From NCBI RefSeq assembly GCF_032062105.1, contig NW_026929032.1, positions 248,001 to 312,000 on the forward strand: 64,000 nt of DNA, given 5' to 3'. The position numbers and the translations under genes were made by a program. Within the stretch, counting starts at the first letter, position 1. Each line of letters opens with the position of its first letter. This document shows positions 1 through 64,000 of this stretch, piece by piece. The DNA is from Saccostrea cucullata (taxonomy: Eukaryota). A model generated the notes under the pieces. It was not told where the DNA came from. It ran no database searches and was given only the letters and a program-made list of their open reading frames with translations.

Positions 1-1729
1 AACCATATACCCCGAATCTTTTATAAAAAAAAAAAGGCATAATGAACAAAATGAAGCATGCAGGATTGTGAAAATGATTGATATGAAAACTGATTTTATA
101 ATGTGTAAGATAAATGACAACAAGTTATATGAAGAAATAAATTCTTGCTGTCTAAAACCGCTACGAATTTTTCAAGTTCAGAACTCTACAAAAGGACAGG
201 AAAATGCGCCTTAATATCAGAGGTAAAGGGCAGGTATAATATTATGTTAAAAAAAAAAAGAAGAGAAAACAAAAATATTTTTTTCCGACAGCAGAGATAA
301 ATCTGTGCATTGGTTGTCATTTTGATATATTTGAATAACAAGTCATCAGAAATTGATAGACAAAAAGGAATTTACAAATATCATACCTTGTACATGTAGC
401 AAATGAAACAATGCGCTGTTATTAAACAATTAGATGATACGTTCTTTTTCAAAGATAAACAATTGTCATGCTGGTCAGAATATTCTTCTAAATGAGTCTT
501 TTTATGTCAATCCATCAGTAAAATAAATATTTCCAATCTTAAAAAAATAACAAAAGATAACAACAATATCAGGATATACATTATTTCAAAATAACAGTCA
601 TTTTACATTGGTTTTCCACGGGTAAAAATATGTCTAGTGACATAATATGTCATAAATATATGCCATTGCATAAGTTTAAATATTCTCAATCGTAGTATTT
701 CTTTTTACTCCAAGTAAGGTTTTATGATTCAATAAAAACAGGATGTACGGGGTATTTCAGAAAACATGCAACCATTTTGAATGATTAATTTTACTGGTGT
801 TTCAACCAATACCATGCAACAACATACATGTATTAATGCATTAACGCTGGGTTTTTTACTAAGCGAACTGTGAAATTGATTTGAATACCATTTAAAAATC
901 TAATGTAGAAATAAACACAGAAATTCAAAAGAATTATACGACATCACAGATGTTAATTAGTTTACTGTTTAAGGTTGTTACGATATAAGGCAGCGAGAAA
1001 ATCAAATATTGATGATATTTTTGGTGCTTTCAAACAGGTAAAATGTGTTTTGAAGTGTAACTTTAAAACATTCCTCAATTAATTGTCACAATTCATTCTT
1101 ATAAAAATAGAGTTGATATGGCAAATAGATTACGAATTATATACAAAAGAAAAAACAATCTTGTTAAGTTTCACATAGTTCGTCATTTTTACTGAATGAA
1201 TAAATCTATCCGATGCGAAAAAGTTCTCATTTCTATAGTTATTGCAGAGAGTCTCTTGGTAATGAATCAGGTCTCAGTTTTCGGACCATTTTAAATTTGC
1301 TGTGTTTTATAAACTTTGACCTTAAATCATCCCCACAGATAAAAGTCAAGGGGTAATGGGTCAAGTGAGTGTGGACACCCATTTAAGCAAATTTGAAAAA
1401 GTTGAATGGTCCTCCAAACATTTGTTCTAGCAAGACCAAGGTTTAAGTTTCAAAACTAATTCAGCATCTGATTAACACATGACTTGCACAATTTGTTCAC
1501 TAAAACAGTCATTTTACAAAAGCATCCCATGCGAGTTTCTGTCACAATACCTCTTTTGTAACATTCTAAATGTTTTCGATTTTTCCGATTGTCTTTTTCT
1601 TCAATTTTTTCTCTAAATTTCTTTGATCATGCATTAGTTCTTCTATCATCTCTCCTGATTTCCGTAAAGGTGGAAGAACACATTTTTATGCAAAAACTGA
1701 TTTATTGACTATTGCATCTAAGCCTCACA

Positions 1730-1900
1730 AATGATGATAAGGAGCACAGGGCGGGTGTGACTTGTCGGCAGGGGATGCTCACTCCTACATGGCACCTGAT
1801 CCCACCTCTAATGTTTTGGAGGTCCGTGTTTGCCCTGCTACCATTTTGAGGACATTTGATCCTGAATACTGTTGGTTATGTCCATATCTTTCATTGACAA
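1730..1900 (+). repeat. Dispersed retroelement tail repeat (related copies at ~21850, 26920, 30015, 30540, 51295)
   Basis: GGAGCACAGGGCGGGTGTGACTTGTCGGCAGGGGATGCTCACTCCTACATGGCACCTGATCCCACCTCT...GGAGGTCCGTG recurs, whole or in part, six times in the window; some copies follow Penelope-like RT sequence. Confidence 0.7.
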
Positions 1901-2570
1901 CTATTCTCCCTTGCTCTTTTAGAAAGAGGGTTAGTACTTTGGGTCTGTCTCAGACTCCACTTTCTGATTTTTTGCCCGGTTTAGTCATTTTGTAATTTTG
2001 AAACATAAATTGAAGAAATAATAAGCTGCAGGAATATTCAAATGTTGTAGAGGAACTCAATTCGTACTAATCATATCTGATTATTTAATAAGCGAGTGAG
2101 CGAGCCATAAAAACTCAATATGAAGGACGCATTCTTTTGTTCTTTATATTTCGTAAAAAACACAACTGTCACCCCACCCTTAGATATTTACATTGTGATG
2201 ATCCCTAGGAACCATAGGAATGTTTAAAAAAACAAATCTACATTCTTTCAATCTTCAAATCCAGCATCAAAGATTCAGTTTGCGTATTGTTTTCCTGCTT
2301 ATAAAACACTACATTGTACAAGGTAAAATTTTTACCCTTAACCATTTTGTTCATGTAGTTATAATATTTAAAAAAACCTATTTCATCCAATGTTTAAAGT
2401 ATAATAGTATTATTTCAAGGTTTAAAACAAAAACAAGGGAAAATTGCTAGGGCAAGCCCTGAAACCAAATGATGTGCTGACACTCAATATGATCAAATGG
2501 CTGTTAAAAGAAACAAAATAATCATGAAATAGAAGTTTTACTTGAAAAAGCGGGCACAATATTAGAATAT

Positions 2571-5373
2571 TCATCCAACTATCTCTCCATGTTCAATCCT
2601 AAAAAAATAAAACAGCGTTAGAAAAATAAATGTCATTATAACTTCATGGTGTATGCTTACTAACTTAATTTCTTGATATTTCAGAGTAGTTTCTACAGCT
2701 GCAATATTGTGATATTTTACGACGGTTTTAACCTAGCTGCGTCGTTTGTCATAAAATTGTTTTGTTAGTTGACCTTTATCGTCTATTGCAAGTAAACCAT
2801 CCAAATATGAAACAAATAAAGGAGACCCTTTGGTGTCTTTTATTTCAAGTTGCGAGTAGTTACGTACCTAAAATATTCTTTTCAAAAAAAAAAAAAAATC
2901 TTTATATAACCCATTTCAAGAATTACTTACCTAACGCGCATTTCTTAACTGATATCGCAGATATGGGTGTAAAGATTTTACAAAAGAAATTTAGATTTGC
3001 GAAAGCAACTTTTAACCAAATGGTAAAATATACAGCCAAATGTTTACTTTTTACATTAAAAATTCAAAATTTTGATTTTTATAAGTCCTGCAATGAAAGT
3101 ATCTATTCATTTCAAAATCATGGTCTTACTCTTTTTCACAAATAAATCCATATTTTTGATCGCAGGGTGAATCATTCCAATGATATTTGTCAGATCCACC
3201 ACCCATCATCATTAAGCAACTCTCATGCAGCGCCCCGTTAGGTTCGCCAGGATACCAATCTGCGTAGCTTATTCTTTTTTGGGATGTTATCCAGATCCAT
3301 TGACCATCGACCAAAACATCTGTGCCTCCAATCCAAAAATGCACTGTAAATTTAAAGATTTAAGGAATCAAATACTTGAGGGAAAATATCAAAAAAAAGA
3401 GTTTTCTTCAATTAATTGAATTATTAATTTTATAATCTTTCTTTTGTAAAAGAAGTTGTATTATTTCTAGTGCTATGTACATTACATCCGGGTTGCCATC
3501 TTGAGTTAACTTCTTCAAGAATCCAATCACTTTAATATATTAAGTAAATACCATATTTGTTAAATTACCTCCAGCTTGCTGGTAATTGTCAATTGCATGC
3601 ATTCGAAGGAAGTTGTTTTCTTCTCTAGTCTCAATTTCTGCAAGCTTTGCACCCATACGATTACAGAAAGACTGAAAGAAATATTTTTATTTTACATGTT
3701 TGTTTAAATCAACATTTGCCCTTTACAGTTGTTTGGTTTATACGAATCTAATGTATGCGGTTGCTTGCATCTCTAACAATATGATTATTTCTTATAGGGG
3801 GTTGCCTATTATAATTGTTAAGAGGTGGTTCGTAAAGTATCTTCTTTTTCTTGATTTGTGAGCCATTCTTTGATTGCAAGTTTAGTAACAAATATCAAAC
3901 AAGCATGATTATTATTATGGCAATAATGTTAAATGTTCGAGCTTTTATCTCGGTGAAAAATCCAGGAAGAACAATGGCAGAAGTTTTCGAGTTTATGTTT
4001 GCATCCAGGGGCTTTCGAATTGTAAAATGTAAAACAGTTGCAAATTAAACTTTGGTATCATGAATAATGATACAAAGAATACCATGCATATGTTAAACTA
4101 ATTAGAGTTAGTCCAAACCACTTATTCCCTAAGTTATTTACTAGTATAATCCTTGATATCTTGGAGTTATTTTTTAAGGTTTCATTGTATTCGACTTAAG
4201 GTTTGACTGTATATACATGTATCTTTTCTGAAGGAATGACTGAATAAAGTTACCCCGGCTTCCGTCCAGTCTTCTGGATAACCGGTGGCAAATACATAAC
4301 AGGATGTCTGGAAATGGATCCATGCTGCCGGACACGGAGCTTCCCCATGGGTAACATATGCAATACAGCTTAAGGATAACACTAAAAATGTCAAAAAAGA
4401 AAAAAAAAACAGATACCGGTATCAAACTTAAGGGGGCCGACTATGGTTTTATAGTGTGAAAAATGCAATAGCGAAACTATTCATTTTCATACCATATATA
4501 ACTAACATTAACTTAAGTGTACATGCAAAATTTGGTGAAAATCTACCGCCCAGGTATTTTTCACGGACCGTCTCAAAATACAGATACATTTACTATAGAA
4601 TTATATGGGAAAGTGCCAATTTTTCGCACTCTAATGCAAATTATACAAATGCTACAATAGACTTTTTGCTCAAACTATAATATATCATGGGTAATACTAA
4701 ATTGTACATTATATGTAAGAACCACAAAATTCTACCGCCCTGTTTCCAGAGGGGGCATCTCAAAATACCAAAATATAACGAATTTCCTTGTTTTTATAGA
4801 GTACTACAAAATATGACCCCTACAAAGGATTCATTAAAAAAATTATAAATATGACGGAGAGATTATCAAATATCTATGTTCTAAAATTCAAGATCATACG
4901 TTTATTACTTTTTCTTTTATAACATTTTTTATTACCCCATCTTTGAGAGCGTCACGTTATCTAACGTCAAAAACACACTATTACGACGCCAATCTACCTG
5001 TCACTTTAAAATCCTTTTAAAAATCAGTTATTTAAAATTATGAAAAAAAAATTCTATCCGTAATTTCTTAATTTTGTTTTATTTTATCAATTAAGTGAAA
5101 AAAGTTGCTTTAAAACAGTAAAAACGCTTCATTTTACTATGATGCGCGAAATATTGCGCAATGGAAACCACAGTCGGCCCCCTTAAATGATTATTATTAA
5201 TACATTACGGATATTTGTTAACATCATGTCAATTTAATTGCTCAAGCGCGGTTAAACCTTATGATATGATTTCCATATCACTTGTAGATTGGATGTTGGA
5301 TGTCAATTAGATCAAAATTATTTTCATAGTAAACACACAATCCCGCAAGACAACCAAAGTACTGACCAATCAT
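2571..5373 (-). CDS. C-type lectin (perlucin-like), copy 1; exons 5367-5373 (tentative), 4254-4381, 3569-3671, 3130-3343, 2571-2598
   Basis: GT-AG exons join in frame: (MI)VLSLSCIAYVTHGEAPCPAAWIHFQTSCYVFATGYPEDWTEAG/SFCNRMGAKLAEIETREENNFL.../VHFWIGGTD...YADWYPGEPNGALHESC...WNDSPCDQKYGFICEKE/IEHGEIVG*. Long-form CTLD cysteines, WIG, EPN and WND motifs are present. The first exon (ATG ATT G|gtcagt) is only a phase-compatible candidate. Confidence 0.9.
4432..5182. mobile_element. Non-autonomous Kolobok-type DNA transposon (MITE), 751 bp, in the 5' intron of lectin copy 1
   Basis: TIRs GGGGGCCGACTATGGTTT / AAACCACAGTCGGCCCCC (1 mismatch) flanked by TTAA at 4428-4431 and 5183-5186. GG...CC termini with a TTAA TSD fit Kolobok rather than piggyBac. 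Confidence 0.85.
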
Positions 5374-8300
5374 TTTGAAGCGATTGAAGCAAATGAGCAA
5401 TTACACGTGGTCTGTCTAAGTCCATTTTACGTTATCTTTTTGATATAGCAATATTAAAAAAAAAAGTTTTGATTTTAAACTTCATGAAATGAGTAAATCT
5501 GAAATTTTTAATACACTGGATGCTTTTCTTTAATGGAAGATCCGAAATATTGAGTTTTGTGTATAAAACATGCCTTTTTCAGCTTTCGCCTGCAAACATT
5601 TGCCAATTTACTGTAGAAGTGTAGCCACGTTTGTTTTTCTTCCATCCGATTACTTTATAGCTAAATATAGAATGAATATATACAAAAAGCAAAAACGGCT
5701 TGGATTGACCATGTGGCGATTGCTGCTCACTGCAAATCCCATACCCGTCACACTAATTTAATACGACTGGTCAGCTCTGTCTTTAATGTTCCTTAAAATC
5801 TTTGTTTCATATGCAGAGTGATTGATTTCATCGTTGTTTTCATCGAAATCAAACACACAATAGATGGATAATGCGATAAGTTTATAACTTTTAACGATGT
5901 TCGACCAACGAACTGATCATTGTACGTCGTGAATCGAATGTTAAATGCTTTCAAAAGTCCCAAAGAAGTATACTTATATTTCATCGAACAGATAATTGTT
6001 TTTAATCATTTTCATCTACATGTACTCAAAGGGTTTGCACTTACCGAAAACAAAAAAATAGTCCATAACTTTCATGTCTACTCAAAGAAAATCTTCCAGA
6101 ATAATGACTCTGTATAGATTTCACAAGAAGTTGTATGTACTTACCTGTTATCTGTCACTAAAATCGACATCTAATCGCTTTTCTATTCTGACCCTTTAAA
6201 CAGTACAAAATGAATAATTGAAAGACATAAGATATAATATTTTTGACGAAGGTACTTGATTTATAATTTCTAGACAAATGTTCTACATGTATATCTATTT
6301 GTAAAGGCCACTGCAGTAAGGGTCTAGCACGACAAATTTTTCAGGTAAGAATGAAAATAAAGAAGTCAGACACCATCATCAGAAATTAACTAACATGATT
6401 GATTTTGATCTGTATATTAAGTTTAATTCGCAGTACTAGTAAATGAATGCAAAGCAAAATACTTTCAATGAAGCTAATGCAAATCAAACCGCGTTCACAC
6501 AACATCTAATGCAAAGTAAAATTACTGATTTTTTTTTTTATTTCTACAATTAGACTTTATTACTTTATTTACAAATTACGTCACATTGTGCAAAGCAGAT
6601 CTATTTTACATTATGTCATGGTGTCTGTACATATTTCAGTGATTAACATAATTTTCCTTTGTTTTCCACTCAAACTTAAAACAAGAACTTTTATCTGACC
6701 ACCAACCTGTGGTATGACTTAATTCTGTTGATTATAAATATTCTCTTAAAGTTATAGGGATTTCTGGCTAGTTTTTGAGAAATGTTTACGATGGATCAAA
6801 TTAGTAATATGATAGTCAAAAAGCCAACCAACCTCTTGAATTGAGCCTCTTGAACCTCTTATCAATTTATGAGAGAGTATATTTCACTTAAACTGTCCAT
6901 TGTCTTTAGCCAGATCTTCCTTGATCATCTTTCTTTTTAGTCTTTATCCTTGGCCTCTTCATATACTTTCAAATCCAAACTTGAACTATTACATTCCTTT
7001 CTGGCTGGAAAAGTGAATTCATGTATAGTAATTACCTGTGAAGATAAATAACGCTACCTAATGCCCATATCTTCATTAATATTCAATGATTTTTTGCAAG
7101 TTTGTAAACGATCCCTCCTCTGAGCTTCAGTAGTTATATGTGGAATCAACGTCAAGTTAGACTTTTTAAAAAGTAAAAACACTATCTATGAAATTCCTAC
7201 ACATCTTGCTATTTCTCTGACGGTAAGTAGTGATGACTGCTCTTGGCAGTTTTACTGAGAGTTTAATTAGTCGTGGGAATCATCCGGTATACCACTCTTA
7301 AACTTAATAAGCAATGTGTAAATTGTCTTTTTTTAAAATAACAGTCCCACTTTTTATCCTAACAATTTCCTCATATACTTCATTTCGACCTTCTTATTTA
7401 TACTAATTACAGTAAAAAAGAGCAAGATATCTTTTAGTAAAATTTTTCGGTTATAGACTGATATAACGAATTTACGGATATAGCGAACTGATTTCAAGAA
7501 ATTTATATCTTTTATAACGAACTTTCAAAGATCTCAAAATTTCATAGATTTAACCAATTTTTTTTTTTAGCTTTTGTATATAAAATTCAATTCATAGCAA
7601 ACCTTAGTTATCTAAGGTCTATTTTTTACGTAACTATAACTTTGATGTCCAGTGTATATAACGAATTACGGATAAGAATTAAATCAATATTGCAAGTGTA
7701 AGTGTGTGCGATTCAGAGTACACAGAATTGTTCCAAATTTTGGAATAATGTCAACTAAAGATATATTCATTCATGAATAACAAATTTCGAATCACTGATC
7801 TAATTTATATTGAAAAGCATTTGTGACAAAAAATATTATACGCCCCTCCTATTTTTCTATAATTATCAGATTACTATCATCTTTACCAAAATGAATTAAG
7901 CCAAATCTGGCACATCTAATTTAAAAGAATAATGTGGCACACGATAACATCATCTTAATCATACATATATCATCATTATTTCTGTTTAAACAGCATATTA
8001 CTTTAATTTGCTTTTCAAAAAAAAAAAAAAAAAGGAAGAAGAAGAATGGAAAGGATCATCGTAAAATTGTACGACTGATTACTTTATTTAAAAAACGCTT
8101 CAATTTAACTACATATTTTGTATTCACAATAACATGTTACGTGTAAAAGTAGTCAGGCATTAATGAGAAAAACTCCTACCTGATAAATGCACTGAGATAC
8201 ATCCCCCCTTGTAATCAGCATTGTTCGGTATGTTTTGGACGCAATGGTTTCAAAGAAATCTCAAGAGCTTGATCGAGTTATTTACCTGTTTCCAATTTTC

Positions 8301-9254
8301 TTTTTTTAAACAGCCATAGAAACTTTAGATTTCATGTTATATGGCGACCTTCTTCCTAAAACAGTTTTCTTATTGATATTCAAAAAAGGCAGAAATATGG
8401 ACATAAATGTTGTCGAATTTCAAATTAAAATTAATTGAATAAATTCTGATTCCGAATTCCAATTAATTATACTTTCACCGTTATTTAACTTATAGTAACT
8501 GAGCAATTATTTTAAGCATCATGGCAAATTCTGATAAGTTGGATATAAGAAATTAAAATGATTCTTTCACAATCAGGATATTATAAATGCTAAACATAAA
8601 GCCCGTATGTTCTTAAAAAGTAGCAGAAGACATAAATTTTCAGTGGAATTTTTTTTCAGTACACGGAAATATTTTGAGATATAATTTTTATAGCAGTCCA
8701 AAAATTAATGTGGGCGACATGGCAGACACTATTTTCTAAAGGAAAATTAGCACAGAAATGAGCCATTTTTAAGCTTTTTGCATTAAATTTGGAAATGTAC
8801 CAAATAAATGACGTCATATTTCAAGAAAGGTCTGCCTTCATGCCACATTCTTTAATGATTTATCATATTCATATACTCGATTATTGTTTAAGCTAATTTA
8901 ATAACTTTTTAAGAACATTAAATTTTTAGGGCACAATAAAGCTCAAACTGTACCTTCTTCTTCTGATAGTTGATGATGATTTCACAATCAGGATATTATA
9001 CAAACATAGCCCTTTCATGAGGTCAGTACACAATTATGTCAACGCATGAGATAAAAAACATTTTATACTTAATGCAAGTATTTTATGACTTACATATAGC
9101 TTTAGGAAAATATATGATATTAGCTTTTAATTATTGAACAGAAAGGAAATCATTCCAGAACAGTTATATTTTTTTTTAATTTTAAACCGAATGGTTTTAA
9201 TTCAAAATTGTCTCATTTGAAGAATGTAAGATAAACATTCAATGATAAATGAAA

Positions 9255-12113
9255 TCAGCCGATGATTGTGCTTGGATCTCCATCATTCCTTAGGCTGAAA
9301 AAAATTCAAATACGGACTTGGATTGATTGATATTATACATTGTAATATTCTAGATATTATTCGAAAATTTTCACTCATATATAGAGCCGCGTCACCAAAT
9401 ACTGTCAAAGAGTTTCTAATTTAGACCTTTTCATGGCACTAAAATACTTGATCAGTGAAGAACCTTTATCGTGTAAGCGTCTGTCGTGGCAAGAGACCTC
9501 GGTGTTGAAGGTCTCATTTTTTTCGTTTTAAACTATTGAGTGCCTTGCAAAGGAACAGTTGTTACATGTATCTTTGATAAACGACTTTGGTCAGTCGCGA
9601 CTCTATCTTCAAAGTTTCCGAACACGCCTCGAGCGATCTAACGAACAATAATGACTTTTATACAGTTGTGTACCTTGCAATAACGTTATCATTTGGATTC
9701 CATAAAATGCATGGATGTCAGTTAAAAGCAGCAAGAAGTGGACGTTAAACTGAACTGTGGCAAATGCACATATTTATATTGCTAATTGGTTTGAATATAA
9801 TATGCGATGGCTGTTCGGAAAGATTATGGGCCATATTACATTGTAATCTTCGTAATTTTATTTTAAAGAAGTTTCAAGTAAATATAGTATCAAAAGTAAA
9901 TATATTTTTTTTGATGATGTGTTCAGGTAAGGTCAAATGCAATGTAGTTTAAACTTTTTGGGTTCTTCCCTGGAGTTGATTGTTTCCACTAAATGAAGGA
10001 CCCGTGTGAAATACTTTTAATGTCTATATATGGATTTGTGCACCTCTTCTAAAACAATTTTTGATTAAAAAAATATCTGGAATTTATGTTTTGTAATTTT
10101 TGTGCATTTTTCTTTGAATGATGCAAATTTTTTTTTACAATTTGATATCTTTTTAAAACCCCTAGTAACGCATGCTGATTTTTTTTATCTAAGAACATGT
10201 AATGGTATTGTAAGTTTAAATTTACAATATCTTCAAAATTATCAGTAGGTGAGATACGTTGCGTTTGTCCTTAAATTTCATATCATTTTGAAAGAAATCA
10301 TGTTACTTAAAATTTATAACAACATGTTTTGTAACCATGGAACACTGTTTACAGCACCGTAATGTCAAAAACAGTGTCAAGAACATCTAAAAAAAAAAAT
10401 ATTCCGAAAGTCCACAAAATTTGCAAACACTCCTTGTTTATATATTTGTATGCAAAATACTACTCTTCAAAGCATTGATTTTTATGTTTTGATCAGATAG
10501 AATATGTTTAAAGTCATATTTATTGTATTTTTTTTTTTATCACCTCAACTAATATTTACAGTATGTATATACTACATATCACATATATGTATACTTTTTG
10601 ACCTCAAGATTATTTATAATTCATAAACGAAAAAGTTTTGCAGGTTTGAAATCAATTGTTAAAAGTTAAACAATATATTTTTTTAATTATAGTAAGTATC
10701 CCCAAACTTGGAATTTGCTTTACGTTATGAGTATCACAAATGACCAAAAATTGCAATCTTACTTTTTCGCATATGAAGAAAAGCTTCGAATCGCAGGGTT
10801 GATCGTTCCAATGGAACTTGGATGCTCCATTGTGTAACATTAAGCAGCTCTCATGCAGACCACCGTTGGGTTCACCAGGGTTCCAATCTGCGAAGCTTAT
10901 TTTCTTTTGTGTAGTTATCCAGATCCATTCACCGTCAATTAAAACATCTGTACGTCCCTATCCAAAAGCTCCCTATAAAAATTACAATTAACCATCTTCT
11001 GAAGCAAAAAATATGATATCGGTTGTTTTTAATTTGTATAATTCCTCTGCTTTAGTATCTGTTGGCAACATCATTCAGAGAAGAAAATAAGTACAGGTTC
11101 TACCAACACTATTTTGAAATTACAGGAAATCTAAGATTATTTTATACAAAATTATTTGGTACACTGTAACATAAAACCTAGATTTAACAAGAAAAATTCC
11201 CTTCGAAAAGATCTTTAAATTTTGAATTTTTAGGAATTGAAATATCAAATGAATTTTGATTATATTGCATGAAGAGGTTACCGTCTACATTTATAGAAAT
11301 ATTTTTATGAATAGAAAATACCTTTTAAAACTTAAACTCATATTTATTCATGCAAAGTTAAAAAAAGAGAATGCTCAAGGTTGACTTTCACCCAAAGTCT
11401 GTTGTATTATACATGTAATTGTCTCTTTTGTATTATTACCTCCAGTTTGCTGGTAATTGTCAATGGCATGCAATCGAAGAAAGCTGTCTTCTTCTGCAGT
11501 TTCAATTTCTGCTAGCTTTGCACCCATTCGATTACAAAAAGACTGAAAATTCAATTATATTCTTATTCATAGTACTCTTATTTCTACTTATGTAAATTTG
11601 AAACTTATTTCTAGTGAAAATTAAGTTATAAATTCCTTTATCTTAAAATATTTCCAGTTGGTATTTGATTGATTGTCCGAATAAAGCTACCCCAGCTTCC
11701 GTCCAGTCTACAGGATAACCGGTGGCAAATACATAACAGGACGTGTGGAAGTGGATCCATGGGGCAGGACATGGAGTTTCCCCACGAGTGAGACGTGCAA
11801 CACAAAATAACAACACTGAAAAGGTACACAGAACATTTATTTGCAGGATCTCTACAACATTTAGACGTATTACTTTTTTATTTATTGTTAGAAGGTTAAT
11901 TGAAAAGACAAGACTCTATATAAAATCTTGATCCTTTAGGGGGAAATAAAATAAGGTGTCCACAGTCAACCTAAATCACGGATAAGATAAAGCATGTCCC
12001 AGTTCTCTACCTAGTATGCATATATTTCGATCAGGTTTAGCATTAAAATCATTTTTGGAATTAGTTAAGGAGGTTCACTTACCGAATTCGAAAAGGTAAA
12101 CCAAACCGTTCAT
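9255..12113 (-). pseudogene. C-type lectin (perlucin-like), copy 2, frameshifted; exons 12083-12113, 11691-11815, 11440-11542, 10763-10972, 9255-9294
   Basis: MNGLVYLFEF/VLLFCVARLTRGETPCPAPWIHFHTSCYVFATGYPVDWTEAG/SFCNRMGAKLAEIETAEEDSFL... is highly similar to copy 1, with EPN and WND intact. An extra base in GGG (10956-10958) gives a TGA at 10935-10937, and the exon 4 donor is out of phase with the last exon (LRNDGDPSTIIG*). Both lesions lie in homopolymers, so they may be assembly errors. Confidence 0.8.
9320..9640 (-). mobile_element. Degenerate SINE-like repeat in the last intron of lectin copy 2
   Basis: GATTGATTGA tail followed by ...TTCACTCATATA...CGTCACC...CTTTATCGTG...GACCTCGGT...GGTCTCAT. 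This resembles, from memory, the reverse complement of an abundant oyster SINE. Boundaries approximate. Confidence 0.5.
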
Positions 12114-12569
12114 GTCAGTATCAGGAGAAATCCTCTACAGAGTTGAACAACAGAGATAACCTTGTTACAGTTATCTTTCACTGAAATATAAATATGATCG
12201 GTCCTTTCTCCTTTCAACAGTCTACAATATGGTATTCATATATTTCATACTAAGGGTATATGTACATTTTCAGTAAAGAAAATATTTGATTATGTGATGG
12301 TATAATACGTATATGTAATATTTGCACGGCTCCGAGAATAGCTCAACTATAAGGATTAAAAGCAATGTTTTATTATGCACTGTCAAGTAAAGTATTTTTT
12401 TTTATCCTGTAATCCAATACCGTGTAATTTTAACAGGTATTAAAAAAATAAAATGGACCATCAGACATCAAATATAACTTTTTTTTATTTTTTAATGAAA
12501 GGAATTCAAACTATTAAACAAATAACACGAAGAAAATTGAACCTATTTTGCTATGACTATTTTTAAAGG

Positions 12570-14498
12570 TGTCATGGATTATCCGTGAAACTTTATTCAT
12601 GAACAGTACCTTATGGAAATATGGACCGTCATGGATTTGCAACAAAGAGACATGGCCATGTTGAAGCCCACGACCGACCTCTTTACATTCGCTAGTGGAA
12701 ACAGAAGAGGAATGCACGACAAAGTCAAACAACATTGCTACTAAACTAAAAAATATTTTGAACATCGTTGACGTATCAAGATTCAGCGATTACAAAAAAC
12801 TACTACATGTAGTTGCATAACTGCGATTTGTGAAAAATTGCCGAGTTTACACATCCGACAGAGAATTCAACAGTTTAACATCTGAAGAGCTGAACAGAGC
12901 CGAAAAGAACTTGATAAAAAGGATGTGAAAAGAACGCTTTTTCCACTGAAATTATGGAAATGAATTCCAATGGAGCCAAGCCATCTCTTATTAGACAGTT
13001 TCGTCTGTTTCTTGATACGGATGGATGCATACGCTGTAGAGGTAGGATTTGCTATGCCGAAATAGACAACGAGACGAAGAACCTTTATTTACTACCAAAG
13101 AAGGACACGTTTACACACAGATCATCAGAGATGCTCATCAGCGGAGTGGCCATTCTAGCACGAATGCAACAGTGTCATATCCGACAAAAGTTTTGGATAC
13201 CAGCCATCAGACAATTGTAAAATTGTACATGGAAAACACTATTCCTCACCAGAGCTGCCGCCTTTACCCTATTTTCGTACGGAGGAATCAGCGCCATTTA
13301 CTAGTACAGGAGTAGACTTCACAGGAGCTTTATTCGTCAAGTAACGGAACTGAAGAGAATCTAAAGCTTATATTTGCCTATTTACGTGAGCTAATACAAG
13401 AGCAGTTCATCTAGAGACAGTCAGTGATTTATCCAAACAATCATTCTTACCGGGTTCCGTAGATTTGCAAGACGAAGATCCGTGGCTAAGATAATCATCT
13501 GAGATAATGCGCCAACTTTCAAATCTGCAGCGAATTACCTGAAGCAACTGTTTGAATCTAAAACTCTTAAAGAGGAACTCGCAGATATGGGAGTTAACTG
13601 GAAATTCATTCCGAGGGCAGCTCCATGGTATGGAGGCTTTTGGAAGCGACTCATAGAAATTACCAAATGAACACTGAAGAAAATAATCGGTCATTCATAC
13701 ATCGATTTAGAAACTCTACAAACTGTAGTAACAGAGGTTGAAGCGATAGTTAATGACCGTTCGTTAACAAACGTTTCATCGAACCTGGAGGATCCAGAGC
13801 CACTAACACCATCACATCTACTGTATGGAAGAAGACTAACTTCCTTACCATACCCGGCAGAGGAACAAGAGAATTCAAGCGATTGTCACCCATTGACTTG
13901 CCGTCGTCTAAACCAACGTCTGGATAATCAGAATACTATTTTGAATAACTTTTGGAGCCGCTGGGAAAGAGAATATTGACATCATTCAGAGAGTACCGTA
14001 CAGCAAATGGTAGCAGGTCGCAGACAATTAAAGTCGCTGATATTGTCTAAACCCAGGAGAAACCTCGGATCATGTGAAAACTAGCTGTCGTAGAGAAACT
14101 CATACAGGGGAGAGACGGATTCATTAGAGCTGCCACTTTACGGACCAAAAATGGACTATCCAACAGACCAATTGTGAAATTATATCCAATCGAAGTGAAT
14201 GAGAACGAACTTAGAATACTATATTCTGATCGAGTGTCAAAAAGCCAAAGAAAGAATCCGTGAATGAACTTGTTTTTATTTTAAATTTCAATGAACTATT
14301 AATTTGATTTGAACTTTTTAATATTCAAGTATAATTCATTTCGGTGCCCGGAGTGTCATGGATTATCCGCGGGTTAATGTAACGTACGTTAACGTTATTG
14401 TTACGTCACAATACTTTACGTTTAGTTTCTATAATTAATAACTTAGTATAAAATAAACCACTATACGATCAAGACGCATTTCTATTCTTTCCACAACA
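12570..14498 (+). mobile_element. BEL/Pao LTR retrotransposon, internally deleted and decayed
   Basis: TG...CA termini with a perfect 5-bp TSD AAAGG (12565-12569, 14499-14503). 3' LTR 14354-14498. Decayed pol C-terminus and integrase motifs: LWKYGPSW, PFTSTGVDFTG, ISDNAPTF, WKFIPRAAPWYGGFW, EVEAIVNDR, EPLTPSHLL, FWSRWEREY, RPIVKLYPIE, with stops and frameshifts. Confidence 0.92.
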
Positions 14499-15213
14499 AA
14501 AGGCATAACATCCTCCTTTTCTTCAACTACTTCAGACATGGAAATAAGATTGAAAACTTTTTTGTTAAGTACACCTGAAGTGAAACATAAAAAATTAGTT
14601 TAAGGATTCAAATTGAAACTTAAACTCATCAAAGGAATCCGCCTGGCACCTGTCATGAGAGGGGTACGGATCTTCAATACTCATCGAAAAGACCCAATTT
14701 AGACGGGACAGACTTTCAAATTAATGATAGCTCTCACATAAACTTGATATAGGCGAAGATGCCATTCTGCTCGTTGCATGTGCCCAGGTAAAAATTTAAG
14801 AGCTTTATTCCTTCTTTCTGACAACTGTACATACAATAATTTAGATTGAAAAATAATTTGTTGTTAGATATTTAGATATTAGATTAATTTTATACCCTTC
14901 ACCCTTTGTATACTCCTTAACGCCTTTTAAGAATCTTGGATCTGTCACTGAAAAAGTATTTAGTGAGTAATTAATTTCTTTGTATCAAAGTTCTCTCTGA
15001 ACTATAAATTTAATTCTTTTCTTTATACAAAGATCAAAATAAGTAATATACCCCAAAACACATTTTATTTTAAATTTGAAAATCGCTTTCTAAAGATAAG
15101 AATTAATTTTTGGGAGAAGAAAATCATAATCGTCTAACTGATTATCTAAAACATGACTCTTTACAGCAAAATTTATTGTCAAAATGATTCTTTTGCTGAG
15201 TGTTCATGTTTAT

Positions 15214-16315
15214 CTAGTTAAGTCTCCATCCAGAAAATGTTGATCGTGCATCCGATGAGCTTTCTATATTTCCAACGCCAGACACGGTCTCGTGCGTTTT
15301 AACAAAAACAACATCATCTTTATTCAGATGGGCAACGACTATACCAGTAGATGCATGGCGATCACCATTGTCATACGAGTTTGCCAGGGCACTGTTCCAT
15401 ATGTTTTGATTGATGATAAGGTTTGAAAAGGCATAACTGTGGGCGTCTGAGTAGATATTCCACGTTATCACATACAAGCCATTTGCAGGAACAGTGAAAA
15501 CGCCAGTATACTTATTATAAGAATCTCCTATATTTGTCTTCACAACATCAAAAATAAGTGTATGGTGAGGGGCCAATGTGTGTTCGTCTGTGCTCATATA
15601 GGAGTAGAATGCGCATTGGTTGTGTAGATCATTGTCTGGAAAACTCTGCGAAAGAAGGCGAAGTTCTCTTGCTACAAAAGATTGAACACCAAATCAAAAT
15701 GGTACACAATTATAATATGATATTGGTTACCAAAACCGTATGATAACTGCAATACTATTGTATATACTTCGTGTATTTCAAATAAAATACAATAGAAAAA
15801 GATATTGACAAGACTTGTCATATTCTACCAATTACACCTTTTTAAAATAGTTACGTTCTTCTCATTGTAAAGTCAAACTTACAAGAAGGTCCCTTGCTAT
15901 TTTCGTTTTGGTGGTACTGCGTTTTCTGCCATTCTGAACTTATCAAAACATTTGCTATACTCCAGCCATTTCGTTTATTATCCACTTCTATGGCAGGACT
16001 GTTCATGGAATTGAAAATGGGATATTCCTTCATATTATTTATGATATTGTGTAAGACTTGTATTTCCGAGTTTTGAGATTCAATTTTAATCGAAAGTTCT
16101 TTAATTGTTTTTTCCTGTCCTTTGGCTTTTATTCGAAACTCATTCACAGTTCGGGTCAGTTCGTCCACCTTTTCTTTTAAACTGGTCAATAACTCTCCCT
16201 GTTGCTTGATTGTTCCCAGCAGCCCATCAGAGTTTTGCATCTGGCCATGAGCTTTGCGAGAATAAAGAATAATTATTAAGACTACGACATATTTGCACAT
16301 ATGAGAAAACGTCAT
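15214..16315 (-). CDS. Secreted C1q-domain-containing protein with N-terminal coiled coil (~296 aa); exons 15883-16315, 15214-15671
   Basis: Signal peptide (MTFSHMCKYVVVLIIILYSRKAHG), heptad-rich segment, phase-1 intron, then SRELRLL...CAFYSYMS...LIFDVVKTNIGDSYNKYTGVFTVPANGLYVITW...HLNKDDVVFV...STFSGWRLN*, a complete gC1q domain. Confidence 0.92.
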
Positions 16316-16544
16316 TGTTTGAATGTCCGTTGCCACGAAGGTAGTACGCTTGTTTATTCCAGTACAATCCAACTTATACTATGATAAGAAATAAGAAAGG
16401 TTAAGAAGCAAACTGAAGATAATCAACAGATACACGTTCATGTAATTGTTGATTATTTAATTTTCGACAATTTTTTAAAAACCAAAAATAAATTTAGAAA
16501 ACGATCGAGAAAAAGGGTGGCGTTCTAGAGTTGTAATAATTGTA

Positions 16545-16877
16545 CAATTCTCAGTTACATGTAAGGTTGGACTTTCAGTGAGGCGTGGCTTTTTCGATGT
16601 TACATATGTAACTAGCTTCACAACTTTCAACACTGTTGAAATATACATTGGATACAATTCGACTGAATCTAAACGAGCGTAAGAAATAACCAATAACAAG
16701 GTCTCGTGCGGCAAAGAGATGGGGTTTAAGTCGTCTCATCGTTGTCAACAACATATTAAAGTCCACATATTTTTAATTTTTCAACTAATGAGAATCTATT
16801 CGCCATTTAACAGACGCTAATTACGTAGCACCGAAAATGCCACACCTCACTGAAAGTCCAAGATTACTTGAGAATTG
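16545..16877. mobile_element. MITE with long imperfect TIRs and TA TSD (Tc1/mariner-type), ~230 bp upstream of the C1q ATG
   Basis: TA|CAATTCTCA...TTGGACTTTCAGTGAGGCGTGGC at the left end; GCCACACCTCACTGAAAGTCCAA...TGAGAATTG|TA at the right end. Confidence 0.75.
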
Positions 16878-17028
16878 TACTATTTATTGTTATCAAAACT
16901 AAATTGCAAAACTCATTAATTTTGAAAAATAAACCTAATATATTTATTCATAATTTGTAATTTATAGCTTGACAATTTGTAGTTAATAAATTACATGCGT
17001 TATTAGATTCAAGATATTTTAAATGTTC

Positions 17029-17949
17029 TGTAGTAGGCTTAGATTTTACTGACTTAGTAGATAACGATAACCCTTATTGGTTACGATCGGTTATTGCACA
17101 TTCGGAATTTTTTTCTAGCTTTATATAGTGATTTGGGAAAAGTCCTTGTATGGGTTATACATAGAATGCAGATTTTCATTGGATAAGAGAGAGACACCTT
17201 CAGGCCGCGGTGTATTTAAAGTCCAGCATTTCACGTTTAGATCAGTTGGTCTGGAACCTTCTCAAAGGTTCGTACCAGCTCACTTTTTGATTAGAGGGGT
17301 AGATCCCGGTCCCAGTCTCTGTCTCGTTCAATATTCACTCGTTCATTTGTTCACTCCTTTTGTTTTTCCTTATTTATACGTCCATTTTATTGTTAATTTC
17401 CAGTTCCTTATTTTTATTTTTGGTAAACCGGTTAGGTTAGGCGTAGTAGATTTTACGTGCAGGGGTGGATCACTTTCCTTTGGACTTAGCATTGGGTAGG
17501 ACGGGCTCTGGACTTCGTACATTTGTTAGGTAGGCACTTATTTTTATCGAGGCCCATAAGTATATAAAAAGGTCGTTAGTACATCAGTTTTCATTGTAAA
17601 TATATAAATGTAAATATTTCTGTGCTGTTAATAAAATACAATTGTGGCCATAATAAATACTTTTAATTTGCAAGCTCTTGTTAATAAAATTATTGGGTTA
17701 GTAAGTCACTTTTGTGACTATTTGAGATACAAATGGTTTATTGGTTAGTTAGAAGTTGGTATAAAACGCGAAGTACTATTATTGATAAAGAAAGTGTGTG
17801 ATATTTAAGAGGTATTTTTATACGGTCATTTTCGTTACATTGGTATCGTCGAATTTTCTAAATTGCATTGATACCATGTAGCGAATTTCCGGTTTCATAG
17901 GTGCCGTGAATGGTAGCTAAGCTTAAGTTTAAAACCAAATCCTGTCACA
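17029..17949 (+). mobile_element. Probable solo LTR (~920 bp)
   Basis: TGT...ACA termini with imperfect terminal inverted repeats (TGTAGTAGGCTTAGATTTTA vs reverse complement TGTGACAGGATTTGGTTTTA). Flanks GTTC/TTTC suggest a 4-bp TSD with 1 mismatch. Internal TATATAAA (17561) is followed by several AATAAA. Confidence 0.55.
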
Positions 17950-18343
17950 TTTCCATCAAAGACAATTAAGGTTTGCCTTTCCTTAGTAGCAAGACCATGA
18001 CAACAACAGAAATGGAACATTAATTTACATTTACATGTACCTAACAAACAAGTACATAAACTTAGGATTTAGATTGTAGATGAAGATATGTGTTTGTTTC
18101 TCCAAAGTTAGGGTATAACAAACCTATTTATACCAGAATGTTGTTTTTTCTTTGTTTAACCCAGTAGTTTAACGAGTAAAGATTAACGAAAGGCTCGGAG
18201 AATTTTGCAATAAAATGGGGGAGGGGTAGAATTTCTAAAAACATATTCAACAGCTTTATAGGCTGATGTATGAAAGAACAAAAGGCACGATAAAGAAATA
18301 TGTACACATTTTACTTTAAAAAGTAAGCATCTGGATAGAACAT

Positions 18344-21167
18344 TTATCCAACCAAGTCCCCATGCATCGCAAGTTCAATCCTGTGAAATAGAAAAAGATT
18401 GGGGAAAGAATCATTCACCATTAACGTTTTACTATATTGTTTCACTTAATTGTTAAACAAAAGCTGTCTATAAAAGATTTTAACAGAAAAAAAACTTTTT
18501 CAAAGATCTACGTCTCTGTTGTTTTTAATACTCAAATATGTATTATGAATCAAGAAAGGAAAAATAGCATTGTATATATAAATGCTCTGGGATTAATAAA
18601 ACAAAAACAAATGGTTGTAGGAAGCATTACACGAAATTGAAAAAGAAAATCATACTCCATTTCACAAATGAAGCTGAATTTTCTATCGCAGTAATCATCG
18701 TTCCAGTGATGATTTAAATTTCCCGCCAAAGTCATGCACGCTGCACTAACACCATTAACTGGTTCCCCTGGTGACCAGCCGACATATGTGAATGGACGCT
18801 GCCTCGTTACCCATACCCAATGGCCTTCTTCAAACGCATCTGTTGCACCAACCCAGTATGTATCTACAAAATAAGGAGACTTGTGTTGAATTTTGATGAA
18901 CCATCTTATAGTTATACTTTCTCTTTTTTCAACAGCACTCTCTTTTGATTCTCTGTCTATTTCTCTCAAATCTTACCATGATTTGAAGATATATGGTGTC
19001 GTAGGAAATTATCTTCATCCTGCGTCTCAATTTCCGCTAGATGAGAAGCAAACCTCTCACAAAAAGCCTGCATTAAAAAAGAGAAGACACACAGAGTCAT
19101 CACAAATCCTGTCCATTGATAAAAACAATACAAGTAGGAATTTCAGGTACACGAGTTCCAATTTTTATCGAAGTTGTGTAGCTTGAAATACATCTGCTCT
19201 TCATTTATGTTTTAAATAAAGCTTTATGAGCATAGATGACATATCTATAAAGTAAAAGATCTTAGATTGCTTGAATAAAAACATGAAAAAGATATATAGA
19301 TAAAGAGCTGAAATTGCGCACAATCCTAATACATGTAAGTCAACTTGAAGTCACAGGTTTGTTCGGTTGCATTTTGTCCAGTGCAAAATTTCGCCATTTT
19401 TTGACATTGCAAAGCGTTGAATTACTGACAAATGTAGTAATTAAAATCCTTAGATCCTCAATTCACTAATACATGTATATAGCTAGGTTACAAACTTCTG
19501 AATCATCATTACTGATGTACTTACAATTTTTTGTTAACAAAAATATTAGTAGTAAAATCTATTTAGCTACCCAGAACATTCAGGTTTCATGCAGCACTCG
19601 CAATACTATTTTACTAATGTATGTGTTTAATAATACAACTTATTATTCAAGAAAACAGTTTTCAATCAAACACTGTTCAATTTAGAATTTCTCAGAATTC
19701 TGGACTAATTTATTCCAAAAGCATCTCACTAATCACTTATACCGAGAATAAAGCAAATTAGTAGTACTCAAAACAGGAAGTATGCTTCTCAAATTGTTTA
19801 AACTCATTCAAAACTTTTCAAGGTAGAACTTCCGATCACTTGGGAATTTATATCCTCTATATTTAGATCCACTGAATATTTTCCTTTTTATTTCTTATGA
19901 ATACCATTGCCATTTATCAGTGCATGAGCACCACTAAGCAAGCTACGTATGTGGATTTCTTAAACAATGGCTGTTCCATCAGTTCTACATACAATGACAT
20001 ATTCATCTTAGATACAATAGTCAATAAATTTAATTTTACTTTGAATGAATGAATAATACAAATGTTAATATAAACAATAAAATGCTTTCTTTGTTAGTTA
20101 GTACGGGAATTAACGTCGCAGCTATTGAAGAAAAAAATACGTAACCTGCTTACCCGGGTAATGTATTTTTTCTTCAACAGCTGCGACATTAATTCCCGTA
20201 ATAACAACCAAAGAAAGCATTTTATTATTTTAAAAACATCAACTTTAAAACAACTCATCCGAAAAGTATATGTCGCTGAAAATCTAAAGGATGTGAGTGA
20301 TAATTCATGGCCAGGGTAACAATATGCGTTCACTTGCAATTATGGTTTGAGTTCTATTTACTAGCATTTGAATTCTTCTTTAATTAGTAATATTCTAAAA
20401 AGTGTACAATCCACTTGTTTAGAAATCAATATTCTATATCTTTTTATATCAAATAATAAGCTTTAAAAAATACGACATGCTCAATACAAAGCATTTTCTC
20501 TGATTCTGGATTCTGAAGATTAATGCAGACTAGCATAATTCTGGACATTTTGTCTGTTAGATAAACTTCTGAACCACAGGTACGAATTCAAAACCTTATT
20601 GCGCATCTGAAAGTCAAATGAAATGCAAAGAAAATTTTATGCAATGTATTAAGAGAAATAAGGAAAAAAAGTTCGACCGATAGACAGACTTTAGAGGATT
20701 GTAACAATATGCCTGAGCTTTCCTTAGAGTCTTTGTATCATGAAATTCAGAGAACATATTTCAGAGCATCTTTTTAATTAAAAGCACTTTCCTCATTTTA
20801 TCGATATCAGTTCACGGAGAGTTTAATACATTATTTTTCTAATATCTGTATTTTTGTTTTCTCTCCTCCTTTGCACATGATCATATTTCTGGAGTTTTAG
20901 AGATCCATTTTACTCCTTTCCTATTTTGTAATTTAAAATCAACTTTTGCCCTTGAATAATGTTCATTATATCCAAATATTTTATTTCAAGTGTAAAATGA
21001 AATGTTATGAAAAATACATATACCCCAGCTTCAATCCAGTCGGTTTTTAGATCTGTGACAAAAGCGTAACAAGAACGACCATGTAAGTACCAAGACTCGG
21101 GACAAGGATTGAATGCTACTGCGTTAGTTGTCAGGAAGGCTGTGGATACTGCAAAAATATATTGCAT
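18344..21167 (-). CDS. C-type lectin (perlucin-like), copy 3; exons 21024-21148 (or from ATG 21167), 18977-19067, 18656-18863, 18344-18380
   Basis: In-frame splice model: VSTAFLTTNAVAFNPCPESWYLHGRSCYAF...DWIEAG/AFCERFASHLAEIETQDEDNFL.../DTYWVGATD...WSPGEPVNG...WNDDYCDRKFSFICEME/IELAMHGDLVG*. Same intron positions and phases as copies 1 and 2. The true first exon was not located. Confidence 0.9.
20104..20198. repeat. ~95-bp near-perfect palindrome (tiny foldback MITE) flanked by TA
   Basis: TA|CGGGAATTAACGTCGCAGCTATTGAAGAAAAAAATACG...ATGTATTTTTTCTTCAACAGCTGCGACATTAATTCCCG|TA. Confidence 0.8.
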
Positions 21168-21469
21168 TATATTACGAAATTTTTTTAGTTTTAAAGATTA
21201 TTATATTAAGACCCTTGAATGTGTTTGTAGAGGGAATATACATATATCTTTTTTGCGATTATTTAAAGTAAGAATTTTGAATCCAATTCATTTCTCCTTT
21301 AGGGGCACAAAATATATAACGTACCAGTTATGACCTCATGATGTTCATGATAAATGAGTATTAAATTAACGTGATGCAAATTTATTTTGATTGTACGTCT
21401 CATTATAATATTTGTATTACTTGACAATTATAAATGTTGAGAACCTACGAGGTCAATCTGATTTTCGAA

Positions 21470-21960
21470 GCAGAAAGAAATGTAATGAACGAAATGACTT
21501 CTACTTTTCAATCGTCAACTTCCCTTACTTATGCAGCAATATACCTTCGTCACCTGCTGCATACGTGATTAATACATGTATCTCTCAGCTTTTCGACACG
21601 CACTAGTATGCTCTACGTTTAATATAATTTCTAAACAGATGTAAATTATTGGCAAACAAATTGATGAAACAAGAATATCAGCGGTCTTGTTCAAAGTTAT
21701 CATTTCGTACGTTCTATGGTCGATAAAATTATCTTGTAAGCAATTACAATTAATCAATGCGTCGAATGGTGACTGAAGTTTTTCATTCATTCTTATCGTT
21801 AATCCATTATAAGAACACTGAATTCTCAACATATTTTCCTTTATTTCCCGACCATGACAAGGAGCACACGGCAGGTGTGACCGGTCAGCAGGGGATGCTC
21901 ACTCCTCTGTGGCACTTAATCCAACCTCTGTTGTTTCGGAGGTCGTTATTTCTTTGATCC
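21470..21960 (+). mobile_element. Penelope-like retroelement 3' fragment
   Basis: Decayed RT C-terminal motif ERNDFYFSIVNFPYLCSNIPSSPAAY...ISQL, followed by the recurrent tail GGTGTGACCGGTCAGCAGGGGATGCTCACTCC. Family assignment is from recognition, not a search. Confidence 0.6.
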
Positions 21961-22786
21961 AATTTTGAATATTTTAAGCTTGAATATTGTTCGATACCTC
22001 CATATGTTTCAAGAAATGCGTACAGCAGTTGTGTGCAATTATTTTAATTTTCATGTTAAGCTTACATCATAAAAATCAAAATATTTGCAAAATGTGTTAT
22101 TATAAAAATATTTTAAGTATTCCTACCTAAAAGGAAAGTTGAAAATACCCACATCGTGTTATATATGTCTATATCCTCTGGCATATGATTATAACAATAT
22201 CCTTATCTTTTACATTTGACCTAATTTTTATGTGTTAGTGGCTTGAATAATTTTGGTGCGTGTGTAGTTCTGATAATATATGAAGTTTATGGGGAGTTAG
22301 AGATGCTTAGGCAATATAAAAGATGCAGTGGATAAGTATAATAATACCAAAAGGGCATAGTAAAATTTATCCATTGAACCTCATAAAGAGCCATTTTTCA
22401 AGGATTCTCATTCTTGTCCTTCAGGTAATTTGAAATTGTCAAGATTTCTGATGGTGAGTGCAGAAAGGAAAATAATTTTAAAACATAATAGAAAGCCTTA
22501 CTAAATATTTCAAAAGCTTTATATGTGTGCATCGTTACTGTGCGTGATAAATAGTAAAAATATATAATTGATCCTAACATTCACTTTCCTTTTAGCTTGT
22601 TACTAAAAGATGCAAAGAAAATCACATTTGTGTCGTAAAAAAAAATATATGCACAGAAAATTTGCACTTGGGGTTTTACTTGTGACTCGCTCGTCAAAAT
22701 GTTAATTTTTGCAATTTACAGGCAATATCATTCAGGAAGTAATAGAATTATAATTTTTGGAAAAGTTTTATTCAACTTTCTACATC

Positions 22787-25516
22787 TCAAGATGTTTTCT
22801 CTTTAAAAACAATTCTAGAAACCATTGAATCAACATGTGTTTCGTCAACATTGACTATAGTAAATCCACATTGTTCTATGAATTTTCTGCGGTCTTCAAC
22901 TCCCCATCCGGCCCCGTGACCAATCGCTGGACTTTCTGACATACTATTCGGTAAGCAAAAAAATACACTGTATGGCAGATGAGTCTTTGCAGCCTCGTTA
23001 TCAACATTTTTTGAAACGTCCGACGATACGTCAGGGTCAAAGGTCACAATATATCCATTAGGTTTCAGGATCGTTTTCAACTCTGATAAAACTCGTTCTG
23101 GATCGGGTAAGTCATGCAGAACTTCATGTAATATAATAATATCAAACTTGTTCTTCTGTAGTGGAGTCCCATGTTTCGTGTGTGTGAAGAATAGGTTAGG
23201 ATAACTATATGTGTTCCTACAGTGTTGTATAGACCCCTCGTCGATATCTGTTCCTGTGATATTGATATCTGGATAGATTTGTGCTAGCTGTTGACAAAGT
23301 TTTCCGTAACCGCAACCAAAGTCAAGAATATCAGTGATATTATCTGTAAATAGAAATAAATCTTATAAGTGAATTCACACGAATTTCTTGAAAGTAAGGC
23401 AAAAGATTTTTTTTATATATTTATTATCTACGGAGTTACTACTGAGGTATAGAAAATTTCTTAACGTGGTCCACCTGTCATTGTGTTTGGTCTTTGATAC
23501 TTTTTTTTTTTTATTTTTTTACATAAATACTTAAGTCTAATGCAATTTACACGAAAAATAGGTGAGGACAGCAAACAGTGATTGACCTTTAAAAAATCTA
23601 TAAACAATACAAATCGGTAAAGAGGGCATAAAACAAAGACTCGTGACTTTTTGGATGTGGGATAATATGCCAAGGAGGAAAAAGCAATCCCCTGTTAACT
23701 GATCACATGAAATAAAATTAGATGAAACATTGGATGGATGCATTTAAAATGTCATGCATCAAAGCTTGCCTTTTTCTTACCTTGAGTATCTTTAAAGTGT
23801 TTTTCGAAAACTGGCTCTAAATTATTATGAATCCAGTCATGGTCAAAGGCATTTATTTCGTTAAATTTTCCTAACCATTCCAAATCTTTCTGTGGAAAAG
23901 AATACCCTGGTTGAATGAAAATTAAAATAAATGTGTATTTGTTTATGAAAACCATAAGCAGTGGATCATAACAACCAAGACAAAAATGTTTTTAAATATA
24001 CAAAAGGCATTACAAAACAAGGAAGAGGTTCGTCATTATCCCATTCATTAACTCATATGAACCGCATAATTATACAAAAAAAAATTGTAACTGGAAAATA
24101 GTGTAAGTTTCTGGTAAATTGTCATTGAAAACATATTTGGACTAACCTGTATTTGTGTCCTTGACTCGCATTACCGTCTCCAGTTTTGGTAAACAGTCAC
24201 AGAACAATGGTAGCATGGCGGATGTAAGAACAGCCTTTTGAACTCTCTCAGAGCAAGGTAGACTAAATTTCTCCTTTTCCAGTTTTATTATGCCTTTTGC
24301 CGTCATACAAGTTAGCCATTCCTGTACATATCTAAAACCAATAATAACAAGAAGTGTTTGTGAAACACTGATGCCCCGATTTGGCAGCATAATTATGGCA
24401 AGTGTTGAAATTTCTCAAATGCGCGTTGTACTCCAAGGCTAAGGTCTAAAGGCTGTAGGTACCCAAAGGGTCACAAGGAATCAATCTTTGAAATATGAAA
24501 GCCCTAGCACTAACGGTTTAAAAGATATGGTTTACCTTTTTTTAAAGTAAGTCAAACTCTAAATACAAGGTCAGAAGGTCAAAATTTATACCCAATAACA
24601 GATCTTAGTAAATACTCTTGTGAGGTATGAAAACCCTAGCACCAACTATACAGTTATGATTATGGTTAAATTTCGAAAATTTTTGGTAAAAGTGGGTCAA
24701 GGTCCCATGGTCAAGTTTGGTAAAAAAAAAGAAAGGTCTTGTCAATGAATACATCTGTGAAATGGAAAAGCCATAGCCCTACGTATACACATTAAAAGTA
24801 TTGGACAATGTTAAAGTTTTTGCTGTCAAACATACAATTTAAACAGACAGCTAAACAGACAGACGAACGGATGGATAGGGCAAAATCTTTGATTACGGGA
24901 CAAAAATACACACCTGATAATTTATAAATGAAGTTGTGACATTGAAAATTTAAAGCAATTTGTTTACTGACATGCATCTAATGCATATTTTTTTCTCATA
25001 TTAATAAAGTCATAATCGATATAGTACATAAATATGGCAACAGATGTTAACAATCCGATTTTTTAATAATCCTGCAAGTTATGTTAAAGTAAAATGATAC
25101 TGAGGCATGTTGTAATATATACATGTATTAAATAAAATGTTGATTTGCAATAAGATTTTAACCAATTGATTGAAAATTGTCAATGTCTTTTTTTCAAGTT
25201 ATAAAAGTGCATGGTCGTTGTCTTCGCCTTTTTCAAAAGCTGAGGAGGAGATAATTAAATAAATGTACAGTAAAAATTATTTGAAAAGAAAGAAATACCT
25301 AAGATTTAATCCTGCTTCTTCACTGATCTCTTTTGCTGTTGATGGTTTGTTTAATCGTCCAAAGGCATCAATAATGCCCACTTTGTATCCTAAAGCCAGC
25401 ACCATTGCATGTAGCCCGCTTGTCACCGTTTCTTCAATGACTTTTTCTACGGAATTCATTTCGTTTAGCTTTTGTTCCATATTGCATTCCTTACTTTTAA
25501 CTTTCTCCTCTTCCAT
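22787..25516 (-). CDS. SAM-dependent methyltransferase, Rv2258c-like (N-terminal winged helix plus class I MTase), 361 aa; exons 25299-25516, 24147-24331, 23781-23906, 22787-23343
   Basis: Open spliced frame. N-terminal LALGYKVGIIDAF...TAKEISEEAGLNLR/YVQEWL..M...GII. SAM motif I ILDFGCGYG, ITGTDID, KFDIIILHEVLHDLPDP, LKPNG. C-terminal YSVFFCLPNSM...GHGAGWG. Confidence 0.92.
24345..24906 (+). mobile_element. Helentron-associated non-autonomous element (HINE-like) in methyltransferase intron 1
   Basis: Starts AACAAGAAGTGTTTGTGAAACACTGATGCCCC; the same terminus occurs reversed at ~44525-44560. Internal degenerate ~150-bp repeats (GGTCAAGG...GAAAGCCCTAGC) and a GACA-type microsatellite near the other end. 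Confidence 0.6.
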
Positions 25517-27099
25517 ATTTAATTTTTATTATTTCCTCTTGTCGGTTGTTTGAAGGATATTAAATTTCCGACTTCTGTTTCGCTTCCCGTGTCGTGTAGA
25601 TCAAATGTTGTTTTTCCCCATACAACGTCAATCAATGGCTACTACAATTCTATATATGGGTTAGTAGACGTCCATTCTTTTAAACTTAAGGATCCAAGTT
25701 AGGACACATTAACAAATTAGAAAATTATGTATGTTCATTATGTATTCTTACGTCAACTTGTGTAATTTGTTTTAATGCACCACATACAAACACATCATTT
25801 TAGACACGTATATATTCATATTTGAAAATTAAAACATTAATTTAATATTATATATGCATAAAATGACAAACCTGTTTACAACCTTATTGTTAGCTTCCCA
25901 ACTTTATATTTACTCGACATAATAAAATCCACCAGTCGATCGAATTCAGCTATTCAAGTTTTATTTATGCATGTCAGTGCATTTTCTCAATTATTTAAGC
26001 ACTGTGCAATATGAGGTTATTCAAATGTGGGTCAAGGCATTAGCTTACACATTTAAATACAACCTTTACATTTTGTGATTGTTGTTATGCACTTCAATAT
26101 GTCTGTCAATATCACATCACATATGTCATTTACATCATCATCATCATGATCATTGTAAATGAAAAATAATGTTCTATCAACATGATCAAAACGAGGTGTT
26201 CAGTACAAACTGTTCACTCACTGATGCACGGTGCTGATAAAAGCTTCTTTCCCAAAACTTTCTGAACTGCTTATATTATTTTTAGAACAGAGTACCATTT
26301 GAAGGATTATCTATATGTTTGTTGAAATTAAAGTCTCTCACTAAGTACTCCTAAGACAGCCAGAAGAATATACTAGATCAAAAAACTATATGCACAGTTT
26401 TCCATGGTTGTAAAAAATATAACGTTGATAGTGTTGGTAATCATTTTGTCCACAGTGTAGCAGTGTAAATGTTATATAGGCCTATTCCGCATTATACAGA
26501 GACGTAAGATGCGTCACACATATCAGTCTTACAATATATTTATTACTTTAAACCAACTTTTGTTCGAGCGTGAGAAATATCAGAGAATTTCGTGATCTTC
26601 TTTAACTCGCGAATATTAATCGTTGCAAACTATTTCATATTTCCATTTGCAAAGAAGAATGTCTTAAGCCCCGTTCACATGCCGAAAAATACCCTAGGAG
26701 TAAATTTTCCGTCAAGGATTAATTTTATTCAAACTGAAGAATTGCGAATTCAAGATAATGCGAATTATAGAATAATACATGATGTCTCCTTTTTTCACTT
26801 CTATACTTAACTCCGTAAAATTATTTTGTAAATATTCTGATTTTACACACAAGTACTCTAAAGTTGATATTAAAAAGCTTTCAAGATTTTGAAAAGCTTT
26901 TAAGATGCTTGATTTTGAGAAGGACACTCCTCCACGGCACCTGATCCTCTGACTTGTTTTGGAGGTCTCTTATTTTTTTTCTTCCAACGAATTGAGTGTT
27001 TTAAGCTTGGGATGAAACGTACAAACAAGTTATATAAAAATGATATATCTAAACACAAACCATATAGGAGCTTCTTTCCCTCTACTTTGTACACATAGA

Positions 27100-27370
27100 A
27101 GTACAGAAAACTCAACGTTATTCTTATATAACACCATATATGAAAGGATATCCTCGATGCATTTATAGGAAGTCTTCGGAGACCAAGTCTTGCTACAAAC
27201 CGTAGGAATACGATACTCCTTTCTTATCGACTGGTTTTTATATTTGTATGAAACAGAATTTTTTCAGAAATTTCTACACTGGAAATCACTTGCAGTGGCT
27301 TTCAACTCGAACATTCAGGTATATCGACGATGACTATATTTTATTAATCATCAATAATCATTTCAATTCA
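27100..27370 (+). mobile_element. Penelope-like RT fragment, resuming at 29117-29340 after an insertion
   Basis: Decayed FGDQV..QTVGI...FLYLYETEFFQK...SLAVAFNS.FRYIDD...HFNS, resuming at 29117 as YVPLIYSRELDMKYTTD. Confidence 0.7.
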
Positions 27371-29113
27371 GGCCAAAATATAAAATACCTTTGTTTCCCC
27401 TAACGCGACTGACCCAACTAAATCGCGCCCACTGAAAAGATTTTTTTAAAAAAGATGATTCAATTTTTTTTTTTAATGTTAACCAAGTTTTATAAAATAC
27501 AATTTCATCAAAATCAGTTTTTATCAGAACGGCCGACATTGTTCTACTGTGATTTTCAAGCATTTGTTGGAAATGAAATGGCGCCCAGATATGATTACAT
27601 CTAGAATTAGTTCTTCATAAAACAATAGCGGCGTCTCAATCTTATGCCTTTAGCTAATTAGAATTCTTCACTCTTGAAACAATTCGATAATAAAATTACT
27701 TCTTAACTCCAAAATGCTCTAGAACCACTGCAGATCTCATGGCCCTCAAAAAAGTACATTGATTGTCTATAAGCAATGGAGGGTGATGGAAGGTTTGAAA
27801 AATATACTCGGATGTCCGGTGTTTGCGTATTTGAGAATCTTGTCTTTTTTATTTCGATTTATACAAATTTTGTAAACAAAATAAATGCATGCATTAAAAA
27901 ACATATCCCAACAAAAACCATAACAATCCGTCCCAGAGATAAGGCATTTATGAATAATTCTATTAGAAAACTAATGAGGAAAAGAAATCGTATACACAAG
28001 AAAGCAGTGAAAACTCAAAACCCTCAACACTGGGAACACTACCGCATTTTAAGAAACAAAGTAATTGATGAAATTAGAGCTTCACGAGATAGACTCAACC
28101 AAAAACTTACAGACCAAATAGATAAATCTATACCTCCTGGAAAATGGTGGAGAATAGTAAAGTCTTTATCCAAACAAAATAATAAAAGCAAACCACCACC
28201 ACCTTTAAAGTATCCTTTATAAACTAAAATATTATGGTATATCAGAACAAATTGTTAATTGGATTGAGAATTACTTGTCTGATAGAACTCAAAAAGTAGT
28301 TCTTGATGGCTTTTCATCAACTACTAGAGCTACTAATTCAGGTGTCCCTCAAGGGTCAGTCCTTGGTCCCTTTTTATTCTTATTGTATATTAATGACATA
28401 TCTGAAAAATTATCATGTCCTGTAAGGCTTTTTGCAGATGACACCTCTCTTTATGTCATAGTTGATGATGATATTATTAATTCTGCAAACATATTAACTA
28501 AGGATCTTGGACAAATAAGACAGTGGTCTAATATATGGGCAGTAGAATTCAATCCTTGTAAAACAGTCAATCTAGATTTTAGTAGGAAAAATATTTGCCA
28601 TCCAAAAATTAAGTTTGGTGAAGATGGGCCCACTATTAAAAATGTTGAAACACATACTCATTTAGGAATAAGATTTCAACAAGATGGACTTTGGAATAAT
28701 TTACCATTTAATATCCGAAACCTTTCTTCACTTACATCATTCAAGACTGCCATAAAGAATATATACTGCATAAAACCTAAGAAATATTATAATTATGGAA
28801 GTCGTAAAATGAATATATTGCATTGTCAGTTGCGAAATAATGCTAGTAATTTAAATGCTGACTTATTTATATAAATGTGCTCTGGATTGAGATATTTCAC
28901 AAGTTCAACTGCATAACAGTTGTGAATTAATTAAGCATGAATTTTGCTTTTAAATGGCATATGTACGTTTCTTATTTATAAAGGTACTTTTCCATTAAAT
29001 TTTAGAATGTATTTTAAAAGCTGTTGTCAGAAAAAATAGTTTACCTACCTACCGACCCAACTTGTCAATTTAAGGTCCGGTTAGAGGAAACAAAGATATT
29101 TTTAATTCTGGCT
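27371..29113. mobile_element. PIF/Harbinger-type non-autonomous element containing a LINE fragment
   Basis: Imperfect ~34-bp TIRs GGCCAAAATATAAAATACCTTTGTTTCCCCTAAC / GTTAGAGGAAACAAAGATATTTTTAATTCTGGCT, with 3-bp flanks TCA/ACA. Removing it restores continuity of the host RT. Confidence 0.7.
27776..28874 (+). mobile_element. CR1/L2-like LINE ORF2 remnant with internal deletions
   Basis: KKHIPTKTITIRPRDKAFMN...KWWRIVKS tether region; RT motifs SGVPQGSVLGPFLFLLYINDI and RLFADDT, WAVEFNPCKT, THLGI; then jumps to C-terminal LWNNLP...LHCQLRNNASNLNADLF. Confidence 0.85.
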
Positions 29114-29344
29114 ACATATGTCCCTTTGATATATTCCAGAGAACTTGATATGAAATATACCACTGATTATGCCAAATATGGCTCATACTTATTATGTTTT
29201 ACTCACTGTAGAAGACAAAGACAACTTTAAACTAAATTTTTTAACAAACGAGTGGGCTTCAACTTTTCTATCATCACCTTTCCTTATTTATGTATTAAAA
29301 TTCCGCTGTCACATGCATTTGATGTTGATGTCTCCCAATCTATA

Positions 29345-30100
29345 CGCTACAGGAGAGCATGGTCTGAGCTCAGTTCCTGTTATTAGCAGACCTTTTTTGG
29401 AATCATATGACGCAGAATTTGTCCAAAATCTTATATGTGAAAAAAAGAAACATTTTGTTTTGGCGTTTAACTTGACATTTAGATATATCGACGACGTATT
29501 GTCAATTGAATTGAAATGGTTATTTTCATTTTTATGTCGATACGATATATCCCGGTGAGCTCGAAATAAAAGATACCACAGAGTCGGACAAATCTGTTTC
29601 GAGTTTAGATATTTTACTTGAAAAGGACGTTTATGGTAATCTAACAAGCAAGATTTATGACGAACAAGCTGATGTTAACTTTTCAATCGTCAACTTTACT
29701 TAGTTATGCAGCATATATTTATTTATACCTTCATCACCTGCATACGGTGTTTATATCTCTCAGTTGATTCGATTCGATACCCAAGAGCATGGTCTACAAA
29801 TGAGAAATCGTTAAAACGAAGTAAGTTATTAATATACAAATTGCTGGAACAGGATATCAGCAGTCTCGTTTAAAGTCATCATTTCTTTAATGTTATAACG
29901 GTAGATACAATGCAAATACAATTTATCCTAGGACATTTTCCATTGTACATGAAATTGTTAGGCCAAAATATAATTATATATTACACATGGAATTGTCGAT
30001 GTATTTTTCTGATCATGACAAGGGCACAAGTCGGTTGTGGCCAGTGCCTTTCACCTGATCCCAACTCAGATTTTTGGAGGTCCACGTTTACTTTTATATA
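29345..30100 (+). mobile_element. Penelope-like RT fragment (second copy) with tail repeat
   Basis: FLESYDAEFVQNL...LAFNLTFRYIDDVLS...ELEIKDTTES...LDILLEKDVYGNLTSKIYD...NFSIVNF...PSSPAYGVYISQLIR, with frameshifts. Confidence 0.7.
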
Positions 30101-30159
30101 ATTTTGAATTGTTTAATGGACTTTTGGGCTTGAATGCTGTTCGCTATCTCCATATATTA

Positions 30160-30375
30160 CTATCAACCATTGCGTAGAGTAAGGATGTTATCCTACGTCG
30201 CAGGGTCGAATCCATTGTGCTACGTGGAGATCGATCCTTTGTTTAACCCAAGGTTTGGTTTTGCAGTAGGTGTTCGCACAAAAAAGATCCTTCACTGTTC
30301 AATGGCCCTACGTGAACAGTATAGGGGTGAATTTTCAATCATGCATCGGCAATTTTTGATGTCTTTTAGGAAGGA
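30160..30375 (+). mobile_element. Degenerate tRNA-derived SINE
   Basis: B-box-like GTCGCAGGGTCGAATCC, then AAAGATCCTTCACTGTTCAATGGCCCT...GTATAGG, which resembles the reverse of the 9.3-9.6 kb repeat. Confidence 0.45.
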
Positions 30376-32604
30376 ACGTTTCCAACATACATACGTAAAT
30401 TCTGTGGTTCGTTCTAATGACCTCTTTAATATAACCTAACATTGGGTCGTACATGGACAGATTTGTTTCATATACCAATACTTAGTCCCTTGGTTTTTGT
30501 TCTAAATTTGACTGCGGAATGTTCCGTTTACTTGATCAATGCATAGGGTCCACGACGGATGTGACTGGTCAGCAGGGGATGCTTACCCTTCCTAATCACC
30601 TGAGCAAACATTTAGAATTTTCTGGGCCTGTGTTTATGCCATGCTCACAGGCATTTTTTTTTTTTTTAGATCAATCGATTTTCTTAATCCTCACTTTTTT
30701 TCAATCCAGATTATTTTATTTTAAAAATGCATTTTTACTGAAAATTGAAGTTTCATAAATTAATGAACGACAACAGACACATACATATGATTAAAAATAT
30801 TTAGGTATCATCGGAACTTTATTGAACAAACGTCTTATAAAATCTGTAAAAGGGATTTTAAAGAAACGGAAAATCAATTTCAAGAGAAGTATTAAATATT
30901 TCGAGATAATTTTTCATTTATCAATACATGAAGAACATAGATATATATTTACGATTAACATTTCATTAAATTTAATCAACGTTTTCATTTTCTTCTTGTA
31001 AATAAAAAAGCTTCCAAATCTAGTAAATTAATATCACAGGGAAAATGAACTGTACTGTAATGATCAAACAAGCACTGATTTCACTGCTTTGGTTATAAAT
31101 AACAAGTGATCATTTAGTTTCAACTTTTATTCAAACAGATATTGTAAATGTCTTCATGGTCATATGTATACAAATAATCTCATAATTGCAATTCATTATG
31201 CAGTTGATAACAATATCTTTTTTTTTTAAAAATCCGTGTAAATATTAATACAAATAATTATCTAAACTGTAAATGAAGTCTAATTTTATTAAGTATATGG
31301 TACTTTAAGGCAGCACAATTTTTTGTATGAAAGAATAAAATAGGGTGTTTAAGAAAATATCTGGAAAAGCAGAGATATTTCATATCAATAATCATTGTAA
31401 AAGGTTAAAGAAAAAATATATCACATTGAGCAAAAAACTTCTTTTAGAAGTGTGCCTCACATTTCTCACATAAAATATAAAAATGTTTGACATAAATAAA
31501 TACAATACCATACAATACATTAAATACAATACAGGTATAAAATTCTAATCGTCGACGTTTTATTTTGATTTCTAGTACTTACACTGTATTTCAGGAACAT
31601 ACATTGATCGTATCATCTCGGATCTTATCGTCATAGGCCGGAAAAACAACATCGAATGTATAACATCACCGGATGTAAAAAGTGTATGCTTCTTCTTTAT
31701 CTAAATTAAGATAGACGGAGTTTAAAGTGTCTTCTACAGTATATTTTAGGTAACATCTTTACACTCAATAAAGTCAAACTCCATAGTCCACAGATAAGAG
31801 GTCTTTATTTATTTTAAAGTCTGTGAAAAGGGGAGTTGTCATGTAGTCTACGTAATACAGGTACATTCGAGGTTGTTTTTTCCAAAAATCGGAAAGGCCC
31901 GAGAAGTTGCGATTGGAATATACATATTTTTCGATTGATGCTTTTTATATTCATTTCATGAAAATAAAAAGAGAAATACGATACAAGCAGAATGTTTAGC
32001 GAGAACTTAACTGTGGTATTTCTAGCGTGAGCTCAATGATCAATTATACTGGATATCACTAACATTTTTCTGCATCGGTAGTAATAGCCATCTTCTTAAT
32101 ATTTAAAAAATATTACTTCTCATTACAAATAAATATATATATTTTTTTAAAGTCTGAATTTGATTAATAACGTCTCACTAAAATTTCCACTTATACAGTA
32201 TTATGTATATGAAAACAAAAAAGAAAAAATGATGAGATGTTTTGATAGCAAATAATAAAATGGCATACATTACGTATGACAGTGGTTAGTTTTATATGAT
32301 TATATGTCAAGTATATTATGCATAAGTAGTTGAGGAATCTAAAAGGTAGGTAAAATATCTTTTTAAAAACAATCATATACATGTATAGGAAATATAATTT
32401 TTCCCCGAGTCTTTTATACATAAAGCAATTCATTTGTATCACAAAATATAAATTTAACAATTAATCATGATATGTAGTTTTTTAGAAGACCTCAAAAAGA
32501 TCTAGTGCTTCTCGATAAAAACATCCATAAGACACATACATGTCACATTCACATCTGCTATAAATATTTTATGGAGGCATAAAAAACATTAATTTGAATA
32601 TAAT

Positions 32605-33372
32605 AAAATAGGGCCACATCGCTAATCTGAGCATTATGGCGAGGAAAAAAGCAAAAATCAGCCTATTATTGAAAAGCTGAACTGCACAAGTGGAACTGGC
32701 CTTTCCCTGAAAAGGAGAGAAGGAATGGTTTTAACATAATTGAATCTACACCAACTAAGGATTTTATACCGTGACTTTTCCCATTAAATTTTGAACTTTC
32801 ATTGTCGCCCCAATCTACCAACAGGGGTCATAATTTGAAAAAAAAAAAAACTTGAATCGACACCTGAAGATGTTTCCATATCAATATGACCAACCATGAC
32901 TTTGCTCTTCTTGAGAAGACTTTTGAAGATTTTTCTTACATATACTTCTATGTAAAGCTTTGATCGCTCATTGCAGATCTACCCTTTTATTATGATTTGG
33001 TTACGATATGAAAAAACTTGAAATTACACACTTGAAGATACTTTCAGATAAATATGACCAATCATTGTTTTGCTGTTCTTGAAAAAAACTTGATCATCCA
33101 TTGAAGCACCAAAATACTTTCATTTTTCACACCTGAAATATGGATAAATATGACAAATAATAGATTTGCTGTTTTTGAATAGAAAAATTTTGAAGATTTT
33201 TCCTATGTATTCCTATGTAAAACTTTGATCATATTTGTATATAAAAGTTTATATGAAATTGGTCGAGTAGTTCTACAGAGGAAGATGAAAATGTGAAAAG
33301 TTTATATGACAATGATGACAAGAACAATGATGACGACAGACAACGGACAAATTTTGGATCAGGTTAGCATAA
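32605..33372 (+). mobile_element. HINE-like element with degenerate ~160-bp satellite array (Cg170/HindIII-like)
   Basis: Terminus GGGCCACATCGCTAATCTGAGC; repeated TTGAATC(T/G)ACAC...TTCTTGAGAAGA...GATTTTTC...CTATGTAAA units; ends GACGACAGACAACGGACAAATTTTGGATCAG. The satellite name is from recognition. Confidence 0.65.
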
Positions 33373-33639
33373 AATATAAGAGAATTTTTAAAAAAAACTT
33401 TTTTTTTACCAAATATTCTACATCCCTGATAATCTTGAAAAATTGCAATATAAAATAGCCAAACTTTGGTTTTTATCTCAAACATAAACCAGTTACAGAT
33501 GCAGGTAAGACAAGGGATACAGACAACAGCAGTTAACAAAAAGGAAAGCATTGTTAACTTGGCACTTTGTGCCAGTGTAGATCAACTTGGTTAAAAAGTT
33601 TCTTTGGTTGTCGCAGATATATTGTTTTCATCATTTTCT

Positions 33640-36600
33640 TTACATCAGAATCTTTTCCATCCGTGCAAATTCCTTTGAAAAGAAATAAAGTAAGAAAATA
33701 AATGAGACAAATAAACATTAAGTGAACCTTCTCATACTCAGAGTCAAGGTCGGAATACTTACATTTGCATTTTTACTAGTTTCTTAATGAATTTCTTGAA
33801 AATCTTATCATGATCCAAAAGTTTGTGGAATTTCTCTCTAAAATTTTATCGTGATTTGATGAAAGCAAACAATAGGAATATTTATAATACAGAGTCATAA
33901 TGCAACAATATTGGAAAATGTCACCACGTTCCAATTTACAATAAGGTCAAAAGAGCTTTGTGAAAATGGACAGTTGTGAAACCTGGGGAAGACTTCGACA
34001 TAACGTCAAGTTTAGTATGTCACGTCACGTGATATATGTCACATCACGTTATAGGAGCACCTCATCTTCTCGTCCAGTTCGACTAAGTTATTCTAAAGAA
34101 TGATGCCATTTTCTCCATTTTTTTCTCAAGAAAGCCTGGGTTTACGATAAAGCAATTGTAATAATGCCATAAAATTCGTTTTCTATACATGTAACACATA
34201 GCGGTTTTATTCTTAAGTATTAAGAATTAAAATATTAATGAACGCGTTGATGCCCCCCCCCCCCGCATTTCCAATCATCCGTTTCTATGGCAACTGCCAT
34301 AGAGTTACTATCACAAATATTTAAATATTTTTTATTTTCAATATTCAACAAGTGTTTTTGTAATACCTTTGAAAATTTGTTCCTATACAAATCTATACGT
34401 AAGAGAGTCTAACATTTCTAATGTTTTGCTGAGCGGGCATAAAAAAATCGATGTTTTACCGCTGAGTGAGATGTTGAACCGGTCGATGAGATGTTGGACC
34501 GCTTACGTCACAGAATGGGTGGAGCTTAATCTCGTTTTCATTCGTTGTTGTTCAAAATTGATGATTTTTACATCACGGAAGACAGTACAAAATATATGTA
34601 TGTCAAAAAAAAAAGGAAGGGTAAAACAAAACATTTATTAACTTTTATTAAAAATGAAAACAATGACCTTGTGTGCCTAATGGCTTCAGGCAGACAATTC
34701 AAATGCTCCGACAAAATTTTTTTCAAATTTTCAATAAATGTTTAATATTCTCATTTGTAATTTTCAACCAATTTCACTTAGAAATAAATAAAATATGAAG
34801 AAATTCCACGAACTTTAAAGTGGATCAACCCTCGTATATTAACTTGCATGTTAAATGATCTTTATCATATAAACATTATAAAGCATTTAGATAGAAAGAA
34901 TGACATATTTTTAAATCTTCCCTCTTCTTCACTACCAAAAATATGACAAATTCATGTTCATATCCTAAAGATCCTGAATCATCAAAGAGTTTTATGACTT
35001 GTTTCTGCAGACTTGCATTTTAGCAGTCAAAATTTGTAACTAAATAACCAATGGCACCTAAATATTTTTTGAGCTTTCAATTTTAAATTGAATTAAAAAC
35101 ATTATGTCAATATGAAAGTTGTGCAATATTATATTACTTGAAAATTCTTAAAAAAGTGATTTGGGCCTGTTAAACTTTATTTTTTTGAATAAAAGCTTTT
35201 TGGATGATAATTTTGCTGGATCTGATAATTAAATGCTACTGGAAATATGGAAAATACAAATAACAATATGCTTGAGAATGTTTATTAAAAAGAAAACAAT
35301 GACCTTGTGTGCAATTTATCAACAATTCAAATGCTGACATTTTTTTCAAATTTTCAGGTTTATAGTTTGTGTGTGTGTTAGTTTGTCCTTGTGCAAAACA
35401 GATAGGACATAATTTTCACCCTGATCCACCTACTGATGTTATCAATGGATCATGTCTGCACTAGTACTGCCCCCAATATGTAGTTTAATAAGAAGTTTGA
35501 GCTTATTTCCACATTTTCAAATATATAAAATTTCATCATTACAAATCAAGATTGCCTAGTATGCAAAATTTTCACATTAATAAAACTAATTTTTTATTAC
35601 GTTGCCTTAATTAATTTTTTCAGTGAATGAACAATATCCGTGATTTGTCATTAAGATTAAACAAAGAGAAATCAAACAAGTATTCAAAAAACTTTGAGTT
35701 TGATAAGTACATGTGTATAATGCGGTAATATGTAAGTTAGTTATGTTTGTTTCATGCACTTTGTGCTGTTTGCTTTCTAAGCATAGTTAACACTGGCAGA
35801 TTTTTAATGACGATTTATCACATGTAGTATGCAGGAGGAGAAAATTTTTTAGTATATTCTAGCAAAGACTAAGCAAATCAGCACAATATCCCTACATACA
35901 TCAGGTTTTTATAGCCCTATACAGTGTAATAATCCTTGCTATATTCAGACTAGATTTTTTTTTCATATATTTTCTAGCATTAAAACATATAACATTCTCC
36001 AAAATATCTGAACGATCTCAAATAATTATTGGTTTACTTGTTCAAATAACCACAATTCCAATAAATAAAATTTAAATTATGTTACATCATTAAATGACAT
36101 CATTCATAATTTATACACTTTTTGATCAATTACAAGATTTGCCTATCAATAAATTTTGTTGACATTTTCAGTTTACAATTTTTTAGTTTACCAGTTAAAC
36201 ATGATATACGGAAATTTTAGAAAGGATTCAATTTAAGCCACTATCACTATAATTGAATACCACTCAAAATTCCTTCCATAAGCATTTGATTTCTAGGTAT
36301 TATAAAATTGATTAAATTACTTTTCTTAAAAAATATGTACCGAATTTTTAGGATAAATCACTTAATTCGTGATTCCCTCCAATTATTAATGTATGTAACA
36401 GATTAAAATGTACTTGAAAATAATACTGAGGTTTAACTAATGATATACCATATAATTAATACAATCAAAATCTTGATAAGATTGATGCATGTACATTGAT
36501 GTCATAAAAAGAGTGCAAAGAGAGATACAAACTTTTTCACCAGTCTGACACCAGAGTAAGCCACACAATGAGTATTGTTCCATTTTTCTGTATCCCTGTC

Positions 36601-39600
36601 TCTCATACAGGTGCTGGGCTCGATTGCTGGTCGCCACCCAAAGATATATAGCCTGTTAAATAAAGTGATATTCAATATACAAATATAGCCCTTTTTATGA
36701 GGTTGATCCATAGATATACCAACTTCACAGAATAGCATAACGACACCTGCTAAAAACCTGTTAAATAAAAGTGATATCCAATATAATTTTTTCTAAAAAT
36801 ATAAAATGACTAGAAAATTAAAGGCTTATGGTTGACAATGCTCACATAAATCTCTTGGTCCTAATATCAGAAGATTACTGAAATACATGTATTTTCCCAA
36901 CAGCAATAAATCTCCCTCATGGGGTGCTTTGTTTTTTAACAAAGCAAACCTACACTTTATCAGAAAGCTTTCATATACAAGTAAATTGTATTTTTCTGTC
37001 CAAATTCTTCTTGAGAAGAAGAATTAAATTTTGAAACATTGTATTCTATATAATTTAAATGGTGATTATTGCCTCACTCCCACATGATTTTTTTGATCTA
37101 CACTTTTAATGAAAGATATCATATAAATCAATTGTGTGGCCTAATGGTTTTCACATGTTGGAGAAATCTAAACATTTTTTTCTCTATATACAGTTGTATT
37201 TTTGTGTAAAATGTTGTCCACGTGGTACCCTCCTGATCCATGATAAAGACACGATGCATCAGAGAAATTTATTTAATCATCTTTTCTGACAAGCCAAATA
37301 AGAACAACTTTAAAATGTGACCACATTTTTAAGATTTTTAATTCTTCATTTCAAAAAGTAAAAGACTTCATTAAAGATTGATTTCCCTCAATCCAATGGG
37401 GCAATTTTTTAAAGACATTGTTGTGGCTCCTGGAGAAAAGGTCCAAAATGCTAAAAGTTTAAGATTACAAGAAAGACAGACAGAAATCAGACTCTCTTGG
37501 TTAACAAAAGCTCACTAATCAGCATGTTTCAGGTAAACAGTAGCGTTTTGAGAGAGAAACTATATTTTGTCATTGAAAAATATCTTAAAATACAGAATCG
37601 CATTTGGTTACTTTCCAAAATCAGAAATTATAAATTACTCTATTGCACAATCAACTGTAAATGATCTGAAAAACCACCTGAGAGATAAAAATGTTTACCC
37701 TACATCCTCTTCTTTTGGCATCTATTTCCGCCATTTCTAACAGGACCTTTCCTATTCCTCTACCTCTAAATCTGGCATCCACTGCTATGTGGTCTACATA
37801 ACATTTTCCTTGTGGAGTACCCTCATCTGAGAGGCCACAGTTAAGCCATAAAAACCTACAATATCAAGATTCAAGAAAGTGAACTGTATTGTATAAGTAT
37901 ATTGTATGACATTTGGCACTTGTATTAGGAAGAGGTATAACTCCTTAATCATACTTTTTTTCACATGCATTACAATAATTTACTTTTTGTTGTTTGAAAA
38001 AAATTACTTTGTTGTTTCAATTTGGCACACTTGATATAAAGTAATAAACAATAGGATTTGGAGTTGGGGGGGGGGTGAAAAGGCATAATAACTCTTTTCC
38101 AGGGCAAAGCCATTTAATAACCGAATGTTCGAATACTAGAGATTTTGAAGGGTGAAATAACAGTCAGGCAATATTTACGCTTTGACAATTTATGGTATTC
38201 GTTTCAGCTCTATCCACCACTGAGAATACATTAAAAACATTTAATGACTAATATTTAATGACAATTATAAACAAACATATATTTGATTAATCAAATTATA
38301 AAATATCATTGGACACCAAGGATTAAATATCATTAACTTCAAAAAGTGAATTAATATACAGAAGTCATTTGTACATTCTTACCCAATAGAATCTCTGCAT
38401 CCTAACTGAGGCATGTCCTGGTCCCTATCTCTATAAGAGAAAAAATAATGTAAGTAATATTTCTAATTTACAATATTATTGTGGTCCAGGATCACTAAAA
38501 AGAGAGAAGTTTGCATCTTTTTAATATACATTATACCAGCAAATACTATTTAATATCTCACCTATAATTTTCCTTAATCAAATTTTGATATCTAAAAGGT
38601 GATTAAGATTTCACGTCCTCCATAAATGGATTACCAATTATATATGCATGATCATGAATTTGGATTATCAACTTTCTGAATCATTTTCTTCAGGTTCATG
38701 ACCATTTGCCAAACATTTTGATAGACCTCTTTTTATTATAAAACAATATTTTTCATTTTTTACAGGAAAATTAAAATAATTTACTTTTTGTTGTTTGAAA
38801 AAAATTACTTTGTTGTTTCAATTTGGCACACTTGTTAAGAGAACAGAATACATTAAAAACATTTAATGACTAATATTTAATGACAGTTATAAAACAAACC
38901 TATATTTGATTAATCAAATTATAAATATTATCAGTGGATAATTTTTTGTTGTTAAGAATGTCAAAGAAATCAATCACTTCAAAAATTTCTAATTATACAC
39001 TGAATAGAGTCACTTTGTAAATTCAAATGTGCTCCAAAACAAATTCAGATGATCCTAAATGAAACAAGTGCTGTCCTTTAAAAAAGGAAAAAATAATGTA
39101 CCATAATGTATTTCTAATTTACAATATTATTCAAGACAATTTCCAGGTTTAGTGAATAAAGAGAGAAGTTTGATCTTTTTAATATACATTATGACTGCCA
39201 AATAGCAAAATGTTAAATATCTCACCTATATATTTTGTCATTTTTAAAAATTTATGATATCTAAAAGGTGATTAAATTTTTGTAAGTAAACGTCCATTAT
39301 CCTAAATGGCAAAAAAATTACCATTTGTATATAGACCCATGATCATGAATTTGGATTATGCCCCCCCCCCCCCCAACTTTCTGAATCATTTTCTTCAGCA
39401 CTGTTAAATGACCATTTGCCATACATTTGGGATAGACACTCTCTTTTTGTTATAAAACAAATTTTAATATAAAATATTAGGTCATTTTTTACAGTAAGAC
39501 TATAAAAAAATATTTTTCAGCCCCCTTTATCACCATATGGAAAACACAAGCTACAGGCCTCTCTCTCGCTATACTATATTGCTGTATATGAAGTCTTTTT

Positions 39601-40268
39601 CATAATATAATGCACAAAACAAATGCCGATAAAGACAATTTTTACTTTTAAAATGCATCTGCCATAGAATTAAATAAATAAATACGATAAAAAAAATGCG
39701 AAATACTTCAAAAGCACAAATATTCATGGAGGGGGGATAATTTTTTTTAAATTTTGTTGTTAAGAATTGTCAAAGAAATCAAATCCCACAAGAAATTTCT
39801 ATATGACTATATACTGAATAGAGTTACTTTCAAAAAAAAAAAAAATAAATCAAATGTGCTCACGAAACTAATTCAGATGAGAAATAAATGAAATGATATC
39901 CCCACAAAAATTTTCCTCTCATAATATGTTATCAATTTTGAATTTATTTTCAAAATTTCAATTTTGCATTGTAAAGTTTTTCTGTACACTCAGATGTTTC
40001 AAACATGTTTTAAAATGCTTTATCATGTTTATGGGCTCTACTATAATATTGAAACAGACATACAAAAAGCAATTTATCCATACCTGTTTTTGCTAGTAGC
40101 ATGAAGAAATTTTCCTTTAAATGCTTCAACCATTAATCTACCACTAAATTCACAATCTGCGTCTGTGTCTTGTAAATTTCTTACGGTAACTGGGTCCCGC
40201 TGTAAAAGTACAGTTCCAGTGTTAATCTGCCCCAGTCATACCGGCTGTTGTGTAGTTACAAAATCCAT
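33640..40268 (-). CDS. GNAT-family N-acetyltransferase, disrupted as assembled; exons 40084-40268, 38383-38430, 37699-37855, 36533-36652, 33640-33672 (probable 5' UTR exon ending at 40544; one exon probably missing)
   Basis: Motif A CYVDHIAVDARFRGRGIGKVLLEMAEIDAKRRGCR, motif B AIYLWVATSNRAQHLYERQGY, terminal EFARMEKILM*. All splice phases are compatible. In-frame TGA at codon 11 (40236-40238); the usual beta2-beta3 segment is absent. Confidence 0.8.
36820..37540 (+). mobile_element. Degenerate HINE-like element with Cg170-like repeats in a GNAT intron
   Basis: GACAATGCTCAC start, CTACACTTTATCAGAAAGCTTTCAT...TTCTTGAGAAGAAGA units, GACAGACAG...AAAAGCTCAC end. Confidence 0.5.
37970..39500. repeat. 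Imperfect tandem duplication (~37970-38765 vs ~38770-39500), partly interleaved with sequence from ~39740-39900
   Basis: ATAATTTACTTTTTGTTGTTTGAAAAAAATTACTTTGTTGTTTCAATTTGGCACACTTG and several later blocks occur twice; the second copy alternates with TTGTTGTTAAGAAT..TCAAAGAAATC...CTGAATAGAG...CAAATGTGCTC...AATTCAGATGA. Confidence 0.75.
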
Positions 40269-41190
40269 TTTACAATGGTCCAGTGCAGCATAAATAATTT
40301 ATGTTAATTTGTTCCTTCCTTCATATAAAATCCTGGAAAAGAAATGAATGTTATAAAAGTTAAAAATGAGAATTTTATTGAAATAAATATTCTTGCGCAA
40401 TAACCACACGTCCACAGTTTTAGTGTTTATAAGCATTGTATATAATTATATAGAAAAAAAGTCTTGAGAGATTACTAAAATATACCTAATTTGACTTGTT
40501 TACTTTTTCCGTGCTATATAATATTTCGGGAAGTCTTGCCTACCTGTGCTTAGAGTTAGTAGATTGAAATACACGAACCGCTCGTCGAAATGTTTAACTC
40601 CAAAAACAAACAGGATATTGGATATTTACAAACTCACCAAAATTACAGCTTGTACTTTCAATGGAAAAAATGTTTCCGGAATAATTGACAAAAAAAAATA
40701 TTTAAAATGAAAAAGGATTTTTTTGTTATGATTTTACCAAAATAAATGAAGGACTTTATCGGTTTAACAGAAAAACGCGCTAGAGTATGGTTTCGTTCAT
40801 ACGTAAAAATGCACTGAAAAATTGCGTCAACTGCATGTTTACCAAAAGATAGAAGACTGATCATGAGTTACACCCTTCATGCTCATGTGATCATCATTTG
40901 CCAACTGAAAAAAAAGAGATGGAATGATATCATTGGAAGAAAAATCTATGAATATATACCATTTGAGATTATAAATTAAAACTCTTGGTGATGAATTTCA
41001 TTAATGATATATGCCATAGACTGCAATCTTGATTCTGGACTTATACCTGCCTGGTTTTATTGAATATAAATTTAAATAAACGTGAAATGGGGAAAACTTC
41101 ATGGGAGAAATAGGTTATAATTCTAATTTTTAAAATATTATACATAAAAAACATAACTACAAGATTGGTAAGAAGGATAGTTTTAATGCA

Positions 41191-41192
<2 letters not shown>

Positions 41193-41238
<46 letters not shown>
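41193..41238. repeat. (TC)n microsatellite, ~23 units
   Basis: Directly visible, between the divergent GNAT and orphan genes. Confidence 0.97.
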
Positions 41239-41243
<5 letters not shown>

Positions 41244-41251
41244 AATGCCGA

Positions 41252-41293
41252 TGACATCACTGTTTAATTGACGTAACAAAGCTACTTGCGTCA
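41252..41293 (+). promoter_or_regulatory. Cluster of CRE/AP-1-like motifs upstream of orphan exon 1a
   Basis: TGACATCA (41252), TGACGTAA (41269), TGCGTCA (41287), 70-110 bp before ATG 41360. Confidence 0.35.
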
Positions 41294-41359
41294 TAATCAG
41301 CTGATTTCGGTTGACATTGTGCACAACCAAAACTTCAGGCTTAAGATTTGTTTGTGATC

Positions 41360-44307
41360 ATGGAAGTAAAAGGAGAAGAGGTAGGAAGTATCTTCATCTT
41401 TATCAAATACATGTAATTTTTATAAATGGTTATTACTTAGACGTACTTACTGAGATACACTCGCATCTCATTGTAATGAACGATCGAGTTAACTGTTTTA
41501 ATCCATATAAAGAATTAAAGGTAACTAGTCTTGATTGGAAAACATGATATGCAATTAACAACTGTCATATTCTGAGAGTCATAATCCTTAGTTTTATTAT
41601 AGGGGTAGACATGGATTATCTTTCTTTCCGGTAATTTTTATCATATAATGGTAGCTTATAAATATTTCCATTTTTTTATTTATTTTGCTAAAACAACTAG
41701 TGTTCAATTGAATGACGTCATAATACCAAATGACATCACAATACCAATGTCGTCATAATGCCTTTTGCATTATTCTTGGTTACCGTTTAGTTGCATGTTT
41801 TCTTACGTTGTTCTTTGAACATTACAATGGCAAGTTCATCGACGGTAAGTTGTGAGGAAAATTCTACTCATTACACTCTAGACTGTTACAAGTAACCGAC
41901 TTAATTACATGTGATATCATTTAATTTATATAACGCTATATTCTATAGTATAATACTCCTTGATAATTAACATTTAATTAAATTGGTTTCAGATAGTACG
42001 TAACATCCTCGACGAGGTCCTTTACAAGGTGTACAGATATTGTACTACTGAGTACAGGTATGTAAAACAAATACTAAAATTATATACATGTATTTGATTC
42101 ACTAGCGTCTTTTACAAATATTTTACCAATTCTTTTAAACCTGTTATAGTTCTGGAGATTAAAGTTGGTTTAATTTGTTTCTTCCTCTCAGCGTTCCCAA
42201 AGAACAGAAAAATATGCCCCCTGCTTTACTCGGAGGTTCTGATGACAAAATAGATGTAATTGCAAAACGGGATTTCTACGCGGAGCAACAAATAACGATG
42301 AAAAAGGTAAAATAAAAGACTAGTACTCTATTAAATAAATAATGTTGCAAAGATGACGAATCGAATGCTTTCCTAGAAAAATAAAATCGTTATACCGTAG
42401 ATAGTACTATTTCATCTATAAGGAAAAGCACAATTTACTCCTTGAAATCTTTGAGTGCAGAGGAGCACAATTAAATTAATTGTTGTTTAATATTCATGAT
42501 ATTAATCAACAGATATATCGCAGAGTTGCCCGGGAGACTGTGCGAGATTTAATTATTCTTGCAACAAAACAGGCTAATGCAAGGTAAATATGATTTAAAA
42601 TTGAAAATGTTATATTAATACTAGTAATTCTTTAGATTAAATTGTCTCTTGTCCCTCTAAGCCGTACGACAACAAATATTGTACGTTTCAAGAGAAAAAT
42701 ATGTTAAATATCATGCATACACTGTATTTATGTTGAACTTTTTTTTTGTTTTTGCTTTTAGCCCAGACAAGGGACAATTGGCAACAACTTCACAATTCCG
42801 ATTCGCAAATTACGAAGCACAAAAGTATGCATATCAACAGCAGATGGAAAATAAGAGAGTGAAAATACACAAGGTACATGTCTATTGATCAGAAAAATAT
42901 TTATTTCAAATACCTATAAATTCATAATATATATTTCTTATATTAGAGGTACACACTGAATATGATTTTCTGATTTTTCTCCTATAATGATTATAAGTGA
43001 TTTGTTTTAACTTTCAGAAACTGCAGGTTAAAGTCACAGTTGGATCAGAAATTGTCCAATACACACTCAGACCCCCGACCAATCGTACAAAAGTTGCAGA
43101 AGGAAACATGGAGATACAGAAATCTTATGAAGCCCAGAGGGAAATAACCCCAAAGGTATAAAAGTCATTTGTATGCTGAGTTCACTGGAAATTTAATGCA
43201 TTCTTCTAAATGTAATTTATCTCCTCATACATTCTTCATGGCCGTTGGTCAATAAGACTAGGAAAATATAATTTTTCCGATATATATAGTATTCTGTAAA
43301 AAACACACAATAGAAAAAATACAGTACTGAAATACATGTATATGCAACCCCCGCCATCCCACCATAAACAATTTCTTCCTACGTACGGGCTTACTCTTTG
43401 TAAATTATAAGAATGCATCTTTATATACAGTTGAAATCCGTTTTCACGAATTGCGTTAACTCCCATATCTCGAATACCAGAGATATGTTAAAGTGGGTTG
43501 ACAGTTCCAAACCACGTGCACTTGTTTCGGTAATAAATTTTTAACCCATAGTATAATAATATTTTCTTTATATGTAAACCCCCATGATCCAAATAATTGC
43601 TCGGATATTCTGAAGATTTATACAATGGCGTAAGCGATAGCGAAGTTTGACATTATTCGTTGAATTTTTGAAATAAGAAAGGAGAAAATAAAATAAACTG
43701 ATTTTCATCACCACAGTAGAGATTACACCTATCTTTTTTTCTTAAATAAAGTAATCCTTGACCTAAAATTTTAAAGATTTAGGGCTAGTGTTTTCATACT
43801 TTACATATTTGATCCCTATGACAAGATCTTTCATTTGATAACAATAACTTTGACCCTTTGACCTTGACCTTGGAGTTTGACCCACTTTTACATGAAAATT
43901 TTAAAATTTTACTTTGGCCATATCTTTAGAACAGTAGACACCAGGACAATTATACTTCACATTTGTATTGTTTGTTAAAAGATCTTCACTCGACACCAAC
44001 AACCTTGACCCTTTGACCTTGACCTTGTAGATTTCCGTACTTGTGAAAAAACTTTAACCTTGGCCATAACTTTTGAACGGTAATTAAGGGATAGGGCTTT
44101 CATACTTCATATATGTAATCCTTGTGAAAAGATCCTTCATTGGATACCAAAAACTTTGACCCTTTGACCTTAACCTTTGAGATTGACCTACTTTAAAAAA
44201 GCAAACCTTTACCATACATTTAAAGAGTTAGGGCTAGCGCTTTCATACTTTACACATTTGATCCTTATGACAAGATCTTTCATTTGATAACAATAACTTT
44301 GACCCTC

Positions 44308-44344
<37 letters not shown>

Positions 44345-44848
44345 ATTGAACGCTGACCATAACTTCTGAACGGTTAGGGATAGGGCTTTCATGCTCTACA
44401 TAAGTATTTTTAACATTAGCTTACCTTCAAATTTCACAATTGTTTTCTAGTGCGAATACCCTAAGTTTGGTACCAATTAATTAAATTAGAATTTAAGAAA
44501 TGCCTAATCTTTGCTATGTTGCCATACGGGGGCATCAGTGTTTTACAAACACATCTTGTTTTATACTTATAGGAGGACGATCCCGAGCCAAAAGGCTGGA
44601 GAAAATTATTGTGCTGTGGAAAACCACAGAAAAAACAGGTAAACAGTCCTCTTCCTATCATTTTCCTGTTCATTGTTCTGAAGGCCTCACTCACATATAT
44701 GATCGTGTGATATATTGTATATAAAACATGATAACTGCAATTAAACGTTTAAATAACGTAAATATAATTCTTCTCTCAACAGGCTAAAGAGAAGAGAAAG
44801 AAGTTGGGGTTGCTGAACAGATTGTGCCAATTTTTTGCCCGTCGTTGA
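41360..44848 (+). CDS. Uncharacterised 195-aa protein; exons 41360-41380 (alternative 41827-41844), 41993-42057, 42192-42306, 42513-42583, 42762-42873, 43018-43155, 44783-44848
   Basis: Seven GT-AG exons with matching phases (0,2,0,2,0,0) give a stop-free frame: MEVKGEE/IVRNILDEVLYKVYRYCTTEYS/VPKEQKNMPPALLGGSDDKIDVIAKRDFYAEQQITMKK/IYRRVARETVRDLIILATKQANAS/PDKGQLATTSQFRFANYEAQKYAYQQQMENKRVKIHK/KLQVKVTVGSEIVQYTLRPPTNRTKVAEGNMEIQKSYEAQREITPK/AKEKRKKLGLLNRLCQFFARR*. AATAAA at ~45030. Confidence 0.85.
41713..41755 (+). promoter_or_regulatory. Three tandem CRE-like motifs upstream of orphan exon 1b
   Basis: TGACGTCA (41713), TGACATCA (41731), TGTCGTCA (41748), spaced 17-18 bp, 70-115 bp before ATG 41827. 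Confidence 0.35.
43428..43655. mobile_element. Possible degenerate Tigger/pogo-like MITE
   Basis: TA|CAGTTGAAATCCG...TCTCGAA start and GATAGCGAAGTTTGAC end; TIRs are heavily decayed. Confidence 0.3.
43755..44562 (-). mobile_element. HINE-like element with ~150-bp tandem array (about 4 units) in the last intron of the orphan gene
   Basis: TTGACCCT(T/C)TGACCTT(G/A)ACCTT at ~43850, 44005, 44156 and 44299; terminus GGGGGCATCAGTGTTTTACAAACACATCTTGTT, the reverse of the 24345 terminus. Confidence 0.75.
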
Positions 44849-45211
44849 ATCGTCTGAAATTTGGCCTTAATTATTGATTCTTAGTTTATCATTTTTGTGT
44901 CAGAAGATATTTGAAGATAATATTTAATTAATTCAAAGCATATGTATATGATTTCATTTGGACGACCCACTTTCTATAACGGTTACCATCATTTTGAGAT
45001 TTTAAGTTAAAAATGTGAACATTTTGTTAAATAAATCAAAATTTATGTTCTTGTGTATTTGCTTGGATCTTGAGTTAAAATGCTTTCCTCAAGTGGTCCT
45101 TTCCAGGCATAAGTTCTCATATAACTATATAAAAAAATACTCATTAAAAGTCCAGCCCCCTCATTTTGGTTGTGGTATTGTCAAATATGGTTGATTTAAA
45201 AGTTATTTGAA

Positions 45212-45800
45212 AAAAGAGGTCTACGGGCCTTATAAGTCACCTGGGTATCATGTAACAACTTTACAACAATTGAATTTGATTCGTTTTTTAAACCAAAGGC
45301 TTTGAAATTCTTAATTTTGATAAAGGCACTATTGCTTATCATTACTATTCACTTGCTAACTTTGGTTTCTTAATACCCAGAGGTAGATGAAGGTATCCAA
45401 GAGAAAATTAAAAGCATTTCCACTTTAAAACAAACAGCTCCCCTTCCCACAGGAACCACTGATCCTGGGACCATGCATTTCAAAATTTTATCATAAATTT
45501 TATTATAAAATAAATGGTTGATACCAAAAACCAGATTTCAAAGCATTAATTTATTATCAGACCCTGTGACCCCCCCCCCCACCCACCCCGTACCCCTGAC
45601 CCAGAGGTCCTGTCCTGAAATTAACCATTTTGGAAAAAGCATCTTTCTTCAACATAAATATGTTCTTAAATCATTGGCATATTATACCCAGGACCAAAGT
45701 AAAAGATTTTCAAAGATTTAATAAAATTTCACCATAATAAAAAAGAGTCCCCCTCAAACACCAGAACCCTGACCCTTAACTTATAGACCTTGACTTTGTC
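45212..45800 (+). mobile_element. Truncated HINE-like element
   Basis: AAGAGGTCTACGGGCCTTATAAGTCACCTG start and repeated CC...GAACC(C)CTGACCC...GG units. Confidence 0.45.
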
Positions 45801-45899
45801 AGAAAGTATATTTTATATAAAGTCGAATGCCCGAACCTTACGATGACGGGTGTTTCCGGTCGGGGTTGGTGGGGCCAAAATAGAGAATCCATATGTTAT

Positions 45900-46420
45900 A
45901 CATCGAAGTATCGTTCAAGTCCAGTTCACTTTATCAATTCGATATTGTCGACATTGTATGTTGACATCGTCGACATCGCAAAGTAAAGAATGTTGAATCG
46001 ATATTGAGTTTACATCGTCTTCATTGTTATTGTTTCTACATGTCGACATCGTGATGTAAACAAAACAAATAAGAAGGCAACGTTGACACGATGTCGACTC
46101 GATATTGACCAACATTACGATGTCGACGATGTGAACAATGTAAACAAGAAAAGTGAAAAGATAATGTTGACAAGATGTCGATTTGATATCAACCTACATT
46201 GCGATGTCGAAGAAGTGAACAATGTAATCAACAGAAAAAGAGGAAGGCAATGTTAACATGAAGTGAACTCGATCAATATCGTTTTAATGTTATATATGGA
46301 GAGATAAACTAAGATGTTATCCAACATTGTCAGGTTCAATACTAGTATGTTATGATATAAGAAGTACTGGAACTTTAATACTGCGATGTCAACAATATCG
46401 AAAAACATCGTGCAGTTGCA
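45900..46420. repeat. Degenerate ~70-bp tandem array rich in GATGTCGA/TCGACAT
   Basis: AATGTAAACAA...GAAGGCAA(C/T)GTT(G/A)ACA.GATGTCGA...CATT.CGATGTCGA recurs several times; probably the interior of a foldback element. Confidence 0.6.
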
Positions 46421-46910
46421 CTAACCTCCTTAAAATAATGTTCAGTTTTACTTTGTTTTGCAAACAAGAAACAAATCAAAATATTGTATCAATGCTGTTT
46501 CCGCTTGTGGTGACGGATCGTTGTTAGGAATCTCTCTCTCTCTCTCTAACACTGTTCTAACCATTATAAAAAATATCTTAAATCTAACTGGAGAATGCAA
46601 ATTTAAAAATCTCGTATTATTCGTCAGCGTAGTCAGAAGTGCGTGAAAACAATGAACATGCACATCTGATTAAGATCTAGTATATAAATGAGTTCAAATT
46701 GTATTTTAAACGTCATAGTTGATTTGACTAATTTTTCCCGTTAGGTGCACTTTACGACATTATTAATATGAAAGATATGTATTTAAAAATTAATAATTTT
46801 AAAGAATATTGACTATATAATGTCTTTGCAAAATTTGGTAAGTATTGGTGGCATGGTTAAAAAATCATAAACATTGTCTACGACTTTTTGGGACAACCCT
46901 CGTATATTAT

Positions 46911-48283
46911 GATTTTAAAGTCGTACATTACATGTTAAGGGGCCACAAGGGGCCAGAAGGCTAAATCTTTGATGCTTTATATCTTGAAAGTGAGAAATAT
47001 TTTGACAAGTAATGTTGAACAAAAGATGTTCAAAATAATGTTTTGAACAATATGCAACCTTTCATTTTTCGCTATACGTCCCTTTTAAGGAGTTGAAGGG
47101 TTGGTCCCTAAATATTTCTTTTTTAAATAACTCGAAAACGAAAGAGAATCTCTGAATAGTTGTTGAACAAAAAGTGTTCAAAAATCTAAGAGCTTTAAGA
47201 TGAAACCCAGAAAAAGGGGCTGGACACTCAACTTAGGGGCCAAGAGGGGCTTAAAGTCTTTTTTCGATAACTCTTTAACAGTCAATACTTTGTTATACAT
47301 TACTAAAGCAAAAATGTTTATCTCAACAATCTACAACTGCATAATAGGATTTTAAAGTCGTATATTACATAATTAGGGGCCACAAGGGGCCAGAATGCTA
47401 AATCTTTGATGCTTTATATCTTGAAAGTGAGAAATATCCTGACAAGTAATATTGAACAAAAGATGTTCAAAATCATGTTCTGAACAATGTGCAACCTTTC
47501 ATTTTTTGCTAAACGTCCCCATTAGGGAGTTGAAGGGTTGGCCCCTTAATATTTCTGTTGCAAATAACTCGAAAACAAAAAAGAATCTCTGAATAGTTGT
47601 TGAACAAAAAGTGTTCAAAATCTTAAGAGCTTCAAAATGAAATCCAGGAAAAGGGGCTGGGTACTCAAATTAGGGACCAAAAGGGGCTAAAAGTCTTTTT
47701 TCGATAACTCTTTAACAGTCAAGAATTTGTTATACATTATTGAAGCAAAAATGTTTATTTTAACAATATACAACTGTATATTGTGATTTTAAAGTCGTAC
47801 ATTACATAATAAGGGGCCACAAGGGGCCAGAATGCTAAATCTTTGATGCTTTGTATCTCAAAAGTGAGAAATATTTTGTAAGTAATATTGAACAAAAGTT
47901 GTTCAAAATCATTTTTTAAACAATATGAAACTCTCCATTTTTCGCTAAACATCCCCATTATTGAGTTGAAGGGCTGGTCCCTTAATATTTCTTTTGCTAA
48001 TAACTCGAAAACGAAAAAGAATATCTGAATAGTTGTTGAACAAAAGGTGTTCCTAATCCTAAGAGCTTTAAAATGTTTTGAAGAAAAAAAAAGGCTGATC
48101 CCTGATATTAGGGGCCGTGAGGGGTCAAAAGTCGATTTTAGAAGTCTTTATTGTTCAATGTCTTTTTTGCAGATTATGGAAAATCATTACTTTAGAGTGA
48201 AAAATCTCATTCAAAATCTTATTTCATCTCATCAAGAATCGAACGGAAGACCCACTCGTTGTTCACAACGAGATCGTATCTAG
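46911..48283 (+). mobile_element. Helentron-type element with 437-bp tandem repeat (~2.8 copies)
   Basis: Unit start GATTTTAAAGTCGTA at 46911, 47348 and 47785. The 3' end has ACGGAAGACC, the hairpin CTCGTTG-TTCA-CAACGAG and CTAG followed by TT. Confidence 0.85.
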
Positions 48284-48289
48284 TTCTTT

Positions 48290-49995
48290 TTATTATTTTT
48301 TTGACTTTCTAATTTTGTGCATGCGATTTCTCGAAGACTACTAAATGGAATGACGTGAAATTTTCAGAAAAGATCTGTCGTAACATGAATTTTGTATATC
48401 CGAGAGAAAATTTGGAAACTCACTTCCTGTGCCAAGTTACGGACAATTTCCTGATATTAAAATGACATTTTGTCCGCGATTAAACTCAAAATCGGTAAAA
48501 GATATCAACATGAAACTTTCAGGGATTATAGATCGTGATATATACCATCCAGGACGCGACACTTTGTTCGTTGTCGGTACTTCCTGTCGTAAAGAGAAGC
48601 GAATTGAAAAAATCGTATTTTCTAACTTTTTTGTTTTTCAACATTTTTTATTTATTTTTGGAATGATAATAGAGACCCTTTGATCGATGCTTACTATACA
48701 AGTTGTTTGGATATTGGTTAATCAGAACTCTAGATATTAATATTTGAAAATCTGAAGCGGACCCAAGATGGCGGCTGTCTCTGTCAACTCCGCCATTTCG
48801 CGAGTAGGGGTTTATGGAGGCAGCTGAGCGTTTGACTAAATGATAGATGAAAAGTAAAAAAACTACGTGGACTTTCACCTAGTAGTACCCTGCAATTCAG
48901 TGACAATCTTAAAACTTAATTTCCGTTTTACTGCTTTAGTGTAATTGGGCTAGATACGTGTGTGCAATGTGTTAAATTTACTTTCTTAACGTCGAAATAA
49001 AATAAAAGCGATAGGAAGTTGTTTTATTGAATATTTAATTTCATTGAGGCTATCACACCTATTTGATAGATCAGTCCAAAGGATAGGCAGGAATATTTAC
49101 TCGTGGTGTTTGTTGCCAGATTATGAATAGTGGCCCGCCTTTTACGATTCTTAGACAGGTGTACTGTTGCAGGTGTACTGTATACATAACTATATTTAGA
49201 GCAGTATTCAAAATTTATTAGTTTTTCACAAACGTAACCACTGTGTTTCCCATGCACACTTGAGTCATATTAAACTAATACAAAAGACAGAAATAAGAAT
49301 TCAAAACCTTTTTTAAGTAAGATCGTCTAATGGAGTTTTTTTTAACATTCTTTTCTCAAAGATATTTAAAGTTGAACATTGAACATTGAACATAAATGAA
49401 ATCTGATTCCTTGACCGTCGAAGGGCGAGACATGTCTTTCATCGAACCATTTCTACCTTTTCATGAAGGTGTAAAGAATCGGGTTACCGGGTAGTTCACT
49501 TTGGGGATAAACGGGTAATTAAAAAAAAGTTAAAAATGATTACCATTTTACTTCTTTTGTGTTACTTACCTATATAAGATATAGAATATGTACAATCTGT
49601 TAAATATACTTTCTAAACCTCAAAATTTAGGCTTAAAGAACGTTCCTTTTTTTCATTCTATTGAAGCTATCACACCTATTTAATGAAACACTCCAAAGAA
49701 AAGGCGCGTAGATTAACTTGTGGCGTTTGGCGCGAAATTATAAATAGTGGCGCGCCTTTCGCGATTCTTAGACAGATGTATTGTTGAAGAAGTATATTCA
49801 AGTACATTTAGAGCAGTGGACTCAAACGCGTAATTTAAGCGTGCTGGGAAAAAAGAGGAAAACATCGCGTTGGATTTTCACGCTGGCGACCTGGGTTCAA
49901 TCCTCTTTGTGACCAAATTTTTTTTATCACTTTTAATTTTTCAGCTCGATTTTAGTTTCTTTTCCTGAATCGGACGGAAGACCTCTAGTTTCTAG
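48290..49995 (+). mobile_element. Second Helentron-type element with an internal duplicated block and a tRNA-like segment
   Basis: Ends GGACGGAAGACCTCTAGTTTCTAGTT; blocks ~49040-49205 and ~49655-49817 are diverged copies. Confidence 0.55.
49860..49915 (+). pseudogene. tRNA-derived (Glu-like) fragment inside a repeat; not a functional tRNA
   Basis: Anticodon-loop-like TTTTCAC and T-arm CTGGGTTCAATCC, but no D-arm or acceptor stem pairing. Confidence 0.45.
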
Positions 49996-52057
49996 TTTTA
50001 TTAATTATTCAATTTTTAAAAACGTTGACAAGGGCAGTAACTCCCTCTAAGGTCTCTTCATCCGGGCATTTGCTTTATTGTACTTCTAATGAAAAATAGT
50101 TTCCCTGATATTCACAAATCAAAAGTAGGAAGTAATTAGGAACATTCAGCATCAGAATTATGCATTTTAACCAATTTTTACATATTTTTCATAATACTGT
50201 TTACAAAAAAAATGTGCGATTCTTTTTATGTTGACATACACTTATGTTCATTTACTTTTCGCATCTTAAATAATATGATGACCTATACATTTTTTTTTTG
50301 TAATAATTAGAAAATTTAAAGTATATTGAATGAAAATAAATGCAGTTTTTGAACTTTGAACCCTTAAATTTGTGAGGATGGAAACACCATATAATCAATA
50401 TAAACTATAGTATATTTACCAGTTTAGTTATAACTGCTCGTTGCAAGTCAGTAGACGTGCATGTCTATGATCTTTGGATTATAAGATCTCATTTTCCTTC
50501 ATTCAAATAAATTCTTTGTTTATTAAAAATTAAATTTCATTTCTATTATCTATCCTTACTTTTTATTTTTTAATTTAATAAAATTTTGATTCTAACATTT
50601 TTACTGAAAAATATGTTGAAACTTCATAACATTATATAGGGACAGTAACCAAACAACACCAACTAAAATCATTTTAATATACTCCCAGTAGCTGTTTTTA
50701 TTCTATCTATTCTATGTCGCAGTGATGTCTGGTATTTAAACTCATGGGCATTTGTGAGATCATTCTTAGACATTGCCGCTAAATGTTGCTATGTTGCTCC
50801 ATGCATGGCAGCAGCTTGACTTGCTGGGCGTTAGCCATTGTGGGCATTAGCTCGTCAGTGTGGATGATGTCAAACCACTTTAAGTTATTACCATACCAGA
50901 GAAAAGATAATGTTGCATCAGAATATAAAAACTGTGGGTCTGTAGTTTTAGTGCTTTATTAGTTTTTAATACAAACATTTTGTTTTATATCAATTTTATA
51001 TTTCACATGAATTGACAAAAGTTTCTCCATAAGTTTGATTTTGTTTACAAGAAAGCATCTACTTTTACTGTAAATAATTTTTCTAATTTTCTTTGAAAAA
51101 TACAAAAGAATACATATAAAACAATTAAGAGCTAATGTCGGCCTTTCAACGCTGAAACCATTGCTTAAAAAGGTTGACTCAGAAATAAATAAAATAAAAA
51201 GTTGGTGAGGAATCCCTCTTTAAAACTCTAACTTGTTAGGACATTATTAACACACTGTGTGATTTGTCGACTTATTTTTTTGTTTACTGTCGAGGATCAC
51301 AGTCAGCACACGGCAGGTATGATCCTCCATGGCACCTGATCCAACTCCTGATGTTTTCAGACGCCCTTGTTTGTTCTGCTCATAAAAACTGCAACTCTTG
51401 ATTCCGGCCTACATTTTGCACCCATTTAATTCAATATTAATGACATTTGGCCATAAATCTTTGTTTCATACAAAGAACACATTAATGATAATTGATTTAT
51501 CGTTTTAGTTCCAGTGCGAGATAGTAAATTATAATTAATTACAGCTCTATAAAAATATAAAAAAAATCATTCAAATATGTAAACATTTGAAACTTGACTT
51601 TGATATAGGCGGCAGAACAGTACTATTGCCTTCTTTGATTGTTCTGGAAGACATGTTATCAATCTCCAAGTCAATAGAAATGCTCATAAACAATTCTCCT
51701 GTCCCTCACTAGCATTTTTTAAAAATGCATATGGATACCAGGACTTTCCGTTATCAGGAATAAACACACTATATACCATAATTAGTTTTGCGGAGTGTGT
51801 AGTTACTTGTAGAGTTTTTTTTCCAATTGGAAATTTCACGTACGTTGTTTGTTCAGAATGAAATAAGTCAACGTATACAACAAGTATAAAATACATTGCA
51901 TCGAAGTCGGTGTTCCAACAACTGGTAAATCCAACATTGTTTCTTTTTATGAAGAAAATTTCATTTTTGTCACTGTCTTTCAACGAAGAGACGAAAGTAA
52001 TAATCATTATAGGTAAATAATGCGGCACATGGCAGGTTGGAATGAAAAAAATTAATA

Positions 52058-53557
52058 TCACGGCAAATCTCTATATTCAAAAACTTTCACAATCCTGAAA
52101 CCAGTTCCAACCCACAATGCAAACTTGTACAGAGATAATGAAAATGGTTTTTTTATTTCTTTTTCTGTGATCAAGTATTTCAAAAACTCCCCTTTCGGAC
52201 TCAACACATGGATAAGACTATTGTACAGATCGGTAACAAGAATCTTACAGGCGGAGTCACACAACAAGTCTGTTGGATAGAAATTCTTCCTCAGATTCTG
52301 TCCACGATAGACATATTGCAAATTACCACATACAGAAATAATAAGAACCTCGCCTGCAGTGCTACTTGTCATATTGATAACACAGATATCAGAGTTATTG
52401 TTTTGACAGAGTCCTTCTGGTAATGTAAACAATCTCGTTTGACCGTCCTCCTGGTACTCATACTCGTGAATGACATCACCGGTTAATGTCAAGTGTTTCA
52501 CTAATCGCCTGCTGTCTGCGTCCAATACAAAATTATCTGTTTTACAATCTACCAAAGAAACAATAAACCCGCTGTCTACTGAAGTACTGATTCCTAATGG
52601 TTGAAGACCTATTACTGAATCTGCCCTCCAAAACGTTGATATTGATCCTGATGGCAGAAGGCGATGGATAAAAAGGTTTCCATTTGTTGTGAAATACATA
52701 CCATTATTAGTTACACACATATCTGTCACCTCTAATCCAATGTTGAATGTTTGTTTCTTTTCGCCTTGTTTGTTTAACAAATCAACATTAACAGAATTCA
52801 GACCGTACACGTAACATTCGTTTTCATTTAATGCCTTTACATACACAAGTGTACCTAGACTACATGCAACATAATGAAATGAATATATTTCACTAGCACT
52901 AATATTATCTAAATCAAAACAATCACCAAACAGTGATTCTAGCCTATCATCATTAATTACTTTTTCTTCATATCTCTGTGAAAAGTCACTGTTCCTTATG
53001 TCAATATTCAAATCACCTAGCAGATGTTTCAGGTCTCTGTGGTTCTCTACTAAGTTCTTATCAGACATGGTTCTGTTGTTCTCCTCCATGTATTTTACTA
53101 TTTTAATTATTTGATTCTTTATCTTGTCTTTTCGGGATTTCTCAAGAGTTAATTGCTCGTTTTTTCTACACAAATTGCTTTTCAATGCATCATCCTTGCG
53201 TTCCGTGATATCTGTAAGCTTGGCAATAATTTCATCAAAATGCTTCTTTAAAATTTTCCTCTGTGATTCACATGTTATTTCATTTTCAGCCTTCTTTATT
53301 GCTATTTTTTTATCTACATCTGGCAATTGTTCTTGCGTTATATTCCTTAGAAACTCCAAGAGTCCTTTCCTTCTCTGACTAGCAGCCACACCCTGTGTGA
53401 CCCAGTTGTGATCATAATGGTCCGTTTTTGCACAAGTAGAACAAATGAATTCATCATAATCCTCACACACCAAATCGACCGGTAAATCATGATTTTCACA
53501 CATTTGTATATGTTCTTGAAGAGAATCTACCGAAATTCGTGGTTTACTTGCTGCCAT
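52058..53557 (-). CDS. B-box/coiled-coil/NHL beta-propeller protein (RING-less TRIM-like), 499 aa, single coding exon
   Basis: B-box CENH...VCEDY...ICSTCAKTDHYDH, helical coiled coil, NHL-like repeats (PLGIST, LFTLPEGLCQNNNSDICVI, FYPTDLLCDSACKILVTDLYNSLIHVLSPKGEFLKYL). The ATG was chosen by alignment to the paralog start MAASKP; the ORF extends to 53632. Confidence 0.9.
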   Translation of the reverse strand: MAASKPRISVDSLQEHIQMCENHDLPVDLVCEDYDEFICSTCAKTDHYDHNWVTQGVAASQRRKGLLEFLRNITQEQLPDVDKKIAIKKAENEITCESQRKILKKHFDEIIAKLTDITERKDDALKSNLCRKNEQLTLEKSRKDKIKNQIIKIVKYMEENNRTMSDKNLVENHRDLKHLLGDLNIDIRNSDFSQRYEEKVINDDRLESLFGDCFDLDNISASEIYSFHYVACSLGTLVYVKALNENECYVYGLNSVNVDLLNKQGEKKQTFNIGLEVTDMCVTNNGMYFTTNGNLFIHRLLPSGSISTFWRADSVIGLQPLGISTSVDSGFIVSLVDCKTDNFVLDADSRRLVKHLTLTGDVIHEYEYQEDGQTRLFTLPEGLCQNNNSDICVINMTSSTAGEVLIISVCGNLQYVYRGQNLRKNFYPTDLLCDSACKILVTDLYNSLIHVLSPKGEFLKYLITEKEIKKPFSLSLYKFALWVGTGFRIVKVFEYRDLP

Positions 53558-54319
53558 TTTACAAACCTCCTTTAAGTTGCCGTCATTCAGTATAGATTGG
53601 AATAGAATAAACTCATAGGTGCATACATGCATTAAAATAAAAATTATATCTCTTTAAACTACATTAAGAAACAAAAGAAACGGCAGCGGTTTTGTTTAGA
53701 GTCTACTGTAATTTTGTTCATATTTAAATGATTAAATTGTCTGAAGAACTTTTATAGACAATGGCTCTTTTTAAATGTTACAGAACTGTCAAAGAGACAG
53801 ATAGAGATCATTCCATAAAAATTTACGGTAAGAATGATACAAAGAAATCTGGTGTCTTTCTACATACGTCATATAATGTATTGTCTTGTGCGATGAATTG
53901 CAAAAAAATGGCAAGGATTAATGAAGTGGTTTGTTATCTTTTGGTCTGTGCAGATAATTTTAAGTACTTAGTTAAATCCAATTAATACATATCAGTTCAA
54001 AACAACGTCACGCTCAATATGAGTATTCTTTTTTACTCGCTCTTAAATAAAATAAAAGACTGAGTTCCAAATAAAGGTAACATAAAAATAATCAAAATTT
54101 TCACTTGGCACGATCATGACCATATGTACCGTAAATACAATTTTTGTTAATATATATTGAACTACAGACTTCTTTGAAATACAAGTACCAAAACAAGGAC
54201 TGTAAGCTTAAGGGTGCATATACAAGGCAAATATTAAAGTACATGTATGCTGCGTCTGTCCTGATAAGCTTGAGTGCTGTATGACTGGAAAATTATAAGA
54301 GTAATTGTTTATTCACCAT

Positions 54320-56805
54320 TTTTCACTTTCACAAACCTTTAAAAATTGCCACCCAAAGTGCAGACTTTTACAGCGATAATGCCGAGAGTATTGTTACTTC
54401 TTTTTCTGTCAATAAATATTTCGACAATTCTCCATCAGGACTCAAGTGGATCAGGCTATTGGGTGTATCAAGAACAAGAATGTTATGAGTTGATTCACAC
54501 ACAATATCTGCAGGATATAGCTTCTCTTTCAGGTTCTGTCCACGGTAGACACGACGCAGACGACCCGAAAGAGAGACAATCACAACTTCAACTGTAGTCT
54601 CACTTGACAAGCTTGTTACACAAATGTCTGTGTTCCTATTCTGACAAAATTTGTATGGCATTGTAAATAGTCTGGTTTGACCGTCCTCCCGGAATTCATA
54701 TTCATGAATGAATACCGGAGAGTGTGAAGTGGCGCGACAAATGTCGTAATACAGTAACACCAACAGTGTTTGCCTCTCAAAGAATTTTTCTTCATTATTA
54801 GGTAAAAAAAGATAAAAGATAAAATAATTGTACAGTTCTAAAAGATCAAAGGGTGTAAATTTTTGGTTTACTGGTTCTCAAGGGAAGGTCTTGTCACAAG
54901 GAAGACCCATGCGTAAGATACGCGGGTATGTTAAGGAAGCATATAAGTCATTTCTCGGAAAATTTAGACTTTTTAAAGAAAATTAAGTTTGATAATTTAC
55001 CAAAACCTCTGATAAATGTAAACTGTTATTAACTATTGCGTACAGATAAAAGAGTGTCTAACGGAACGACGTGCACCACCGCCACGGGATCACGTGACTT
55101 CTATTAATAGCGAAATCTTCCTTAATAAAAAAGCTAACAGAACAACAATACCCCGAAGTTTAATAATTTCTTTGAGTAAATAATATAGTCGAAAAACATC
55201 TATTTTTCCTAAAAAGTGCTGCTAGAATCCCACAGTCCTGTCAGTAAAAGAATTATTCCACACATTCGTATGAAACCTTACCCAATGTTTTGAATTTTTT
55301 ACATATGAACCGAGATTTTTCGTAAAACCATGCTGAACTCGGGATTCTAGCAGCACTTTCCAAGTTTTTCATAAGACAAACTTTCTATCTATACAAATTT
55401 TATGTTTTGAAATATCCAGCTTATTGTTGTTCTGTGCATTATTTTTGTCACGAACGACAGAGGAAAAGCCGACTGGTATACGTATATAGCTGACTTTCTT
55501 CGAAAGAGAATATAATCGATGAAAATAAATTAGCATACCTGTTTATTTAACTGAACTCCATATGAATTTCACATAATGTTCACGATATTTCCTTTTAAAC
55601 TCCATTTTACGTATCTTTGTACATGTCGTCTTAGCCAAATTCTCTTTACACGACATGATCTATTCCCAAGTTTATTGATGTACACATATGACGTCATCGG
55701 TGGTAGATTTTAATTGAAATGACAGATACATCATAACGAAATAAAAACATTTTATTTTTGTTAATGTTTAAACGTTTCTATTTATTTTCTAGAGTTCAAT
55801 TACATCTCTTAATACCAATATATACGAAAAGTTTTGTTATACAATTGACGTCATTTAGCCTACTATGACGTCATAATGTAGCACTGATTTAGTCAAGGTA
55901 GAATATTTTGTATGCTTCCTTATCACCCCTGCGTAACAACGGTAGCTGTATCCATTCAAAATTTAAGGCCAATGTTACAGTTTTGTAAACAAGGTTTTAA
56001 GCAGAAACGCGTGATTTTTCTACCCCATTTGAACTCTTGGATTAAAATGAAAATTAATTCGTATTGCGTATATCTACTGACATCAGTAACCATATTTAAA
56101 AAGATATGTTGGTACTGGCATGGTAAATGTAACAGAATATTTGGAACCTGTTTTTTTTTTTTTTGGTAAAAAAAGTAATAATAATAAAACAATCAAGCAA
56201 ACAAACAAACAACCCCCTCCCCCCCAAAAAGAGTTGAGAATGAAAATTCCATTATAGCACAACGTCGGAAAGCAGATGAATCAGATCTCTCCAGTTCTCT
56301 ATTAAGCCCTTATCTGACATAGTGCTGCTTTTCTCTTCCATGTAATTTTCAATTTGTATTATTTGCTCTTTTTTCTCGACAAAATGAGATTTTTCCTTGT
56401 CTAGATTTTCATTTTTCTCGTTACCTTTCAGTTCTTCTTCCTTGTTATTCTTGATTTCTGTTAACCTGGATATAATTTCATCAAAATTCTTTTTTAACTA
56501 TTTTATATGTATCTCACAAGAATTCTCGTTTTCAGACTTCTTTTTGGTCATCTTTTCATCAACTCTCGGCAGTTTCTGTTCTTTTATATCCCGCAGGTAT
56601 TCCATGAGTCCTCTTCAATTTGAGTGGCCGCCGCAGCCTGTGTCACCCAATTATGTCCATTGTGGTCTGATTTGGCACATGTGAAACAAATGAAAACTTC
56701 ACAGTCCTCACACACCATATCGACAGGAAAATCTTTGTGTTTTTCACACATCTGAGTATGTTCTTCAGGAAAACCACCGGCATATTTTGGTTTACTAGCC
56801 GCCAT
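54320..56805 (-). pseudogene. Tandem paralog of the TRIM-like gene, broken: 5' part ~56260-56805, 3' part ~54320-54710
   Basis: MAASKPK...CEKH...VCEDCEVFICFTCAKSDHNGHNWVTQ, then a frameshift and an internal stop. The 3' part reads IHEYEFREDGQTRLFTMP...YPADIVC...LSPDGELSKYLLTEKE. The middle is deleted and replaced by repeats. Confidence 0.85.
54935..55919. mobile_element. Kolobok-type non-autonomous element inside the TRIM pseudogene
   Basis: TTAA|GGAAGCATA ... TATGCTTCC|TTAT; internal inverted repeat AAAGTGCTGCTAGAATCCC (~55213) / GGGATTCTAGCAGCACTTT (55341). Confidence 0.6.
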
Positions 56806-58205
56806 TCTATAAACAGATGCTTCTCGTTCACCAAGGTGGGAAAGATAAGGTAACGCCGATAATGGAAAAGTGCATGTTGGAGAATCAAATATGCAGGTGC
56901 ACTACAAATGAGAGGATTTCCTAACCTTATACAATCATCTCTATAGATCAATAAACTAGCTTGTTCTAAATTTTTGTCGAATGACAGAAATGTCAAAACA
57001 AGCGAGTTTATTGCCTGACGTCACGGCGTCAGGTTGTATAAGGATTGATATTTCCGAGGTGCGAAGAGAAGAGGTCACAGTTAGCCAGGAAAATTTTGTG
57101 CATGCTGATTATCACTGGAATTTGTTACCTCCGTTTCAACAAAACATTTAGCAGAAAGAAATAACCGTCTTACTGATACAATATATATTGATGTGTTTAT
57201 TTCCTTTAGTTTTTTTTTTGCATGCAGCTGTTTATTTCATGCGATTTCATATACGGACATGATAGTAAGTATCAAATATTAAACAGTCGCATAATTGCCA
57301 ATTTTACGATACCTTCACATAATCGTTACCGTATTGCTGCGCCATTGCATTATTGTCATTGATACATGCTTACTGCATAATTGGTCATTGCACTATTTTG
57401 AACCCAAATCTTCATGGCGCAAAGACGCAAGATTGGACTTCCTGGTCCTATCTGGAATCCAGAACAAACCCTTGATGTGAGAAATTTTACATCGGGGACC
57501 TAATTTTAAGCAACCAATTTAGAGTTCTAAAACGAATCCTGTTGGAATCCAGATTAGGGCTTTGCAAATTACTATCGACCATCGATATGTTTGGGCGATA
57601 AGTTTGATATCAACGATCCAATTTTCATGCAAAGTCAAATGTGCCATACTTAATTTTTTGAAGGTATTGATATTTTTGAAAATAATTGTTTTTTATTGAA
57701 TAATTTAAATTAAATCAGACTAATAATTTAAAGCCACATTATATTATGATGTATGCAGATTTACCATCTATTATGTCTGAAATTTAGTTTATTCTATTAT
57801 AGAGCGTTTGTATAAGTTTTAAGAATATGTTAGCAATAACTCCTATATAAAAATTTGATCAAGTCATTACAGATTATGGATCTTGAGTAAGTAAAAAATG
57901 GAACGTGTGTCCGATCAAAAGTTAAGTTGCTATTGGCTTTTGTCGATTGCTATGTAGATAATACTAGATACCATTTGATTTAGAAATATTCCTTGTCAGT
58001 TTTTTTTTTTCAATTTCAGGCATCGATTTATTTGCATCTAATATATATTTATAGATATAACTTTTTAATATGACACCTGTACAATTGTAATGTAGAGAAA
58101 CATGATATCAATAATGTTAAATAGCGTGTCTCCGATCAAAAGATAATTTGGATTTTGTCAAATGGTATGCATTAGTTACAATTGTATTATGAAACTATAC
58201 TACTT

Positions 58206-58345
58206 CTTGTCAGCTTTATTCGATTTCCAATGCTATACGTATGTATATAACTAAAATCTGAACACTGCCCAATGACTTGTCAGCTTTATTCGATTTCCAA
58301 TGCTATACGTATGTATATAACTAAAATCTGAACACCGCCCAATGA
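58206..58345. repeat. Recent 70-bp direct tandem duplication
   Basis: 58206-58275 and 58276-58345 differ at one base. Confidence 0.95.
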
Positions 58346-58475
58346 CTGGTAGATCCTGGCTGACAAAAGGTAAAGAAATATATTTTTTTATTTCCAAGTA
58401 AATTTAAGTGTGTGCACGTGATCTAGTCTCTAACAACTCAATAGATGAATTTTTCACTAATTCATACTTGCTAAT

Positions 58476-59060
58476 GCCTAGGTCAAATTTCCCGGCCGGT
58501 AGCCGCAGACCGGTGGTAATCGGTGGTAATCCGTGGTGTTAACGATTCCCAAAGATCGGTACACATCGGCCTAGTTGTCCTTAAAGTATCAGTCACATTA
58601 TCAGCGCTGGGTATACGATGGGCAACCAATGTGTTTTATGACAAAAATGGCGTGGTTGCCGGCCGGACTTACAAAGGCCCATAGATGCATTGCTAATCAC
58701 AAAACGATGTTCTAGGGTGATCGGCCAATATATATTACATCGCTCATGCATTGGTGAACATCGTTCGTACATCAGTCGACTACAGGCCAATGTTTGGTCG
58801 AACATCGACCGATAATCGGTCGTTATCTATTGAACACAATTCAACCCCCCGATGACCTCAGATTCAACAGATTTTGGACGATGCTCGGCCATACATCGGC
58901 CGATCCTTGAAAGATGTGTAAATGATGGGTTGCCGATAAGGAGCGATGTGAGGCATGGTTGGAGACATCGCTGAATTTTAACTACGAATTATTTCCTACC
59001 GATGACCCCACCGATTCGCAAAATGGCCTGTCACCGTCTGAGCACTAGTGATGCTCGGCC
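58476..59060. mobile_element. GC-rich foldback/Harbinger-like remnant, right end truncated
   Basis: GCCTAGGTCAAATTTCCCGGCCGG start; interior rich in ATCGG/CCGAT motifs; ends CTCGGCCGG at the junction with the next element. Confidence 0.4.
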
Positions 59061-60250
59061 GGTGTAACGTTGAATATTGACCCGAGTTGAAAATAGACCC
59101 GGGGGTCATTTTTCAACGTTGAATATTGAACCGCGGTCATTTTTCAACGTTGAATATTGAGACCAAAAGTCGTTGAATTTATACCCGGGGTCATTTTTCA
59201 ACAGCTTGATATTTTTTTCTTACACCTGATGACGTCAAGAAGTTGAAAATTGACCCTGTTGAATATTGACCCCACTTCAAAGTTTGAACATATTTTTAAG
59301 CTTGGAAGTTGTTTTACGGGATTTATCAGTATCACTTTATCTATATTTCGGTTTCAATTTTTTCCCCTTTTCAAGAATAATAGAAATAAACATACAGTAT
59401 CACCCCGTGTATACATGAACATTTTGAACAGTGCACGGTTCTAGTTATCTTCAAGCATGACAATTTTATTTTTGACAATACTTTCCAAAATCCGTGGCAT
59501 CCATAAATAAACACAGAACAACGAATAGGGCATAAAACAAAAATCTTAAAAATCTGCAATCTAGTGTATATATTGATCAGCTGGGTGGAACATCCCATCT
59601 AGTTAAATTTAGTATAAAGATAATAAAATTTATAGCCTAAAAATTAGAATGAAACACATCGACCAAAATGATTCCAATAATAGGTTATATTTGTGAAAAG
59701 AGCAATATAGCGACCATAGCATGTAAGTAATGCTGACTTTAAATAAATTGTTGAAATCCCTGTAACAATTTACTTATTTGTCGGTAGACTGTCTCGGCTT
59801 GATCGCTTTCGGACCATCACCTTGAGCATGTTGAGAATGAGATTATTCTTAATCTAAATCATTCTTATTCTATAGAATGTGATTCTTATTTGATTACTTG
59901 TTATTTCTATTCCATTATTTGTAATTTGTATTCGATAAATTGCTATTCCAATTACAGGAAATGTGACAATATGATTCATATATAATAAAATTCACATATT
60001 TTTTCTCTCGAAAACACGCGTTTCCTATTCGATGTCATTAATATATAAAACAATCGGTTGCTAGTCGCTAATTTTGTCATTCCTATTCGATAATTTTTTT
60101 ATTCGATAATTATTTGGATTATATGCAATAAAATTGTTGTTCGAAAACATACTAGCATCCATTTCTTTTCGAAAAAATACGATTCCTTTTCGATAAACTT
60201 CTCATTTGATTACATAATTTTATCTCTATGATCGTCTATGCCATGTTTTT

Positions 60251-60626
60251 AAGGTCTTCCGTTTCCAACAAAGAAGCAAAGTTGTTCGAAATGTCAAGCT
60301 TTATCTAATGGGATCGTCAAAATACGTCCGGGGACGTAACTTACGGTCAAACCGGAAGTAGTCAAAAATTGCATATTTTTGCTGTTCTTGACAGGTTTTT
60401 GGATAACATATTCACTGGAAAATTAAATCTTAATTTTTTGTCCGTTGACGGTACTTCTGGTCAAACCGGAAGTTGCCAAAAATGGCTTTATTTTGCAATA
60501 ATTAACATAGATTTGGAGGATTAAACCATTTTTCGACTTCATTATTCTTTTCTTTCAAATGAAAGTTACTTCCGGTCAAACAGGACGGAAGACCTACTCG
60601 TTGCTTCGCAACGAGCTCGGCTCTAG
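60251..60626 (+). mobile_element. Compact complete Helentron-type (HINE) element nested in the TIR element
   Basis: Subterminal IRs AGGTCTTCCGT (60252) / ACGGAAGACCT (60585), hairpin CTCGTTGC-TTC-GCAACGAG, CTAG end, T-runs on both sides. Confidence 0.8.
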
Positions 60627-61387
60627 TTTTTTTTCTTTTTCAATAATTGCCATGATTGCATTCTGGGAAATATGACAAAATAAACTGGAATTGGTTGTAA
60701 ACTTAATTAAATAGGAATGTAAAGTGTCACATTATTATCAAATATAAATCATTTTATCACATAGATTGACAAAACAAAATTTGAAAATTTTGGGAATAAG
60801 GCACACAAGTTTTCTCTCTTCAAGACTTAGAGACTAGGGATCAGCATAAATTAAGCTTTTGCTGATAAATATTCAATAAATGTGTTTCGTTTTATACATT
60901 GATGGAGTAATTATAGAGGATTTAGTTATTCAGAATGCTAATTTAATTATTTGATTATGTCTCGTATCAATCTTTGACAAAAGTATCCAATATGTTTTAA
61001 TATAAAGTACATGTAGATCCTAATTAAAGACTTCAAGGCATTGTTACGTCTCATCAATAACGGAACATTAAAAAAAATATTAAAACAAGTTGTAGTAATT
61101 TTTTTCAGAAACATCCAGTCATATTCTATATTATCTTTAATTGAGAAATCAATACTATATCTGTTTTTACAAAAAAAATCTCCATTTTAACACTTGTTCT
61201 ATGAGAAAACCAGGGGGGGATCGATGTCTCTCACTTTAATGAAATTTTCTATAAGGTCTCCTGCAATATAGCATATGATCACAAGAAAAAAAACATGAAG
61301 TCAATATGCATTTCAGAACAGTAACTCAAGTCTTTATGCTGTTATATACTAAATCATGTGATCAAGTCAGAGAACTTTAGAATAAAA

Positions 61388-61845
61388 GTTGATATCACCT
61401 TTTCGTGCTAAATAGGTGCTCTCACCTATTTGAATAAGTGGTATCACCTTTTTGAAAAGGTGATATTACCTATTGGAGCTTCTTACAACAGTCATTAATG
61501 AATGCTCCCTATAATATATAGATTACCACTTGAACCAAGAAAATTCGGACTACCCAGTTTTCATGCGTTCTCTACGATTTTCTTGTTGTATATATGATAT
61601 ATAAGTGAAATAAATTAATTTGTAAGCAAAAAAAAAAAAAAAAAAAAAACTACAGCTGTTCGGCGGGAAAAGGTGATATCACCCAATCGAATAGGCGATA
61701 TCACCAATTCGAATAAGTTATATCACCTTTTCGAATTGGTGATATCACCTTTTCGAATTGGTGATATTACAAATTCAAATTAAATAGGCGATATTATCTA
61801 TTGGAACAGGTGATATAATTTATTCGAATAGGGGATATTACTTTT
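61388..61845. repeat. ~21-bp quasi-palindromic minisatellite in two blocks (~61388-61475, ~61668-61845)
   Basis: Variants of GATATCACCTTTTCGAATTGGT in tandem. Confidence 0.8.
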
Positions 61846-62387
61846 TCCAGTAAATACCAAAACGGGGCCTCATACCTATGAATTAAGTCACAGCAGTGAA
61901 AACCCAATCATAAATATGTGTTTTTATGCTGTTGAATTTTGAACCGGTTTCATGATCAAAATTCCACGACCCGGCTCAGTTTTCAACGGATTAGGGTCTT
62001 TGGTCTCAGTATTCAACATTGAAAAATGACCCCCGGGTCAATTTTCAACCTGGGTCAAAATTCAACGTTACACCGGCAAACACGCCATTTTCATCAAAAA
62101 ACGCATCGGTATCTAATCCTATACCCCATTGCTGGATAATGTGACTGATACTTAAGTTAACCACCGCTATAAGATATTTTTTAATTTTCGTAGGCCTCAC
62201 TTCTTGTAAATCATTTGTTAAATTTAGCATAGGCTAATTGTTACATTTCAATAATTCGCCCAGGGTTTCCATTACCCTGACCCTCTTCTATCTATGTTCA
62301 ATATAAAATCTATTCTTAATTAAATGATCGCTCATTCTATTTTGTTTTACTTGTGGAGAATTTATCTGTTTTCTAAATTATAATACA

Positions 62388-63531
62388 ATGTTCTATAAAA
62401 TATCCGTATTAATTTTATCTATGGCTGCAAATTTTGTAGCAAGCAATATTCAATATTTTGGATCAAAATAATTTTCAACAAAAATTGGTGAGTAGAAAAA
62501 TTCCAAAACTGTTCTGTTTATTATAGATATATAGTGTCACAGTTCCATTAGTTTTGGTGCGATAAATTAGGATCCGAACAAATCTCAGTTTTTTTCATTA
62601 CTTGAAGAAATCGTTCTTAATCTACTTCATTGAGGAATCTCTAAGATTTTTGACTCAAAAATAAACAAGAAGACAATTAATAAATCTTCTCGTTTTCTTG
62701 CAGACCCATTTACGGAAAATAATGACGACCAACGGCATCGTATTTAGTCTGATTTAGGTGCTGAACTTATTTGTAGGAACAACTCCATGGACAAGTGAGT
62801 AAATATTATGTACTATATATCATTTTCATTATTTATTCAAAGTTATCTGATTGGTTTAAACTTGCATGATCACGTGATTTAGTATATAACAGCATAATTA
62901 TGGAGTTATGTTACTATTAATAGAATCTGACATGCATGCATGTCGATTTGATCTTTCTTAAAATGGAGATAACTGTAAAACAAAAAATAGTACTGATTTT
63001 ACAATTATAGTTTATAAAGTATATGTATGAAAAACTGTGTATACTAAGACTTTTACTGAGTCTTTATGGTCGATCATAAAATGCAACAATTATAAATAGA
63101 CTTTATATTTAATGTTACAGTATACGGAGACGAACTAGTGGCATTTACTGCAAAGGTCTCCAAGGAATGTGACATTCGGCAGTCACGACATTATCAAATA
63201 TAACGCAGTTATGACGAATTTAGGCAACAGCTATGATTCACAGACCTGAATATTCACGGCTCCGTATGACGGGCTCTACAGCATCTCTTGCAGTCTTATG
63301 GCTCACTATAACAACGAAGTGCTTTTGAGAGTGGTCAAAAACGGCGGAAAGGTATCGAAACTCTACTCTGCGTCAAAGACGTATCCTCAAGCCGGACAAA
63401 CCCTCCTTCTGCTACTCAATAAAGGGGACAAGATCTGGGTCCAGAATGACAAACCACAGTCAGCATCGCTCCACGACCATGGTTCTTATAACGTCTTTTC
63501 TGGCTTTCTGATCAAAGCTCTAATAAAATGA
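62388..63531 (+). pseudogene. Secreted globular-head C1q pseudogene; main exon 63121-63531, probable upstream exons ~62388-62488 and ~62777-62793
   Basis: YGDELVAFTAKVS[+1 frameshift]NVTFGSHDIIKYNAVMTNLGNSYDSQT*IFTAPYDGLYSISCSLM...LLNKGDKIWV...YNVFSGFLI. TGA at 63247-63249 replaces the conserved Gly. A signal-peptide-like MFYKISVLILSMAANFVAS lies upstream. Confidence 0.85.
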
Positions 63532-63855
63532 TTTAAATGGTCATTTCAAGTAATCAGATTTTACTTGTCTACATCTTTGATGTTTATTCAAGATGGAAAT
63601 AAAAGAATAATTAAAACTTCTTTCTCAATTGTATTTTAGTAACTATTGTTTTTCCTCGAGTGGTATGCACATTCCAGCTATACTTAGTAAAATTTCATAT
63701 CATGAATCTTCATCGAAAAAAAAATATTTAGGTTAGCCATTTCTCAAAACAACCATTCGTAAAAATTCAAAACATTTAATTCATTACCGAACATACTGTT
63801 GACTGTCCATGAATTTGAAATCCATGTTTTGTTTTGCAATTGCTAAAGGGTGTTT

Positions 63856-64000
63856 AAACAAGATGTCCCTGTGTCACAATGCTAACCTGAGTATCTTTGA
63901 GCGTAATGTTCACGATGTTTCCCCCTTGTAATACCTGTATGCCCCCCCAACCCCTGGGGATCGTAATATAAAAAGACAGAATCTACACCCCTAAGGATGC
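63856..64000 (+). mobile_element. Start of a HINE-like element with Cg170-like repeat (runs off the window)
   Basis: AACAAGATGTCCCTGTGTCACAATGCTAACCTGAG...CCCCTGGGGATCGT...GAATCTACACCCCTAAGGATGC. Confidence 0.55.

What the first reader, a model, noticed from the sequence alone, without database searches (positions are those of the whole stretch)
41360..44848. Hidden 7-exon orphan gene with two AKAP-like amphipathic helices and a basic amphipathic C-terminal tail
Seen: a perfectly phased, stop-free 195-aa spliced frame; only one of its exons shows up in the ORF track, and I recognise no domain. Known: PKA-RII/DD-domain anchoring helices follow roughly [AVLISE]-x-x-hyd-hyd-x-x-hyd-hyd-x-x-hyd. 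Inference: (S/G)xxIVRNILDEV and ARETVRDLIILA fit this pattern, fully with exon 1b and with one deviation otherwise. The tail KRKKLGLLNRLCQFFARR looks like a membrane-targeting helix with a palmitoylatable Cys. This may be an undescribed lineage-restricted membrane-tethered PKA or DD-domain anchor, for example in sperm or cilia.
Basis: partly seen in the sequence, partly recalled or inferred. Interest (0 to 1): 0.7.

Follow-up and report, generated by a model that had tools for sequence, protein, structure and literature searches.

The report
Oyster-only helix-docking membrane adaptor family
This is a real, multi-exon oyster gene from an unstudied family of many copies that we found only in rock and flat oysters; it keeps one short helix almost unchanged and has a tail predicted to stick to membranes, so it may (weak evidence) hold protein kinase A or a similar partner at the membrane.

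Summary
It has 8 coding exons (216-217 aa), not 7: an in-frame exon at 44573-44638 carrying WRKLLCC was missed. RefSeq already annotates it as uncharacterized LOC134279632.

It is no lone orphan. At least 16 close copies lie in this assembly, and relatives were found only in Saccostrea and Ostrea. The family is built from a repeated one-helix-per-exon module plus a basic, two-cysteine tail.

Helix 2 is under strong purifying selection (3 amino-acid against 22 silent changes, p=3e-8); helix 1 is not.

Helix 2 matches a published AKAP consensus at 4 of 7 positions. It scored 0.37 against the oyster PKA-RII D/D dimer (best control 0.04), which is weak support. RNA confirms five junctions for the family, but the reads lack this copy's private bases.

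Best reading: a membrane-tethered, AKAP-like docking adaptor (0.4).

The parts
41360..41380 (+). Coding part of first exon 1a (MEVKGEE); transcribed sequence starts by about 41251
   Evidence: joint 1a>2 in 10 reads of X10 and one contig of X6; X1 contig from 41251
41827..41844 (+). Coding part of alternative first exon 1b (MASSST), used in the RefSeq model
   Evidence: found in 9 of 13 paralog stretches; low read depth, joint not listed
41993..42057 (+). Exon 2 (65 nt, phase 0-2): amphipathic helix H1
   Evidence: pN/pS 0.49, not different from the rest
42192..42306 (+). Exon 3 (115 nt, phase 2-0): linker
42513..42583 (+). Exon 4 (71 nt, phase 0-2): helix H2, the conserved candidate docking helix (family repeat A1)
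   Evidence: core RVARETVRDLII identical in 13 of 13 in-frame copies of 14 examined; 3 amino-acid vs 22 silent states; complex score 0.37 vs 0.04
42762..42873 (+). Exon 5 (112 nt, phase 2-0): linker
43018..43155 (+). Exon 6 (138 nt, phase 0-0): diverged remnant of ancestral helix repeat B1 plus linker
   Evidence: alignment A3; pN/pS 0.70; 14 genome matches
43740..44555 (.). High-copy repeat with an internal 143-155 bp tandem array, lying where paralogs carry two further exons (51 aa in P0002); the loss keeps the frame
   Evidence: contig depth in the tens of thousands
44573..44638 (+).
   Evidence: motif in 20 of 32 family proteins held
44783..44848 (+). Exon 8: lysine-rich stretch, terminal amphipathic helix, stop codon
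   Evidence: last 35 aa net charge +12; exons 7+8: 21 amino-acid vs 23 silent states, p=0.002 against the rest
45030..45035 (+). AATAAA, likely polyadenylation signal
   Evidence: sequence; read depth falls after 45015

Best explanation
The gene encodes a 216-217 aa protein with no predicted folded domain, whose basic, two-cysteine tail likely holds it on the inner face of a membrane and whose one strongly conserved helix (exon 4) would dock into a partner's groove, most likely the D/D dimer of PKA-RII or a related D/D protein, as an AKAP does. Shown: the exon structure, the oyster-restricted family, the one-helix-per-exon repeat design, and purifying selection concentrated on helix 2 and the tail. 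Inferred: palmitoylation, membrane binding, helix docking. Weakly predicted: the D/D partner. Longer family members carry three to six such helices and an N-terminal Arg/Ser-rich segment. This copy's subfamily appears to have lost that segment and let the other repeats drift, leaving a single-site adaptor; this copy further lacks two exons where a repeat now sits.
For: It matches the consensus LxxxAxxIVxxAIxxA (PMC3682517, passage) at 4 of 7 positions with 7 of 7 non-polar; chance in shuffles 2.75%. It is non-polar at 7 of the 8 face positions 2,5,6,9,10,13,14,17 named in PMC12083921 (passage). Ancestral repeats match at 3-5 of 7. Complex of the oyster RII-type D/D dimer with residues 58-92: 0.37, best of 3 controls 0.04; runs agree in at least 92% of contacts, partner pLDDT at least 66. 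The mark was reached by 51 of 78 solved and 2 of 108 mismatched pairs, but at 0.60 or under by only 5 of 78 solved and by all 4 mismatches that passed (of 180), so this is weak. The genome encodes two RII-type D/D domains; the one used matches solved RII D/D chains. Tail: WRxxxCC in 20 of 32 family proteins, including one from Ostrea; tail selection p=0.002. No folded domain: pTM 0.24 and 0.20.
Against: The complex pass is weak, peptides were outside the calibration, no alignment was used, and solved D/D-helix complexes exist, so it may be likeness from memory. No AKAP-related Pfam family appears among the hits shown (one search shows 25 of 32 families), and neither helix found any solved chain at E<=10. 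Helix 2 has Leu where the consensus has its second Ala and Thr where it has Ile; ancestral A repeats have Asn at that Ile position. The polar face (E74, D78) is invariant across 20 aligned proteins, whereas PMC12083921 reports less conservation on the polar face of AKAP helices. A shuffle test shows only helical periodicity, which any amphipathic helix has. No reads carry this copy's private bases. Tissue is unknown.
Confidence: 0.4

Rival explanations
1. Same anatomy, other partner: a membrane-tethered adaptor whose helix 2 binds a non-D/D helical groove (a vinculin-, FAT- or calmodulin-type partner) or drives self-association.
For: Polar-face residues are as fixed as the non-polar ones, which suggests contacts beyond one greasy face. 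The helix also matches the vinculin-binding consensus LxxAAxxVAxxVxxLIxxA (PMC6001692, passage) at 4 of 9 positions. Models give helices of 40 or more residues.
Against: In the vinculin register helix 2 puts charged residues on 3 of 9 core positions, against 0 of 7 in the AKAP register. The D/D complex beat all three controls. No other partner was modelled.
Confidence: 0.3
2. The family is functional, but this copy is a decaying duplicate or a structural allele: it lost two exons where a repeat inserted and may be little expressed.
For: Exons 6b and 6c are missing. It has 21 non-silent against 14 silent private base changes among the four closest copies, including both arginines of the tail helix. 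No laid read carries its private bases at the diagnostic sites.
Against: The frame and all splice sites are intact, the loss is in frame, helix 2 is unchanged, and dN/dS to six paralogs is 0.34-0.54. The reads come from other individuals of a polymorphic species.
Confidence: 0.15
3. The helices bind lipid surfaces rather than a protein (apolipoprotein- or perilipin-like coat or membrane-shaping protein).
For: Repeated amphipathic helices, no globular fold, lipid-type tail.
Against: Lipid-binding helices usually tolerate substitution (general knowledge, recalled), whereas helix 2 is fixed residue by residue, and most other repeats have decayed in this subfamily.
Confidence: 0.1
4. Helix 2 acts on the PKA catalytic subunit as a pseudosubstrate through its R-R-x-A, which is new in this subfamily (ancestral repeats read Y-K-A-A).
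For: The R-R-V-A change is kept in 12 of 13 in-frame copies.
Against: The next residue is Arg, not the hydrophobic residue expected of PKA inhibitor sites (recalled, not from a call). Not tested.
Confidence: 0.04

Closest known systems
A-kinase anchoring proteins, small membrane-tethered kind (smAKAP, AKAP18-alpha, AKAP79)
   Same: A 14-18 residue amphipathic helix with non-polar positions 2,5,6,9,10,13,14,17 (PMC12083921, passages), no folded domain, and a separate basic or lipidated targeting segment (AKAP79: polybasic regions and two palmitoylated cysteines, abstract of PMC9521714 in listing).
   Different: No sequence homology or Pfam match found; targeting segment at the C-terminus; Leu and Thr at two consensus positions; multicopy, oyster-restricted, built from exon repeats; binding untested.
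Multi-helix AKAPs (SKIP/SPHKAP, AKAP220)
   Same: More than one candidate docking helix per chain in the longer family members.
   Different: Those are dual-helix proteins that arose at the base of vertebrates (PMC12083921, section 4 read); here three to six helices come from a duplicated two-exon module.
Vinculin-binding-site helices (talin type)
   Same: V-x-x-L-I-x-x-A end of the helix; talin itself is reported as an AKAP (bioRxiv 2023.08.20.554038, passages), so the two classes overlap.
   Different: Three charged residues on the would-be buried face of helix 2 in this register.
RefSeq uncharacterized protein LOC134279632 (XP_062618033.1) and paralogs
   Same: Identical to the 1b-2-3-4-5-6-7-8 model.
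   Different: No function, family or domain is attached; six of the family's locus names gave 0 papers.

Membership tests
AKAP (functional class) | 14-18 residue amphipathic helix with non-polar residues at 2,5,6,9,10,13,14,17 | tested here: met
   Helix 2: 7 of 8 (Thr at 9); helix 1: 8 of 8 in one register. At least one such window arises in 38% of shuffles, so this is necessary, not sufficient.
AKAP (functional class) | Fit to the RII consensus LxxxAxxIVxxAIxxA | tested here: inconclusive
   Helix 2: 4 of 7 identical, 7 of 7 non-polar, 2.75% of 2000 shuffles; helix 1 under 3 of 7.
AKAP (functional class) | Helix conserved under selection | tested here: met
   Met for helix 2 (p=3e-8), not for helix 1 (p=0.30), among 7 annotated paralogs.
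AKAP (functional class) | High-affinity binding to the R-subunit D/D dimer | tested here: inconclusive
   Prediction only: 0.37 vs best control 0.04, weak support. Measurement needs the bench.
AKAP (functional class) | Targeting segment that localises the complex | not testable with these tools
   Conserved WRxxxCC, basic stretch and amphipathic end; localisation and acylation untested.
Named AKAP families in Pfam (RII_binding_1 and others) | Profile match | tested here: not met
   None among hits shown. The genome-wide PF10522 search rang nowhere, controls included, so it is uninformative.
Type I (RI-selective) AKAP | F/Y-A at helix positions 1-2 | tested here: not met
   Helix 2 has V-A before its core and I-Y/F at its start, no F/Y-A pair (motif from PMC12083921).
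Vinculin-binding site | LxxAAxxVAxxVxxLIxxA with a non-polar face | tested here: not met
   4 of 9 identical, 3 of 9 charged in helix 2.

The most novel reading that the evidence does not exclude
Flat and rock oysters invented their own AKAP family: a two-exon helix module was duplicated into multivalent, lipid-anchored scaffolds with three to six PKA D/D docking helices, the family spread to some 25-30 loci, and one subfamily was then pared down to a single re-tuned docking helix. That would be an independent invertebrate radiation of PKA anchors, with valency set by exon gain and loss.
Probability: 0.25. Interest if true: 0.7.

Novelty: new variant of a known kind. Interest (0 to 1): 0.42.

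Why it matters
The published history of AKAPs places their main expansion at the base of vertebrates (PMC12083921, section 4), and a search for oyster with AKAP terms gave 9 papers, none on such a family by title or abstract start. If binding is confirmed, this family would show PKA anchors arising afresh and multiplying in one bivalve lineage, with a natural series of one- to six-helix variants to compare. If not, it is still an unnamed, expressed, oyster-restricted family with one sharply constrained 18-residue motif, which makes finding its partner a simple peptide pull-down.

Tried and rejected
Pfam scans of 4, 5 and 15 family proteins: nothing over a curated cut-off in the rows shown. ESM Atlas: best feature hit 0.79 and all structure rows under TM 0.5 for P0001; no usable hit for P0018. 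PDB sequence searches: the family profile gave 3 hits at E 0.4-4, chance level, one of them a WRRYLCC stretch of a GPCR chain, a look-alike only; single helices gave 0. The PF10522 genome search was uninformative. Fold searches were not run because both models are low-confidence (pTM 0.20, 0.24). The stricter helix pattern was written after seeing the sequences and is not used as evidence. The TAG stops reported in 8 distant exon-6 matches lie at the start of the match, where those exons begin a few codons later, so I read them as splice acceptors, not broken genes. PMC3058960 (passages) gave nothing usable. Searches of earlier scan findings returned nothing. Helix 1 and the ancestral B repeats were not modelled with D/D (one job only). 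Supplements of the papers were not read.

Full report
Observation. The spliced frame exists. A further 66-nt exon at 44573-44638 fits in frame and gives 217 aa with exon 1a or 216 aa with exon 1b. The 216-aa form is letter for letter the RefSeq protein XP_062618033.1, uncharacterized LOC134279632 of Saccostrea cucullata. The gene is thus already annotated, without a function.

RNA. Seven of 24 listed runs were laid. Joints 1a>2, 2>3, 3>4, 4>5 and 5>6 are shown as GT..AG, and depth is confined to exons. The missed exon has depth in X9, X10 and X1. Joints 1b>2, 6>7, 7>8 and 6>8 are not among the rows shown. The listed loose ends behind exon 6 continue into an exon this copy lacks. Where this copy differs from its close paralogs, the reads carry the paralog base, for example 38 of 38 at 42236 and 37 of 37 at 42288 in X10. 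So the family is expressed and spliced as modelled; this exact copy is not shown to be. Two runs of one study differ sharply (191 reads laid in X10, 5 in X11), but tissues are not given.

Family in this genome. Exon 6 has 14 matches among 17 candidates, exon 4 has 16 matches plus one intron-only row, and the tail region has 16 loci. Homology covers the gene and its introns and reaches little beyond. Some pairs are nearly identical (L016/L017, L011/L012) and may be alleles assembled apart. Longer relatives lie on further contigs, four on one contig, which gives a rough total of 25-30 loci. All 13 paralog stretches carry exon 6b; this copy has neither 6b nor 6c, and a high-copy repeat with a 143-155 bp internal array sits in their place at 43740-44555. 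The loss keeps the frame. The repeat resembles the Helentron-borne arrays described for the Pacific oyster (PMC7492417, title and abstract start only); I did not test that.

Range. A profile of 15 family proteins against 1.84 billion representatives gave 14 hits at E<=0.001. The ten new ones are labelled S. cucullata (5), S. echinata (3) and Ostrea edulis (2); the other four are Saccostrea. No Crassostrea or Magallana protein appeared. Only predicted proteins were searched.

Architecture. In the one long relative whose exons I mapped (P0012), each of six helices begins exactly at the start of a phase-0 exon, and five of the six helix exons end in phase 2 after 21-23 codons, like exons 2 and 4 here. 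The family is therefore built from a repeated helix-exon plus linker-exon module. Long members read: an Arg/Ser-rich N-terminus, helix 1, alternating repeats A and B, then WRxxxCC, a lysine-rich stretch and a terminal amphipathic helix. In a midpoint-rooted tree of 21 proteins (region helix 1 to repeat A1; the other 11 proteins then held were left out), this gene's subfamily is a clade (100/100) inside the group of P0018 and P0021 (100/100). It lacks most or all of the N-terminal segment; repeat A1 is helix 2, B1 has diverged and A2 has decayed or been deleted. The direction of loss is inferred from this nesting and was not tested with a true root.

Selection. Among seven annotated copies, pairwise dN/dS is 0.34-0.70 over 21 pairs. 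By region pN/pS is 0.07 for helix 2, 0.34 for each tail exon, 0.49 for helix 1 and 0.50-0.75 elsewhere; these pairs are not independent. Counting distinct states per column instead, helix 2 has 3 amino-acid and 22 silent changes against 230 and 106 elsewhere (p=3e-8); the tail has 21 and 23 (p=0.002 against the rest); helix 1 has 11 and 7 (p=0.30). The 12-residue core of helix 2 is identical in 13 of 13 in-frame copies; the fourteenth has a 2-nt deletion. WRxxxCC is present in 20 of 32 family proteins held; most of the others are partial or truncated models, and two lack the cysteines.

AKAP test. PMC3682517 (passages) gives the consensus LxxxAxxIVxxAIxxA; PMC12083921 (passages and section 4) names the face positions 2,5,6,9,10,13,14,17. 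Helix 2 has 4 of 7 identities with all seven positions non-polar, seen in 2.75% of shuffles; ancestral repeats have 3-5 of 7; helix 1 has fewer than 3. The genome has five RIIa-family matches, two of them RII-like in sequence; one was checked against solved structures and matches RII D/D. Folding residues 58-92 with two copies of it gave 0.37, best of three controls 0.04, contact agreement at least 92%, partner pLDDT at least 66. The tool calls this weak: the mark was reached by 51 of 78 solved and 2 of 108 mismatched pairs, but at 0.60 or under by only 5 of 78 solved pairs and by all 4 passing mismatches of 180. Peptides were not calibrated, and solved look-alikes may inflate it. Against AKAP status: no Pfam or PDB match, Leu and Thr at two consensus positions, and an invariant polar face. 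The vinculin consensus fits less well.

Mechanism. Shown: a spliced, selected, non-globular protein (pTM 0.24) with one fixed helix and a conserved basic, two-cysteine tail. Inferred: the tail is acylated and binds membrane; the helix docks into a partner's groove. Weakly predicted: the partner is a D/D dimer. I put the AKAP-like reading at 0.4, another protein partner at 0.3, a decaying copy at 0.15, lipid binding at 0.1.

Novelty. Six family locus names gave 0 papers; a search for oyster with AKAP terms gave 9 papers and one for Saccostrea family expansions 393, of which 15 were listed, none on this family by title or abstract start. Subscription journals and supplements were not searched. 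The gene itself is a known anonymous model; the family, its modular design and its single constrained helix appear undescribed. Interest 0.42; 0.7 if multivalent PKA anchoring is confirmed.

Noticed in passing
P0026 (XP_062568415.1): A RefSeq model named natriuretic peptide receptor-like has this family's N-terminal segment and helix 1 as its last 130 aa. It is probably a chimeric annotation, but a family copy next to a cyclase gene would be worth a look.
   Followed up: no
P0019 and P0023 (S. echinata): Each carries an internal array of about ten short Val/Pro-rich repeats between two helix modules.
   Followed up: no
P0030 (Ostrea edulis): Has the family tail and ends in two further cysteines, a second possible lipidation site.
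   Followed up: no
L037:806-1080, L038:947-1228: Two loci carry exons 7-8 but no upstream family exon was found in the stretch fetched (1.5 kb to contig end; 8.7 kb).
   Followed up: partly
L016 and L017: Nearly identical copies; L016 has a 2-nt deletion in exon 4, either an allele or an assembly error.
   Followed up: partly
window 41993-43155, run X10: Two sets of variant bases sort unevenly by first-mate direction (10 of 12 against 1 of 9 at 41998). Unexplained.
   Followed up: no
L014 and L018, intron after exon 6: Intron 6 is also much enlarged in these copies; L014 holds the same repeat family as the window.
   Followed up: no
window 52058-53653 (-), 54368-54877 (-), 56584-57020 (-): A 531-aa open frame with a B-box match below the curated cut-off, and two broken look-alike pieces nearby.
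   Followed up: partly
window 10652-10957, 15214-16378, 18550-18972, 22787-23362 (all -): C-type lectin exons, a C1q-domain gene and a methyltransferase exon.
   Followed up: partly
window 27773-28874 (+): Reverse transcriptase remnant.
   Followed up: no
window 41193-41238 and 46054-46276: (TC)23 microsatellite just upstream of exon 1a; an 84-bp tandem repeat downstream of the gene.
   Followed up: no
L034:1495-1629 (-): A second RII-like D/D domain whose reading frame runs on for 382 codons, into sequence that looks like a cyclic-nucleotide-binding domain; possibly a retrocopy.
   Followed up: no
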